Made by a program: the position numbers and the translations under genes. The notes under the pieces were generated by a model. That model was given only the letters and a program-made list of their open reading frames with translations. It made no database searches and had not been told where the DNA came from. From Nostoc sp. DedSLP01 (GTDB lineage: Bacteria > Cyanobacteriota > Cyanobacteriia > Cyanobacteriales > Nostocaceae): a stretch of 64,000 nt of DNA. This document shows positions 1 to 64,000 of this stretch, piece after piece; positions within the stretch are counted from its first letter, which is position 1, and each line of letters begins with the position of its first letter. The stretch spans positions 1-64,000 of the forward strand of contig JAVRCJ020000005.1 of assembly GCA_034530875.2 (NCBI GenBank). Direction: 5' to 3'.

Positions 1-220
1 CGCGAACGCTGCGTTTAGCTGTGACAAAACGTAAAGTTAGTGGTGGTTCCCGTTCAATGGAGCGGTTTCAACACACTGCTAATTTGTTGACAGTGGTTCA
101 AACCTGTCGTCGTCAAGGTAGGTCTGTTATTGATTTTTTTGCACAGGCTCTAATTGCTGATTCTGATAATTCTCTGTCTCGCCCTTCTTTGCTTCCTCAA
201 TATTAGACCTGAATCCTTAC
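1..220 (+). mobile_element. IS66-family element, 3' part: transposase (TnpC) C-terminus (open from window start, stop at 204-206) and right terminal repeat ending ...GAATCCTTAC
   Basis: Frame reads RTLRLAVTKRKVSGGSRS...LLTVVQTCRRQGRS, typical of the IS66 TnpC C-terminus. The end (reverse complement GTAAGGATTC) fits the GTAA start of IS66 IRs. Confidence 0.85.
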
Positions 221-234
221 TCGGTAACTTCGGT

Positions 235-639
235 ATGACTTCAATTACCAGAACAATTACGGTTAATGTACAGACTGGCGATAATGACCAGTATGTTTGT
301 CAATTATCGTCTCCTAATGAACCAACTTCAAAAGAAATTCGCTCCTATGGACAAAGTGAAGAACACGCTATAGCCAATGCACTAGAAGAGTTAGCCAGCG
401 AATACCGTCAGATTGCTGAGGAGCGTCAAAATACTGATTGGGAAGCAGTAGAGTATTCTGCTGCTGGCGAACCAATTCAAAAGCGTTATCATGTGATTTT
501 GCATTACGAACGTATTAGAAAAGCCGAGTCTAAATTTGATGCTTTACAAGACACGCTGCTAGGGAATACGGTGGTTGAAAATGCCAAAGTTAACTTGATA
601 GAGATTGATAACAATCTGCCAATCCAGCCTTTAACTTGA
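235..639 (+). CDS. hypothetical protein (likely start ATG 235, outside the IS end)
   Basis: ORF 154-639; the first 27 codons lie inside the IS66 end; MTSITRT... onward looks globular. Confidence 0.6.
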   Translation: MTSITRTITVNVQTGDNDQYVCQLSSPNEPTSKEIRSYGQSEEHAIANALEELASEYRQIAEERQNTDWEAVEYSAAGEPIQKRYHVILHYERIRKAESKFDALQDTLLGNTVVENAKVNLIEIDNNLPIQPLT

Positions 640-680
640 TAAGCTAATCACTTTCTAGTTTGCTTAGAAAACCAGCTGCC

Positions 681-863
681 TTACTTAAATGGCTGACCTT
701 GTTTGCTGTGGTGGTTGAGCTTGCCTGAGTTGTTGCTGATGAGCGAGTATTCGGGATTTCCACTTAGCACGGCATCAGCACTCATCACCAGCTGTTTTGC
801 TCTGGATGGTGGAGTAGATTTTACTTTGCCAAACAGGTTTAGTTGGTTGGGTTCCAAGGTCAT
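681..863 (-). pseudogene. frameshifted N-terminal fragment resembling cyanobacterial GIY-YIG-family proteins
   Basis: MTLEPNQLNLF...MSADAVL continues in another frame as KWKSRILAHQQQLRQAQPPQQT, then stops. Family recalled from memory. Confidence 0.5.
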
Positions 864-1750
864 GTAGTAGAAACATGAGATTTCAGTTTGGCAAGAATAT
901 CTCTAGCTCGTATCCAGAGAATAGACCCCCCTTGTGTTGTGTCTATGGTGTGCGTTGCATTTGGTAGACGTAAAGCTAATGTTGCACCAAAATCTGGGGA
1001 GTGAACTGTACTGGTATCTAAAGCACCATACCACAGATCTACAGGAACGGTGATTTCCTCCAATTTTATACTCCATGAACTTAGTGCATTCACAAGATCT
1101 CGTGCGTAGGAGTGTGCACCTTGAGAAAAACCTTCTGTCAAAGCTTGTTGATATGCTGCACGGAATTTATCATCTTCATATAAGATTCGGTCGCATTCGC
1201 TACTCATACCAATAATTAACTGCCACATTCCTTCTGGAGTAGCCATCTGTGCAAAGTGCTGCTCGAACTTTATAGGGTCTTGTTGAACAGCACAAATCAT
1301 CCTTTCTACATCTGGATGCAGCAGCGGCTTCAAACGTTCATAAGTAAGTTCGTCCTGTCCAGACACAATTGCAATCGCTTTAACAAGATTACGCCCAGCA
1401 AGAGCAAGAGCAAACGGCGCGCCTTGAGAAAATCCAACGCACAGAACATTATTGAGATGATTAGCTTGAATGAATTCTTGTGTGTCGTCTACCCAAGAGA
1501 ATAGCGTTTTGTTAGGGTGGGGATCTGATAAGCCCACACCAGGGCGATCGATAGCAATCAGTTTCAAGCCGAGATCTGGAAGTTCGTCGATCCCAAAACC
1601 AAGTCGTCCACTCATGCCTGCGCCGGTGCAAAACAAAACTGGCAGCCCATCAATCGGCCCCCATTCAGACCATGCCAGCATACGACCATCTCGCAGTCGC
1701 ATCTTCGTTTGTCTTTCGGGTGGTTTCACAAGATTATTTATGCTAGTCAT
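860..1750 (-). CDS. alpha/beta fold hydrolase
   Basis: LRDGRMLAWSEWG, IDRPGVGLS and nucleophile elbow GFSQG. Confidence 0.9.
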   Translation of the reverse strand: MTSINNLVKPPERQTKMRLRDGRMLAWSEWGPIDGLPVLFCTGAGMSGRLGFGIDELPDLGLKLIAIDRPGVGLSDPHPNKTLFSWVDDTQEFIQANHLNNVLCVGFSQGAPFALALAGRNLVKAIAIVSGQDELTYERLKPLLHPDVERMICAVQQDPIKFEQHFAQMATPEGMWQLIIGMSSECDRILYEDDKFRAAYQQALTEGFSQGAHSYARDLVNALSSWSIKLEEITVPVDLWYGALDTSTVHSPDFGATLALRLPNATHTIDTTQGGSILWIRARDILAKLKSHVSTT

Positions 1751-1809
1751 GATAACTATTGTGTTAAAACTTTAGGGAATTCCTATTTTGGATTGAAACA
1801 CAAGTTTGT

Positions 1810-1885
1810 TGCCGTAATTAAAGTGATTCCACCAGATCCGCACGGATTTGATAGAGATAGGGATAATGTGGGTTCCCAAGGGTGA
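1810..1885 (+). pseudogene. C-terminal fragment of an excalibur-like Ca-binding tail
   Basis: Reads KVIPPDPHGFDRDRDNVGSQG*, resembling the DPHxFDRDxDGxGCE tail; no upstream body. Confidence 0.45.
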
Positions 1886-2032
1886 CTACGCTAAAAAATA
1901 CTTTAATTTTTCAGTATCCCATCCTGCGGATGAGATAAAAACCTAGCATACCCAAGAATTATAAGTCAAATAATATACAACTATTGATGCTGTGATATTT
2001 GGCAAATAACCTTGAAATCTGATGAATAACAG

Positions 2033-2470
2033 GTGTACCTTTATCTGCTCGTACAATCTATGGGAATGATATTTTTGATTATCTTAAGCGTTTGGGCAAT
2101 CGTAAATTTTGTAGGTTTGTGTTCGGTTATAATCTCATTCGTTCGTTGTCGTACTGTACCAGGATACCGAAATATTGCGATTATCGGAGCGGTTTTCATA
2201 CCAGCGATGCTTTTATTTTTAACCTTTTTGGATCTGTTAAACAATAAACCAGTTGATACCCCGATCGTTGTTCCTACCGTAATCGCTTATATTCACGTAA
2301 TGACAATTATAGTATGGTCTAAAACTTATTTAATTTGCTTTTTGGGTGCTTGTGTAACTGCCGCAATTGCCTTCTTGAGACACAATGCTATTCGCCGTTA
2401 CTGTGCGCTTGCTTGGGGTTTCTTGATTTCATCTGTTTCAGCTTGTGCATTTGTGTTTATCAAATTTTGA
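2033..2470 (+). CDS. hypothetical integral membrane protein (~4 TM)
   Basis: 145-aa ORF with several long hydrophobic segments; start uncertain (ATG 2060 possible). Confidence 0.55.
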   Translation: MYLYLLVQSMGMIFLIILSVWAIVNFVGLCSVIISFVRCRTVPGYRNIAIIGAVFIPAMLLFLTFLDLLNNKPVDTPIVVPTVIAYIHVMTIIVWSKTYLICFLGACVTAAIAFLRHNAIRRYCALAWGFLISSVSACAFVFIKF

Positions 2471-2505
2471 TGGCAATATTGACAATATTTTTGAGTTGAA
2501 GTGGT

Positions 2506-2534
2506 GCGTAGGCTTTGCTCATCGCAGACATCGC
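2506..2534 (+). repeat. SDR5-like 21-nt repeat inserted in a HIP1 site
   Basis: GCG + TAGGCTTTGCTCATCGCAGAC (21 nt) + ATCGC. Confidence 0.6.
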
Positions 2535-2618
2535 TGTTGGATTTTTGGGAATATTAAAATAAAGCTATAAATAGCGGTTAGAGAAAGTTGCAATTAACAA
2601 ATTTAGATGCAGCGCTTT

Positions 2619-4058
2619 TTATAAAACTCCTTTTTGGTTGTAGTACTCGTAGTAAATCACCATTTCTTCGATCCAATCCCAAAAAGAGTTATAGCGTTTT
2701 TCTAGAGTGATTTCATTTTCATCACCGAAGTAGTAAATTGGTGGATCGTCATCCTTTCCATCTGCAACAAAAAATAGATTGGTTGACCCTAACCGAGAAG
2801 CAAAAACAAAGTAATTGTGGGGCAGTTGAGATAGATTTTCAAATTGTGCGAACCGATCGCTTTGAGCCATGTCCTTCACAGACTCATAGAAAGCATTCCA
2901 GTGGTCAGTAGCTATAAAGCCACCTGCCCATTTACCCATCACCTGAAGAAACTCTTTGTAAGCTTCGGGAAGTATAACCCCAAACTTTTGCTCCAAATGT
3001 CTAATCTCTTGTTGCGAGCAAGGAGTAAGCCCTGCTTCACCAAATTCAGGAATAGATAATATGCGTTCAATTAGCTGTTGCGGGGTAGGGCGAGGATTAG
3101 GCAGATTGAGCCAATGAGGTTCCAAAGTCGCTAATAATTCAGGAAATTCTTGTGCATTATCCCATGCACAGCGACGATTCAGGTTGCGAATATTCACATC
3201 AGCCCCATACTCAATCAGGAGTTGAGACAATTCGACCTCTCCATATTTTGTTGCTTGATGCAACGGCGTATCACCAATATAGTTCTGAGCATTGGGGTTT
3301 GCTCCACGAGCGAGCAGCAACCGCGCAATATCGCTTCTTTTTGCCAATACTGCAACATGTAATGCCGTATTGCCTTCATACCTTTCTGGTAAATTAGGGT
3401 TTGCTCCATAATCAAGAAGTAAATTGACCGATTCGGGTTGAGAAATAGAGCCTCCATCTGGCTCACACAAATCGATCGCAGTATGTAAAAGTGAACTGTG
3501 AAAACCGGGTATATGGTTGACGTTCACATCTCGATTCAGCCAAAATTGCAGCAGTTCAAGCGTTCGCCACCCAGTTGCTTCAAAGGCATATTGATTTGCA
3601 CAAGAGATGGCATCGAGATCGGCTCCATACTCCTCTAGAAGTAACACCATCTCCAGTGATTTTGCATGAAATAATGGAGTCTCTTGACGATTGGCTTCTG
3701 TACTTCTAGCATTTGGGTTCGCCCCATGTTCGAGTAGCAGTCTGGCGCACTCTAGAGAGTCTTTGATGACGGCTTCAAACAGGGGAGTCCAGGCGTGTAA
3801 ACTATCGGGCTGGTCAATAACTGCTGACTGAGTGGATAAGCAGCTGACGAATCCAAACAAACCTCTCGCCTGCTGCATCCGCTCTATCAACAATTGCACG
3901 CATTCAACTGCTCCACCTTCTGCCGCACAGTGGATAGGGAGACGATCGAACCAACCTTTGGCTAATGCCAATTCAGGATTGCGATCGAGCAATGCCCTCA
4001 GAGCTTGAACATCTCCACAACGAGCTAGTTGATGGACTGGCCGATCTTTACCACTCAC
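2619..4058 (-). CDS. ankyrin-repeat protein with C-terminal SMI1/KNR4 (SUKH) domain
   Basis: Ankyrin motifs (GNTALHVAV...LLLARGANPN, GDTPLHQA...LIEYGADVN), then CSQQEIRHLEQKFGVILPEAYKEFL...DDPPIY...SFWDWI. Confidence 0.9.
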   Translation of the reverse strand: MSGKDRPVHQLARCGDVQALRALLDRNPELALAKGWFDRLPIHCAAEGGAVECVQLLIERMQQARGLFGFVSCLSTQSAVIDQPDSLHAWTPLFEAVIKDSLECARLLLEHGANPNARSTEANRQETPLFHAKSLEMVLLLEEYGADLDAISCANQYAFEATGWRTLELLQFWLNRDVNVNHIPGFHSSLLHTAIDLCEPDGGSISQPESVNLLLDYGANPNLPERYEGNTALHVAVLAKRSDIARLLLARGANPNAQNYIGDTPLHQATKYGEVELSQLLIEYGADVNIRNLNRRCAWDNAQEFPELLATLEPHWLNLPNPRPTPQQLIERILSIPEFGEAGLTPCSQQEIRHLEQKFGVILPEAYKEFLQVMGKWAGGFIATDHWNAFYESVKDMAQSDRFAQFENLSQLPHNYFVFASRLGSTNLFFVADGKDDDPPIYYFGDENEITLEKRYNSFWDWIEEMVIYYEYYNQKGVL

Positions 4059-4534
4059 AGTTAAAGTTCCAACTAGTAAGCCTTAAATAATGCCCTAATC
4101 TACGAGTATATAGCCTCCCCTAAAGCGCGTATACACCACCCCGCTAGACATCGCCAGCACGATTCGCTTCCGTCGCGCCCACTTGAACCATTCGCTGACA
4201 TCGGCGGTTATGGTGTTCTCACTCTTGTGCCAATAAATATACAGGTTGTTGCATCAAAAGAGTGCGATCGCTTCTATTCAGAATGCGATCGCACTTTATA
4301 CGTTTTCTCAATTGAGAATAAAGCTTGCATAAAAGGATTAAAGTGGAATGTCACGCTTGTAAAAATAAAACGTCGTCACGGCTCTTTGTTGGGGGTGTTG
4401 TGGGTGTAGTGGTTTAAGACAATTAGGTTTTAGTGCCTCAAACAAAACTGTCCTCCAATTTATTCCCTACACCCCACACCCTACACCCTCCAAGCCTTAT
4501 AAATACTGGGTTTACTATTAACAAGCGTGCTCGA

Positions 4535-4895
4535 TTAAAGTGCTTGTAGAGCCACATTGTCAACAATGACATCAACATTACTCAAACCACTTCTAATAGC
4601 AATTTCATCAAAAGAAGTAATGATAGAAGAACCAGAATCAACTGCCTTGATTACAAATCCATCAATTGATGCACTAATTCTTACGGTTTGTGAATCTAAA
4701 CGACTAATGGTCACAACGGCGGTATGACGTTTTGTGTCATCAATAGTTGGTACAGATATATTTGATGTTAATTGAACACTTCCGTTACCACCAGTAATGC
4801 CATCAGCAGCGCGAAAGTTCTCTTTCACAATTCCTAACTGGCCGCTACCAGCTAAACCCACTGAGACAAAATAACCACCATCATCTTCAATAGGT
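4535..4895 (-). pseudogene. orphan C-terminal beta-rich fragment of a larger protein
   Basis: Frame EDDGGYFVSVGLAGSG...TSFDEIAI...VDNVAL has no convincing start or RBS. Confidence 0.45.
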
Positions 4896-5023
4896 GTATG
4901 ATATTACACAAACGCGATCGCTCTATGCCGATTTTTAGCAGATCCTTTCGTTTACTCCATTGTATGCTGTGCCGTCTAACTAATTATTAGAAAGACTGCT
5001 GATGACAATTCAACGGTATAAAC

Positions 5024-5944
5024 TTATGCTATGCGTAAACTTTGAATGTCCCGAATTGGTGGCGCACCGAACATTCTAGAATATTCGCGGCTGAACTGTG
5101 ATGGACTTTCATAACCCACTTGATATGCAGCATTGGCGGCATCGAAGTTTTCAGTAAGCATCAGGCGGCGCGCTTCCAATAGCCTTAACTGTTTTTGATA
5201 TTGAAGCGGACTCATGGATGTTACTGACTTGAAGTGATGATGGAAAGATGAAGCTGACATATTAGCCAACTGTGCTAACTCCTCAACCCGTATCGACTTT
5301 GTAAAATTAGCTTTAATGAGTTCGATCGCATTGGCAATACGTTGCATATTGCTGCCAAAAGTGGCAATTTGGCGAACAGCCTCGCCTTGTTCGCCGATTA
5401 ACAGCCTGTAATAAATTTCTCGGATAATCAATGGTGCAAGTACTGGGATATCCTCTGGTGTATCCAAAAGTTGTGTCAGTCTAATGGCACAATCGAGTAA
5501 TTTTGGCGAGGCATCGCTAACAAACAAGCCTCGCACAGAATTTTCTTTCTGATGCGTACTTAGCTTTGTTTGGGCAATAATATCGCACAATACAAGCGAA
5601 TCTAAACTTAACTTAAATCCGAAATATGGCTTATCTGGTGTGGCTTCTACAACAAATCCGTTTAAAGGCAAATCAACTGAGACAACAAGATATTGAGCAG
5701 CTCCATAACGGTAAGTTTCCTCACCGAGCAATGCTTCTTTTTTACCCTGAACAACGATGGCAATAATTGGTTCATAAACAGCGCAGATAGAACTGGGAGC
5801 AGAAGATTCTCGCACAAATTCCAGCTGACTTATCTGTGTTTTATGAATACCGTTCCCTTTGCCATTGGTGTGCTTCTCTAGTAATGCTACTAGTTGTTGG
5901 CATTCGTTGAGGGTACTGCTGTGCTGGAGTATCTCGCTTCCCAT
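5024..5944 (-). CDS. AraC family transcriptional regulator (AraC_N + HTH)
   Basis: VQGKKEALLGEE; MSPLQYQKQLRLLEARRLM; VGYESPSQFSREYSRMFG. Confidence 0.95.
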   Translation of the reverse strand: MGSEILQHSSTLNECQQLVALLEKHTNGKGNGIHKTQISQLEFVRESSAPSSICAVYEPIIAIVVQGKKEALLGEETYRYGAAQYLVVSVDLPLNGFVVEATPDKPYFGFKLSLDSLVLCDIIAQTKLSTHQKENSVRGLFVSDASPKLLDCAIRLTQLLDTPEDIPVLAPLIIREIYYRLLIGEQGEAVRQIATFGSNMQRIANAIELIKANFTKSIRVEELAQLANMSASSFHHHFKSVTSMSPLQYQKQLRLLEARRLMLTENFDAANAAYQVGYESPSQFSREYSRMFGAPPIRDIQSLRIA

Positions 5945-6111
5945 ACTGGCTTTTGGAGTGATTTGCTCGCTCGCTGATTGTAAAAGATATTTCTACAATA
6001 AAACATGATTTTGGAGGATTAGGCAATAATATACGATTTTTGTGCATTTAAAACTTTGGTTTTCAACCATATCATGAACACAGTTCGAGGAAATAATCAA
6101 AGAATAAGGCA

Positions 6112-6879
6112 ATGATGCAAACTCAGACAAAAATCGCATTAGTAACAGGAGCAAGCAGAGGTCTTGGCAAAAATACTGCTTTGGCTCTGGCGAGAATGGG
6201 GATTAGTATCATCTTGACGTATCATAACAACGAAGAGTCAGCTAAAAGTGTCGTATCTTCCATTGAAGAAATTGGTGGTAAAGCTTTTGCACTGCAACTA
6301 GATACTTCAAACACTAAAGCCTTTGATGGTTTTGTAGAGCAAGTCAAACAAGTACTCCAAGACAAATGGCAGACAGAGCATTTTGATTTCCTGATTAATA
6401 ATGCGGGTATTGGTGTTTATGCCTCTTTTGCAGATACAACTGAGGAAGATTTTGACCGATTAATGAATATTCATGTCAAGGGCGTTTTCTTCCTGACACA
6501 GAAACTTCTGCCTTTGCTCAAGGATGGGGGAAGGATCGTGAATATTTCTTCTGGTCTTGCCCGTTTTACTCTGCCGGGCTATGCAGCTTATGCAACCATG
6601 AAGGGGGCTGTAGAAGTTTTAAGCCGATATCTGGCCAAGGAACTAGGTCAAAGACAAATTGCTGTGAATGTGGTAGCTCCTGGCGCGATTGAAACGGATT
6701 TTGCTGATGGTGCTGTGCGTGACAATCCAGAAATTAACAACTTCATCGCTTCGCAAACGGCCTTGGGTCGTGTCGGACTACCTGATGATATCGGAGGTGC
6801 GATCGCCGTTTTGCTATCTGAAGGAAACAGATGGGTGAATGGACAAAGAATAGAAGTCTCTGGTGGGATGTTTCTTTAA
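6112..6879 (+). CDS. SDR family NAD(P)-dependent oxidoreductase
   Basis: TGASRGLG, NNAG, YATMK. Confidence 0.95.
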   Translation: MMQTQTKIALVTGASRGLGKNTALALARMGISIILTYHNNEESAKSVVSSIEEIGGKAFALQLDTSNTKAFDGFVEQVKQVLQDKWQTEHFDFLINNAGIGVYASFADTTEEDFDRLMNIHVKGVFFLTQKLLPLLKDGGRIVNISSGLARFTLPGYAAYATMKGAVEVLSRYLAKELGQRQIAVNVVAPGAIETDFADGAVRDNPEINNFIASQTALGRVGLPDDIGGAIAVLLSEGNRWVNGQRIEVSGGMFL

Positions 6880-6912
6880 CTTGTAGCAGTTTGAATAAAA
6901 AGGTAAATAAAC

Positions 6913-7647
6913 ATGTTAAACGTTCAAAACAAAGTCATCGTCATCACAGGAGCTAGTAGCGGTATTGGAGAAGCTAGTGCCAAGCTGTTAGCCCAAAACG
7001 GTGCCAAAGTTGTTTTAGGTGCGCGGCGCACACAAAAGCTAGAAAAGATTGTCGAGGATATCCGCTTTGCTGGTGGAATTGCAGAATTTAAAGCTGTGGA
7101 TGTCGCCAATCGCCAGGATATGAAAGCCTTCATTGACTTTGCTTTGGACAAGTTTGGCCGCGTCGATGTCATTTTTAACAATGCAGGTATTATGCCCCTT
7201 TCCCCAATGAATGCTTTGAAAGTTGAGGAGTGGGATAACATGATTAACATCAATATCCACGGCGTATTAAATGGCATTGCTGCGGGTCTGCCGATTATGG
7301 AAGCCCAAGGCGGAGGTCAATTTATCAATACTGCTTCCATTGCCGCACATCTGGTTGTGCCTACGGGTGCGGTTTATTGTGCAACAAAATATGCTGTTTG
7401 GGCCATCTCCGAAGGATTGCGTCAAGAATCGAAAAACATCCGCGTCACAACAATATCTCCTGGTGTAGTTGAAACTGAACTTGGCAGTGATATTACGGAT
7501 GATTCAGCCAAAGATGCCCTGAAACAATTCCGCAAAGCCGCACTCACCCCTACGGCGATCGCTCGTGCTGTATTGTATGCTGTATCCCAACCAGATGATG
7601 TCGATGTCAATGAAGTGATTGTCCGTCCAACGGCAAGTGCGTTCTAA
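6913..7647 (+). CDS. SDR family oxidoreductase
   Basis: TGASSGIG, NNAG, YCATK; AAGG RBS. Confidence 0.95.
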   Translation: MLNVQNKVIVITGASSGIGEASAKLLAQNGAKVVLGARRTQKLEKIVEDIRFAGGIAEFKAVDVANRQDMKAFIDFALDKFGRVDVIFNNAGIMPLSPMNALKVEEWDNMININIHGVLNGIAAGLPIMEAQGGGQFINTASIAAHLVVPTGAVYCATKYAVWAISEGLRQESKNIRVTTISPGVVETELGSDITDDSAKDALKQFRKAALTPTAIARAVLYAVSQPDDVDVNEVIVRPTASAF

Positions 7648-7753
7648 TCAAAGTAATTCAATTTTTATCCAATCATTTGGGTAACTTTTGAGTCATACCA
7701 CAAAGCAAGCAAATCTAGAGGAATTAATCTCTCGTGCTTTGGAAAAGCATGAC

Positions 7754-8040
7754 TTACACCACTGCCAACCAATCGCACCCCACAAACCGACAACCGCCCG
7801 CAAAGCTCACCCAGACTTGCCAATGCCCCAAATACCCGTTTCATATTGGCTCACCATCAGCAATCCCAATAGCTTCACCCGCCTTGGAAACGAGTTCAGT
7901 GTAGAACCGACCAGCACTTTCTAGCCCCTGCCGCAGCTTCAGCCTTAATCCCTTCCAGCACCCGACAACCTCATCCAGTGTTTGGGGTATTGTGTGTGTC
8001 AGTAACTGGTGTTGTTAACTCTATATTGTTAGTGACTGAC
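7754..8040 (-). pseudogene. C-terminal remnant resembling Nostocales plasmid replication (CyRepA1-like) proteins
   Basis: Reads ...CWKGLRLKLRQGLESAGRFYTELVSKAGEAIGIADGEPI*NGYLGHWQVWVSFAGGCRFVGCDWLAVV* with an internal TGA and an upstream frameshift. Family recalled from memory. Confidence 0.5.
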
Positions 8041-8106
8041 ACCAAACAATTCGCTGCTTTTTGCAATTAAAGTAAGTGCGAGATAAAATTGAGCGATAGA
8101 TTGCAA

Positions 8107-8140
8107 ATCTCTCAAAGCGCGTGGGCGCTTTGAGAGATTC
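8107..8140 (-). terminator. stem-loop downstream of the EF-hand gene
   Basis: AATCTCTCAAAGCGC-GTGG-GCGCTTTGAGAGATT inverted repeat. Confidence 0.6.
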
Positions 8141-8161
8141 TTGTATTAGCTTTTTTGACTG

Positions 8162-8392
8162 TTAGGTTAAATTATTTGCTTTCTCAACTGCTTGCTTTAA
8201 CTCTTCAAAGGTAATACCACCGTCTCGATCTCCGTACATACTTAGCAACTCCTGAGGGCTACTGACACCTGTTTCTGCTGAGATGATTGCACTTAAACCA
8301 GGACTTAAAAAAAGCTCATTAATGGAGATTTTGCCGTCTCGATCGCTATCTAAGGTATCAAAAAGAGATTGAAGCTCTTGCTTGGTTGTCAT
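8162..8392 (-). CDS. cse: small two-EF-hand Ca2+ sensor protein (CSE-like)
   Basis: EF loops DSDRDGKISINE and GDRDGGITFEE; overall sequence matches recalled Anabaena CSE (ELFLSPGLSA...SPQELL). Confidence 0.8.
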   Translation of the reverse strand: MTTKQELQSLFDTLDSDRDGKISINELFLSPGLSAIISAETGVSSPQELLSMYGDRDGGITFEELKQAVEKANNLT

Positions 8393-8524
8393 AAGTTTTT
8401 ATCTGAATTAATCTTTCATTTTAATATTTCTAAATTAAACAAACTTATATCAAAAGACGTAGAAATAGATATTTTTATCTTAAGTAATATTTCGCCAAGC
8501 TAAAATAAATAGAAAGGGTAATTA

Positions 8525-9130
8525 ATGATGACCGCACGAGAATTTCCGAACTGGGAAGCGCTTTATCAAGAACAAGCCGTTGAAACCATGCCCTGGTTCA
8601 ATCCTAGCTTAGATCCAGATGTTGAAGAAGCGCTCCTCACCCTTGAACTGAGCAATGGTTCAGTGCTGGATTTGGGAACAGGGCCGGGAACTCAAGCACT
8701 CGCCCTAGCCGAACGAGGATTTGAGATGATGGCGACAGATTTATCAGAGGCGGCCATTCGTCAGGCGGCAGCAAAAGCAAAGCAAAAGGGATTAGAAATT
8801 TCGTTTCAGCAAGATGATATTCTCAACAGTCGTTTGGAACAATCTTTCGATTTGATTCTCGACAGAGGATGCTTCCATGTTCTGCCACCCCAAAGCTATG
8901 GTACTTACGTCGGAACAGTCGCAAGCTTATTAAAGCCTAAGGGCTATCTGTTACTGAAATGCTTCTCTCAAGAGGAAACAAGAGAACAAGGGCCTTACCG
9001 CTTTAGCCCAGAGGAGATTCAGCAGATATTCAAAGAACGATTTAATCTGCGTTTGGCTAAACAAACGGTTTATCATGGGATACTCGATCCCCTTCCCAAA
9101 GCACTCTTTTGCATCCTAGAAAAGCATTGA
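8525..9130 (+). CDS. class I SAM-dependent methyltransferase
   Basis: VLDLGTGPG, FDLILDRGCFH. Confidence 0.9.
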   Translation: MMTAREFPNWEALYQEQAVETMPWFNPSLDPDVEEALLTLELSNGSVLDLGTGPGTQALALAERGFEMMATDLSEAAIRQAAAKAKQKGLEISFQQDDILNSRLEQSFDLILDRGCFHVLPPQSYGTYVGTVASLLKPKGYLLLKCFSQEETREQGPYRFSPEEIQQIFKERFNLRLAKQTVYHGILDPLPKALFCILEKH

Positions 9131-9217
9131 TTTTTTTGCACAAGCTCTAGTAACTGACTCTATTAATTCTCAGTCTCGCACTTCTTTATTTGGGCTATAT
9201 TAGACCTGAATCCTTAC
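9126..9217 (+). mobile_element. solo degenerate IS66 right-end remnant
   Basis: Aligns with ~129-220; the last 20 bp (TATTAGACCTGAATCCTTAC) are identical to 201-220. Confidence 0.85.
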
Positions 9218-9252
9218 GAGACAATTTCAATATTGAATAAGTCAATTTAGAT

Positions 9253-10332
9253 TTAATCTTCATAAGGAGCTATTTCACTCCAGCTATAACCCATATAATT
9301 AGTCAGTCCAACTAAAATAGGATTCCATTTTCGGCGTAAAGAAACATACATAGAAGCACCATACTCTAAATCTAGTGTTGTTTCTATACCCTCTTCTCTA
9401 AATTTTGCTACTGCATAATAATATCGCTTGCGCCATACTTCTTCTAAGGAAGTATCTACATTCAAACTTTTTTTTGGCAAAAAAAAGCTAGACAACTCCA
9501 TCAGCAGTTGTTGACTACCACCCCATAATTCTGCTAGGGCTGTGGAATGAATTATTGAAGGATACTTTTGGGCGTTTAATGCAGTTTTCATTAAAGTTGC
9601 TGTATCCATTGTCAAAAGTAATATTCGTGGTAAAGCATAATAAGTTTGCCGAAAGCGAAAATAAAGTAGTGCTGGGTAAGAGTGCTGTGATTCCAGCAAG
9701 TTAATTAAATCTCTAGCCATGTTGGAAATATCTTGCTGTATGCCACTAAGTTTGCCACTAGAGCCTAATCGGGCTAATATTTCTGTTGCGTCTGCTGTAC
9801 CAGCACAACGGTGATGTAAGCTTAAAGCAAACGTATTACGTCTGATGAGTGCGCTGTAAATTGATAGTAGATAAGTAATTGTCAAAGTAAAGATTGAAAA
9901 GCCAAGCGCAGCTTCTAGAATCATCAGCAGTTGTTGAAAGCTTGATTCTGGTGTCAAATCTCCTGTACCAAGGGTTGTTAGTGAAAAGCCACTATAGTAA
10001 AGTGCAGTAATAAAATTAGTCTCCGTCCAACCATCACTAGATTGAATATCCGAACCTAACTCAGGCCAAATAATTAAAGCAAAACCGCAGATTAACAAGC
10101 ATATCCATACTGTTACTGTTGCAATCATCAACATCGGCCCATTATGGGTAAGTACCATCTCGTCCTTGAAAGGACTAATATGTGCAATCAATCGAAACAA
10201 TCGCCACATTGCTTTACCTAGTGGCAAACTCAGTAAACTACTACCAAGACGAGGAAACAACACTGTCAAGTAAATATCTACAAGCGATACAGTTACCAGC
10301 GCTACGCCTACTATTTGCACTACCAAATTCAT
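9253..10332 (-). CDS. potassium-channel-family (Ion_trans_2) membrane protein
   Basis: TM helices flanking pore motif LYYSGFSLTTLGTGD. Confidence 0.85.
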   Translation of the reverse strand: MNLVVQIVGVALVTVSLVDIYLTVLFPRLGSSLLSLPLGKAMWRLFRLIAHISPFKDEMVLTHNGPMLMIATVTVWICLLICGFALIIWPELGSDIQSSDGWTETNFITALYYSGFSLTTLGTGDLTPESSFQQLLMILEAALGFSIFTLTITYLLSIYSALIRRNTFALSLHHRCAGTADATEILARLGSSGKLSGIQQDISNMARDLINLLESQHSYPALLYFRFRQTYYALPRILLLTMDTATLMKTALNAQKYPSIIHSTALAELWGGSQQLLMELSSFFLPKKSLNVDTSLEEVWRKRYYYAVAKFREEGIETTLDLEYGASMYVSLRRKWNPILVGLTNYMGYSWSEIAPYED

Positions 10333-10461
10333 TTCAACTTGATGCTTTTATTGCTGCCATTTCAAAGATTAATCAAAAATCTTTGCTAAAAGCTAATTAT
10401 AAGCACTAAATCAACCTCTAGATAGGTAAAGCAATACTCTTAAGGGTATAACTGTGTCACA

Positions 10462-10590
10462 TATAGGACTCATATTTGAATTCTGAAAAAAATCAGTACA
10501 CCTAAACAAGACTTCTTTCCTACTCCCCACTCCCCACTCCCTACTCCCTGTCTACGCAAGTAAATTCACAAATCAAACCAGATTCCTATA
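10462..10590 (+). mobile_element. MITE-like element with TA ends and internal STRR (CCCCACT)
   Basis: TATAGGACTCATATTTGA...TCAAACCAGATTCCTATA imperfect TIRs; inverted copy at 31144-31265. Confidence 0.75.
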
Positions 10591-10593
10591 TCA

Positions 10594-10809
10594 CTACTGA
10601 TTACACTTCACCAACTGTCTCTCCAGCATCACAAAAACTCACTGCGGAAACTCGCCACCAGTTTCTCGATCGCAATCCTCACTCGCTGGGTCATCCGCCC
10701 AACACTCCATCAAAAACTTAACCCCTGGATTTTCGCGCAATTGTTCTGCCATCTTGAGCTTCTCCATTGTCCAAGGCCGCACTCTCGATCCCATTTTTAA
10801 CTTTTCCAT
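10594..10809 (-). pseudogene. frameshifted C-terminal fragment of an unknown (possibly plasmid-type) protein
   Basis: MEKLKMGSRVRPWTMEKLKMAEQLRENPGVKFLMECWADDPA followed by a shifted IAIEKLVA segment. Confidence 0.35.
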
Positions 10810-10919
10810 CCGCTAGGGTCACGCCTTTCTTTGACCGTGCTGCGATCGCCCCTCACTTGTGGTATTACTCCCCCACCGCGAACTAGTCTAAACCATATTG
10901 GGAATATTTTGAAATTTTT

Positions 10920-10933
10920 GTAGCTTTAAATAC
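10920..10933 (+). promoter_or_regulatory. NtcA-binding site upstream of the guanidine operon
   Basis: GTA-GCTTTAAA-TAC, perfect GTA-N8-TAC, ~90 bp upstream of the riboswitch. Confidence 0.7.
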
Positions 10934-11019
10934 TTTTTCGTGCAATGTCTTTTGATATCTATAAACTTGAGTATAAAAAACCAAACATCAAAGGCAACTA
11001 TTAGCAATTGGGTAAAAAT

Positions 11020-11128
11020 GAATAGCTTCTAGGGTTCCGGTTTAACATTTTTAAAGTTAAATGACTGGTCCGAGAGGAGCAGCCAGTTTGTCAAAAACTG
11101 GTCACACGGCGGGAAAAAAGCCCGGGAG
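11020..11128 (+). promoter_or_regulatory. guanidine-I (ykkC-yxkD) riboswitch
   Basis: Conserved blocks CTAGGGTTCCG, GGTCCGAGAG, ACACGGCGGGA-AAAAGCCCGGGAG. Downstream CCCGGGCT (11160-11167) can pair with the aptamer 3' end. Lies upstream of guanidine hydrolase. Confidence 0.93.
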
Positions 11129-11210
11129 ACACATAACAGAATATTATCTGTTATGGTTACCCGGGCTGTAATTTTGCCTTGCAAATCTTCCAAATTTCAT
11201 TTCCCGAAAT

Positions 11211-12404
11211 ATGACTGAACAATCTTTTACCGATCCTAATTCTCATTTTCAGCCAAATTCTACGCAAGCAGGGCGCGCACTAGAAAAAGAAGCCAATTTA
11301 CCGCTAACAGGTTGGCAGCAGGAGGTTTCTAGAGGTATAGAATTTGGGTTAGAAGCAGCAGAAAGTATACGCGATCGTTCAATTCCTACCTTTTCTCGCG
11401 GAGAACTACCCCATTTCGCTGGAATTAATACTTTTTTAAAAGCACCATATTTAGAAGATGTGCGAAAAGTTGGTGAATATGATGTGGCTGTTGTCGGCGT
11501 CCCACACGATTCTGGAACAACTTATCGACCCGGAACGCGTTTTGGCCCCCAAGGAATTCGGAGAATCTCTGCATTATATACTCCCTATAACTTTGAATTG
11601 GGTGTAGATTTGCGCGAACAGATTACTTTATGTGATGTTGGCGACATTTTCACCATTCCTGCTAATAATGAAAAGTCCTTCGATCAGATATCCAAAGGTA
11701 TTGCACATATCTTTAGTTCTGGTGCATTTCCAATCATTATGGGAGGCGATCATTCCATCGGCTTTCCCACAGTTCGTGGTGTTTGTCGTCATTTAGGCGA
11801 TAAAAAAGTCGGGATTATTCACTTCGATCGCCATGTGGATACCCAAGAAACAGACCTCGACGAAAGAATGCATACTTGTCCTTGGTTTCATGCGACAAAT
11901 ATTAAAAACGCGCCAGCAAAAAACCTCGTGCAATTAGGAATTGGTGGCTGGCAAGTACCGCGTCAAGGAGTGAAAGTTTGTCGAGAAAGAGCCACAAATA
12001 TTTTAACAGTAACCGACATCACTGAAATGGGGCTAGATGCAGCCGTCAACTTTGCACTAGAAAGAGCATTAGACGGTACAGATTGCGTTTATATCAGTTT
12101 TGATATTGATTGCATTGATGCTGGGTTTGTCCCTGGAACCGGTTGGCCCGAACCCGGTGGATTATTACCCCGTGAAGCCTTGTATTTATTGGGTAAAATT
12201 GTGCAAAACGCACCAATTTGTGGATTAGAAGTTGTGGAAGTTTCACCGCCTTATGATATTAGCGATATGACATCATTAATGGCGGCGCGAGTAATTTGTG
12301 ATACGATGGCGCATTTAGTTGTCTCCGGTCAATTACCGCGCAAACAAAAACCTGCATATATTCATCCCGCAGCCCAACCACAATTAATTGAGGAATGGAG
12401 GTGA
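11211..12404 (+). CDS. gdmH: Ni-dependent guanidine hydrolase (agmatinase/ureohydrolase family)
   Basis: GGDHS, HFDRHVD, SFDIDCIDAGFVPGTGWPEPGG; riboswitch and hypA/hypB-like neighbours. Confidence 0.9.
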   Translation: MTEQSFTDPNSHFQPNSTQAGRALEKEANLPLTGWQQEVSRGIEFGLEAAESIRDRSIPTFSRGELPHFAGINTFLKAPYLEDVRKVGEYDVAVVGVPHDSGTTYRPGTRFGPQGIRRISALYTPYNFELGVDLREQITLCDVGDIFTIPANNEKSFDQISKGIAHIFSSGAFPIIMGGDHSIGFPTVRGVCRHLGDKKVGIIHFDRHVDTQETDLDERMHTCPWFHATNIKNAPAKNLVQLGIGGWQVPRQGVKVCRERATNILTVTDITEMGLDAAVNFALERALDGTDCVYISFDIDCIDAGFVPGTGWPEPGGLLPREALYLLGKIVQNAPICGLEVVEVSPPYDISDMTSLMAARVICDTMAHLVVSGQLPRKQKPAYIHPAAQPQLIEEWR

Positions 12405-12407
12405 GTT

Positions 12408-12770
12408 TTGCACGAAACTGATATGACAAAGGCACTAATCTTAACAGTCAAAGATTGGTGGGAATCCCAACCCGAACGGCCAGAAATTTCTCAAGTTCAC
12501 TTAATTGTCGGTAAGTTCACCTGTGTTGAACCTGCAAGTTTACAATTTGCTTTTGAAGTGCAAACCCGCAATACTTTTTTAGAAAAAGTCAAACTGATAA
12601 TTCAAGAAATACCATTGATTGCCTTTTGTCATCGTTGTCAACAGGAATATTTACCGCAAATTGGTTTGCAGTACGCCTGTCCTGAGTGTAATTCTCCAAT
12701 GGAGGATATTCGCTCGGGTAGAGAGTTAAAAATTGATAGAATTGAGTGCGCTTATGCATCAAACATTTGA
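12408..12770 (+). CDS. ghaA: HypA-like nickel metallochaperone
   Basis: MHE N-terminus (TTG start, GGAGGT RBS); CxxC pairs CHRC and CPEC. Confidence 0.88.
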
Positions 12771-13443
12771 CGTAGCATTAGGAATTAATTTACTCCATGC
12801 TAATCAACAAGGCGCTGACCATAACCGAGCGCATTTTGATAAATGGGGAATCACTTGTTTCAACATTATGAGTAGTCCTGGTGCGGGGAAAACAGCACTA
12901 CTAGAAAGCACCCTTGCAGCTTTAAATCATGAAGTCAAAATCGCTGTTATTGAAGGAGATATGACCACCAATTTAGATGCAGAACGGCTGCGAAAATATG
13001 GTGTTCCTGTAATTGCAATTAATACAGGTCGTTCTTGTCATTTAGATTCCCAAATGGTAGCAGGTGGAATTCATCAACTCGAACACGAATATAATCCTTA
13101 TGACTTTGATTTAGTGCTGGTGGAAAATGTTGGTAATTTAGTTTGTCCTGCTGAATTTGAAGTGGGAGAACACGTAAAAGTTGCTTTATTAAGCATCACT
13201 GAAGGCGAAGATAAACCACTGAAATACCCGATTATGTTTCAAGAAGCTGATTGTTTGCTGATTACAAAAACAGATTTAGCTCCTTATCTAGATATTGATA
13301 TTCGCCGCATTGAAGCAAACGTCCGTCAAATGAATCCCAATGTTGAGATTATTCCTGTTTCTGCTAAAACAGGCGAGGGATTAGAAGCTTGGTTTAATTG
13401 GGTACGGTTGCAAGTTTTCCAGCAACTACAAAATTCTAGTTAA
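12754..13443 (+). CDS. ghaB: HypB-like GTPase nickel chaperone
   Basis: [38 protein letters not shown] 12754. Confidence 0.9.
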
Positions 13444-13528
13444 GTATTAGAGCGCGTATGATTTTGGATTGCTATATATCTTTTAGTTGGAGTTGCTTGT
13501 CAAAAAGCGTAAATCAGAGTGAAACACA

Positions 13529-14566
13529 ATGAATATTCGCAGGTTATCATCTCTATTCACAATCTTTTTATTCGCGCTTTTTATTGCAGTTAGTTGTACG
13601 CCAAATCCAAAAACTAACACACCGCAAGCTTCTAATACTTCAGTTAGTACCGCACCAATTCAAGTTGGTTTTAGTGCTTGGCCTGGTTGGTTTCCTTGGC
13701 AAGTTTCCCAAGAGCAAAAGTTATTTGAGAAAAACAAAGTTAATGTAGATTTGAAGTGGTTTGATGGCTATTTGGATTCTATCAATGCTTTACGAGCAGG
13801 TCAACTTAATGCCAATACCCAAACTTTGAATGATACCATTAGCTCAGTAGCAGCAGGTTCGGATCAAGTAATTGTTTTAGTCAATGATAATTCAACTGGT
13901 AATGACAAAATTATTGCGCGAGAAGGAATTAACAGTATTGCTGACCTCAAAGGTAAAAAAATTGCTGTTGAAGAAGGAACAGTTGACCATTTTCTGTTAT
14001 TACTTGGTTTGTCGAAAGTCGGTTTAACTCAAAGTGATATTCAGTTTCAGCCACTAGAAACAGGTGCAGCCGCAGCCGCTTTTGTCGCCGGTCAAGTTGA
14101 TGCAGTTGGAGTTTTTGCACCCTTCACGACGAAGGCTTTATCGCGTTCTGGGAGCAAAGAATTATTCAGTTCTAAAGACTTTCCGGGTGCAATTCCCGAC
14201 CATTTAGTTGTCAGTCGCAAACTGATTAACGAACATCCACAAGATGTACAAGCTTTAGTCAATACTTGGTTTGCTACTCTTGATTTTATCAAAGCCAACC
14301 GAGACAAAGCTTATGAAATTATGGCGAAACGTGCTGGTGTGTCAGTTGCAGAATATAAGGCTTATGATGCAGGCACTAAAATCTTTTCTATAGAAGATAA
14401 TTTGCAAGCTTTTAGTCCTGGTAATGACATGAAATCGCTCAGTTTTGCTGCTGGTAAAATTAGCAAATTTCTTGTTGACGCTGGTTTGACAAAACAAGCA
14501 CCTAATCTCAATCAAATCTTTGATAACCGCTTTGTAAAAGCCTACGCTACGAAGCAGAAATCATGA
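13529..14566 (+). CDS. ABC transporter substrate-binding lipoprotein (SsuA/NMT1 family; likely guanidine uptake)
   Basis: Lipobox IAVSC, GFSAWPGWFPW; operon context. Confidence 0.88.
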   Translation: MNIRRLSSLFTIFLFALFIAVSCTPNPKTNTPQASNTSVSTAPIQVGFSAWPGWFPWQVSQEQKLFEKNKVNVDLKWFDGYLDSINALRAGQLNANTQTLNDTISSVAAGSDQVIVLVNDNSTGNDKIIAREGINSIADLKGKKIAVEEGTVDHFLLLLGLSKVGLTQSDIQFQPLETGAAAAAFVAGQVDAVGVFAPFTTKALSRSGSKELFSSKDFPGAIPDHLVVSRKLINEHPQDVQALVNTWFATLDFIKANRDKAYEIMAKRAGVSVAEYKAYDAGTKIFSIEDNLQAFSPGNDMKSLSFAAGKISKFLVDAGLTKQAPNLNQIFDNRFVKAYATKQKS

Positions 14567-15411
14567 ACCAACAAACTGAAGAATCGCTAGAAGTAAACTC
14601 TCAGCTGACTCCAAAAATCTTATCACAAACTATTTTTTGGCGCATTGCTGAGGATATCCCCAAAAATTTAGCTTGGGCTTTGATGTTCTTGTCCATCACG
14701 ATACCGATAATTTTGTGGTGGATTGTTTCTAATACTGGATTAATTCCATCTTTATTTCTGCCTACTCCTAATCAAGTCTGGAATGCATTTCAAAGACTTT
14801 TAGCAAGTGGTGATTTACAAAAAGATATTGCTTTTAGTTTGTTTCGGGTGATAGCTGGTTTTTCCCTAGCGGCAATTGTTTCTATTCCATTAGGCACTTT
14901 AATGGGAACATTTGCTAGTATTCGGGCATTACTAGAACCGATTATTGGTATTGTACGCTATATGCCAGCCCCAGCTTTTATTCCTTTACTAATTTTATAT
15001 TTGGGACTGGGAGAAACTCCAAAAATTATGCTGATTTTTATTGGCACGCTGTTTTTTAACACCTTAATGGTGATGGATGCAGTTAAATTTGTCCCTAAGC
15101 ATTTATTGGAAACTACTTATACTTTAGGAGGTCAAAGAAAACAAGTTTTATTACAAGTTATTTTTCCATTTATTCTGCCCAATATCATTGATGCTTGTCG
15201 TGTTAACATGGCAGCATCTTGGAACTTAGTGATTGTTTCGGAATTAGTGGCAGCAACAGAAGGTTTAGGTCGTAGAATTAGTGTTGCCCAAAGATTTCTG
15301 AAAACAGATGAAATTTTTGCTGGATTGATTGTAATTGGCTTGATTGGTTTAGCAATTGACCTTTTGTTTCGGTTGTTACTGCGTGTATGTTGTAGTTGGG
15401 CTAAAGAGTAA
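14563..15411 (+). CDS. ABC transporter permease (SsuC/TauC-like)
   Basis: RYMPAPAFIPLLILYLG, EAA-like loop, ELVAATEGLG; ATGA overlap with the upstream gene. Confidence 0.9.
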   Translation: MNQQTEESLEVNSQLTPKILSQTIFWRIAEDIPKNLAWALMFLSITIPIILWWIVSNTGLIPSLFLPTPNQVWNAFQRLLASGDLQKDIAFSLFRVIAGFSLAAIVSIPLGTLMGTFASIRALLEPIIGIVRYMPAPAFIPLLILYLGLGETPKIMLIFIGTLFFNTLMVMDAVKFVPKHLLETTYTLGGQRKQVLLQVIFPFILPNIIDACRVNMAASWNLVIVSELVAATEGLGRRISVAQRFLKTDEIFAGLIVIGLIGLAIDLLFRLLLRVCCSWAKE

Positions 15412-15629
15412 AAAAGGAGTCATGAGTCAGAATCCTTTACTTATAAAATATGAAACAAGAGAGTACAAAATAAAAGAAATATTTTAGTTTTGTTTCGTTC
15501 ATAATTCGGCTTAGTTTTAAACCAATAATTCATTACTCAGTCGGACTCCAATTCGATTAAATTCTGAATTCTGACTCCTGAGTTCTGAATTCTTCCCCTA
15601 AAAAATCCACATCTCAAAATTGGTTATTT

Positions 15630-16430
15630 ATGCATTTAGAAGTTAATCAACTCCACAAACAATTTCAAACTAGACGCGGTTCGTTAACTGCACTGAAAAA
15701 TATTAACTTGCATGTAGAAGAGGGTGAATTTGTCTGTGCAGTGGGAGCAAGTGGTTCTGGTAAATCAACTTTGCTGCGGTTAATTGCAGGGTTAGAAACT
15801 CCAACGGGGGGGGAGATTTTGGTTGATGGGGTACGCGTCACAGGGCCGGGGTGCGATCGCGGTATGGTATTTCAAAGCTACACCCTCTATCCTTGGATGA
15901 ATGCGATGGAAAATGTCGAATTTGGCTTAAAGCTACAAGGTGTATCTAAAGTCGAGCGACGACAACAAGCTGCTTATTATTTAGAAATGGTGGGGTTGTC
16001 ACGATTTGCTAAAACGCTACCGCAGGAACTATCTGGTGGGATGAAACAACGCGTAGCGATCGCCCGTGCTTTAGCATCCAAACCCAAAATTTTACTTATG
16101 GATGAACCCTTTGGTGCGTTGGATGTGCAGACAAAAGAAGTAATGCAACAATTTCTATTAGAAATTTGGCAGAACGCAAATACTACAATTTTCCTTATCA
16201 CTCACGATGTTGAGGAAGCAATTTTTTTATCTCAACGCATCTACGTGTTAAGTTCGCGACCAGGCACTATTAAACAAGAATTGCAAATTCAATTGCCGAG
16301 TCAATACGATCCTCAAATCAAACGTTATCCCATCTTTCAGAAATACAAAGATGAAGTAATGAAACTTTTATGTGATGATAGTTCTAATTTAGATAATACT
16401 GTAGAGCAGCTACCTATATACCAATTCTAA
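15630..16430 (+). CDS. ABC transporter ATP-binding protein
   Basis: GASGSGKS, LSGGMKQR, LLMDEPF. Confidence 0.95.
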   Translation: MHLEVNQLHKQFQTRRGSLTALKNINLHVEEGEFVCAVGASGSGKSTLLRLIAGLETPTGGEILVDGVRVTGPGCDRGMVFQSYTLYPWMNAMENVEFGLKLQGVSKVERRQQAAYYLEMVGLSRFAKTLPQELSGGMKQRVAIARALASKPKILLMDEPFGALDVQTKEVMQQFLLEIWQNANTTIFLITHDVEEAIFLSQRIYVLSSRPGTIKQELQIQLPSQYDPQIKRYPIFQKYKDEVMKLLCDDSSNLDNTVEQLPIYQF

Positions 16431-16606
16431 ATGAGAAAGTGAAATTTTGGATCGAGGCTGTTGAGCGTTAACATTTCATACAAAATATGATTGCTATATC
16501 ACTCATTTAACTGGTGTTAAAGTTTGTTTTTATAGACTTTTCATAAATAACATTCACTAAAATTATTTACATATTTATCTACCAGGTTTTAGAAAAAGTT
16601 TTGATT

Positions 16607-17500
16607 TTATTGAGATTTTTGAGCATCTATAACCAATTGATTTAACTCTTGTTGCATTTGGTTATGAACTAATTCATAACAACGATTCACATAATTACGA
16701 TCCTTAGCTGCATCTTGACCATATCTTTCAAAAGTAATTGGATGACATACACGAGTATGAATCTGCACAGGTAGAGGAATATTAGGCAGAGGCCCAATAG
16801 ACAAGCCCCAAGGTAAACCTAAATAAATTGGGAAAATGCCTGGGTCTATTTGATAAAACCACGGCAATCCCAACTGATGTAATTGTTTAACTAAATCATA
16901 GCAATCACATAAAACAATCAACGTATCATGAGCGCCTACAGAAATCACTGGAATAATTGGAACTTCTTGTTTTAAAGCCAGTTTGACAAAGCCGCGATTA
17001 CCAGCAAAATGAATTTTATGGCGTTGGCTATGATTCCGAAACATATCATATTGTCCTCCCGGATATACCAGAACGCTAGCCCCCATCTCAAAAGCTGCAC
17101 TAGCCATCTTTGGATGTGCAACAATCGCTCCAACTTTCTGAGCTAATTGGGCTATCTCTGGACTCACTTTCCAAGCATAAGGGTGCATTAGACCATACAC
17201 CAAACGCTCTGTTCCAAATCTAGAAAACCAATCATACATCATCATTACTAAATCTGGAGAAGCCATTCCACCGTTATGAGAACCGACCAGTAGGACTTTT
17301 CCTTCTGTTGGTATGTGATGCCATCCATCAGTTTTTACTTGAAAATAGTAATGGTAAAACCATGACCATACAGGCATTAGTAATTCAATCAAATTAACAT
17401 CTCGCTGTGTTAAAGACCATTGAATTTTATCTAATAGTTCTGCTTTTGAGGAGTTGTTAGTGCTAATATAATTTTCCTCTACCTGTTTTGGTAATTCCAT
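16607..17500 (-). CDS. lysophospholipid/glycerol acyltransferase family protein
   Basis: VGSHNGG..PD, VLVYPGG, GFVKLAL. Confidence 0.85.
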   Translation of the reverse strand: MELPKQVEENYISTNNSSKAELLDKIQWSLTQRDVNLIELLMPVWSWFYHYYFQVKTDGWHHIPTEGKVLLVGSHNGGMASPDLVMMMYDWFSRFGTERLVYGLMHPYAWKVSPEIAQLAQKVGAIVAHPKMASAAFEMGASVLVYPGGQYDMFRNHSQRHKIHFAGNRGFVKLALKQEVPIIPVISVGAHDTLIVLCDCYDLVKQLHQLGLPWFYQIDPGIFPIYLGLPWGLSIGPLPNIPLPVQIHTRVCHPITFERYGQDAAKDRNYVNRCYELVHNQMQQELNQLVIDAQKSQ

Positions 17501-17689
17501 AAATAGTTCAGTGCAAACATTCCTTCATACTAACAGTATAGAACTTACGTGTTTAGCACCTGTTCAAAAATAAGGAAAGCCAGCCTTCGCTTTCCTTATT
17601 TCATGACAACCCCTTAGCTGAGATATTGAAACTAAGAATGAAAAACTAAGACAACACCCGATGCTCAATTACAAAATTCCGAAAAAATT

Positions 17690-17929
17690 GTGAATTTTGG
17701 TGACACTAGCTTTGATAGAAGCTTTGTTGCTGGCGATCGCTTCTTGTGCCTCAAGTATTTATATGGCAGCAGTACTAATAATATCAAGGCAGATGCAGCA
17801 ATTGTTTTAGGAGCGGCAGTTTGGGGAGAAGAACCATCTCCTGTTTTCAGAGAGCGAATTAACCACGCCATTAATTTATATAAAAATGACTACAAAAATC
17901 TAGCAATAGCTAGATGTGATAATCCTTAA
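17690..17929 (+). pseudogene. truncated YdcF/DUF218-family gene
   Basis: ADAAIVLGAAVW...SPVFRERINHAINLY, then premature end; degenerate N-terminus. Confidence 0.7.
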
Positions 17930-17970
17930 AAACGCTATAGCCTACAATTGTTGAGTAGAAAGATTCGCTT

Positions 17971-19329
17971 GTGGATGCCATAGTAAAAAGATCGCACGCA
18001 CTCAAACAAGCCTTGGTTGATTTTGTCCTAGATGCTGACGGCGAACTAGCACAAGCACTCGACATTTATGCAGCTGCACAGATACCTAGCGGTAATGGCG
18101 GTAGCACCCAACAACAAGTAATCATTGACAGGTTTATTACAGAAGGGAAAATTGGCGATCGCTCACCTATAGAATTATTTATCGCCAGTCATGCAGATTT
18201 ATCACAGAGCGATCGCAATCTACTCAATAGCTGGCATCGTAGTTTTATTGGTTTATTTACTATCACCCAGATTTTACCTGATGGCTTAGAACTCATGAAC
18301 TGGCTGACAGCTAAACATTACATAGTTCTGACAGCTAAAAATTACATTGTCAAGTCTAGCAGCCCTGAAAAACAACCAGCCATATCTCGTTTCAAGCCAG
18401 GAGATATTTTACTAACACGCATTTCTCCTCTTACTGATAATCAGTGGATATTTTCTGGCTCTCACACATTTATGGGTAAACTCGGTAAGCCAAAACTCGC
18501 CATCGCCATTGGAAATTTTAAAGATAATTATAAAAGTTATCTTTACAGCGATGCTCCAGACTTGCTAGAACAAGCATGGCAGTCAGTAGAGCAATATCAT
18601 CAGCAGTTTGTTGAGTTTTTTGGGAGTGATGAAGTTACATTACCAGGATACCAACTCAATAAAAAGATAATTGAATTTCAAGAAATTATCAGCGATAAAT
18701 ATTTCAAAGCTGCCGGACTTGATAGTTACAAATCTGTGAATGAAATAGTAGCAAAAGCTGGTATTGGTGCAGAAGAAATTATCGCCACTGCTAAAGAATT
18801 TGGAATTAATACTAACCCTGTTTCTCAAATATTGGATGGGAAAAACAGCAAGCAAAAAATGGTTACACCTCAAGTAGATTTACCTGCTGGACTCAAGAAA
18901 GCAGAACAAGTCACAGCCATTTCTCACCCACGTTGGGGATTAATGTTTTTATCAACATATACTAAATTCACAACTATATTATTAGCTGATGATTGGCAAA
19001 GTAGTGAAGGTGCAGCAAAACTAATTCGTCACTACTTGAAAGATAAAAATATTAATGCTTATATCTGGCATCGGTTAGCACAAAAATATCCCACTCAATT
19101 AGAAAAAGTCTTGCAAGATTTCTTGCAACGTCCTGAGTTTAGCCTGAGCAATGATTTAAATAAAATTTTGCAAGAGTATGGTAAACCTATCGAGCCAGAA
19201 TTACCAGAAATTGCTAGTGTTCCTTTACATCTACATAATTTATTTCAAGAAGCACTTACAGAAGTTAATAAATCTAAACCTAAAGGTAAAGGACAAAAAC
19301 AACCAGCGAAAGGTTTTCAAAGAGGTTAG
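17971..19329 (+). CDS. conserved hypothetical protein
   Basis: 452-aa uninterrupted ORF, GTG start; internal 24-bp duplication at 18304-18351. Confidence 0.8.
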   Translation: MDAIVKRSHALKQALVDFVLDADGELAQALDIYAAAQIPSGNGGSTQQQVIIDRFITEGKIGDRSPIELFIASHADLSQSDRNLLNSWHRSFIGLFTITQILPDGLELMNWLTAKHYIVLTAKNYIVKSSSPEKQPAISRFKPGDILLTRISPLTDNQWIFSGSHTFMGKLGKPKLAIAIGNFKDNYKSYLYSDAPDLLEQAWQSVEQYHQQFVEFFGSDEVTLPGYQLNKKIIEFQEIISDKYFKAAGLDSYKSVNEIVAKAGIGAEEIIATAKEFGINTNPVSQILDGKNSKQKMVTPQVDLPAGLKKAEQVTAISHPRWGLMFLSTYTKFTTILLADDWQSSEGAAKLIRHYLKDKNINAYIWHRLAQKYPTQLEKVLQDFLQRPEFSLSNDLNKILQEYGKPIEPELPEIASVPLHLHNLFQEALTEVNKSKPKGKGQKQPAKGFQRG

Positions 19330-19924
19330 TTTAATACCCTACGTCTGCTTGAATCAAAAGTAAATAATACATAATGGGTATTTGTAAATTTGAACGCTTA
19401 ACGGTATCAAAAGCTAGAGTTTAAAGAGTTTATATAATTGGCTGCTTTTCGCAATTAAAAAACACAAAATACAGCAAGGCTTTAGTGGGTTTAAATCTCT
19501 ATCATATTTTTTGTGGAATAGTATTACACATTTAGCTTAGAAACGTATGCTACATCAAAAACTTTTTTCGGATTTTGTTGCAGCAACGAACTAATCGCAC
19601 CAATCAAAAATTTGCCGTCAAACTCTGCTTTCATGGGAATACTATTAGCTTTGGTGTGCGGATCTGGTTTTTTTGATTGAGTTGGACTCGGCTTTGAAGA
19701 ACTATTTTAGTGCGTCAGCGTTACCGTAAATTTGCTTGATTTCCACATACATAAGCTGAAGTTATTAATTTCTGGCGATCGCTGCTGAGAATAAATACAA
19801 AGATAGGTTAGGACGAGCTTGATTGTTCAAAGTCCAATACAATTCAGATAAGACTTTTTTCTTTGCCTGCCTGCTTCAACAAATAACAGTCTAAGGTATT
19901 GTTATTAGAGTGTGGCGGAACATA

Positions 19925-21004
19925 ATGATTACAAAAAATCGCACTCAACGCCTGCTACCAATCTTATCGCCATTAATTGCGTTGGCGCAGCCTGCCGTAG
20001 GCATCGCATCTGCCTTGCTTGTCGGTGCAATCCTAATTTTGCTGGCTGGCGCAAATCCCATCGTGGCATACACAGCTTTATTTCAAGAATCCCTGTCTAC
20101 TTATTTTGGATTGGGCAATACTTTTACCAAAATGACGCCGCTATTGTTTACTAGTTTAGGTGTATTAGTGGCGTTGCGTGCCGGTCAATTTAATATCGGT
20201 GGTGAAGGACAAATTTATCTCGGTGCTTTGGGAAGTACTTTAATTGGGTTATATCTGCAAGGATTACCTGCTTTGATTCACATTCCACTGGCGTTGTTAG
20301 CAGGATTTATCTTCGGTGCGGTTTGGGGTTGGATTCCCGGTTACCTAAAAGCAGTGCGGGGAGTGAATGAGGTAATTACTACGTTGCTGTTCAATTACAT
20401 TGCAGTGAATTTAGTTAGCTATTTGGTACAAAATCCTCTGAAAGCACCAGCAGCGCCTAGTCCTTATTCGCCGTTGATTGCTAAATCTGCTCAGTTACCG
20501 ATTATTTTACCTGGCAGTCTTGCCCATGCGGGGATTTTGCTGGCGTTAATTGCAGCTCTTATTTTGTGGGTATTGTTAGTGCGATCGCCTTTAGGATACC
20601 AAATCGCGGCTGTAGGATTTAACCCGAATGCTGCTCGTTATGCTGGTATATCTGTAAAACGCACTATTATGCTGGTGATGGCGTTAGCGGGTGGTTTAGC
20701 TGGGTTAGCCGGCGCAGCTGAAGTGATGGGGTTGAAGTATCGGCTATTTGAACAAGTTTCGCCTGGTTATGGTTTTGATGCAATTGCGATCGCTTTTTTA
20801 AGTCGCGGTAGCGTTTTCGGCGTACTGTTAACTTCCCTATTTTTCGCCGCACTTCGTAGCGGTGCTAATGTGATGCAACGTAGCGCAGGCGTACCGATAA
20901 CTGTAGTTTATGCGATTCAGGGATTAACTATGCTATTTATTGCTATTAGTCTGGCGGTAGAACAGCGGATGAAAGTAATAGTACCCCAAACCAAAGCAGA
21001 TTAA
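19925..21004 (+). CDS. ABC transporter permease (nucleoside/sugar, BPD_transp_2)
   Basis: GQFNIGGEGQ, GVNEVITT, AARYAGI, GYGFDAIAIA. Confidence 0.9.
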   Translation: MITKNRTQRLLPILSPLIALAQPAVGIASALLVGAILILLAGANPIVAYTALFQESLSTYFGLGNTFTKMTPLLFTSLGVLVALRAGQFNIGGEGQIYLGALGSTLIGLYLQGLPALIHIPLALLAGFIFGAVWGWIPGYLKAVRGVNEVITTLLFNYIAVNLVSYLVQNPLKAPAAPSPYSPLIAKSAQLPIILPGSLAHAGILLALIAALILWVLLVRSPLGYQIAAVGFNPNAARYAGISVKRTIMLVMALAGGLAGLAGAAEVMGLKYRLFEQVSPGYGFDAIAIAFLSRGSVFGVLLTSLFFAALRSGANVMQRSAGVPITVVYAIQGLTMLFIAISLAVEQRMKVIVPQTKAD

Positions 21005-21493
21005 TTAACGAACTAAAAATTTGACAATAAATATCTAAAAATTTGGTAAATTTATCAAAATATCATTTATATTAATACCACATTTCAGCAACATTTCACT
21101 CTCTTCTACAAATATTTTAATTATTTATTCTGAATTGACTATATAAAAATCCCTATAAGTTTGATAAACCCATCAAAACATTTTTCATTGCTCTTACTAC
21201 TTCAATCATATAAATTGTAGATGTGGGTAGCACTGGTAATAATTGATTATCTAACTTGACAAGATAAACAAACTATCTCAGAGCTACTAACTATTTTGAC
21301 AACAGAAAGCTCCCGAATAGACAGAATTTTGTCTTTGATGTAGCTGTAGAAATTTCATGAAAGTTTTAACTAGTCAAGCTGATTGAAAGCTTACAAACCC
21401 AAGTTTTCATTCTGATTATACCTAGCAATACTCAAGCCAGATTCCTATAAAGTAGGAGGCTTTTTATGCTAAAAATTAGGAGGATTAACCAAG

Positions 21494-22129
21494 ATGGCAG
21501 GTTTGACTAATAGTGGTAACAATAACTCCTCTAGTGGTGGAGACAATCAATTAGGAAATTCACCCTTCGGTCGCTTAAAAGAAGTTTTGACTCCTGAAGA
21601 ATTTTCTAAGTTATTCAGTGGTGTTGGTAACGGACAAAATAGCGGTAGTCCATTCGGTGGCGGCAATAATGGTGACGGCAACAATTTACCTTACAATGGT
21701 AATCCTTTTGCTGGCGATAACTTTTGGGATATCTTTGCAGGCGGTGTAAATCCATCTGCTGGAAATGGCGGCCGCGACCCTTTAACTGGTGCTGGCAGCC
21801 AGAGCACTAATAGTATTAATATCAGCACAACTAAAATACCAGACGGCTTGAGTTTGAAAGCTAATATTGACAGCTTAGTTAACTCAAGGCTTAAAGAAGA
21901 ACTGGGTGATGGCAAAATCCCATCATTTGGTGGAGGTCAAAGCCCATCTGGTGGCGGTCAAAACCCATTTGGTGGTGGCAGTCAAAACCCATCTGGAGGC
22001 GGTCAAAACCCATTTGGTGGCGGTCAAAGCCCATTTGGTGGCGGTCAAAACCCATTTGGTGGTGGCGGTCAAAACCCATTTGGTGGCGGTCAAAACTCAT
22101 TTGGTGGTGGTGAAATTCCGTTCGCTTAA
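21494..22129 (+). CDS. Gly/Asn-rich low-complexity protein with C-terminal GGGQNPF repeats
   Basis: Strong AGGAGG RBS; ~8 tandem GGG(G)Q(N/S)P(F/S) units. Confidence 0.8.
   Translation: MAGLTNSGNNNSSSGGDNQLGNSPFGRLKEVLTPEEFSKLFSGVGNGQNSGSPFGGGNNGDGNNLPYNGNPFAGDNFWDIFAGGVNPSAGNGGRDPLTGAGSQSTNSINISTTKIPDGLSLKANIDSLVNSRLKEELGDGKIPSFGGGQSPSGGGQNPFGGGSQNPSGGGQNPFGGGQSPFGGGQNPFGGGGQNPFGGGQNSFGGGEIPFA
21922..22112 (+). repeat. coding tandem repeat, 21/24-bp units
   Basis: CCATTTGGTGGCGGTCAAAAC-type units. Confidence 0.9.
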
Positions 22130-22327
22130 CAAAGAAAGTAACTATACTCCTTGAGTAAAGCAGTAGTTCTACACAAGCAAATAAACACTAATGATTTTTT
22201 CAGTACATACTATGCTAATCAGCAATGTTATGTACTGGAATTTCTTACTATCAAAGGCTTTATGCAAAATTTTCTGTGACTTTTGCAATCATAATGATAA
22301 AGGTCTTGATTTAAATAAATCTTTGCT

Positions 22328-22466
22328 TACAGCAGTTTGCAAATAAATGAGGTACACAACTGGAGAATTGAATATAGAAATTCTTCTTTTCCCTCCTGCC
22401 CTCTGCCTCCTGTCTCCTGCCTCAAAACCATTAACTCTGTACCTCATGTAAATCAAAACTGCTGTA
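22328..22466. mobile_element. MITE-like element with TA ends
   Basis: TACAGCAGTTT...GAGGTACA / TGTACCTC...AAACTGCTGTA, internal CTGCCTC repeats; shorter relative at 39354-39437. Confidence 0.7.
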
Positions 22467-22503
22467 ATTAAACTGATACTTAGGATAAAAAATAGGAGAA
22501 TTA

Positions 22504-23727
22504 GTGCCAATGGGAGCATTTAATATAAATTCTATAAATAATGGAGTTGCTGATGATAGCAGTAACCTATATAACAGTAATTCTTCTGCTACAAATGGCA
22601 GTTTATATGCTGAAGATAACATATTAAAAAGTGATAAAAATCTGTTAAGCAATGGTGGCGGAACTATTCCAGGTGGTGGGATAAATCCCTTTAATGGCGA
22701 AGCTGGTAGTACACTTCAGCAATTAATTTTTACTCGCTTGAAGTTAGTTTTGGGTGACAACTTTTTTAAAGATGTTGATAAAACATTGGCAGGAGGTACA
22801 AACCCGTTTCTAAACGGTGGTAATCTGATTTTAGATCGTGGTAATGTGCTTGAGCGATCGCCTTTCGATCCTTTAAAAGAAGTCCTTGGTAATAATCTAC
22901 CTTTTAGTAACAGTGGAAATACATCTAATACTGGTACTTCAAAATTTAATGAGAATAACGCACCCGTTGGTAATGCTAATAGAAACTTTGGTAAGAATAA
23001 CGCAACTATTGGTAATTTTAATTCTGATTATGGCAATAACAGTGCAACTATAGGCAATGGGAACTGGAACTTTAATAATGACAACACAACCATAGGCAAT
23101 GGCAACTGGTTATTTGGAAAGAATAATACAAACCTGGGTAATGGTAACTGGTATTGGGACAACGGAAGTAACAACGCAACGCTAGGAAATGGCAATTGGC
23201 ACTTTGGCAGCGATAACTCAACTATTGGAAACGGCAACTGGGATTTTGGAAAAGATAACACAGTCGTTGGTAATGGTAACTGGGTTTTTAGCAATGGAAA
23301 TACAATTATTGGTAATGGTAATTTGCTAACAGAGAATGACAATGCAATTATTGGAAATGTCAACAATCTCGGCAACTTAAATTTATCTCCACAAGAAATT
23401 AAGACTGATGTTAACAATCTAATTGACTCCCTGATAGGTAAAATAGGTCAAAATTTTCTTGTACTAACAAAAGATTTTGATGCATCGAGTACCCAAACGT
23501 TTAATCGACTTATATCTTCTAAAAATATTGATATTAATAACAGCGATATATCTAACAACATTGAGCAATTTTTAGCATCACTCAACATCATTCCCCAAAA
23601 TGCGATCGATTATCAACCTTGGCAAAATCCTCAATCTGTCCCAGAACCTAATTCTTCAGTATCGCTAGTAATAATGGGGTTTGTGTGTTTGCTGTTATCA
23701 ATATTCAAAAAACAACAACGCTGTTAA
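22504..23727 (+). CDS. PEP-CTERM protein with ~10 Asn/Gly-rich 14-aa repeats (xxNxxIGNGNWxxx)
   Basis: C-terminus VPEPNS + TM + KKQQR; repeats at ~22951-23364; AGGAG RBS. Confidence 0.85.
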   Translation: MPMGAFNINSINNGVADDSSNLYNSNSSATNGSLYAEDNILKSDKNLLSNGGGTIPGGGINPFNGEAGSTLQQLIFTRLKLVLGDNFFKDVDKTLAGGTNPFLNGGNLILDRGNVLERSPFDPLKEVLGNNLPFSNSGNTSNTGTSKFNENNAPVGNANRNFGKNNATIGNFNSDYGNNSATIGNGNWNFNNDNTTIGNGNWLFGKNNTNLGNGNWYWDNGSNNATLGNGNWHFGSDNSTIGNGNWDFGKDNTVVGNGNWVFSNGNTIIGNGNLLTENDNAIIGNVNNLGNLNLSPQEIKTDVNNLIDSLIGKIGQNFLVLTKDFDASSTQTFNRLISSKNIDINNSDISNNIEQFLASLNIIPQNAIDYQPWQNPQSVPEPNSSVSLVIMGFVCLLLSIFKKQQRC

Positions 23728-24104
23728 AGCTTAATACAGTTCAGTTAAGGAATTTATCTGTTCAGGCTGACAGAGAAAGCAGAAGAGGCAAGGGGGAAAA
23801 CTCTTGTTGGATGAGCGCCTCGCCATTAGTGTCAAGCTAAGAACTTAAGTTTGTTGGGTTTAACAACCTACAAACCACTTACGATTATCCTTAAATATAA
23901 AGTATTGATTTATGCCTGATTTTAGCTGTGCAACAGAGATATCACATAGATTTTATTAAGTTTTGTGTAAGCTTTCCTAAATCAGCTCGGGTGGTTTTGT
24001 AGTAATCTTGGTACTATTTGATACTACTCGTCACGAGATATCGGATACGAGAGTTTTCTGTTATCTATTGGCGTTTATTTTCTTTTATCTATCGAGTAAC
24101 TCTT

Positions 24105-25307
24105 ATGGCAACTATCAATGGCACTCCTGGAAACGATAATTTGTTCGGCGATGGAAATGGATTTCCAGAAAGCGATCGCATAAATGGATTAGATGGTGAC
24201 GATAACCTGGGGGGGGGAAGTGGCAATGACACCATTGATGGCGGTCAAGGAAATGATTATATCCAAGGAGGAGCTGACAATGACTCGCTACTTGGTGGTT
24301 CGGGAATTGATTATATAGATGGTGGCGGTGGGAATGACACCCTTAACGGTGGTAAAGGAAATGATTTTTTAATTGGTAACTTTGGTGATGACCTCTATAT
24401 CGTTGATAGCATCGGTGACAGCATTACTGAGTACAGCGCTGGAGATGGCACAGATACAGTTCAATCTTCTGTAACCTGGACGCTAGGTAACTTTTTAGAA
24501 AATCTGACCTTAACAGGCTCAGCGTCAATTAATGGTACAGGTAACAGTCTTAACAACATCATTAACGGTAATAGTGGTAATAACGGCCTGACAGGTGGAG
24601 ATGGCAATGACACCCTCAATGGTGGCGGAGGCAAAGACACCCTAATTGGTGGAGCCGGAAATGACACTTATATTGTCGATAGTACTACTGATACCTTAGT
24701 AGAGTTTTCCAATGGAGGCAAAGATACTGTTAGGTCTTCTGTTAGCTATACACTGAGCAATTACTTTGATGACTTGATCCTGACAGGAAGTAATGAAATT
24801 AACGGCACGGGAAATGGTGGAAATAATTTAATTACAGGCAATAATGCGAATAATGTCCTCAATGGCGGTGGTGGTAAGGATACCCTGAGTGGTTTGTCTG
24901 GTGATGATACCTTAATTGGTGGAGCAGGGAATGACTTACTGATAGGAGGAGGAGGTAAAGATACTTTTAGCTATGCTACAGGTAGTGCCTTTAGCCAAGC
25001 CATAGTTGGTATCGATACCATAGCTGACTTCCAAAAAACAAGTGACAAGATAGGATTAAGCAAGAAAACTTTCAATGTTCTAACTAGTAAGGTAGGTACT
25101 GGCTTTAGTAAATCGAGTGAGTTTGCTGTTGTTGCTAATGACGCCGCTGCTGCAACCAGTAAAGCTTTCATTGTTTACAGCCAGGGAACAGGAAATCTAT
25201 TCTATAACCAGAATGGGTCTTCAGGCGGTTTCGGAACAGGAGGTGAATTTGCCACCCTGACGAACAATCCTCTCCTAACGGCTACTAACTTTGTTATTCA
25301 AGCTTAA
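24105..25307 (+). CDS. RTX/hemolysin-type calcium-binding protein
   Basis: Many GGxGNDxLx nonapeptides; LENLTLTG; C-terminal GNLFYNQNG...FATL; ATG 24105. Confidence 0.92.
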   Translation: MATINGTPGNDNLFGDGNGFPESDRINGLDGDDNLGGGSGNDTIDGGQGNDYIQGGADNDSLLGGSGIDYIDGGGGNDTLNGGKGNDFLIGNFGDDLYIVDSIGDSITEYSAGDGTDTVQSSVTWTLGNFLENLTLTGSASINGTGNSLNNIINGNSGNNGLTGGDGNDTLNGGGGKDTLIGGAGNDTYIVDSTTDTLVEFSNGGKDTVRSSVSYTLSNYFDDLILTGSNEINGTGNGGNNLITGNNANNVLNGGGGKDTLSGLSGDDTLIGGAGNDLLIGGGGKDTFSYATGSAFSQAIVGIDTIADFQKTSDKIGLSKKTFNVLTSKVGTGFSKSSEFAVVANDAAAATSKAFIVYSQGTGNLFYNQNGSSGGFGTGGEFATLTNNPLLTATNFVIQA

Positions 25308-25645
25308 TAACTCATCTGCCTGGGAATCAATTCCCAGGCTAATAGAAAACAGTCTACTTTAAGTAGACTAAAAAATTTTGGCTATGAACTCACTTACATT
25401 AAAAGCCCGGTTGTGAATACCGAGCTTTTAATATGGGGTTATATACCCCGAGGTTTAGTTATATAGTTTCTGTATAATTTTCTAATCTGATAGAGACTAC
25501 CACCACACTCTTAGCAATTCCGGAAAATTACAAAATTATCTAGATACATTTACTAATCTCTTTAAAATCAAACACAAATTTACTTCATTCCATGCCAATA
25601 CATTAAGTTCTGATGAAGTACTAGATATTCAAGCAGCCGCAGATT

Positions 25646-25864
25646 TTAAACTTTGGATGCAGGCTTTAAAAATAGCCATGCCACAAAAAATGTAGCCGCT
25701 GTGAATAATTGCGTCAAATCCAAAGCCGACAGATAACCATCTGCAAATGAAGCAATACTGCGATCTGTAATCCCAAATACCCAAGATGATAAGCCAAACA
25801 GCCAAATGCCAGTCTTGAGATTTCCTACAAATTCCTTAGGTTCTGATGGTTTTTGGTCGTTCAC
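25646..25864 (-). CDS. small conserved cyanobacterial membrane protein
   Basis: GTG start with GGAG RBS; two hydrophobic segments. Confidence 0.7.
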   Translation of the reverse strand: MNDQKPSEPKEFVGNLKTGIWLFGLSSWVFGITDRSIASFADGYLSALDLTQLFTAATFFVAWLFLKPASKV

Positions 25865-26380
25865 GATCTTCTGCTCCCTTGGTGAATAATCAATCTGGTG
25901 GCTTATGACAAATACCTGCCGTTAGGAATCGTTTCTGACTCCTGAGGCTGAATTTACACTCGCCTATTAATAATATTAATAAATATTTCAGCTACTTGAC
26001 TTCACTACCCAAAGGTACATCTCATAACCTTGACATTCCTCCTTTGGTTGTGTCGCCTCTGATGGAGCGTAATTGGTTGAGTTTCAAGCTTTACAGCATG
26101 ACCCCTAAATGATGAGATTACATAATCTTTAAACAACTATATAAATATTTACTTATGTTTTACTTAATATATATCTAAAGATAGATGTGTTTCAGTATTA
26201 AGCAGAAATTAAAGCTACAAAGAATACCGTTACACACCAACGCAGACACTACCTGAATGCTCGAATTTTTTTCATGAGGATTGTTCGTCCATTGACAAGC
26301 AACAAAAGCCAGCAATGGACGAGCAATTAGGTAGAGCGATCGCTTTTTGGGCGCTAACTTTTCTCGCTGGTATTTTCTAA

Positions 26381-26872
26381 CTATTTTTTGCCCCGCTGTT
26401 GCATTTCTTGCTGGCGCATAGGCATGGCGTCAATTTGCTCAAAAATTGCTGCGGCTTCAACTGGCTTACTTTCTTGGCGTTTAACGCCACCATCTTTGCC
26501 TATCAAAATCAGCTGAAAATTTTCTTTATCAATTCCAAAGAGATTTCGCAAATTGGCAGCAGAAGATTCATCTATTGGCTGTCCGTTGGCATAGCTTTTA
26601 TTTTTTGACAAAACCTGAACTAGAACTAAATCGCGGTCTGTAAAATCGTTTTTATGCTGGTTAAACAACTGCATCTGTTGCTGATAGTTAAAGTTATCAA
26701 CTGACGGTGCAAATACAATTAACACGCGATTTTGCCATTTGTAGGAACTGAGGTTAAATGAAGACATTTTGATGATTTGATTGCTTGAAACTTGGACAGT
26801 ACCAGAGATGCTGACTGGCGATATCATAGACCAGGCTAATAAGGTCAGGACAATTAATACTGAGTTATTCAC
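26381..26872 (-). CDS. DUF4174 domain protein
   Basis: YKWQNRVLIVFAP, LIGKDGGVK, IDAMPMRQQEM. Confidence 0.85.
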   Translation of the reverse strand: MNNSVLIVLTLLAWSMISPVSISGTVQVSSNQIIKMSSFNLSSYKWQNRVLIVFAPSVDNFNYQQQMQLFNQHKNDFTDRDLVLVQVLSKNKSYANGQPIDESSAANLRNLFGIDKENFQLILIGKDGGVKRQESKPVEAAAIFEQIDAMPMRQQEMQQRGKK

Positions 26873-27231
26873 AATGTGTGGGATTCCTATACAATTGATT
26901 TATCAAATAAGAAGTCAGAATCCAGGAATCAGACCCGCCACTCTCTTACAAAGTTCCGAGCCGAGGAAGCCTCGGCTCGGACTTTACGCTAATTGTAGAC
27001 TGCTAAATTTTCAAATTAGCTCTTTTCTTAAACCCACTTATTCAAGAGCCAGTCAGACTCCAATTCATGCTGAGTTTTGACGACTGACTCCTGAATTCTA
27101 TTTAGATAATAATTGCGCTCACCTAACTAGAGGTAAGCGCTACGCTTTTTATTAAATTCAGGGGAAAATATAATTAAATGGGTTCCCTGAGTTTTATTAT
27201 TAAATGATTCAAACTTATTGAGCAAAATTGA

Positions 27232-27504
27232 TTAAACTGTACTGCGACGAGTTAGCAAGTTCCATAAGAAAACTGCAACAATTGCACCAAGAACTGCTAC
27301 TAAAACCCCAGTTAGGCTAAGAGTTGGAGCTGCTAAAGCCAAGGTTCCTGTACTGAAGAATACACCCAGGCTGCCGCCAACGAAAGCGCCTATGATTCCT
27401 AATAAGATTGTTCCTAGTATTCCACCACCTTGATGACCGGGGTAGATAGCTTTAGCAATAGCACCAGCAATTAAACCTAAAACAATCCAAGCAAGAATGT
27501 TCAT
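27232..27504 (-). CDS. GlsB/YeaQ/YmgE family stress-response membrane protein
   Basis: MNILAWIVLGLIAGAIAKAIYPG...LGIIGAFVGG. Confidence 0.9.
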   Translation of the reverse strand: MNILAWIVLGLIAGAIAKAIYPGHQGGGILGTILLGIIGAFVGGSLGVFFSTGTLALAAPTLSLTGVLVAVLGAIVAVFLWNLLTRRSTV

Positions 27505-27931
27505 TGTTGTTAACTTGATAAACGTTTTTTACTTACAAATACACAATAACAATCTCAACATTGATATTCACTCTCCCAACAGAACCAATTATTAATACTC
27601 ATAAGGATGGATTGCTCTTACTTCTAATGATTAACTCCCCTAATTCCAATGGTTCGTAAATGATTGAAGAAGAATTCAGAAGTCAGAATGCAATTCTAGC
27701 GGGATTCAGAGGAGCCACCCAGAAGCACCACCTTTGTTAAAAATTGTGCAACAGCTTAATTAGTTTTTGTCATTATTTATGCTTCGACTGCTTTATCGGT
27801 AATCGTCATTTCGATGGAACAGAATACATACGCTACTTCGCCAGAATTCTCTTGCTTGTATTGGAGTGCGACTGGTGGATGAATAAACGCGTTAATAGTA
27901 CAATAGTACTAATAAATGTGGAACTAGAACC

Positions 27932-28429
27932 ATGACCTACGCCTACAGCATGGACGATGCAGTACAGGTAGCCAATCAGGCGGCTACTGACATTGAGGCG
28001 TGGTTATGGGAAAAACCAGAAACCATCAGCGTCAACAATGTTGAAGATGACCCCGACTACCAACACAGAGATATTGACCTGATTTGGACAACCCACGTTG
28101 GTGAAATTTTGATTGAGATTAAAGGCGATAGATGGAATAAAACTCGTAACTTTTTCTTCGAGACTCACAGCAACCTCGAAAAGGCAACCCCTGGCTGCTT
28201 TATGTATACTCAGGCAGACTGGGTATTTTATTACTTTGTCAATACTCGGCTTTTGTATCGGTTGCCGATGCCAAAGACCCGAGAGTGGTTTTTGATTACA
28301 ATGCGTCGGTTTCGGGAGCGCTCAACTACAACGCCAGTCGGTAATAGCTATTACACCACTGTGGGGCGGCTAGTGCCAATTACTACGGTGATGATGGAGG
28401 TCACAGGGGTGAAGATGGAGCAGTTGTAG
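27932..28429 (+). CDS. hypothetical protein with PD-(D/E)XK-like motif
   Basis: DIDLIW...IEIKGD...FFFETHSN...PGCF. Confidence 0.7.
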   Translation: MTYAYSMDDAVQVANQAATDIEAWLWEKPETISVNNVEDDPDYQHRDIDLIWTTHVGEILIEIKGDRWNKTRNFFFETHSNLEKATPGCFMYTQADWVFYYFVNTRLLYRLPMPKTREWFLITMRRFRERSTTTPVGNSYYTTVGRLVPITTVMMEVTGVKMEQL

Positions 28430-28485
28430 GGTTTCCTCAACACATCCTCTATTGTCTGCTTAGAATATCGGAGAAAACTGAAATA

Positions 28486-28593
28486 CTACTTCTTCCAAGG
28501 CAGCTTTGTACCCATCTCAGTCAATGCCGAGAAGATAAGATATATAACAAGCAGACCTGCACTAATCAGAAAAATTACAACTTCATTATTCAT
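28486..28593 (-). CDS. 35-aa single-pass membrane microprotein
   Basis: MNNEVVIFLISAGLLVIYLIFSALTEMGTKLPWKK*; below the ORF-track cutoff. Confidence 0.55.
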   Translation of the reverse strand: MNNEVVIFLISAGLLVIYLIFSALTEMGTKLPWKK

Positions 28594-29249
28594 AAACTCA
28601 GCAGTGGGAGAACTTTACCAACTCTACCAAGTTTTAGGAGCAGTAATAAAACCTTAGGCGATATACAACATTGCAGATTAGACCTGCCTTGAAATAGGGA
28701 GTAGGGAATGGGGAACTCGGGGCCCCCACGAAGTGGGGATTAGGGGCATGGGGAATAGGGAAAAGAAATTTTCATTGTTCTTTGTGAGCGCAACTCATGG
28801 AGTAAGAGTGCAAAACTCTTTTTCAAAGAGTGGGCAAAGGGATGCATATAAAAGAGAAAGGGTTTTTTCTTATCTCTTTTCCCTTTTCCCTTTACCCTTT
28901 TCCCGACTTCTGCAAAAAGTCTGTTGACTATGTGTTTTCTGGTAAATTACTAGCCAGTTGTAACGAAGCGGTGACCGAGCGCTGTGAATTGGCTGCTTTT
29001 GTTATTCTACAGCTTTGGTCAACAACTGGCGTGTCCTGTTGTGTTATCTCATTTAAACTCCAAAACAAAAATTTGTAATGCCAAATTGCCACAACTTTTT
29101 AACCTGGCGCTGTACTTCAACTTTTTCTTAAAAGCATCTAGCGACAACGCACTACCTGCTACGAATGAAAGAAACATCATACTCAATCCCTTTCCCGTAC
29201 AATAATGGTCGGTTATTACCCACACCAGTCCGATTGTTATTAGTGAGAA

Positions 29250-29279
29250 TGTAAGAGTGCAATATATTGCACTCTTACA
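29250..29279. promoter_or_regulatory. perfect 30-bp palindrome upstream of a small gene
   Basis: TGTAAGAGTGCAATA|TATTGCACTCTTACA. Confidence 0.5.
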
Positions 29280-29302
29280 AATGCTAAATACAGAGGTAAA
29301 CT

Positions 29303-29485
29303 ATGTTTCCTTTTTGGGCTAATTCCTGTTATGGAAGCGAACCCATTTCGCACAAAGCTAGCTTAGAGCGCAAATTAAAATTCTTGACTTGGATACGAGA
29401 TGATTTAGAGACGAGGCTAGCTGGTATTAATGCTTCTATTGATACCATTCGTCGGCAGATAGAACGTTCAGATTCAGCTGCTTAG
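29303..29485 (+). CDS. small coiled-coil hypothetical protein
   Basis: GAGG RBS; heptad-like LETRLAGINASIDTIRRQI. Confidence 0.65.
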   Translation: MFPFWANSCYGSEPISHKASLERKLKFLTWIRDDLETRLAGINASIDTIRRQIERSDSAA

Positions 29486-29752
29486 AACTTAGCTATTGTA
29501 AGTATTTCTACTTCAGGTGATTGTTGAGCTTTTGTGACTGAGCACTGTAAATCGGCTGCATCGATTTTGTAGGTCTTTGTACAGTGCTATGTCACAAAAC
29601 AGGATAAAAAATAAAAAATTAACTCAATTTTTGGAATTGTGCTGATGAAAATAAGCCCAAATAATTAACTTAATAGAGAGATTGAGCAAGCATAGTTAAT
29701 TAATATCTAAAATTTAAAAAATAATTATTTTAGAATATCAAAAGTTATAAAA

Positions 29753-30445
29753 ATGAAAAATATTATCTCGATTTTTAATAACTGGTTAAACCCTCACCAA
29801 AAATCTGTTTTACTCTTTGATTCAATTGCTGTTGCTAGTGAGATTGCCATTATGCTTAACGGTCAGTGGGATGGCTGTAATGGTGCGATCGTGGCTAAAT
29901 GTGATGAAGTAGCTGTTAATACTGCTGCCAAACTATTAGAATCTACATGGTGTTATCAAGGCGCTTCACAAGCTGTTTTAGAGAGAGTAGCAACTAATGA
30001 AATTTTACGGCGTTATGGACTAGGAGAGAGAAATTTTGTTAATGCTAATTTGAGGTGTGCGGTACTAGCATCAGTAAAGCTGAGTGAAATTAACCTAAGT
30101 TATGCGAAGTTGAATTGGGCAAACTTAAGCGAAGCTAATCTCACTAAAGCGGATCTAACAGCAGCAGACCTAAGTCAAGCTAATTTAAGTGAAGCTGACC
30201 TGATGTCGGCATACTTAATGAGGGCAAACCTCAGCGGTGCAGACTTGCAAGAAGCTTCACTAAAAGGATCTAACCTGAGTAGGGCTAACTTAAGTGAAGC
30301 TAATCTGACTGGTGCAGATTTAACGGGAGCCAATTTAGCACTAGCAGACTTAAGAGGGGCAAATTTTTACTTATGTAATTTGAATGGGGCGAATTTAACA
30401 GGTGCTAAGTTAATTGAAAGTGATTTGGCTTTTGCAAAACAATAA
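29753..30445 (+). CDS. pentapeptide repeat protein
   Basis: Tandem A(N/D)L(S/T)x pentapeptides; RRYGLGERNF. Confidence 0.92.
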   Translation: MKNIISIFNNWLNPHQKSVLLFDSIAVASEIAIMLNGQWDGCNGAIVAKCDEVAVNTAAKLLESTWCYQGASQAVLERVATNEILRRYGLGERNFVNANLRCAVLASVKLSEINLSYAKLNWANLSEANLTKADLTAADLSQANLSEADLMSAYLMRANLSGADLQEASLKGSNLSRANLSEANLTGADLTGANLALADLRGANFYLCNLNGANLTGAKLIESDLAFAKQ

Positions 30446-30678
30446 TTGATTTCTAAAATTAGCATTACAGAATTTAGAACATTGCCAAAAGTTAGATGAA
30501 GAAAGTTCGCCACATAGCAATACTTTTCGGTTAAGGGGAAAGTGGACAGTTTGTGGTGTTAGGGTTTAAAATCGGTGGATCTCGTTTAAGCGCGAGAAAT
30601 CATTGATTGAAAACACACTGTGAAAGCACATTGTGTTCCATACAAATAATGTCTCTTTTTTTGAGGGGAAATAATTGA

Positions 30679-31098
30679 TTGGAAACCCTAAATAATGCCA
30701 CTACTTACAAACAATTGAATAAGCGAACTATTATTTCTCTGGCTATTATTCTCCCTATTGGACTTTTATACAGCCACTATCGCTATTCTATTTCATGGTT
30801 TAACCAAGAGGTAGGAGGAATTTTTTATGAAATATTTTGGTGCTTGTTCGCCTTTCTATTTATCAAGACTCGCTCTTCAATTTGGCAAATTCCTTTATGG
30901 GTATTGATAATTACTTGTTTATTGGAGTTTCTTCAATTGTGGCATCCACCATTTTTAATTTGGGTGCGTTCGTTTTGGTGGGGAAAAATGTTAATTGGTA
31001 CTGCTTTCACTTGGGCAGATTTCCCCTATTATTTTATTGGTAGCGGGTTAGGATGGCTGTGGTTGCGGTTGATAGTCCGGCAAGCAAAGCTAAAATAA
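30679..31098 (+). CDS. DUF2809-like membrane protein
   Basis: GGIFYEIFW, LEFLQLWHPPFL, LIGTAFTWADF. Confidence 0.75.
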   Translation: METLNNATTYKQLNKRTIISLAIILPIGLLYSHYRYSISWFNQEVGGIFYEIFWCLFAFLFIKTRSSIWQIPLWVLIITCLLEFLQLWHPPFLIWVRSFWWGKMLIGTAFTWADFPYYFIGSGLGWLWLRLIVRQAKLK

Positions 31099-31143
31099 AA
31101 AATTAGCATAGACGAATACTTTGCTGAATGAGATTTTTTAATC

Positions 31144-31265
31144 TATAGGAATCCGGTTTGATTTTTGAAATTATCTGTGTAGGCAGGGAGTAGGGAGTGG
31201 GGAGTAGACAAGAGTGATTTTTGGGTGTACGGATTTTTTTTTAGAAATCAAATATGAGTCCTATA
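31144..31265 (-). mobile_element. MITE-like element, inverted copy of 10462-10590
   Basis: TATAGGAATCCGGTTTGA...TCAAATATGAGTCCTATA. Confidence 0.75.
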
Positions 31266-31292
31266 TTTGTATAAATATTTGCAGACGCAGTA

Positions 31293-31721
31293 TTATTTTT
31301 TCTCGGCGCAACCTTTTAAAACCTGATTTCCCAGGATAAAAATTGCCGAATAGGGATACTCTCGGTCTGACATACCATCACTACAGGCATCAACTTTTTT
31401 GACGATTAAGATATTGTTGCCTTTGCCTTTAAGTCGGTAGATTCGCACCAAGTTTGCGGGACGTCCCTCTGCTTTTAGAGGTGCGACATAAGAGAAGGTT
31501 TGCTGTTTTGTTTCTGGTGATGAGTAAACAATTCCCCTTTTACTCACAGTAACGCTCCAAAAAGGTTCTGTACCCCTAGCGATGAATTCTTCATTACTAG
31601 CAGTTTGGGCAACAACGGAATTATTCCTAGTAAGAGATGGTTCATTGGCAGTACTAGGACTGTTAGCTAGTAAGTTAGCTTCAAATAAGAGCAGAGTCAG
31701 ACAACAGCTGAAAGCTTTCAT
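31293..31721 (-). CDS. secreted COG3650-like protein
   Basis: Signal-like N-terminus; ARGTEPFW, CSDGMSDREYP, GCA. Confidence 0.8.
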   Translation of the reverse strand: MKAFSCCLTLLLFEANLLANSPSTANEPSLTRNNSVVAQTASNEEFIARGTEPFWSVTVSKRGIVYSSPETKQQTFSYVAPLKAEGRPANLVRIYRLKGKGNNILIVKKVDACSDGMSDREYPYSAIFILGNQVLKGCAEKK

Positions 31722-31865
31722 AATATCCAGAATTTATGGTTACTAATTTGCTTTAATTTGTATGTTATTGCACAACTGTAACTGTACGGCATTCAAAAGA
31801 CATGCAACAGTTCCCCCTGAGTGCATACTCTACAGTTGTGCCTCCATACAAAGATACGCTAACAG

Positions 31866-33047
31866 CTAAATTTCTGGGTCAGCCAAGCGAGTAGTGGGAC
31901 GACTTTGATACAAATCCTGAATGACTTGTACAGAAGAAACTAAGGCTACAAGGGCGATGATTGTTACAGGTAACAAACCTTTGCCAAAAATAGCGATCGC
32001 TACTAACACAACCGCACCCCCAAGCCGATACTGAGAACGGATTTGGCAATAACGAATCATTCCAAATCTATGGAGAATGCTCACAGCTAAGGAGCATAAT
32101 GCTACTGAACCGCAAATCAGCCATCGGTGGGAATCGGGTAAGGCTAGAGTTGGTTTACTCAACAAAATTTCTTCTACTCCCACTCCAGCCGCAGCAATCC
32201 CAACCACTAGGGGGAAATGAGTGTACAGCCACAGATAAACAACACCAGTTTTTCCATACGTCCGTGCTATCTCAATCGGTTTACCGCCGAGATTATCAAA
32301 ATAGACCCACCACCAGCAAAAAGCAATAATTAAACCAAATATGGCAGCAATTACAGTTAAAGTGTTCCATTTTTGCTCGGAAACACCATTGACCACCCCG
32401 ATAATTGCTTCACCCAAAACAATAATAGTAAACAGTCCGAAACGTTCCGGTAAGTGGGAGGCATGGGGGAGGAATCCGAGTTGAAATTTACGTGCTGTTA
32501 GGGGCGTAGTAAAGTCGATCGCGATCGCTAATGTCCACAGTGCGAATCGCCAGGGAACGGGTACAAATGCCGAAATCAACCAAAGGAAAGCAGCGATCGC
32601 AAAACCAATTGCGTGGCGATTCGTCAAAGGACGTGCTAAAGGTATGTGTATGCCCGCACGCACGTATTCTATCACCAGCACAGCCCGACCGAGAGCATAA
32701 GAAAGGGCAAAACCAGGAGAACTTTCACCTAAACCGTGGTGTATATTTACAGCCATTGCAGCTGCCGTCAGCATTTGTATAGCAATTAGCAGGCGATGTC
32801 CGACATCATCGCTATCAAAACGGTTAGCGTAAAATGTAGTACCAATCCACGACCACCAAACAGGTATAAATAAAACTATAAACCCAAGCAATCCGGAAAG
32901 TGAGATGTCCTCCTTGAGATTGTGAGCGAGTTGAGAAACTGCAACTACAAACACCAAATCATAAAAAAGTTCTAGCCAAGTGGCACGCCGTTCTTCCTCA
33001 GAACCTTCACCAATCCGCAACCTTGGTGGTTGAATAAAATTTGCCAT
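31866..33047 (-). CDS. ltrA: low temperature requirement protein A family
   Basis: RRATWLELFYDLVFV, HLPERFGLFTIIVLGE. Confidence 0.9.
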   Translation of the reverse strand: MANFIQPPRLRIGEGSEEERRATWLELFYDLVFVVAVSQLAHNLKEDISLSGLLGFIVLFIPVWWSWIGTTFYANRFDSDDVGHRLLIAIQMLTAAAMAVNIHHGLGESSPGFALSYALGRAVLVIEYVRAGIHIPLARPLTNRHAIGFAIAAFLWLISAFVPVPWRFALWTLAIAIDFTTPLTARKFQLGFLPHASHLPERFGLFTIIVLGEAIIGVVNGVSEQKWNTLTVIAAIFGLIIAFCWWWVYFDNLGGKPIEIARTYGKTGVVYLWLYTHFPLVVGIAAAGVGVEEILLSKPTLALPDSHRWLICGSVALCSLAVSILHRFGMIRYCQIRSQYRLGGAVVLVAIAIFGKGLLPVTIIALVALVSSVQVIQDLYQSRPTTRLADPEI

Positions 33048-33123
33048 AGTGGTATGAGCGATCGCTAATAAGTATCTGTTCGCTCATTTTAAGAGGATAA
33101 AGGGGTGAAGAAATAGAGGGGCA

Positions 33124-33225
33124 GGAGAGATGAGGAGATGGGGAAGTGTGGGGAGTGTGGGGAGTGTGGGAGGATGGGGAAGAAATCTTTCCCATCCTCC
33201 CACACTCCCTGCTTGCCCCATGCCC
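33124..33225. repeat. dispersed GGGGAGTGT/hairpin repeat (relatives at 46632-46720 and 55871-56030)
   Basis: GGAGTGTGGGAGGATGGG...CCCATCCTCCCACACTCC. Confidence 0.8.
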
Positions 33226-33249
33226 TAAAATATAAATATTTCACTAAAT

Positions 33250-34056
33250 ATGCACAGCTTTATTCCACCAGAACGCTTTTTCCCTTATCTGAGTTGGACT
33301 GACATTGAGGCAATGCCAGATAAAGAAAATGCGGTCATCATCCAACCAGTAGGGGCAATAGAACAACATGGCCCCCATCTGCCGTTAATTGTAGATGCTG
33401 CTATTGGTGTGGGAGTACTGGGGAAAGCATTGGAACAGCTCGACGCCAGTATTCCGGCTTATGCTTTGCCAACGCTTTATTATGGGAAATCTAACGAACA
33501 CTGGCACTTTCCCGGTACGATTACTCTCAGTACCCAAACTCTGACGGCAATTATTATGGAAGTGGGAGAAAGTATTTACCGTGCTGGGTTTAGAAAATTG
33601 GTGTTAATGAACTCCCACGGCGGACAACCCCAAGTCATGCAAATGGCAGCGCGGGATTTACATGTCAAATATGATGACTTTTTAGTATTTCCCTTATTTA
33701 CTTGGCGCGTGCCTAATATTACTAAGGAATTATTAACGCCAAAGGAAGCAACGCTAGGAATGCACGCTGGAGATGCAGAAACTAGCATTATGTTATCGAT
33801 TTTGCCAGAACAAGTAAAACTAGAAAAAGCTGTTGCAGAGTATCCGCCAGAACAATCGGAAACTAGTTTGTTGAGTTTAGAGGGGAAGTTACCTGTAGCT
33901 TGGGTAACGCGAGATATCAGTAAAAGTGGGGTGATTGGCGACGCCACAACGGCAACTAAAGAAAAAGGCGATCGCATTCTCGAATCTGTCGCTAACGGTT
34001 GGGTACAAGTGATTCAAGAAATTTACGCTTTTCAACAACCAAGAGTTAAAAGTTAA
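33250..34056 (+). CDS. creatininase family protein
   Basis: GAIEQHGPHLP, EHWHFPGT, NSHGG, HAGDAETS. Confidence 0.9.
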   Translation: MHSFIPPERFFPYLSWTDIEAMPDKENAVIIQPVGAIEQHGPHLPLIVDAAIGVGVLGKALEQLDASIPAYALPTLYYGKSNEHWHFPGTITLSTQTLTAIIMEVGESIYRAGFRKLVLMNSHGGQPQVMQMAARDLHVKYDDFLVFPLFTWRVPNITKELLTPKEATLGMHAGDAETSIMLSILPEQVKLEKAVAEYPPEQSETSLLSLEGKLPVAWVTRDISKSGVIGDATTATKEKGDRILESVANGWVQVIQEIYAFQQPRVKS

Positions 34057-34183
34057 CAATGGCTTAGATGCGCTACAGCGTTGAAATTTGTTAATCTAAG
34101 AATAATAGAAGTACTACTAGCATCGCTAGTTAAAGTGTATCTGGCATTAAATTCCTCTTGAAAGTTTTATCACAAAAAGAATT

Positions 34184-34687
34184 ATGACGGCCTTTGAACC
34201 TCAAAGCATCCGATCTTATAGTCAAGAAGATGTACAACAAATTTTAAATTTAGCGATCGCTCGTCAAGCTAATGACAAAGACACAGAATTTTCTTACGAG
34301 CAGCTATTAGAAATTGCTGCTGAGTTAGAAATTTCACCAGAGTCTTTAAAATTAGCAGAACGCGATTGGATAATGCAACAAAGCCAAGTCCAACAACGAA
34401 GAGCTTTTGACACCTACCGCAAAAGAATGCTTCAGAAGCGTCTCGGCAATTATGCAATTTTCAATAGCTTTTTGATACTTGTGGATTTAATCGCTGGTGG
34501 CGGCATTTCTTGGTCGGTATACATTTTACTATTTTGTGGATTGCCAGTAGGACTTGATATCTGGAATACCTTTCAAATTAAAGGCGAAGAGTACGAAATG
34601 GCATTCCAAAGATGGAACCGCAAGCATCAAATTAAGAAAACTATCAGTACAGTTTTAAATAAATGGTTTAAAGCGTTGCAGGCTTAG
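34184..34687 (+). CDS. 2TM domain-containing protein
   Basis: YSQEDVQQIL..AIARQ, LEIAAELEI, two C-terminal TM segments. Confidence 0.8.
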   Translation: MTAFEPQSIRSYSQEDVQQILNLAIARQANDKDTEFSYEQLLEIAAELEISPESLKLAERDWIMQQSQVQQRRAFDTYRKRMLQKRLGNYAIFNSFLILVDLIAGGGISWSVYILLFCGLPVGLDIWNTFQIKGEEYEMAFQRWNRKHQIKKTISTVLNKWFKALQA

Positions 34688-34802
34688 TACAGCTTTGCTG
34701 AAAATCGTAGTGAATTGAGGGTTGAAGTTTAAACGCAAAGGGTGCAGAGGTAAGCGCAAAGGTACGCAGAGAAGTCACTACGAATTAATGAAATGTTGTA
34801 CT
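34686..34802. repeat. MITE-like inverted-repeat element with an internal SDR (ACGCAAAG...ACGCAGAG)
   Basis: AGTACAGC...TCGTAGTGA / TCACTACGA...GTTGTACT. Confidence 0.55.
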
Positions 34803-34906
34803 TAGTTTAGTGTTTTTTGCTCCTTCAAACTAAAACCCCACAGCCAAACCGCGCTAAAATTGGCCTCAATGCAACGTATGTTGTATAACACAATACCATC
34901 GTATCT

Positions 34907-35275
34907 ATGAAAGCTGAAGCAGAAAACTATCCCAGGCTGACTTGTGAAGTGGAAACTACGCTTAAGGTGATTGGCGGACGGTGGAAGGTTTTGATTATTA
35001 GAGAATTAATGACGGGAGTAAAACGCTTTGGCGAGTTGCAGCGGGCTTTACCTGGAATCACTCAAAAGATGTTGACTCAGCAACTCAAAGAAATGCAGGA
35101 AGACGGTATTATTCATCGAGAAGTTTATCCCCAAATTCCTCCCAAAGTAGAATATTCGCTGACACCTTTGGGAGAAACTTTGCAACCCATTCTTTATGCT
35201 ATGCATGAATGGGCTATTAAACATTTTGCTCAAGCCAACCATCATCAATCTGAGCGAATAATTACTAATTCGTAA
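34907..35275 (+). CDS. HxlR family winged-helix regulator
   Basis: [25 protein letters not shown]. Confidence 0.93.
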
Positions 35276-35343
35276 TTCGTAATTTTAGATGTTTAAAATT
35301 GTTGGCGTCAGCAACAAAAATAGTCCTTGATTGTGCAATAACA

Positions 35344-36771
35344 TTAATCTTTAGCGTTTCTTTGAGTCTGCAATCTGAGGTCTTCTGGCTGCAAACTGAA
35401 CAACCCGTACCAGTGGCGAACTGCTAACCAGATGGCTGAGAGCAAACCTGCAAGACTGAGAGTGAGGCCGCTAAACGGAACTAATAAACCAAAAACGGGT
35501 AATATTGCTCCAGCAATAGTACAGATGATAGCAGCAAGGGAAGCACTGCGGCTAGCACCCAATCCCCATGTCAAAATTAATAAAATAATGGAAATAAAAG
35601 TCCAAGCCAACTGAGCATTCATCAACCGAGCTAGATAGGTCAAAGCTAACAGACAAGCAAAGAAAATACTAGCAGCGATCGCTATATTTTTGAAGCTCAT
35701 TGGAAATGACAAATATAACAATAATATCCACCACAGAAAGATGGCTGGCGCTAACAACAATAGCCGGGGAATAACGCCAGTATGACGAATTGGCTCGGTG
35801 TTGGTAAACACTCCAAAGGGATTTTTGACTGAAACATTATCGTCAAATATCCAAGTAAATTGAGTGCTGCGTCCATCAACTTTAATCTCATTAGGAACAA
35901 TACCACTGGCAAAATCAGCGGGAGCAAAGTTAGCAATTGCGGTGAGGCGGAAATTAGAAAGCAACTGTCTGGTAGCATTATAAACCCAGCGCGGCGCACC
36001 TTGAGCTTGATAGGTAACTCGAAAGGTGGCTGTTTCCCCTGGTTGCAGACGGAAGGGAAAACCATAATCTCCGGGATTGGTTTGCTGTAGCCTATTACCG
36101 TCACGCTCTACTTTATAGCTAGCAAGTAGTGAATAGTTGTCAGGCGGCGGTGCTTCAAAGAAAAAATTATTAATATCTTTGAGTTGGTTAACTACTTTAT
36201 AGTCAGCAATGTATTCTACGCGATAAACTGAACTGCGCCCTGGAACATCTACACTTTGGTCGAGTTTGACTTGAATTTGCGAACCAGCCAATGTTAAGTA
36301 GCGGGTAACTTCTCGCGTATCATTGACCTTAACTATCTTGTTATTGACTTGAGTAGTATATGAATATGGCTCTTGAATAGAGTAGCGCACTTGGGGCGCA
36401 GACTGTTCGAGTCTTTCCCCGGCGACACTTTCAGCGACTTGAGCCACCCTTGCTTGTTCCCAGTAGTGGTAGCGGTTACTCAAAGTAGAACAGAGAAAAA
36501 ATCCCGGCACTAACAGAATTAATACTAAAGTTAAATGTTGCAATCCCCGCAATAGTTGAGAATAACGAATCCCCCATTCGCCAATGAAAATAACATTTTC
36601 TGGCTGGTGACGACGTAAAGCAAAACTAAGCAAAGCGATCGCAATTCCCAAAGCGATCGCTAAAAATACTAATAATAATGAAGCTTTAAGTGCTTGGCTT
36701 CCAAATTGGACAAGTTCAATCGGATGCGTTAAATCGGGTAATCCAGGAATACCTTGAGCAGTAGATAACAT
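35344..36771 (-). CDS. hypothetical multi-pass membrane protein
   Basis: N-terminal TMs, soluble middle domain, C-terminal TM bundle; likely start MLSTAQ. Confidence 0.8.
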   Translation of the reverse strand: MLSTAQGIPGLPDLTHPIELVQFGSQALKASLLLVFLAIALGIAIALLSFALRRHQPENVIFIGEWGIRYSQLLRGLQHLTLVLILLVPGFFLCSTLSNRYHYWEQARVAQVAESVAGERLEQSAPQVRYSIQEPYSYTTQVNNKIVKVNDTREVTRYLTLAGSQIQVKLDQSVDVPGRSSVYRVEYIADYKVVNQLKDINNFFFEAPPPDNYSLLASYKVERDGNRLQQTNPGDYGFPFRLQPGETATFRVTYQAQGAPRWVYNATRQLLSNFRLTAIANFAPADFASGIVPNEIKVDGRSTQFTWIFDDNVSVKNPFGVFTNTEPIRHTGVIPRLLLLAPAIFLWWILLLYLSFPMSFKNIAIAASIFFACLLALTYLARLMNAQLAWTFISIILLILTWGLGASRSASLAAIICTIAGAILPVFGLLVPFSGLTLSLAGLLSAIWLAVRHWYGLFSLQPEDLRLQTQRNAKD

Positions 36772-36879
36772 TGGCGTTCTCTTGCAGATTGTGGAGAACC
36801 AGACCGATAATTTCTCGCAAAAGTTTCTCCACAATAGTTTAATATGATACGCCAACGGTTACGAACAAATAATTACGAA

Positions 36880-38169
36880 TTATTGTGACCGATCTAACCG
36901 CCGTTGCCATTCAGCATCAATTTGTGCGGAATTTTCAGCTTCCTGTTCTAGTAAGTCAGTTTCAGTGGAGTATACCAAGTCTTCATTACCAATGAATTTT
37001 TCTGCGGCAAACTGATGGGCAAAGTCAAGCTTTTGCTGCAAAGAAGTATCCGCGCTTGCTAATAGCCTAGCGCGAGCAAGGCGATCGCGGTTGCGTGCAG
37101 CAATTTTTTTATTGCGCCACTGAATCCAAAAATAACGCAATAAGGGTATCCCCAAAAAGCCAACTCCATAAGCCAACAGCAGCCAATAAATTCCACCAAC
37201 AAAAGCTACCAGTCCGCCTATTTGAGCAGCAACCGTACCATCTCTCAATAAACTTCCCAATACTAAAGCGCCAACAAAATTGACTATACCCAAGCCAGCA
37301 CTCAGCATAATTTGTCCGGAACTTGCCACACTAAAACGCCAGGGAAATTCCTCCAAGTAAACTGATATTGAATCACGGCGCTTTTTAGCTGCACTTACTT
37401 GTAATTCTGGGAAGTAATATACAATTTGCCCGTGGTCGCTGACGGATGGTTGTCCGTTAAATCGCGTCAGAACCGGCAACATATAATCTTCGTAATCTCT
37501 TTTATATTCCTCACCAATGTCATCGAGATATGGCGAAATTTGTTCGGCTACTACTGCGCCACGGTTATTCCGAATCACCGTAGCGATTTCTTGCCAGCGA
37601 CGTTCTTCTAAATTGGCGTTCGGATTACCATCACCAAATAAAAACGAAAACACAGCTTCAAAGAAATTCAAATCGCTTTTTTCTCGTCTTTCATATCGGC
37701 GTTGCTGGTAGTTGGTGCTATAACCCGGGTCGAGATACCAAAAGAAATTTGGGAAATAGAAGAAACCGCCACCAAAATTACTGCTGCCATTATCGCGATC
37801 GCGGTCGGAATTTGCAGCGGTGATAATGATGAAGATGGTAACAGTTATCAGAAAGATAGAAACAGTTAATAAAATTCCAAAAGAAATGCGAATCAAGTAA
37901 AACAGCACATTCCAGACTTTTTTCCACCATTCTTGCAATCGTAATCGGAAGTATTTATTACGTAGAATTGAGCGAAAATTTTTCGGAAATAGGTAAACAA
38001 TATCACCCGAATCTGCTACTTGTAAATGTCCGCCAGCATCAGATGCTAGGGCTAATAACCCAAGATTCGCTTCACCGACATTCAATCCTGCCTGAGTTGC
38101 CACATCGCCAATGGTGACGCGGTAACCCAGTTGTTCCACAGCTTGCATAATGGTGGGATTGAGAGTCAT
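36880..38169 (-). CDS. conserved cyanobacterial membrane protein
   Basis: 429-aa ORF; VTIGDVA, FSFLFGDGNPN motifs. Confidence 0.85.
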   Translation of the reverse strand: MTLNPTIMQAVEQLGYRVTIGDVATQAGLNVGEANLGLLALASDAGGHLQVADSGDIVYLFPKNFRSILRNKYFRLRLQEWWKKVWNVLFYLIRISFGILLTVSIFLITVTIFIIITAANSDRDRDNGSSNFGGGFFYFPNFFWYLDPGYSTNYQQRRYERREKSDLNFFEAVFSFLFGDGNPNANLEERRWQEIATVIRNNRGAVVAEQISPYLDDIGEEYKRDYEDYMLPVLTRFNGQPSVSDHGQIVYYFPELQVSAAKKRRDSISVYLEEFPWRFSVASSGQIMLSAGLGIVNFVGALVLGSLLRDGTVAAQIGGLVAFVGGIYWLLLAYGVGFLGIPLLRYFWIQWRNKKIAARNRDRLARARLLASADTSLQQKLDFAHQFAAEKFIGNEDLVYSTETDLLEQEAENSAQIDAEWQRRLDRSQ

Positions 38170-38457
38170 TCCTCTACCCTCCTGCGAAATATACTCTTCT
38201 TTTTCAAGTATAAAGTTTTATTTTCAGCGCCTTGTCCAAGGCAGAATTTAAAAAAACCAACAACGACATATTCCCTTGTCTTCTCGATAATTGATAGCAG
38301 CTAAACCATAGCTTAGGACATCAACTGCCCGGAAAACACAGACAACAAGAGACTTTCAAACTTGTTCCCTGTTCCCTCCGATAAAAAATAACTTAAGACG
38401 CAATATATTATAGTTATCGTCCTTGGTTTAATTAACCAGCAACTTTTCTGCTTAAAT

Positions 38458-38937
38458 ATGGTTCAGTACACTCTTGCTCAAAGCCCAGAAATTATTCTTA
38501 CTGTTTCTGGAAAAGATTCAGCCAAAGCCCGTGATAAGGCAATGGATCAGTTGATGGAACTGATGGATGCAGGTAAACTTCCTACAGAACTCGAAGAAGG
38601 GTTTGGCCCTCAGCAATTAATTGAGGTTAAAGAACCAAGTATTGATACTGCTAACGGTGAGGATACCATTACACAAGCTGTTCAGATTTTGAGTAACTTG
38701 GCCACGCTCAAACTAAAAGTCCAAGAGTCACGAACTGAAGCTTTGGAAATTCGCAAAGCTGTTGATGTTTTATTCACCGACGAGTCGGTGAGTGAAGAGG
38801 AAATTACTCGGCTTAAAGAAGGCTTTAAAATTTTGAAAAATTTTGCTCAAGCTAATGTGCGTTACCAAGAAGCACGAGTTAAAGCAGAAGAAGCTAGGCA
38901 GGTTTTAGATCGAGCTCTTCACACGCCTGACAAGTAA
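38458..38937 (+). CDS. conserved hypothetical protein
   Basis: 159-aa ORF, helical C-terminus. Confidence 0.8.
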   Translation: MVQYTLAQSPEIILTVSGKDSAKARDKAMDQLMELMDAGKLPTELEEGFGPQQLIEVKEPSIDTANGEDTITQAVQILSNLATLKLKVQESRTEALEIRKAVDVLFTDESVSEEEITRLKEGFKILKNFAQANVRYQEARVKAEEARQVLDRALHTPDK

Positions 38938-39011
38938 CGCTCGAACAATGAACCTTCAGTTATCTAATTCAAATGCAAAAGACAGGCTTGTTATGCCTGC
39001 CTTTCGCTTTA

Positions 39012-39083
39012 CTGGGGCGCTAGGATTCGAACCTAGGGATGGCGGGACCAAAACCCGCTGCCTTACCACTTGGCTACGCCCCA
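39012..39083 (-). tRNA. trnQ: tRNA-Gln (TTG)
   Basis: TGGGGCGTAGCCAAGTGGTAAGGCAGCGGGTTTTGGTCCCGCCATCCCTAGGTTCGAATCCTAGCGCCCCAG; cloverleaf, TTG anticodon, no encoded CCA. Confidence 0.97.
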
Positions 39084-39353
39084 ACAACTTCACCCTACTT
39101 AATATAGCAGTTACTCATGGGTTTGTGTCAAGTATTTTTATAGTTGATTTGAGAACCTGGGTTTTTACATAGCGCTAGACTACGGCAGTGTCCGCGCAAC
39201 AGGAGCGAGACAAACCTAACTTTGGCATCTCGAAAGAGTATTGTTTGAGGACAAGCAAACAGATAGTTGCAATCCTCTCCATAAGCATCATACTTATAGA
39301 AGTAGAGTGTAGAGAGAAGCTTGCGATCGCTCCCAAAATTGTACTTCAGGCAT

Positions 39354-39437
39354 TATAGCGGTTTGAGGTACATAAATTTGTATGGCGCAAAGCTTTGCGC
39401 CCCTACCCTGTACTTCACTACAATAGGAAATGCTATA
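39354..39437. repeat. short MITE-like element with an internal SDR hairpin
   Basis: TATAGCGGTTTGAGGTACA...GGCGCAAAGCTTTGCGCC...TGTACTTC...AAATGCTATA. Confidence 0.6.
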
Positions 39438-39455
39438 GTTATTTTTTTACACGAA

Positions 39456-40301
39456 TTAATCAATTTCAATTAGTTCGAGTTCAATTTTTTGTCCGGTAAT
39501 AATGTGCAAAAATTGAGCTATTTTAATCAATAAAACTATTGCAGAACTACTTTGTGATTTAGTCAGTATCCAATTAGTAGTTTTAGCGGAGAACATTGCT
39601 TTACCTATAGACATACCTCTCAATTTTTGAAGTATTTTATAATTAGCAGTTTTGAATACTGAACCACAGTTCGGTGCTGTATTATCTTGATGTTCTTTTG
39701 CCCAAAGTTGTCTGGAAACTACAGGGTTTTCTGTAAATTCTATGCGTTCAAATTTGAAAACTGCACTCAATATCAATTTTGAGTGCATACCAGTAAATAT
39801 AGTTTCTCGATAATCTCGTACAATTTGACTCTTATCAAGTGTTTTTATAGATCCATCTTCAAAGAAAGTTACAGTTTCAACAAAGTCGTATATTGTACAT
39901 CCATGTTGTCTTCCCCTACCAGCGTTCATTGCTAATGCACCGCCAATTGTTGCTGGTACAGACGCAAGATAATAAAAAGAATCCAATGAGTTTTGGTAAC
40001 AGTACTTTAATACTTCCATCACTGAAATAGAAGAAGACACTTCTACTCTCCCTTCAGATAGAGAATTTATGTACTTAGGTAGTTTATTTTTTAGTATCAA
40101 TGATTGGATATTCTTTTTCACAAATAGCGTGTTAGAGCCATTTCCAATAATATAAATTTTTACGTTATTATCTTTGGCCCAATCACAGTATTCCTGAAGG
40201 TCGTCAATACTAGCTATCTCTCCTACTCGCTCAAAGTGATGTTTCGTTCTATAGTGCGAAAGACTAGTAGATGTTAAAGGTTCAATCTTCAAATTAGACA
40301 T
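39456..40301 (-). CDS. divergent MurB-like FAD-dependent enolpyruvyl reductase
   Basis: IGNGSNTLF, VPATIGGALAMNAG, YRETIF, PNCGSVFK; likely start MSNLK. Confidence 0.8.
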   Translation of the reverse strand: MSNLKIEPLTSTSLSHYRTKHHFERVGEIASIDDLQEYCDWAKDNNVKIYIIGNGSNTLFVKKNIQSLILKNKLPKYINSLSEGRVEVSSSISVMEVLKYCYQNSLDSFYYLASVPATIGGALAMNAGRGRQHGCTIYDFVETVTFFEDGSIKTLDKSQIVRDYRETIFTGMHSKLILSAVFKFERIEFTENPVVSRQLWAKEHQDNTAPNCGSVFKTANYKILQKLRGMSIGKAMFSAKTTNWILTKSQSSSAIVLLIKIAQFLHIITGQKIELELIEID

Positions 40302-40311
40302 TTTAATTATT

Positions 40312-41418
40312 TTACTCCTGATTACATACCGCCTTACTTTTATCATCAAATGTTTCTGGCGAAATTGCTTGAAGTAAATATTTTTTTGATTCCAGTCTTC
40401 TGAATTCTAATATTTTAGATACCGAGTCATAATCAATATCAAATATTTCTTTATGAAGCGGTTGTCCTTTTTGATTCAGGGAAAATATACGGTTTTCTAA
40501 ATTTAAATCTCTCAACAAATCTGTGACTTTATTCTGTTTATCGCTACGAACAAGTACATTAAAAGGTTTCTGAAAAATAATAGAAAATATGGTGCCGTGA
40601 TAAGTATTAGTGACTATGTAAGATGCTTCACTAAATAGCCCAACCCATTCTTGTGGACTAGCACTTTCCAAATTGATTTGTGCTATTTCTTTAGGCTGAT
40701 CCACTGAAACTATAGTAAGATTTTCAGATTTTGCTAATGATTTAATAAATTCTTCTTCTTCTGGTTTGATTTGAGCATGAATATATAACAGAATATATTT
40801 ACCTTGGATTTTTGGACTAGTTTTAATTCTGTCATACTGAATTAAAAAAGTCGGATCTAAAACTTTTATTGCTTTTTGGTTACATTCATTATTAATAAGA
40901 TTAAAGCTATTAGTATCACGAACTAAAATAGTTTCAAATTGCTCGATTAAATTACAGATTGTCTCATGATAAATTCCTAACTTTACAGTATTGCCAAAAC
41001 TGGCAGCATAGCTGATCTTCCGGGTAGTTTGATTGCTAACAAAATCCAAAAAAAAAGCAGAATCAAAACCTCTAAAAGAATCTAAACACCATATTTGATC
41101 GCTACCACATACTACTACGTCATATTTATCGCGGTAGTAGTCTAAGCCTTTTTTGTCATAGAATTTTTTCTTACTCAGTTTCACATGAGAAACTAAAAAC
41201 CGTCTCATTTTCCAAGCTCTTGGAACATTAACCAAGATTTTTTTAGGCTGTTTGAGGGGAATTAAAGGTCTGAAATATTTCCATACTATCTTGAAAGGCC
41301 GATAATCTATTATTTCAACATCATAGCCAAGGCTATTCAGGAAAGTCCAAAGCGCACAAGCTTGGAGTGTTGCTCCGTAATTATTTACATGGTGAAAAGT
41401 TAAAATTCCAATTTTCAT
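40312..41418 (-). CDS. polysaccharide pyruvyl transferase family protein
   Basis: MKIGILTFH..NNYGATLQ, GSDQIW, ISYAASFG, VLDPTFL, TNTYHGTIFSI. Confidence 0.92.
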   Translation of the reverse strand: MKIGILTFHHVNNYGATLQACALWTFLNSLGYDVEIIDYRPFKIVWKYFRPLIPLKQPKKILVNVPRAWKMRRFLVSHVKLSKKKFYDKKGLDYYRDKYDVVVCGSDQIWCLDSFRGFDSAFFLDFVSNQTTRKISYAASFGNTVKLGIYHETICNLIEQFETILVRDTNSFNLINNECNQKAIKVLDPTFLIQYDRIKTSPKIQGKYILLYIHAQIKPEEEEFIKSLAKSENLTIVSVDQPKEIAQINLESASPQEWVGLFSEASYIVTNTYHGTIFSIIFQKPFNVLVRSDKQNKVTDLLRDLNLENRIFSLNQKGQPLHKEIFDIDYDSVSKILEFRRLESKKYLLQAISPETFDDKSKAVCNQE

Positions 41419-42030
41419 TTCTTCTAAGCGTGGTAAACTATAAAATTCGGAGCTAATTTGAAAGCGCTTAACTAACAGCTCTAGTTCTTTGTCTGAAAAC
41501 TAAAAAATATTCGCAATCTCATCTTGCTTATTGTGTATTTTTGAGTAAAAAAATCTCCCCAATGCAAGTAAAGTCAAAGTTTTTTGATTAGAATAAAAAA
41601 ACTAGAAGTAGAAAAATAACTATAGATACTAGTAGGCGATCGCTATTTATTCTACTAATCAAAATTCAGTCTTAAAATTTTTATTTCATAAAAGTTTGAT
41701 AAAGATTTCTTGAATTCATTCAACTATTGCTCGTCCAATCAAAAAATAAGTTTTTTTAAAAAATTCAAATGCTTGTTAATCGATAGGTAGCGTTTTCAAT
41801 ATGGTTTTATAACTCATGAATTAACATTGAAAGAAAGTATACCACAATCTTTTTGTACAGTCATAACTATTTCAGAAACTTTTTTGCATAAAATTAATTT
41901 ATTAGGTTAAGTATTTTTAATTTTAGTATTAAATAATTGACTATCTATAATTTTATAAATTGAAGTAATGTATAAATTTGCTAATTATTGGTTATCAGAG
42001 CATAGGCATAATATTTGATGTTTTACTTCC

Positions 42031-42828
42031 TTAGTCTCCAGTTTCTTGGAGGAACACTTCTCGAATACGGCTTGATGATAGTAGTTGTTTAGTAGCTAGC
42101 CATATAAATAGTGGAATAGTCTTAGAATAGCGACCAAAAAGCCTGCGTGGTTCTTGAATCCATCGATATAGCCATTCCAGTCCTAAGTCTCGAATTATCC
42201 GGGGTGCGCGTTTGTGAATTCCTGCATAAACTGGGAAAACTCCACCGAGTCCAATCATCACAGCTTGTATTTTGCCCTTATGTTGAGCTATCCAATTCTC
42301 TTGTTTTGGACATCCCAGAGACACTAAAACAGCGTTAGCACCACTAGAGTTGATCTTTTTAATCAAAGCTTCATCTTCACTTTCAGTCAAAGGACGAAAG
42401 GGTAGAGGTTCCATAGCGGCAATCTTGATTTGAGGAAATTCTCGCTGTAACCTTTCTTCCATCCGAGCCAGAATTTCTGTTTGAGAACCTAAAAAGAAGA
42501 TACTAATATTTTGTGTTTGAGTTAACTGACACAATGCTAGAAAAATATCCATTCCCGCTACACGGTCTTGATAGCGCGCTCCCATTTTCCGCATCATCCA
42601 TACAAGCGGCATACCATCAGGAGTAACTATGTCTGCATTACGCAATACGCTAGCAAACCTTGGATCCCAATGAGCTTCAATCAACATGTGTACATTTGCT
42701 ACATATACACTCCTACTCTCACGTCTAGTTGCCCACTTGAGTATTGTTTGTATTTGCTCGTTAAAGCGTAAAGCCGTGATAGGAAAATCGAGCACTTTTT
42801 GAGTAGGTAGAAGCACTTTTGCCACCAT
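42031..42828 (-). CDS. WecB/TagA/CpsF family glycosyltransferase
   Basis: ANVH, PDGMP, RVAGMD, LGCPKQE, GLEWLYR..QEPRRL; AGGAG RBS before ATG 42828. Confidence 0.93.
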   Translation of the reverse strand: MVAKVLLPTQKVLDFPITALRFNEQIQTILKWATRRESRSVYVANVHMLIEAHWDPRFASVLRNADIVTPDGMPLVWMMRKMGARYQDRVAGMDIFLALCQLTQTQNISIFFLGSQTEILARMEERLQREFPQIKIAAMEPLPFRPLTESEDEALIKKINSSGANAVLVSLGCPKQENWIAQHKGKIQAVMIGLGGVFPVYAGIHKRAPRIIRDLGLEWLYRWIQEPRRLFGRYSKTIPLFIWLATKQLLSSSRIREVFLQETGD

Positions 42829-43327
42829 AAATAACTCCTGTGTCCAAGAAAAGAATCCATAGATTACCCACACAATTCCTGAATATTTCACAATTCAGGT
42901 TTAGATAACTCCTAGCCTTTTGTAGGCTTGTGTCATCGTTGGAGGTTAACACATGGAGGTGCAATTGCCTTCTCAGTACACTTTTAGCTTTCTCCGTAAT
43001 ACTAGAATTATTTGCTATTGTGTTTTAGTTTACTGGTTTAACCAAGTGATTTCAGAAGCTGTCTGGCAAAATTCATACTTCCTTCATAATTAATTTTTAA
43101 TTCATTCATCCAAGCATTACAATTACGATAAATTCCTATATATTATTTTCAATATTACGTAATATTTGCTACAATCAAAAATTTTGAAGTCAAGATAATT
43201 GCCTGATAGTTACTTTGATGGTTGTGGTATCTAAATATATACTTAAGGGCTGCGATCGCAATTATTATTTTTTCAAAAATAAACTAATAATTAATTTTTT
43301 ATAATTTTTTTGGCATGTCATTATAGC

Positions 43328-43585
43328 TCAAATTCCAGTTCTGTTTTGTATTAAAAAATGCATAATTTTTATTTGTTGTTGCAAGTAAAAGCTAAAAAAT
43401 AAGGGGAAGATAATCTTATCTTCCCCCGGTCTGTTATTTTTGTTATCGTCTGATTTGTTGTTTTCGTTAAGCCTTTGCCGTAACATTTGTCTTTGTTTTT
43501 TGAGTTGCCTCTTTCTGGCGGAACCGCCTCTACCTTTATCGTTTCTACCTTCTCTTCGGGGAGATTCCCATCGTTTGAGTCGCAT
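43328..43585 (-). CDS. small basic protein, candidate alternative ribosome-rescue factor
   Basis: Arg/Lys-rich N-terminal half with KGRGGS; an intrinsic terminator lies within the CDS. Confidence 0.65.
   Translation of the reverse strand: MRLKRWESPRREGRNDKGRGGSARKRQLKKQRQMLRQRLNENNKSDDNKNNRPGEDKIIFPLFFSFYLQQQIKIMHFLIQNRTGI
43394..43426 (-). terminator. intrinsic terminator inside the 43328-43585 CDS
   Basis: Minus strand GGGGAAGATA-AGAT-TATCTTCCCC-TTATTTTTT. Confidence 0.75.
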
Positions 43586-43767
43586 AGTTTTTGGTTTTTT
43601 GTAGTGAGTATTTTGTTTTGAGCGACATTCTACCCTATATGGTCTAATATGGCAACTAATAAAATTGCTTAATTAGCAGAGTAATATCAACTATTACATA
43701 GTATAACACAAATTTTCCGGTAATTTATTCTGTGGAATCAAGCGATCGCCTCGTGGATAGACAGCGT

Positions 43768-44343
43768 TTAACTCAAAATTTGTGCTAAATCCAATACAAA
43801 CCCAGGCAATATATCCTCTCCCGATAAACTAGCAGGCGATTGCAGAATCTCAACATCTTGTTCTGGGCGGTAAATTTCTACACGTTGATTTTGGGGATCG
43901 ATTAACCAGCCCAAACGCACGCCGTTGTTAATATATTCCCGCATTTTTTCTTGCACAGTTCTTAAGCTATCAGAAGCAGAGCGTAATTCCACCGTAAAAT
44001 CGGGAGCCATTGGTAAGAATTTATCGGGGTCTGGATTTAAGGCTTCTAATCGCTTCCGGCTCACCCAAGACGCATCAGGAGATCTATTTGCACCATTCGG
44101 AAGTTTGAAACCAGTAGAAGAGTCAAAAGCCAGCCCTGTACCATCAGCATCAGTCCAATTGCCTAAGCGCTGTGTCAGTCTACTATTGCGATTTCCGCTT
44201 TCCCATCCTGTTGGTGGCATGATAATTAATTCTCCCTCTGCGGTGCGCTCAAGTCGCAAATCTCGATTATTCTGACACAGTTGGAAGAATTGCTCATCTG
44301 TGAGTTCAATGGTGGGATATAAATTGAGAATCAGGGCAGTCAT
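43768..44343 (-). CDS. Uma2 family endonuclease
   Basis: LERTAEGELIIMPP, RSPDASW, APDFTVELRS, GVRLGWLIDP. Confidence 0.95.
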   Translation of the reverse strand: MTALILNLYPTIELTDEQFFQLCQNNRDLRLERTAEGELIIMPPTGWESGNRNSRLTQRLGNWTDADGTGLAFDSSTGFKLPNGANRSPDASWVSRKRLEALNPDPDKFLPMAPDFTVELRSASDSLRTVQEKMREYINNGVRLGWLIDPQNQRVEIYRPEQDVEILQSPASLSGEDILPGFVLDLAQILS

Positions 44344-44513
44344 AATTGCATTTCAATTTTGCTACCTGTAGATTAGCATTGATATGATTTTCAAGAACGC
44401 TGTCTATATAATAGTTTCTAATTATAGATTTCCAGGTGATGATGCAAGACAAAATTTAACCAAAATATTTCAATCCAGTTACAATTACAGCCTTTCATAC
44501 ATTTGAAAATTTT

Positions 44514-45059
44514 ATGCAAAATTGGCCTTCTTGGATTCCTACTCCCCGGTTTTGGGTTAATGCGATCGCTCTTATTCTATTAATAAATGGTTTACAACAT
44601 GCGTTCGCCTATCTGGGAATCATAATTATTCTGCTGATTAATTTTCTCCCCAAGTTTATTTTTGTCAAGTTAATCTATTTATTTAGTTTGGTAGCCCAAC
44701 TTTCTCCAATCCCAGCAGTGGCATTTGTTCATCATTGGCTGCATCGGTTTTTAGATCGCTTTTTCCCAGAAAGCAGAATACCCGAAACCGAATCAGCCCC
44801 AGGAGTTTTTCCAGGTTTGATAAGTTGGTGGGAAGGACTATATGGCTGGTTAGTGAATATTCTCTCAACAGTAATAGTATTTGGTATTTTAGGGCTTTTC
44901 TTGCCTTCTCCCGATCTATTTCATTTTTTAAATTTCTTTAAAGCTGAAGGCCCACCTGTGCTGACAATCTCGACATTATTTGAAGTAATTATTGCTGCTT
45001 ACCTGTATCAATTTGAGTATTTAGTACATCAGCATTTGATAGCAGCGGCTAGACAGTAA
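44514..45059 (+). CDS. hypothetical membrane protein
   Basis: Hydrophobic ORF; PGLISWWEGLYGW motif. Confidence 0.75.
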   Translation: MQNWPSWIPTPRFWVNAIALILLINGLQHAFAYLGIIIILLINFLPKFIFVKLIYLFSLVAQLSPIPAVAFVHHWLHRFLDRFFPESRIPETESAPGVFPGLISWWEGLYGWLVNILSTVIVFGILGLFLPSPDLFHFLNFFKAEGPPVLTISTLFEVIIAAYLYQFEYLVHQHLIAAARQ

Positions 45060-45159
45060 ATTTTAAGTCAAATTATTTGCTGATTAGAAATCACAGGTAA
45101 ATAATTTACAAATTAAAAATTTCCGAATTTTTTCAGTCAAAAATTCTTACCTAAAAAAA

Positions 45160-46494
45160 TCAAATAAATTTAATATCAGCTTCTAAAGTATCCTTAACTT
45201 TAGAACCTTTACAATATGGAGTAACTGTAGAATAATCGGGTTTCACTGTCCAATCGTAATGGCGAAGTAGTGTAGAAAGCACGATTTTCATCTCCATTTG
45301 AGCAAATTCCATACCTAAGCAGCTATGAGAACCACTGCCAAAACCTATTAGTGCTAAAGGATGCTTTTTGTCTTCTTCACAAGGTGGTGCAAAGCGGTCG
45401 GGGTCGAAGCTGTGAGGATCGGTGTAAAGTTCTGGTAGACGGTGAGTCAGCATTGGCGAAATTGTCACAAACCAACCGGCGGGAATGCGATAGCCCGCAT
45501 ATTCAATATCTTTGAGGACGCCCCGATTATAGGCATACACTGGAGGATGAAGGCGTTCTGTTTCTTTGAGGACGTTGGTTAATTCTGGAAATTGTTTGAG
45601 ATGGGACAGGCTGAGGGGATTATTTCCCACAACTGCTAACTGTTCTTTACGCAGTCGCTCTCGCCATTCTGGGCGATGACCCAATTCAAATATGACCCAA
45701 CTGAGCAAAGAAGCTGTAGTTTCATGTCCTGCAAACAACAGTAATAATGCTTCGTTAATTACCTGTGCTTGGCTTAACTTATTGCCGTCTTCATCAACAG
45801 CGGCTAGTAATAATCCTAAAACATCTTTTGATGCTTCTAAATTACCTTTTTCGATACGCTGGGCAATAACTTGATTCAAAAAAGCCACTAATTTATTCCT
45901 GGCATTTTGACCGCGACCGTATAAAGTAAAAGGAACATTCCATTTGAGTATTGCCAGACTACTATCAATTAATTGTGTAAACCATTGACTAGTTTGCTCT
46001 ACTTCACTTTGGTTTTGGGTTCCTAAAAACAGGCTAGTAGCAACTTTCAGAGTTAATTGGCGAAAACTAGAATTTAAAGAAATTGTTCCTCGTTCTCCCC
46101 AATCTTTGAGGAAGTCTTCGACTATATTTTTGATTGTATCGAAGTATGTAGCGATCGCTTTACCGTGAAATGCTGGATACATTAAGCGGCGAGTTAGCCG
46201 ATGTTCTTCGCCATCTTGTAATAAAATATTATTGCCAAATGTGGGTTCTAAAAAATACCAACCCAACCGTGATGACATGTGTTCTGCTTGTTCTATTAGC
46301 ACCAAGCGATTAGCATCAGGGCCAATTAAATAAGCACGTTTACGTCCCAGCACCCTGGTTTTAAAAACCGGGCCATACTGATGGAATCGTCGCCATATAT
46401 ACAGTTCTAAATCGCGGAATATTTCCAAAGTTTCACCCAAGAAGGGCAAACCATAAGTACCAGGTATTTCCTCAGCGGATTTTAGTTGTCCCAT
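45160..46494 (-). CDS. cytochrome P450
   Basis: AGHETT, ETERLHPP, FDPDRF, heme motif FGSGSHSCLG. Confidence 0.95.
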   Translation of the reverse strand: MGQLKSAEEIPGTYGLPFLGETLEIFRDLELYIWRRFHQYGPVFKTRVLGRKRAYLIGPDANRLVLIEQAEHMSSRLGWYFLEPTFGNNILLQDGEEHRLTRRLMYPAFHGKAIATYFDTIKNIVEDFLKDWGERGTISLNSSFRQLTLKVATSLFLGTQNQSEVEQTSQWFTQLIDSSLAILKWNVPFTLYGRGQNARNKLVAFLNQVIAQRIEKGNLEASKDVLGLLLAAVDEDGNKLSQAQVINEALLLLFAGHETTASLLSWVIFELGHRPEWRERLRKEQLAVVGNNPLSLSHLKQFPELTNVLKETERLHPPVYAYNRGVLKDIEYAGYRIPAGWFVTISPMLTHRLPELYTDPHSFDPDRFAPPCEEDKKHPLALIGFGSGSHSCLGMEFAQMEMKIVLSTLLRHYDWTVKPDYSTVTPYCKGSKVKDTLEADIKFI

Positions 46495-46733
46495 ATCTTG
46501 AGTACCTCTAGCAGTAATTAGCCTACGCTAACTACTCAATTTTAGAAGGTGCGATCGCTTTTAAATAAACCGACAATTTCCGGCTTTACTTTATTGATGC
46601 GTAATATTGCTGAAATGGGGAATGGGCAGATGGAGAGATGAGGAGATGGGGGAGTGTGGGGAGAAAAATTTCTTCCCCATCCCCCCACACCTCCCACACT
46701 CCCTGTTTGCCCAATACCCCATAAACCTTTCTA

Positions 46734-47339
46734 CTAGTCAGTTGTTTTTGAATTGACAACTTGGCTGCCATGACTGCGGGGATCGTCTTGATTGGCCTTT
46801 GGTGCTACCGGGGCTGAGAATTTGGAAACTTGACCGCTAGATTGACCGTAAGGAAGAGGCGAGTCAGTAACTAAAGCCTCTAAGTTGCTAGCCATAATCG
46901 TGCGGGGTTGGTCGCCAATGGCTTGGGCAATGGTTTCGCCGCCTGGTTTCAAAAATACAAAATGCGGAATCCCATCTACCCGATATTTCAACATTTCTGG
47001 TAGCCATTTGGTATTATCTACATTTAGCATCACAAAGTTCAGCTTGTCGGCATATTGTGTTTCGAGTTGAGCGATATCTGGGGCCATTTTTTGGCAGACA
47101 GTACACCAATCAGCATAAAACTCCACTAAAGATGGTTTGCCGTTAGTCATTGCTACTTCTAACGGTGTGGAACTTTCACTTAATTTAGTAAGGGACGCTG
47201 AAGTAGTTTCTGTTCGCAATCCCAAGAAAAAAGCTACGCTAAGAGCGATCGCTACGATTGCAACTAAGAAGTTTCTCAAACGCTTCCCTAAGGTGGATTC
47301 AGACTTTTCGGGAGAATTAGCTGGCGAATCCGTACTCAT
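46734..47339 (-). CDS. txlA: membrane-anchored thioredoxin-like thiol:disulfide interchange protein (TxlA/HCF164 type)
   Basis: TM anchor, EFYADWCTVC, YRVDGIPH, DDPRSHG. Confidence 0.85.
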   Translation of the reverse strand: MSTDSPANSPEKSESTLGKRLRNFLVAIVAIALSVAFFLGLRTETTSASLTKLSESSTPLEVAMTNGKPSLVEFYADWCTVCQKMAPDIAQLETQYADKLNFVMLNVDNTKWLPEMLKYRVDGIPHFVFLKPGGETIAQAIGDQPRTIMASNLEALVTDSPLPYGQSSGQVSKFSAPVAPKANQDDPRSHGSQVVNSKTTD

Positions 47340-47742
47340 AACAGAATTATTACAACTTATTAATTAGCCTTTTTCAGTTTAGCTGACTCGAACCCCTTGA
47401 GAAGAAACACTCTTATACCAATTCAAAATTCACGCATTAAAGAAACTAGATATTACAAGGATTTGAGTCTGTGTATCTGTCGCATTCTTTTTTCAACAGG
47501 CAAAACCCACGGAGGTGGGTTTTAAAACCTTGATTCTTCATTAGTCCGCGCAGGCCGACGAAAGCCTGTGTAGTAGCGAATTATATTCGCCTAAAACTTT
47601 TTAAACAACCTCTAATAGGGAACGGAAAAATCCCCATAATTAAAATTAGGGGATTTATGTAAAGACGCATTGAAACTTTTTGGCTTGCACCATCCGGTTT
47701 CAAATATTTTGTTGTTTCATAACAAATGGTGGGTACGGTAAC

Positions 47743-49653
47743 TTACAAAATCGCTCCAGTTTCTTTCAAATAAACCCGTGTAAATGGTTCATCTTCAGTC
47801 AACGTGTAATCTTCAATTAAGCCTTTACGACGAATAGAAATGTCGCTGTCTTTTCTAGTCACCACAGTAGAATTGTCGAAGACATCGCGCACTAATATCA
47901 TCTCGGTTTCACTGGGATTATCCAAAACTACGAGATTGCTGCGCTCGTAAAACATACCCTCTTCTTCTAATATGTTTTCTGGATACTCAGCAATCAACAA
48001 ATCAAGTTTGGGATGACGTAGCAAACTTTGGACGTTGCTGTTGTAATTTTTGTTTAATACTTTTTTCGAGCGATTCACAAAAACTCCGTCACGACAAACA
48101 GCGCCAATCGTCCAGTCGGGATGTTGCAAAAGAATATGGTCAATTGTTGTTTGCAGTTCTTCAACTGAGATTTTATTGAAGGTGATAATCGGTATCCTGG
48201 CATCTGTACCAGACTCAAAAAACGTTGCCAAAATGTGAGAAGGCACATCAACGCTTTCACCTTCAGAAGGTTTAAGATGCATTAAAATTCCTGGTGCGGC
48301 ATTAATTTCCAAGATGGCAAAATTACCGTTTTTCCAGGATTCGGAGAGGCTTTTAGTAATGACATCAATACCCAAGCAGGTCAACTGAAAGTGTTGGGCA
48401 ATATCTTGGGCAAAAATGATATTGTCATCATGAACCATAGACGTTGCATTGATGCTCATACCCCCAGCGGAAAGATTGGCGACTTTACGCAGGTAGACAG
48501 TGCGTCCCTTCTCTATCACGCTGTCTAACGACAAACGCTGTTCGTCTAGGTAGAGTTCCATCGCAGCATCCACGAGAATTTTACTCATGGGTGAGGTGGG
48601 TGAATCTAAACGTGCCGGTTTGCGGTTTTCTTTGCGAATTAATTCGGCGATAGTTAAATAGCCGTCACCAACAACCGATGCCGGACGGCGTTCTGTGGCA
48701 GCGACAAATTTACCATTGACACACAACAAGCGAAAATCCGATCCCGAGATGCTTTGTTCTACTATGATTCTGGTTGCCTGGTCTTCAGGAATCGCTGCTA
48801 CTGCCCGCTTAAAAGCAGATTCCAGTTCTATCGAGTCTTGCACGTCGGCTGTAACGCCAATTCCTTTGTGACCTACCACTGGCTTAACTGCTACTGGGTA
48901 GCCGATTTCTCTGGCAGCTGCCAAAGCTTCCTTTTCGGAAAAGACGATATCGCCTTCGGGTACTGGAAAACCCAAGGTTTTCAAAAATGCCTTACAGTCA
49001 TCTTTGCGGGTAGTAAATTCCGAATCTAGATGGCTATCAGGATTAAATGTTGTTGCTACCCCGCGCACGTGTTTTTTGCCAAAACCGTATTGCATCAATC
49101 CTTCTTCCCACAGATAAAATGCGGGAATACATTTTTCGTGGGCTGTTCGCAATAGGGCGTAGACGGTGGGACCGCCGTAGACGGAGGCGCGGAATCTATT
49201 TTGCAGGATCGCTAGTTGATCTTCAAAGTCGAAGTCTTTGTCTTGGGTAATGGCCTCAAACCAATCCCAAACAAAGTAGACTACTTCTCTGGTTGTGCGT
49301 TCGTGTAGAGATTCTATGGCAATTCGGCTAGATTTGAGACTTGGCTTGACACTCCAGCGGTTGAGGTGCAAATCCATGTCCAATTTGCTGACTTGCGATG
49401 CTACTTGGGCAAACAGATGAGCGTAGGATTCGTAGCTTTGGTCGCGTAGCTGGAGATAGCGATCGCCAATGCTCGAAATATAATCCTCAATAGGCAAAGG
49501 CTCTTTCAACTCAACTAGAGCAAAATCAAATACTAGCGCCCCTGTATCTAAATAAGGGTTAGCTCCAATGTAATGCTTGAAGTTGAAAATATCGAATACA
49601 TCCGTTCTTCTAGCATTAATGCGGACTAGCTCGCTACTTTTTTGTTGAACCAT
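47743..49653 (-). CDS. cphA2: cyanophycin synthetase 2
   Basis: ATP-grasp motifs (VAVKPVVGHKGIGVT, ILEINAAPG), truncated Mur-like domain, 636 aa; divergent from cyanophycinase. Confidence 0.9.
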   Translation of the reverse strand: MVQQKSSELVRINARRTDVFDIFNFKHYIGANPYLDTGALVFDFALVELKEPLPIEDYISSIGDRYLQLRDQSYESYAHLFAQVASQVSKLDMDLHLNRWSVKPSLKSSRIAIESLHERTTREVVYFVWDWFEAITQDKDFDFEDQLAILQNRFRASVYGGPTVYALLRTAHEKCIPAFYLWEEGLMQYGFGKKHVRGVATTFNPDSHLDSEFTTRKDDCKAFLKTLGFPVPEGDIVFSEKEALAAAREIGYPVAVKPVVGHKGIGVTADVQDSIELESAFKRAVAAIPEDQATRIIVEQSISGSDFRLLCVNGKFVAATERRPASVVGDGYLTIAELIRKENRKPARLDSPTSPMSKILVDAAMELYLDEQRLSLDSVIEKGRTVYLRKVANLSAGGMSINATSMVHDDNIIFAQDIAQHFQLTCLGIDVITKSLSESWKNGNFAILEINAAPGILMHLKPSEGESVDVPSHILATFFESGTDARIPIITFNKISVEELQTTIDHILLQHPDWTIGAVCRDGVFVNRSKKVLNKNYNSNVQSLLRHPKLDLLIAEYPENILEEEGMFYERSNLVVLDNPSETEMILVRDVFDNSTVVTRKDSDISIRRKGLIEDYTLTEDEPFTRVYLKETGAIL

Positions 49654-50143
49654 TGATTGTGAACCTTTGGCTAAACACCCTGGGATTAAAATGCTGAGTT
49701 TTGATTACTCAAACTTATTGATTGTCAGAATTTTTCAGTTTGAATTTACGAGTCAGAATCATCAAGATATTCGATTAATGAAACAAATTAAGGTACCAAG
49801 CAGATTAGACTTCTAATAACTCTGACTAATTAACGGTAGTTGCTTGAAATTTGTAAACTATAGCAACCTACCGCCTCCTCGTGAATATTGAATTCTGACA
49901 ATCGATCGCATCAATTTTGGTAAGTGATAGTTTTGTCATTAAATCGAACCGAACCTACATTAACGAGATTAATAAGCATATTCAACTATCTCAAGGCATA
50001 ATTCAATTTTCATTCATTAGCAAAAAAAAATTACATTCAATTCATCCTGATGAATAATCAAACTTATGACCTTTGAAAGGTGCAATTGATTAACAATTAT
50101 TTGTATAAATGGATATTAGGGTATTTGAGGAAACAGCAAAGTT

Positions 50144-50347
50144 ATGAATGGCACGCAATCTGCTCTGAGAGAAGAAGTTAGACTACTGGCTGAGGAAGCT
50201 TTTCACCGGAAGCTGATTTCTGGGCATGGAGATGGGCCAGACATCAAAGAATATCAAATTGTCTATCAAGGTAAACCCAGGCATCTCCCACTAGAACAAG
50301 CACGTTTATTCTTGAATAATTTGCTTTACAGAAGCGGCATTCATTAA
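50144..50347 (+). CDS. small conserved hypothetical protein between cphA2 and cphB2
   Basis: 67-aa ORF with GAGG upstream; hairpin downstream at ~50396-50417. Confidence 0.7.
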   Translation: MNGTQSALREEVRLLAEEAFHRKLISGHGDGPDIKEYQIVYQGKPRHLPLEQARLFLNNLLYRSGIH

Positions 50348-50759
50348 ATAATGCATTAGAAAATTTGGCATTTTAGATTTGGAATTTTAAATTAGGCCTG
50401 CGGAGAAATCCGCAGGCTGAAGAATTTTTGGATTCTGAAAAAAGTTTTCTGGCATCGCCAATCGATAATTTTTTTTGAAAGAGCCAATTAGACTTATAAT
50501 AATCTGTTTTAATTGGCAAACATATTCTTTACTAATATCCTCATTATACCTCTAGAGGTTATTGAAGAAGAAACCTTTATTTAGTTAATCTAAATTAGTT
50601 CCCAGGATAGCCATTTCTCCAGCTTGAGTAAATCTTTTGATTTGATAGCGATCGCAATTTTTCATCCTAAATTTTGTCAGTGTTCTACCAAACGGAAGAT
50701 ATTATAAATTGAATTGTCATGGTTTATTAAAATTTATCTCAATTAAATCAGGGGTCATC

Positions 50760-51602
50760 ATGGCAGAAAGTAATTTTAAACGACAGTTAGTAATTATTGG
50801 CGGAGCCGAAGACAAAGAAGGAGATTCCCAAATTCTACGGGAATTTGTACGCCGCGCTGGAGGCACAAAAGCAAATATTGTGATTATGACAGCGGCGACA
50901 GAACTACCCAGAGAAGTGGGAGAAAATTATATTAGAGTGTTTGAGCGATTAGGAGCCGAAAATGTCCGTATCGTTGATACAGAAACTCGCGATGATGCGT
51001 CTTCATCTACGGCATTGAAAGCCATTGACAATGCAACTGGCATATTTTTTACCGGCGGAGACCAAGCCCGCATCACCGGTATCCTCAAAGATACTGACAT
51101 CGATGCAGCGATTCACAAACGCTATGCTGAAGGTGCAGTTATTGCAGGTACCAGTGCTGGAGCTGCGGTAATGCCAGATAAAATGATTGTGGAAGGTGAT
51201 TCGCAAACCAACCCGCGGATCGAAACTGTGGAAATGGGCCCCGGTATGGGATTTCTCCCAGGAGTAGTTATCGATCAACATTTTTCTCAGCGTGGAAGAT
51301 TGGGACGCTTAATTTCCGCCTTGGTACTAGAGCCGGCTGTTTTGGGATTCGGTATTGATGAAAATACCGCGATGGTTGTGACAGATAATCACATTGAAGT
51401 GATTGGCGAAGGCGCGGTCACAATTGTCGATGAATCGGAAGCTACATATAACAATGTGGATGAAATTTTGAAAGATGAGCCGTTGGCGATTTGTGGAGCC
51501 AAGCTACATATTTTACCACATGGCTTTAAATTCGACCTGCAAACCCGCAAACCTATTCTCAATAATGGCTCTGTGCCAAATGTCTCTGTAGGGGTTAGTT
51601 GA
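50760..51602 (+). CDS. cphB2: cyanophycinase
   Basis: IIGGAEDK, GGDQ, GTSAGA, DQHFSQRGRLGRL, GIDENT. Confidence 0.92.
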   Translation: MAESNFKRQLVIIGGAEDKEGDSQILREFVRRAGGTKANIVIMTAATELPREVGENYIRVFERLGAENVRIVDTETRDDASSSTALKAIDNATGIFFTGGDQARITGILKDTDIDAAIHKRYAEGAVIAGTSAGAAVMPDKMIVEGDSQTNPRIETVEMGPGMGFLPGVVIDQHFSQRGRLGRLISALVLEPAVLGFGIDENTAMVVTDNHIEVIGEGAVTIVDESEATYNNVDEILKDEPLAICGAKLHILPHGFKFDLQTRKPILNNGSVPNVSVGVS

Positions 51603-51707
51603 TTTAAGTCCTGTGACTCCAAATCGTCGAAGCAGAGTTACTATTTCTTATATATTAAGAATTAGTTAATAAACGTTTAATTTAGCAAAATGCAGTCATC
51701 ATAAAAT

Positions 51708-51739
51708 ACTGGGAAATTCTTGAATTTTCCCAGTTTTTT
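51708..51739 (+). terminator. intrinsic terminator after cphB2
   Basis: ACTGGGAAA...TTTCCCAGT followed by a T-tract. Confidence 0.65.
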
Positions 51740-51768
51740 GGTATCTTAGCTCAGTAAGTAACTTGACG

Positions 51769-52557
51769 ATGAAAGCCATAATATTAGCTGCTGGTGTTGG
51801 ACGACGCTTGGGTAAAGATGGGCAAATCCAACCCAAATGCTTGCTGAAGTTTAACGGCAAATCTTTATTAGAGCGCCATTTGAACTATCTTCGTGATTAC
51901 CAAATAGACGAAGTAGTAATTGCCGTGGGTTACCAGGCAGAAAAAATTCAGGATGAAATCAAAGCGTTGGGAGCAGAAAATTGGGTTATTACGGTTTACA
52001 ATCCTGACTATACCAAAGGTAGTGTTATCAGTTTGTGGGCTTTACGCCAACATCTCGCTGCTGGTGGCGATTTATTGTTAATGGATGCCGATGTTTTGTA
52101 CGATCGCCACATTATCGAACGATTAGTAAAAACAAATATCTTTAATTGTTTCTTGCTGGATCGAGATTTTGAACCGGGAGATGAACCCGTAAAGCTTTGC
52201 GTCAAGGACGGTTATCTAGTGGAGTTTCGCAAGCAAGTGCCTTTGAACCTGGCTTATGATTTGCAAGGTGAGTCAGTGGGATTCTTTCGCTTTGAAAATG
52301 CGATCGCTCGCCGTCTCGCCAGCCGTACAGAACAATATGTTACTGACGGACTGCACGACCAACCTTATGAAGAAGTAATTCGGGATTTACTATTAGAAAC
52401 TCCAGAAGTATTCGGTTACGAAGATATCACTGGTTTAGCTTGGATTGAAATTGATTTTTCAGAAGATATTCAACGTGCCGAAAACGAAATTCTACCGCAA
52501 ATTGAAATAGCAGAAAATAGAATTCAGAATTCAGAATTCAGAAGTAAAACAGACTGA
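51769..52557 (+). CDS. phosphocholine/phosphonate cytidylyltransferase family (PntC/LicC-like)
   Basis: ILAAGVGRRL, PKCLL, MDADV, GESVG, WIEIDF. Confidence 0.85.
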   Translation: MKAIILAAGVGRRLGKDGQIQPKCLLKFNGKSLLERHLNYLRDYQIDEVVIAVGYQAEKIQDEIKALGAENWVITVYNPDYTKGSVISLWALRQHLAAGGDLLLMDADVLYDRHIIERLVKTNIFNCFLLDRDFEPGDEPVKLCVKDGYLVEFRKQVPLNLAYDLQGESVGFFRFENAIARRLASRTEQYVTDGLHDQPYEEVIRDLLLETPEVFGYEDITGLAWIEIDFSEDIQRAENEILPQIEIAENRIQNSEFRSKTD

Positions 52558-52727
52558 AATCGTGGGTATAAGACAGAGAATGTCTACTCCACCAAGCTGA
52601 AATTTGCTTTAAACACCAAGATTTGTTTGAGGATCGACACAGATAATTCTTTTTGTTTATCTTTGGTTAAAAAGCATAAGACTCAGATTTTTGCAATTTA
52701 TTTGAAACGTTAAAACAAGCAAAATAG

Positions 52728-54383
52728 ATGGATAAAATATTTACACCCGTCGTCAACACTGCAAACTTAAGTAAGTGTTCTCAACTGCGGACATTATTAG
52801 AATCGCCTCAACTTGAATTCATCATGGAAGCTCACAATGGAATTAGCGCCCGCATTGTGGAAGAGGCTGGATTTAAAGGCATTTGGGCGAGTGGATTAGC
52901 TCTTTCGGCTCAATATGGCGTTCGGGATAATAACGAAGCCAGCTGGACTCAAGTTGTAGAAATGCTAGAGTTCATGTCTGATGTTACCAGCATCCCGATT
53001 TTATTAGATGGCGATACAGGTTATGGCAACTTTAATAATATGCGTCGCTTGGTTAAGAAGTTAGAACAGCGAGGTATCGCTGGAGTTTGCATTGAGGATA
53101 AACTTTTTCCCAAAACCAATAGCTTTATTAACGGTAGCCGTCAACCCTTGGCTGAGATTGATGAATTCTGCGGCAAAATTAAAGCTGGTAAAGATAGCCA
53201 AACACATCCCGATTTCTGTATCGTCGCCCGACTCGAAGCCTTAATCGCCGGTTGGGATCTCTCAGAAGCATTGCGGCGAGCTGAAGCTTACCATGCAGCA
53301 GGCGCAAACGCTATTTTGATTCACAGTAAATCATCCCGTCCCGACCAAGTGCTAGCCTTTGCCAAAGAATGGGCGGGGCGCTCTCCATTAGTAATTATAC
53401 CGACCAAATATTACAGCACCGCTACTGATGTGTTTCGCAAAGCTGAAATTAATTTGGTCATCTGGGCAAATCACATGATTCGAGCTGCTGTTGCCAGTAT
53501 GCAAGCGATCGCCCGCGAAGTTCAAGCCAGCGAAACTTTAATCAACATTGAAGATGATATTGCACCAGTAAAGGAAATTTTCCGCTTACAAGGAGCCGAC
53601 GAACTCCTAGAAGCCGAAAAACGCTACTTTAGTAACGGACGCCATCATACTCAAGCGATCGTTTTAGCTGCTAGTAGAGGGCAAGAATTAGCAGGATTGA
53701 CTTTAGATAAACCAAAAGTCATGTTACCCCTTGGAGGTAAACCGCTGCTGAGACTTTTGGTAGACAAATTTAAGAAACTTGCCATTAACGATATTACTGT
53801 TGTTGCAGGTTACAAAGCAGAAACTATTAACGTTACGGGGACAAAAGTAATTCGTAACCCAGATTATGAAACAACCGGAGAATTAGCATCCTTAACCTGC
53901 GCTCAAGCCAGCTTCGCCGATGAAATGTTAGTAATTTACGGCGATTTACTATTTAGAAGCTATATCTTGCGGGATTTATTAGAATGTCCTGGAGAAATTG
54001 TGGCTGTGGTTGATTCTGTTATCAACTCTAAATCGGTCAGCGGTTCCCCTGACTATGCTTATTGTTCGGTTGCAGATGACCTTTCCATCTTCGGACAAGA
54101 CGTTAATCTTTTGCACGTCTCCAAAGCAACCCAAACTCACTTGGGGAATTCCTGCGGACGCTGGATAGGAATGTTGCGCTTACGCAGTCAAGGAAGACAA
54201 TGGGTGAGTGAAGCACTCAAGGAATTGCAAACGCGATCGGAATTTAATAGTTTGGGTTTGCCGGAATTGTGCAATTATTTAATCGAGCAAGGTAAACCAA
54301 TCAAAGTGCTTTACATTCGCGGTAACTGGTTAGATGTTAATTCCTTAGATGACCTTGATTTAGCCTTTCAAATGAAACAATAA
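52728..54383 (+). CDS. pepM: phosphoenolpyruvate mutase fused to a C-terminal NTP-transferase domain
   Basis: Diagnostic [10 protein letters not shown] (EDKxxxxxNS), DGDTGYG; C-terminal VLAASRG...PKVML...YGD. Confidence 0.95.
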
Positions 54384-54452
54384 GGAATGGGCATGGGGCA
54401 TTGGGCATGGGGCATGGGGCATTGGGGGATGAACTCGAACGTTGGGCCTTTT

Positions 54453-54558
54453 TATACCAATTCAATTAATGATTGCAACACATCCTTGGGTCAAGACGCG
54501 ATGAATCGCGTCTCTACAAATAGACCTATTTGTGGCATTCTTTTTTCCAATTGGTATT
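54453..54558. repeat. MITE-like element with an SDR core, between STRR arrays
   Basis: TATACCAATT...AGACGCGATGAATCGCGTCTCTAC...AATTGGTA; similar start at ~47414. Confidence 0.6.
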
Positions 54559-54720
54559 ACTGGAACATTGAGCCTTTTTACTTGAATGTTGAACCCCTGA
54601 ACTCGAAACTTTCAGTTTTAACTCTCCCTCATCATCTTCCATACCCAATGCCCCATGCCCAATGCCCAATGCCCAATGCCCAATACCCAATACCCAATGC
54701 CCAATGCCCCATAATTATTT

Positions 54721-55902
54721 ATGATTGAAGCAAAGGAATTTGTCGAAGCTGCTCGTAATTTTGGTTTTGATTGGTATGCTGGTGTACCTTGTTCTTTTCT
54801 CACGCCTTTTATTAACTACGTCATTAATGACCCTCAACTGACTTATATTTCCGCAGCTAATGAGGGAGATGCAGTGGCGATCGCCTCTGGAGCTACAATT
54901 GCTGGTAAACATGCAGTGGTGATGATGCAAAATTCTGGTTTGGGGAATGCAGTTAACCCGCTGACTTCTCTAAATTATATTTTTCGGATTCCACTCTTAA
55001 TTATTTGTACGCTAAGAGGCGATCGCAATTTACAAGATGAACCGCAACATGAATTAATGGGGCAAATCACAGATAAATTGCTGGAAACTATGACTGTACC
55101 TTGGGAATTTTTTCCCACAGATGCAGCAGAAATAGAACCAGTCTTGCAAAGAGCCACAGCTTATATGCAAAAAGAACGCCGTCCTTATGCTCTAATTATG
55201 CGTAAGGGAACAGTTGCGCCCCATGCACTCACCCGTTCTTCTATCCCCAAACGCGAAGATAACAATGACGCTCATATTCAGCAAACCTTTTTTAAGGGTA
55301 ACCAAGAACAACGGATTTCTCGCAACCAAGCTTTAGCTCGAATTGTCGAACTCATTGATGCTGAAAATACAGTAATCATTGCTACTACAGGTTACACTGG
55401 TCGCGAACTCTTCGCCAGTAAAGACAGCGCCAATCATCTTTATATGGTTGGGTCGATGGGTTGTGCTTCCTCAATGGGATTGGGGCTTTCCTTAGCGCGT
55501 CCAGATCTCAAGGTTGTAGTCATTGATGGCGATGGCGCAGCGTTAATGCGCATGGGTAATTTTGCGACTATCGGCACTTATGCTGGTGCGAATTTAATCC
55601 ATATTCTCTTAGATAATGAAGTCCACGATTCCACAGGCGCACAAGCCACCGTCTCTTTTGGTATTTCCTTTGCCAAAATTGCCGAAGCCTGCGGTTATGG
55701 CGTCACATTAGCCGGAGACGACCCCGCGCTTTTAGATACTTTATTCACCGCAGATACGAAAAGTAGACCGAAATTTGCTCATCTCAAAATCCGTCCCGGA
55801 ACCCTAGAAAAGCTACCTCGACCCAACCTGATCCCGGAAGCAGTGTTGCAACGCTTCGTGAAACGTATTGAGGGAGTGGGGAGTGGGGAAATAGGGAGAT
55901 AG
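54721..55902 (+). CDS. aepY: phosphonopyruvate decarboxylase
   Basis: GVPCS, ANEGDAV, QNSGLGN, DEPQH, MVGSMG, TPP motif DGDGAALM. Confidence 0.93.
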   Translation: MIEAKEFVEAARNFGFDWYAGVPCSFLTPFINYVINDPQLTYISAANEGDAVAIASGATIAGKHAVVMMQNSGLGNAVNPLTSLNYIFRIPLLIICTLRGDRNLQDEPQHELMGQITDKLLETMTVPWEFFPTDAAEIEPVLQRATAYMQKERRPYALIMRKGTVAPHALTRSSIPKREDNNDAHIQQTFFKGNQEQRISRNQALARIVELIDAENTVIIATTGYTGRELFASKDSANHLYMVGSMGCASSMGLGLSLARPDLKVVVIDGDGAALMRMGNFATIGTYAGANLIHILLDNEVHDSTGAQATVSFGISFAKIAEACGYGVTLAGDDPALLDTLFTADTKSRPKFAHLKIRPGTLEKLPRPNLIPEAVLQRFVKRIEGVGSGEIGR

Positions 55903-56029
55903 GGAGATGGGAAGATAGAGAAGTGTGGGGAGTGTGGGGAGTGTGGGGAGTGTGGGGGAAAGATTTCTTCCCCATCGTCCCACACCTCCCACACCTCCTG
56001 TTTGCCCCATGCCCAATGACCAATGACCA

Positions 56030-57127
56030 ATGACTAATAACAAAATGATTTTACTAAATCCCGGCCCTGTTAATTTGAGCGATCGCGTGAGGAATGCGCT
56101 GTTAAGTCCCGATTTGTGTCATCGGGAAGTGGAATTTTCTCAGTTGCAAAGCAGAATCAGAGAGCAATTACTTCAAGTTTACGATCTAGCAGGCGATCGC
56201 TGGGCAGCAGTTTTACTCACCGGTTCCGGTACAGCAGCGATGGAAGCTATGGTCAGCAGCTTAGTACCCAGGAATGGGAAATTGCTGGTAATTGAAAATG
56301 GCGTGTATGGCGAAAGAATATCCAAAATTGCCAAAATCCACGACATTAATTACCTCACACTTTCCCATGCTTGGGATGCAGAAATAGATATCAAGGGTTT
56401 AATTCAACTCTTGGATGAAAACGCCGATATCACCCACCTTGCTGTCGTCCATCACGAAACTACTACTGGTCGCCTGAATAATTTGGTAGAAATTGCTGCA
56501 ATTTGTCAGCAACGCCGCATTCAAATATTAGTAGATGCAGTCAGCAGCTTTGGTGCCGAGGAACTGAATTTTGAGGCTTGGGGAATCACCGCTTGTGCTG
56601 CAACAGCCAATAAATGTCTGCATGGTGTCCCTGGTACATCCTTTGTCATCTTACGACGTGATGCATTGGCGTCATCAGATACAATTCCCCGCAGCTTATA
56701 TTTAGATTTAGCAACCTATTGCCAACAGCAAGATAAAGGCGGTACACCTTTTACTCAATCAGTGCAGACATTTTATGCTTTAGCAGAAGCTTTGCAAGAA
56801 ATGACAGAAGCAGGAGGATGGCGTGCTAGACACAGCTATTACAGCCAACTTGCAAACTTAGTCAGGGACGGGTTAATTTCAATAGGAATTAAACCACTAC
56901 TTCTTCAAGGAAATTCATCTGTAGTTTTGAATGCTTATTATTTGCCAGATAATTTCAGCTATGAAGAATTTCACGACCAACTCAAAGCACAGGATTATGT
57001 AATTTATTCTGGACAAGGAAACTTATCTCAATCTATCTTTCGAGTATCGACAATGGGAGCTATTACTCAGGCTGACATGGAACGATTTATTGCTGTTGTT
57101 AAACAAATTATTTCAAAAGGATATTAA
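56030..57127 (+). CDS. aepZ: 2-aminoethylphosphonate aminotransferase (class V PLP)
   Basis: LLNPGP, GSGTAAME, HHETTTG, DAVSSFG, ANKCLHG. Confidence 0.9.
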   Translation: MTNNKMILLNPGPVNLSDRVRNALLSPDLCHREVEFSQLQSRIREQLLQVYDLAGDRWAAVLLTGSGTAAMEAMVSSLVPRNGKLLVIENGVYGERISKIAKIHDINYLTLSHAWDAEIDIKGLIQLLDENADITHLAVVHHETTTGRLNNLVEIAAICQQRRIQILVDAVSSFGAEELNFEAWGITACAATANKCLHGVPGTSFVILRRDALASSDTIPRSLYLDLATYCQQQDKGGTPFTQSVQTFYALAEALQEMTEAGGWRARHSYYSQLANLVRDGLISIGIKPLLLQGNSSVVLNAYYLPDNFSYEEFHDQLKAQDYVIYSGQGNLSQSIFRVSTMGAITQADMERFIAVVKQIISKGY

Positions 57128-57176
57128 AAAGTAAAAATGATGACTTGTTATGGCGCTTGTGTTTCCCAAGCCTAAT

Positions 57177-57692
57177 CTAGTCGAATGACAAAAGTACTAT
57201 GTCGCCCTTTTGTGCTGCTATATTGAAAAACTTAATTAACTGAACTTGTAGTTCGAGAAATTGCGGCTCCATGTATATTCTACTCTGGTGAGGCACAAGC
57301 AGATTGTCAAGACGCGACTTGAATTCTTCCTGTGAAATGTGATTTAAGGCCTCAGCTATCTCATTAACCTCACTTACAGTTAGATAACGTACCATGCCAT
57401 AAGTAGCTTCCCAAGGTGTTGCTGAACCCCCCATAAATAATTTATGCAGCAATGTGTCACCCTTGTTGTCAGTATCGTATGGAAAATCGCCTGTAAATAG
57501 GAAATGAAGTGATTGCCAATGCTTATCAAGATCTAGATAGCGATCGCTATTTCTTAAAGCTTCAAAGTAAGTATAAATTTCTTCATCCGTTTCTAAATCA
57601 TCACCAAAAAAAATACTTGCGTAGGCAACATCATTTTGCAATCTTTCAAATTTTCTAGGCGTTACACGTCTATAACTGGCTGCAATACCCAT
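57177..57692 (-). CDS. YfbM/DUF1877 family protein
   Basis: LDLDKHWQSLHFLFTG, YGMVRYLT..EV..IA..L. Confidence 0.85.
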   Translation of the reverse strand: MGIAASYRRVTPRKFERLQNDVAYASIFFGDDLETDEEIYTYFEALRNSDRYLDLDKHWQSLHFLFTGDFPYDTDNKGDTLLHKLFMGGSATPWEATYGMVRYLTVSEVNEIAEALNHISQEEFKSRLDNLLVPHQSRIYMEPQFLELQVQLIKFFNIAAQKGDIVLLSFD

Positions 57693-57907
57693 ACAAAGAG
57701 AGGTAGAGGTTAACCCAAGTTTATACAAATTGATTATCTTACAAACAATATTAAAGCTGCATCACTTGAAGTAAAAGTAGAGAATATGATAGTTAAGGGT
57801 GAGCAAAAAGGTTGTGAGTAACACAACAGCTAGCCTTTTCTTATGGCGCCATTTGTAGTTCGTAGACTAGTGACAAACACGATTTTGCGATAAAGGAAAA
57901 TAAATAT

Positions 57908-58168
57908 ATGAATATTCAGCTTGTTCAATCTTTAGCCAATGCAATCAAAGCTTTGTCTCCTGAAGAACGAGAGCTATTAAACCAATTAACAAATCAATCT
58001 AATTGGCAAGAGTTAAGACCAAAAATTTTAGCAAATGCTCAAGTTATTCAGCAACGACTTAGCGATCGATCTTTAAAGCCAAATATTGACGAAATTATTC
58101 ATCAAATACGAGAAGAACGGGATGGAGAATTCATAGCAGATTTGTTTCCCATTGAAGAAAAATCATGA
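57908..58168 (+). CDS. putative antitoxin partner of the PIN toxin
   Basis: 86-aa gene overlapping the PIN gene by ATGA. Confidence 0.65.
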   Translation: MNIQLVQSLANAIKALSPEERELLNQLTNQSNWQELRPKILANAQVIQQRLSDRSLKPNIDEIIHQIREERDGEFIADLFPIEEKS

Positions 58169-58733
58169 CTGTAAAAATTATTTGTGTGGATGCTAATTTC
58201 GTAGTGAAATTAATTACCAATGCTTTAGAAACATCACCTTATCTAACATTGTGGGATGAATGGGAGCAAACCCAAACCCAGATTATTGCTCCAACCCTCT
58301 TATGTTATGAAGTTACCAATGTATTTCATCGAATGAAGCTGGCGAAACAACTACTGAGTACAGAAGCCCAACAATGTCTCAGAGCTAATTTGTAAACTCA
58401 AGTAAAGTACTTATTCAATAAGGGTTTCAGTAATTTAACTCAATACAGCACTTGTTCGCTGAAACTCAGACCTAGTAATGAGTTGAGTACCCTTAAGATT
58501 TTCTTTACGAATCAGCTCTCAACAATGCTCTAAATTTAGCCATTCAATTTTATAGCGATCGCCAACTTCATCAACAAGCCTGGGAAATCGCCCAACAATT
58601 AAACCTCTCTGCTGCTTATGATGCTCATTATTTAGCATTAGCTCAAAGATTTCAAGCAGATTTTTACACAGGCGATAAACGTTTGTATAACAGTGTGAAT
58701 TCTGCTTTGCCTTGGATTCATTTGGTTGAATAA
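58165..58733 (+). pseudogene. vapC: VapC/PIN-domain toxin interrupted by a MITE
   Basis: ICVDAN...APTLLCYEV...EAQQCL | insertion | NNALNL...AYDAHYLALA...FYTGDKRL...VE*. Confidence 0.88.
58382..58518. mobile_element. 137-bp MITE with GAG-starting TIRs and 3-bp TCA target duplication
   Basis: TCA|GAGCTAATTTGTAAA...TTTACGAATCAGCTC|TCA; removal restores the vapC frame. Confidence 0.88.
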
Positions 58734-58815
58734 TCTACAAGAATGAATAGAGAAGCGGAACAACTCTTGCTCCGCTAGATGTCAGCCCGTAGGCCAAATA
58801 TTTTAATTGCTACTT

Positions 58816-59835
58816 TTAATTTCTACCAAACACACTAGTCAGGGCACGTGCCATATTTTGAGGTTGCATCGCATCCATTGCAGCGGTGGGTTCGTACCCG
58901 CAGTGAACCATGCAATCGGCACACTTGGGATTACCACTCTTGCGGCCGTATTTACTCCAGTCAGTTTGAGTTATTAATTCCTGGAAACTAGAGTAATAAC
59001 CTTCATTCAGCAGATAGCAAGGTTTTTGCCAACCGAGAACGCTATAACTTGGACTACCCCAAGGCGTGCATTCATAGTCTTTCTCACCGATGAGAAAATC
59101 TAAGAATAGCGGATTGTGATTGAAGTTCCAGTTTTTTGCACCGGTTTTGTATGGAGCCAGAATTTCTCGGAACAGGGCGCGTGTTTGTTCTCGCTGGAGA
59201 AAATGATCTTGATCTGGTGCCCACTCATAACTGTAGCCAGGAGAAATCATCATCCCGTCGGTATTGAGTGTTTCCAGAAAATCAAAGAACTCTTGCATAT
59301 CTTTGGGGTCAGTACCCTCAAAGATAGTGGTGTTAGTAGTGACGCGAAAACCTCTGGCTTTAGCGGCGCGAATGGCTTGCACTGCAATATCAAAAACACC
59401 TTTGCGATCGACACAGCGATCGTGCAATTCCCGCATTCCATCTAGATGCACGCTGAAAGTCAGATAAGGTGAAGGTTGAAACTTATCCAGGCTCTTTTCT
59501 AATAACAATCCATTGGTACACAAGTAAATGTACTTTTTGCGCTCGACTAATCCCCGCACAATCTCATCAATTTGGGGATGTAGCAGAGGTTCTCCCCCAG
59601 GAATTGAGACAACCGGCGCGCCACACTCTTCCACTGCGGCGAAGCACTGTTCTGGGGTGAGGTTTTGCTTTAATATTTCCTTCGGATGTTGGATTTTACC
59701 ACAACCTGTACACGCTAGATTACACCGAAAAAGAGGCTCCAACATTAAGACTAAAGGAAAGCGTTTGCGTCCCAACAGACGTTGAGTCACCAGATACTTG
59801 CCGATATCTATAGCTTGTTGTAAGTTAACTCCCAT
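58816..59835 (-). CDS. hpnH: adenosyl-hopene transferase (radical SAM)
   Basis: [36 protein letters not shown]. Confidence 0.95.
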
Positions 59836-59898
59836 TATTCCGATCGCTCCTCTTTAAGATATAGAAACACCACTGTCGGGGTACAAAGCATTGCGCCC

Positions 59899-60909
59899 CT
59901 ATTTGCACTCATTAACGTAACCCTGAGCAACAAACCAATCCACAGCATCCTGGAGTGCCGTCTTGAGGGGAGATTGGGGTAAACCCAACTCTCGCACTGC
60001 CTTGGCGGGATTGTAATACATAGGTTGTTTGGCCATGCGAACGCCATCTATAGGCACTGAAGGCGATTTCCCCAATGGTGCGAGAATTTTTTCATCAACC
60101 CAAGCAACACTCAAAGGTAACCAAGCTGGTAAACTCCGCTGAGGTGCCATTAAACCTGTAATTTCGGCGAGTTGTTCGAGTAGTTGTTTGAGACTGAGGT
60201 TTTGATGACCCAAAATATAGCGATCGCCACATTTACCCTTATACAAAGCCAGTAAATGCCCCCATGCTACATCCCGCACATCGATAAAATTCAAACCAGT
60301 ATCTAAGTAAAACGGCATTTGTCTCCGTAAAAACCGCAGTATTATATCACCTGTCGGCGTAGGTTTGATATCCAATGGGCCAATGGGACTGCTGGGATTG
60401 ACTATAACTACCTCCTGACCTTGAGCAGCTGCTTTTATAGCTTCTTGTTCGGCCAGATATTTAGACTTTTTGTAGTTACCCACCAACTTTTCTAAGGGAC
60501 TTTGATGTGTTTCATCAACGACTTTACCAGACGAACCCACCCCAATAGCTGCCACCGAACTGGTATAAACGGTGCGCTCAATCCCCGCTTTTTGGGCTGC
60601 TGCTAGCACATTGCGCGTACCGAGAACATTGTGACGGTGGAGTAATTCTCGATCTGCTTGCCATAGAGAATAATGGGCTGCCACATGAAACAGGTATTGA
60701 CAATCGCTCATTTTTTCCCAGAGATTTGCATCGTTCAAATCGCCTTTGACAATTTCCACCTCCAGACCGTGTAGATTTTGCAGATTGCTGCTAGGGCGTA
60801 CCAGTGCTTTAACCGTATATCCTTCTTGGAGCAGCAATCGTACCAAGTGGGCACCAATAAAACCCGTACCCCCGGTGACAAAAGCCGTTTTGGATTTTGG
60901 ATTGTTCAA
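59899..60909 (-). CDS. hpnA: hopanoid-associated sugar epimerase
   Basis: TGGTGFIG, HVAAHYSLW, YKKSK, DIKPTPTG; next to hpnH. Confidence 0.9.
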   Translation of the reverse strand: MNNPKSKTAFVTGGTGFIGAHLVRLLLQEGYTVKALVRPSSNLQNLHGLEVEIVKGDLNDANLWEKMSDCQYLFHVAAHYSLWQADRELLHRHNVLGTRNVLAAAQKAGIERTVYTSSVAAIGVGSSGKVVDETHQSPLEKLVGNYKKSKYLAEQEAIKAAAQGQEVVIVNPSSPIGPLDIKPTPTGDIILRFLRRQMPFYLDTGLNFIDVRDVAWGHLLALYKGKCGDRYILGHQNLSLKQLLEQLAEITGLMAPQRSLPAWLPLSVAWVDEKILAPLGKSPSVPIDGVRMAKQPMYYNPAKAVRELGLPQSPLKTALQDAVDWFVAQGYVNECK

Positions 60910-60951
60910 TTTGGAATTCCCCTATTTTCAATTTTAGATACAGAAACAATC

Positions 60952-63645
60952 TCAAATGTGAAATTTTTTCCGAGGAAACCAATCATCCAAAATGGTGTAG
61001 ACGACCGGCACAACAATCAAGCTGAGGATAGTTGAAGTTACAAGCCCGCCAGCGATCGCAACAGCCATTGGCGATCGCAATTCCGAACCAGCACCAAGAC
61101 CTAAGGCGATGGGTAGCATTCCTAAAAGCGTAGAAGCGGTGGTCATCATAATTGGTCTGAGCCGCACTAATCCAGTATTAAGGATTGCTTCGGTACGGTC
61201 TATGCCAGCACTGCGTAGCTGATTGATGTAATCTACCAATAAAATGGCATTTTTGTTTGCTAGTCCCAACAAAAACACAAAGCCAATCAGCGAAATCATG
61301 CCAAAGTCGCTCTTGGTAATCAGTAGCGCCAACATTGCCCCTACCAGCGCCAAAGGCAAAGAGACACCGATAACCAAAGGATCTACCCAGCTTTTAAACA
61401 GCAAAATCAGTACCACAACAATACAAAGGGCAGATAAAGCTAGAGTACTGCCAAAACTGCCAAAAACTTCATTCAATTTGGCAGAATCTCCTCCTAAATT
61501 CAAGGAAACATCGGATGGCAAGACGGCTTTGGCTTCAGCTACTACTCGATCGGTAGCATCACCCAAGGAAAGATCCTTGCTAAGATTAGCACTGATATAA
61601 GCTACTCGCTGATTATTTAGACGTTCAATTTGCGACACCGTACCTTGTGAATTGCTTTCACCTGTAACTGTCACATCGACAAATCCCGGTATTTTCTCAA
61701 TCCTCTGTTTAATTGCCTTCACAGCTTTGCTCAGAGATTGGAGATTCTCGCCTCGTAATGCCACCTCCAGAGGTTTTTGACCCCCGCTATCAACAAATTT
61801 AATGTCTTCAACACTGGTAGTAACTCCAGGAAGAACAGGCAATGAGGAGCGCAGCTGGTCTTGTAATTGGGCAGTTGCGATTTCCCGATTTTCTTTGAGC
61901 CTCACATATAACGTGCCTTTGTTCGGCTCACCCTCACGAGAACCAACGGTGGTGAATACCGTTTCCACTGCTGGATCTTTTCTCACCACTGCTTCGAGTT
62001 TCTTCGCAACCTCAAGAGAATCGTTTAAGGGGTTGGGGATTGGGGATTGGGGATTGGGGATTGGGGATTGGGATAAAGAATTTAATTTTGCTCCCCCTGC
62101 TCCTCCTAGTTGTGCTAGATCGGGGATTTTTGGCAAGGGAGCTGTATAAGCAATATTAAATTCGCCGCGATCTAATTTGGGGATAAATCCTTTAGGGATT
62201 AGTGGAATTAGTGCTATACCTGCAATGAAACTCAGTAAAGCTAACCCGATAACTGTTTTACGGTGATTTAAAGACCAACCGAGCAAGTTTCTATAAGATT
62301 GGGCAAAGGTCACCCAAATTTTTGCTTCGCGGCGAGGGGAGGTAGAGGATTTTGGTTTTAACCAGTAGATAGCCAAAACGGGAGATAAAGTCCGCGCTAC
62401 TAGCATAGAAGCGAGCATTGCAGCGGAAACAGTGATCCCAAAGGGCTTGAAAAACTGACCGATTACCCCACCCATTAAACCTATGGGCAGAAAAACTGCT
62501 ACTGCCGTCAAGGTGGCTGCTGTAACTGTCAATCCGATCTCATTGGTAGCTAAAAGTGCTGCTTGGCGGGGAGTTTCTCCGTCATCGACGTGTCGCATGA
62601 TGTTTTCTACATCAACGATCGCATCATCAACAATACTGCCAATCACCAAAGCTAAAGCCAGCAGCGTAATTGTCTCTAAATTGAAACCATAAATCGCCAT
62701 CACGATAAATGTCGCCAAAATAGAGGTAGGAATCGCCAATGCAGAAATTAAAGTGGCTCGCCAGTTCCACAAAAATGGAAAGATGACGACGATGGAAAGC
62801 ACAATTGCTTCTAGTAGAGAATCAATTGTTGATTGGGTGGCTTGGCGGATATATTCTGCTTGAGTGGCAGCTAAAGTGAGGTTGACATCTTTGAGTGTAG
62901 AGCGCAACCTTTGGACTTCTTTTTCAACTAAACTCACCACTTCTAAGGTGTTAGCATTGCCGCGTTTGATTACCTGAAACGCCAACGCATCCTGTCCGTT
63001 AAACCGGATTAATGTAGATCCTTGTTGGGTAAGAGCTGCTGCACTAAGCTTTGATGGATCTAAAGGAGTTGCAGTTGCATCCCCCAGCAGTGAAACTTTC
63101 AGGACTCCTGGTAATTTAGCGATCGCTGGTACGATTTGGTCTTTCGCCAACTTAGTCAAATCTGTGAGATTTCGTGTCTTGCTCTGAATCGCATAGCTAA
63201 TGGCCGCTGACTCGTTCAAGTTCAAGGGAATAATTTTAGAAGTCCCTCCCTCAGGTAGAGCCACTTGCTTTAGGGAAGTTTCAACTTCTTTGGTTGATGT
63301 TTCTAGATTTGTACCAACAGCAAAAGATAAAGCAACCGCTGTTTGACCCGGATAGGTGGATGAGCGAATATTCTCCAATCCTTTTAAGGAACGCAGGCTC
63401 TCTTCTACCGGTTTGGTGAGCTTGGTTTCTGTATCTACCGCAGTTGCCAGGGGGGCTGTAGCATTTACAACCACTACTGGGAAGGTAATATCTGGAAACA
63501 ATGCATACTTCAGAGAACTGAAAGCAAGAACACCAGCTACCGTAACGGCAATCCAAAAACTCACGGTCAGCCACGAAAATTTAATTGCTAATCTGGAGAT
63601 ATTGAAGAATTCTCGTGCGGATTTTGAGTTAGAAAGCTTTACCAT
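60952..63645 (-). CDS. RND-family (AcrB-like) efflux permease, shortened cyanobacterial type
   Basis: LFPDITFP, IVDDAIVDVEN, KNAILLVD, RLRPIMMTT. Confidence 0.93.
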   Translation of the reverse strand: MVKLSNSKSAREFFNISRLAIKFSWLTVSFWIAVTVAGVLAFSSLKYALFPDITFPVVVVNATAPLATAVDTETKLTKPVEESLRSLKGLENIRSSTYPGQTAVALSFAVGTNLETSTKEVETSLKQVALPEGGTSKIIPLNLNESAAISYAIQSKTRNLTDLTKLAKDQIVPAIAKLPGVLKVSLLGDATATPLDPSKLSAAALTQQGSTLIRFNGQDALAFQVIKRGNANTLEVVSLVEKEVQRLRSTLKDVNLTLAATQAEYIRQATQSTIDSLLEAIVLSIVVIFPFLWNWRATLISALAIPTSILATFIVMAIYGFNLETITLLALALVIGSIVDDAIVDVENIMRHVDDGETPRQAALLATNEIGLTVTAATLTAVAVFLPIGLMGGVIGQFFKPFGITVSAAMLASMLVARTLSPVLAIYWLKPKSSTSPRREAKIWVTFAQSYRNLLGWSLNHRKTVIGLALLSFIAGIALIPLIPKGFIPKLDRGEFNIAYTAPLPKIPDLAQLGGAGGAKLNSLSQSPIPNPQSPIPNPLNDSLEVAKKLEAVVRKDPAVETVFTTVGSREGEPNKGTLYVRLKENREIATAQLQDQLRSSLPVLPGVTTSVEDIKFVDSGGQKPLEVALRGENLQSLSKAVKAIKQRIEKIPGFVDVTVTGESNSQGTVSQIERLNNQRVAYISANLSKDLSLGDATDRVVAEAKAVLPSDVSLNLGGDSAKLNEVFGSFGSTLALSALCIVVVLILLFKSWVDPLVIGVSLPLALVGAMLALLITKSDFGMISLIGFVFLLGLANKNAILLVDYINQLRSAGIDRTEAILNTGLVRLRPIMMTTASTLLGMLPIALGLGAGSELRSPMAVAIAGGLVTSTILSLIVVPVVYTILDDWFPRKKFHI
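62033..62074 (-). repeat. in-frame STRR (CCCCAAT)n array inside the RND gene
   Basis: TGGGGAT x~5-6 encoding QSPIPNPQSPIPNP. Confidence 0.9.
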
Positions 63646-63796
63646 CTTGGAAAATTATCGTGCGGGTGACACAATTATTTAGTCATGCTACATGAATCGC
63701 CTTCGGTTTGCGAGTTTTGGTCACCACCAAATGGCAATATTACTTATTGTTACTCAAAGTCAGACAAAGTTTTTAACATAGCATGGAACTTTAACA

Positions 63797-64000
63797 ATGA
63801 AACTCGGTTCTGTCGAGCATATCGAAATGCCAGAACGTCGCCCCGTTGAGATTCCCCAAAATATTGAGTCAGTTTTTACGCGCTTTGATTTGGAAGAATG
63901 TCTAGATACTTTTTCTGTCTATGGGCTATTTGCGATCGCCCGTGAAGCTAATGTCTTTCCAGAGTCAATCTCCACAATCTTTGATCCCATCATAGATGAA
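63797..64000 (+). CDS. hypothetical protein, 5' part (runs off window)
   Basis: Open frame MKLGSVEHIEMPERRP... to the window end. Confidence 0.5.
   Translation, partial: MKLGSVEHIEMPERRPVEIPQNIESVFTRFDLEECLDTFSVYGLFAIAREANVFPESISTIFDPIIDE

Follow-up and report, generated by a model that had tools for sequence, protein, structure and literature searches.

In the window, the whole 64,000-nt stretch of DNA that was analyzed, a small basic-protein ORF of 85 codons lies on the minus strand at 43585-43328, and its translation exactly matches the one quoted earlier. The gene is single-copy in the genome by DNA search. It is flanked upstream by a putative Uma2-family restriction endonuclease gene (43768-44343, minus strand; PF05685, E 3e-49) and downstream by a WecG/TagA/CpsF glycosyltransferase gene (42031-42891, minus strand), which occupies the downstream position in one further genus of the family as well (L100). 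The initial annotation of this DNA had described an 85-codon ORF with a very basic N-terminal half that runs at codons ~54-64 through a 10-bp hairpin and U-tract, continues for about 65 nt to its stop, and ends in a hydrophobic tail. This description holds in every part: the first 42 residues contain 16 K+R vs 4 D+E (pI 12.0), the 10-bp core becomes 11 pairs when a terminal G-U is counted, hairpin and U-tract span codons 54-64, the TGA lies 64 nt past the U-tract, and the residues that follow the U-tract are hydrophobic. The features of the locus are as follows.

43627-43655, minus strand: promoter-like TTGCCA, 17-nt spacer, and TAGAAT, from a consensus scan (10/12 matches; prediction only).
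43583-43585, minus strand: start codon ATG; a homologous ATG, rarely GTG or TTG, is present in 90/90 loci.
43460-43582, minus strand: conserved basic domain, codons 2-42, RLKRWESPRREGRNDKGRGGSARKRQLKKQRQMLRQRLNEN, defined by codon-position variation, alignment, and AlphaFold2.
43520-43537, minus strand: KGRGGS motif, codons 17-22, which is KGKGGS in most other genera.
43428-43459, minus strand: variable low-complexity linker, codons 43-53; its sequence varies, its length varies widely between genera, and it contains no in-frame stops.
43402-43427, minus strand: terminator-type hairpin GGGGGAAGATA-AGAT-TATCTTCCCCT within the reading frame, 11 pairs including the terminal G-U.
43392-43401, minus strand: U-tract TATTTTTTAG, the predicted transcript 3′ end; its UUUUUU run forms codons F63 and F64.
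43328-43391, minus strand: read-through tail to the TGA (43330-43328), outside coding constraint.

The promoter-like site predicts a transcription start at ~43620. Relatives do not share this site: within the genus, DNA similarity begins ~7 nt before the ATG, so that the promoter and 5′ leader (43592-43700) lack conservation even among same-genus genomes. One study provided two metatranscriptome runs with contigs of 158 and 161 nt that are 95-99% identical to the locus over 43484-43640 and 43508-43668 and are uninformative on transcript ends, strand, or termination. The contig that extends to 43668, from a close relative, does not fit the predicted start at ~43620. No obvious Shine-Dalgarno sequence was seen 5′ of the ATG within 43592-43700. 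Outside the window's genus, the homologous start codon is found 2-3 codons further upstream.

Judged by its pattern of nucleotide variation, the small ORF is protein-coding and its protein is under purifying selection, since third codon positions hold most of the variation. Across a 37-codon block in 50 loci (49 distinct), the variable columns number 24/14/36 at the three codon positions with summed entropies of 12.6/6.6/36.3, and pairwise codon differences in the same block total 14480 synonymous vs 5344 non-synonymous. Conservation of the N-terminal ~45 aa had been anticipated, and we find ~42 aa to be nearly invariant, with K4, W6, E7, S8, P9, R10, G13, R14, N15, G18, A23, Q27, K30, and L39 identical in all 53 sequences compared. 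The best-conserved stretch of the protein is the KGRGGS motif, which in these 53 sequences belongs to a basic motif KG[KR]GG[ST]A[RK] with G18 and A23 invariant and K17, G20, G21, and R24 at least 90% conserved. AlphaFold2, run with the 53 sequences, predicts one helix at residues 19-44 (pLDDT ~90) and disorder elsewhere (mean pLDDT 70). In one homologue (G043; L072:400-582, minus strand), KGRGGSAR is replaced by KGRGGQAR; the GGQ tripeptide that results is probably a coincidence.

The homologue of this gene in Nostoc sp. PCC 7120 has been catalogued as an unnamed conserved predicted sRNA (Brenes-Alvarez et al. 2016, Table S3; PMC4734099). The entry gives a mapped TSS at 179863 and a predicted terminator end at 179662 on the reverse strand of the chromosome (201 nt), 8 dRNA-seq reads in total, and homologues in 42/89 genomes and in 26/27 heterocystous genomes (PMC4734099). 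The catalogued sequence starts 19 nt before ATG CGA TTA AAA AGA TGG GAA TCT CCC, encodes MRLKRWESPRKEGRNDKGRGGSARKRQLKKQRQML..., and ends with the GGGGAAGAT...ATCTTCCC hairpin, and is thus the same element (PMC4734099). Its own TSS, its terminator, and its 201-nt length could also describe a non-coding sRNA with an incidental ORF, as listed in 2016. However, the codon-position pattern is that of a coding sequence, the same catalogue comments "putative peptide according to RNAcode" (PMC4734099), and a search of Rfam with 42800-44400 returned four chance-level matches only, far below gathering scores (E 2.5-6.8, the best being 2.5). We rejected the sRNA-only reading on the codon-position pattern and regard it as very improbable. 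The transcript may still have a dual sRNA and peptide function. The family had been proposed to be undescribed, and this stands in so far as we found no paper giving it a function, and the strings RWESPR, KGKGGSAR, and KGRGGSAR occurred in no main text searched; it does not stand for the PCC 7120 transcript, which was on record as a putative peptide. The catalogue entry itself mentions neither the absent stop codon nor a function (PMC4734099).

The hairpin of the window has a folding energy of -19.1 kcal/mol (z = -4.3), and 0/200 shuffles fold as well. It is the sole terminator-like site within 42800-44400, and shuffles of this region yield 1.4 such sites. One terminator-like site by itself is not above chance, so its meaning comes from conservation. 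We compared 90 loci, consisting of the window and 89 genomes (29 best same-genus matches, 20 more DNA-search matches, and 40 profile matches spread over families), a chosen subset of the genomes with matches. Hairpin and U-tract precede the first in-frame stop in 86/90 loci, and on this evidence the in-frame terminator is conserved, as the initial annotation had expected. Homologues that normally stop before the hairpin would have spoken against its proposal, and an ordinary stop directly after the domain is present in only 3/90 loci (L039, L085, and L087); these show that the non-stop design is not obligatory. One further locus (L042) is cut by a contig end. In L039 (161-292, plus strand; G059), the ordinary TAG comes after 43 aa and the next ORF, rimM-like as judged by its N-terminal residues alone, begins within ~15 nt. 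Another genome of the same genus (G253, L083) retains the stop-less terminator form.

The reading frame that leads to the terminator is almost free of stops. We counted stops in 85 loci from the end of the domain to 6 nt into the U-tract and kept one locus for the window's genus, which left 50. Stops are present in 1 of these loci in frame 0, in 15 in frame +1, and in 29 in frame +2. The resulting 49/50 loci that are stop-free in frame compare with 16.7/50 from mononucleotide shuffles, a large difference, although the comparison is descriptive because related genomes are non-independent; with the 3 ordinary-stop loci included the tally is 49/53. These frame counts indicate that the path to the terminator is selected to stay stop-free. 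The composition of the stem is also unusual. In the window the 5′ arm consists of purines and the 3′ arm of pyrimidines throughout, and over 80 loci the 5′ arm has a mean purine fraction of 0.94, with 33/80 arms being pure, vs a mean of 0.51 among the 271 other terminator-like hairpins in 3.04 Mb of the genome, only 3.3% of which reach 0.9. A purine-only 5′ arm and a pyrimidine-only 3′ arm make a stop codon impossible there in any frame, and we infer from this segregation that the terminator is selected to be translatable. The pairing itself is maintained. Among 20 distinct same-genus hairpins (of 35 listed), 99.5% of cells pair, and compensatory changes are found in 3/11 pairs, a number reached in 1/500 shuffles. 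Between genera the stems are wholly different, yet all of them pair.

Coding constraint ends at the U-tract. In 30 same-genus loci, the entropy per codon position is 0.10/0.08/0.59 in the domain vs 1.10/1.01/1.10 after the U-tract, and ungapped identity drops from 0.89 in the domain to 0.58 past the U-tract. The open frames of relatives have a total length of 58 to >119 aa, and the expectation that the tail varies among homologues is borne out both in sequence and in length. By these measures the tail past the U-tract is without coding constraint. A transcript that ends at the U-tract would encode ~62-64 aa in the window and 51-84 aa in relatives.

We also asked how far an ordinary small-protein gene could explain these data, with a terminator that overlaps the end of the ORF by chance, a functional product of read-through or of a nearby stop, and no link to tmRNA. 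The 3/90 loci with a normal stop after the domain are of this kind, gene callers annotate full-length ORFs of 62-172 aa, and in six loci (L040, L041, L052, L053, L060, and L061) the first stop overlaps or just follows the U-tract, at about -1 to +11 nt from the stem end. However, in most loci the stop lies 14 to >150 nt past the hairpin, the tail is unconstrained and variable in length, and the stop-free linker and segregated stems indicate selection for translation through the hairpin, which together make an ordinary gene improbable. In the six loci with a nearby stop, some transcripts could include the stop codon; a small shift of the termination point would then decide whether the stop is present, and basal expression could be tuned in this way.

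The gene is widespread in the phylum. A DNA search of 61 related genomes matched 51, namely the window's own, all 36 others of the genus, and 14/24 from the order's other families. With a profile of the 44-residue domain, we found the gene in 114/401 sampled genomes of the phylum, including 40/45 genomes of the window's family and many other photosynthetic cyanobacterial families. This overturns the restriction to Nostocales that had been proposed. The profile matched 0/29 genomes in one small-genome family (f38) and 2/225 across 12 further families tallied jointly. At 90% identity, the family forms 985 clusters in the protein collection; the 120 of these that were listed all lack a Pfam domain, and almost every one is called "hypothetical". 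The full profile search returned 455 representatives at 50% identity, and among the 150 listed the domain is always at or near the N-terminus of proteins with a total length of 62-172 aa. The ORF itself matches 0 Pfam families (hmmscan, E up to 10) and no NCBIfam model, and the ESM Atlas returned only the family's own cyanobacterial clusters, with no usable match among named clusters. Against PDB chains, the profile had just three matches within the limit of E 10, all of them unrelated (E 0.5-6): Nop14, a de novo helix, and tropomyosin.

Translation-coupled attenuators of the pyrBI type likewise have an ORF that runs through a terminator. In such a leader, translation through the terminator would control read-through into the downstream gene, and the layout seen here fits. 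However, the gene that follows is convergent in 11 of 20 diverse loci and comes from 9 different families in the other 9, so that no downstream gene is conserved, and throughout the phylum strong purifying selection acts on the peptide. Synteny in these 20 loci rules out an attenuator of a conserved downstream gene, and we consider a leader-peptide reading in general to have very little likelihood. On the upstream side, an HtpX-like M48 metallopeptidase gene (290-350 aa) is directly adjacent on the same strand in 6/20 loci (L101, L104, L105, L106, L114, and L115) and lies further upstream in a seventh (L100). These loci come from different families and orders, and the window's genome has a 71%-identical orthologue on another contig (C7). 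The adjacency looks like old synteny.

The genome has one tmRNA, with the tag ANNIVKFARREALVAA, and encodes RF1, RF2, and a 139-aa ArfB (contig C1). With f38 set aside, the listed families contributed 147 sampled genomes, of which 57 have both the small gene and ArfB, 55 the small gene only, 9 ArfB only, and 26 neither. Among these 147 genomes, no complementary pattern between the gene and ArfB was found; the sole exception is family f38, with ArfB present in 29/29 genomes and the small gene in 0/29. Outside the window, at ~131 kb of contig C5 (L093:2662-3165, minus strand), a 167-aa ORF matches RF2 over its C-terminal half alone (prfB model positions 193-352, E 5.6e-39). It lies directly upstream of the full-length prfB, and ybeY lies downstream of prfB.

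These observations fit a mechanism in which the small protein is repressed by the pathway that it backs up. Transcription would begin at the gene's own promoter and end at the intrinsic terminator within the reading frame, yielding an mRNA without a stop codon on which ribosomes would reach the 3′ end and stall. In healthy cells, tmRNA-SmpB would rescue these ribosomes and tag the ~62-64-aa product, which would then be degraded. When trans-translation is saturated or lost, untagged product would accumulate and take over as a back-up in ribosome rescue, with its invariant WESPR segment at the N-terminal end helping a release factor to hydrolyze peptidyl-tRNA without a stop codon. Good support exists for the architecture of the gene, from which termination at the hairpin, tagging, accumulation, ribosome binding, and release-factor recruitment would follow by analogy. 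The rescue reading is supported by the likeness of the KG[KR]GGS motif to ArfA and ArfT and by the presence of tmRNA, RF1, and RF2 in the genome, and it is weakened by the ArfB of this genome, by the absence of complementarity with ArfB, and by the absence of significant similarity to ArfA. Weighing these points, we give an even chance to a non-stop mRNA whose tmRNA-repressed product acts as a release-factor-dependent back-up rescue factor.

The main rival retains the gene design and changes the protein. The non-stop, tmRNA-controlled architecture would be real, and the product would be another ribosome- or RNA-binding effector, such as a translation brake or hibernation-type factor, an RNA chaperone, or a signal of rescue overload. 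The architectural evidence fits such an effector equally well. The AlphaFold2 model of a disordered basic peptide with one helix, the lack of significant similarity to ArfA, ArfB, or any solved chain, and the ArfB already present in this genome are all compatible with it. Against it, rescue factors (ArfA and BrfA) are the only known uses of such a gene design, and KG[KR]GGS is a hallmark common to ArfA and ArfT. We think another effector function somewhat unlikely.

To our knowledge, only some proteobacteria (ArfA and ArfT) and the B. subtilis group (BrfA) have so far yielded back-up rescue factors that depend on a release factor. With a cyanobacterial rescue family, the principle would also hold in a major phylum, that of the ancestors of chloroplasts. 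Most likely, a known regulatory and rescue principle is found here in an unrelated protein family and a new phylum. More specifically, the gene could represent a fourth, independently evolved family of release-factor-dependent rescue factors, widespread in photosynthetic cyanobacteria and made from a self-terminating non-stop mRNA whose terminator is shaped to be stop-free in every frame, a proposal that we put forward tentatively and at slightly less than an even chance. If it is true, the small protein would be the sole Arf-type back-up in 55/147 sampled genomes, where ArfB was not found, and the KGKGGS-type motif would reflect either convergence or very old ancestry in how the empty mRNA channel is probed. 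The gene would also be a third example of non-stop-mRNA autoregulation and would provide a terminator under selection to be translatable. Nostoc PCC 7120, a model strain, carries the gene. The family draws attention to those "predicted sRNAs" and "hypothetical proteins" whose C-termini carry no meaning and which annotation pipelines call wrongly, and its signature, an ORF through a conserved terminator, can be used to screen other phyla for such factors.

The published record on rescue factors bears on this proposal in two directions. The authors of the BrfA study predicted that many bacteria have unidentified rescue factors (PMC6881298). A 2024 survey confines ArfA to Gamma- and some Betaproteobacteria and the Bacillus form to 10 species, ranges under which the cyanobacterial niche is open (PMC11633108). 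For Cyanobacteriota/Melainabacteria (162 genomes), the survey shows two zero columns, and high counts in columns that seem to be RQC genes (PMC11633108). If these columns are RQC genes, a further back-up in cyanobacteria is not obviously needed.

The closest parallel in gene design is brfA of B. subtilis, in which an intrinsic terminator in the coding region generates a non-stop mRNA and the ~62-aa product is SsrA-tagged and degraded unless trans-translation is defective (PMC6881298). The cyanobacterial gene likewise encodes a small protein, has its terminator inside the coding region, and has a similar predicted product size (64 aa in the window). The arrangement of the protein differs: BrfA is described as having two short helices at the N-terminus and its basic segment for the mRNA channel at the C-terminus, whereas here the motif and the helix are N-terminal to central. 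No sequence similarity to BrfA was detected by the PDB chain search, the one comparison made, in which a BrfA chain was presumably included from the cryo-EM structure.

The mRNA of arfA is truncated mainly by RNase III cleavage, whereas the signal here is a canonical terminator. Like the predicted transcript here, arfA mRNA has no stop codon, and it is repressed by trans-translation (PMC10107115). In databases, ArfA shows the annotation artefact seen in the cyanobacterial family: its entries share a single conserved core and differ in the length of their read-through tails (69-110 aa). ArfA KGKGS and ArfT KKGGSTNKK have been described as binding the empty mRNA channel (bioRxiv 10.1101/465609), and the initial annotation had cited the KGKGS of ArfA and the KKGGS of ArfT. 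The resemblance is present, in that the single local alignment of hhalign places REGRNDKGRGGSARK on ArfA RVEKNKKGKGSYMRK, around the KGxG motif, and so sets KGRGGS on KGKGS. The alignment of the family profile (18 sequences) to ArfA (14 sequences, mutually at least 79% identical) is not significant, however, with a probability of 3.1% over 15 columns. We conclude from this comparison that the likeness to ArfA is a motif resemblance and no evidence of homology. The Pfam ArfA model PF03889, searched against the whole genome, had no match at the locus and a best match elsewhere at E 0.7; in the control, the model scored above its cut-off in 1/14 genomes. By sequence, then, the small protein is not a member of the ArfA family. 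The position of the motif also differs, being C-terminal in ArfA and ArfT and near the N-terminus in the cyanobacterial protein, so that the topology on the ribosome would have to differ from that of ArfA and ArfT.

ArfT of Francisella, compared by description, is also very small and basic, carries a KKGGS-type motif, and works with a release factor; it differs in having 40 aa and in being restricted to few Francisella (bioRxiv 10.1101/465609). ArfB, too, serves as a back-up in ribosome rescue and senses the empty mRNA channel by means of a basic tail. The alignment of the small protein to this genome's ArfB by hhalign has a probability of 0.3%, and Pfam found no RF-1 domain (PF00472) in the small ORF; the genome has four RF-1 domain genes, all at other positions. 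Unlike the 139-aa ArfB of this genome, which bears its own GGQ catalytic domain, the small protein has none, and if rescue occurs it must therefore use a release factor.
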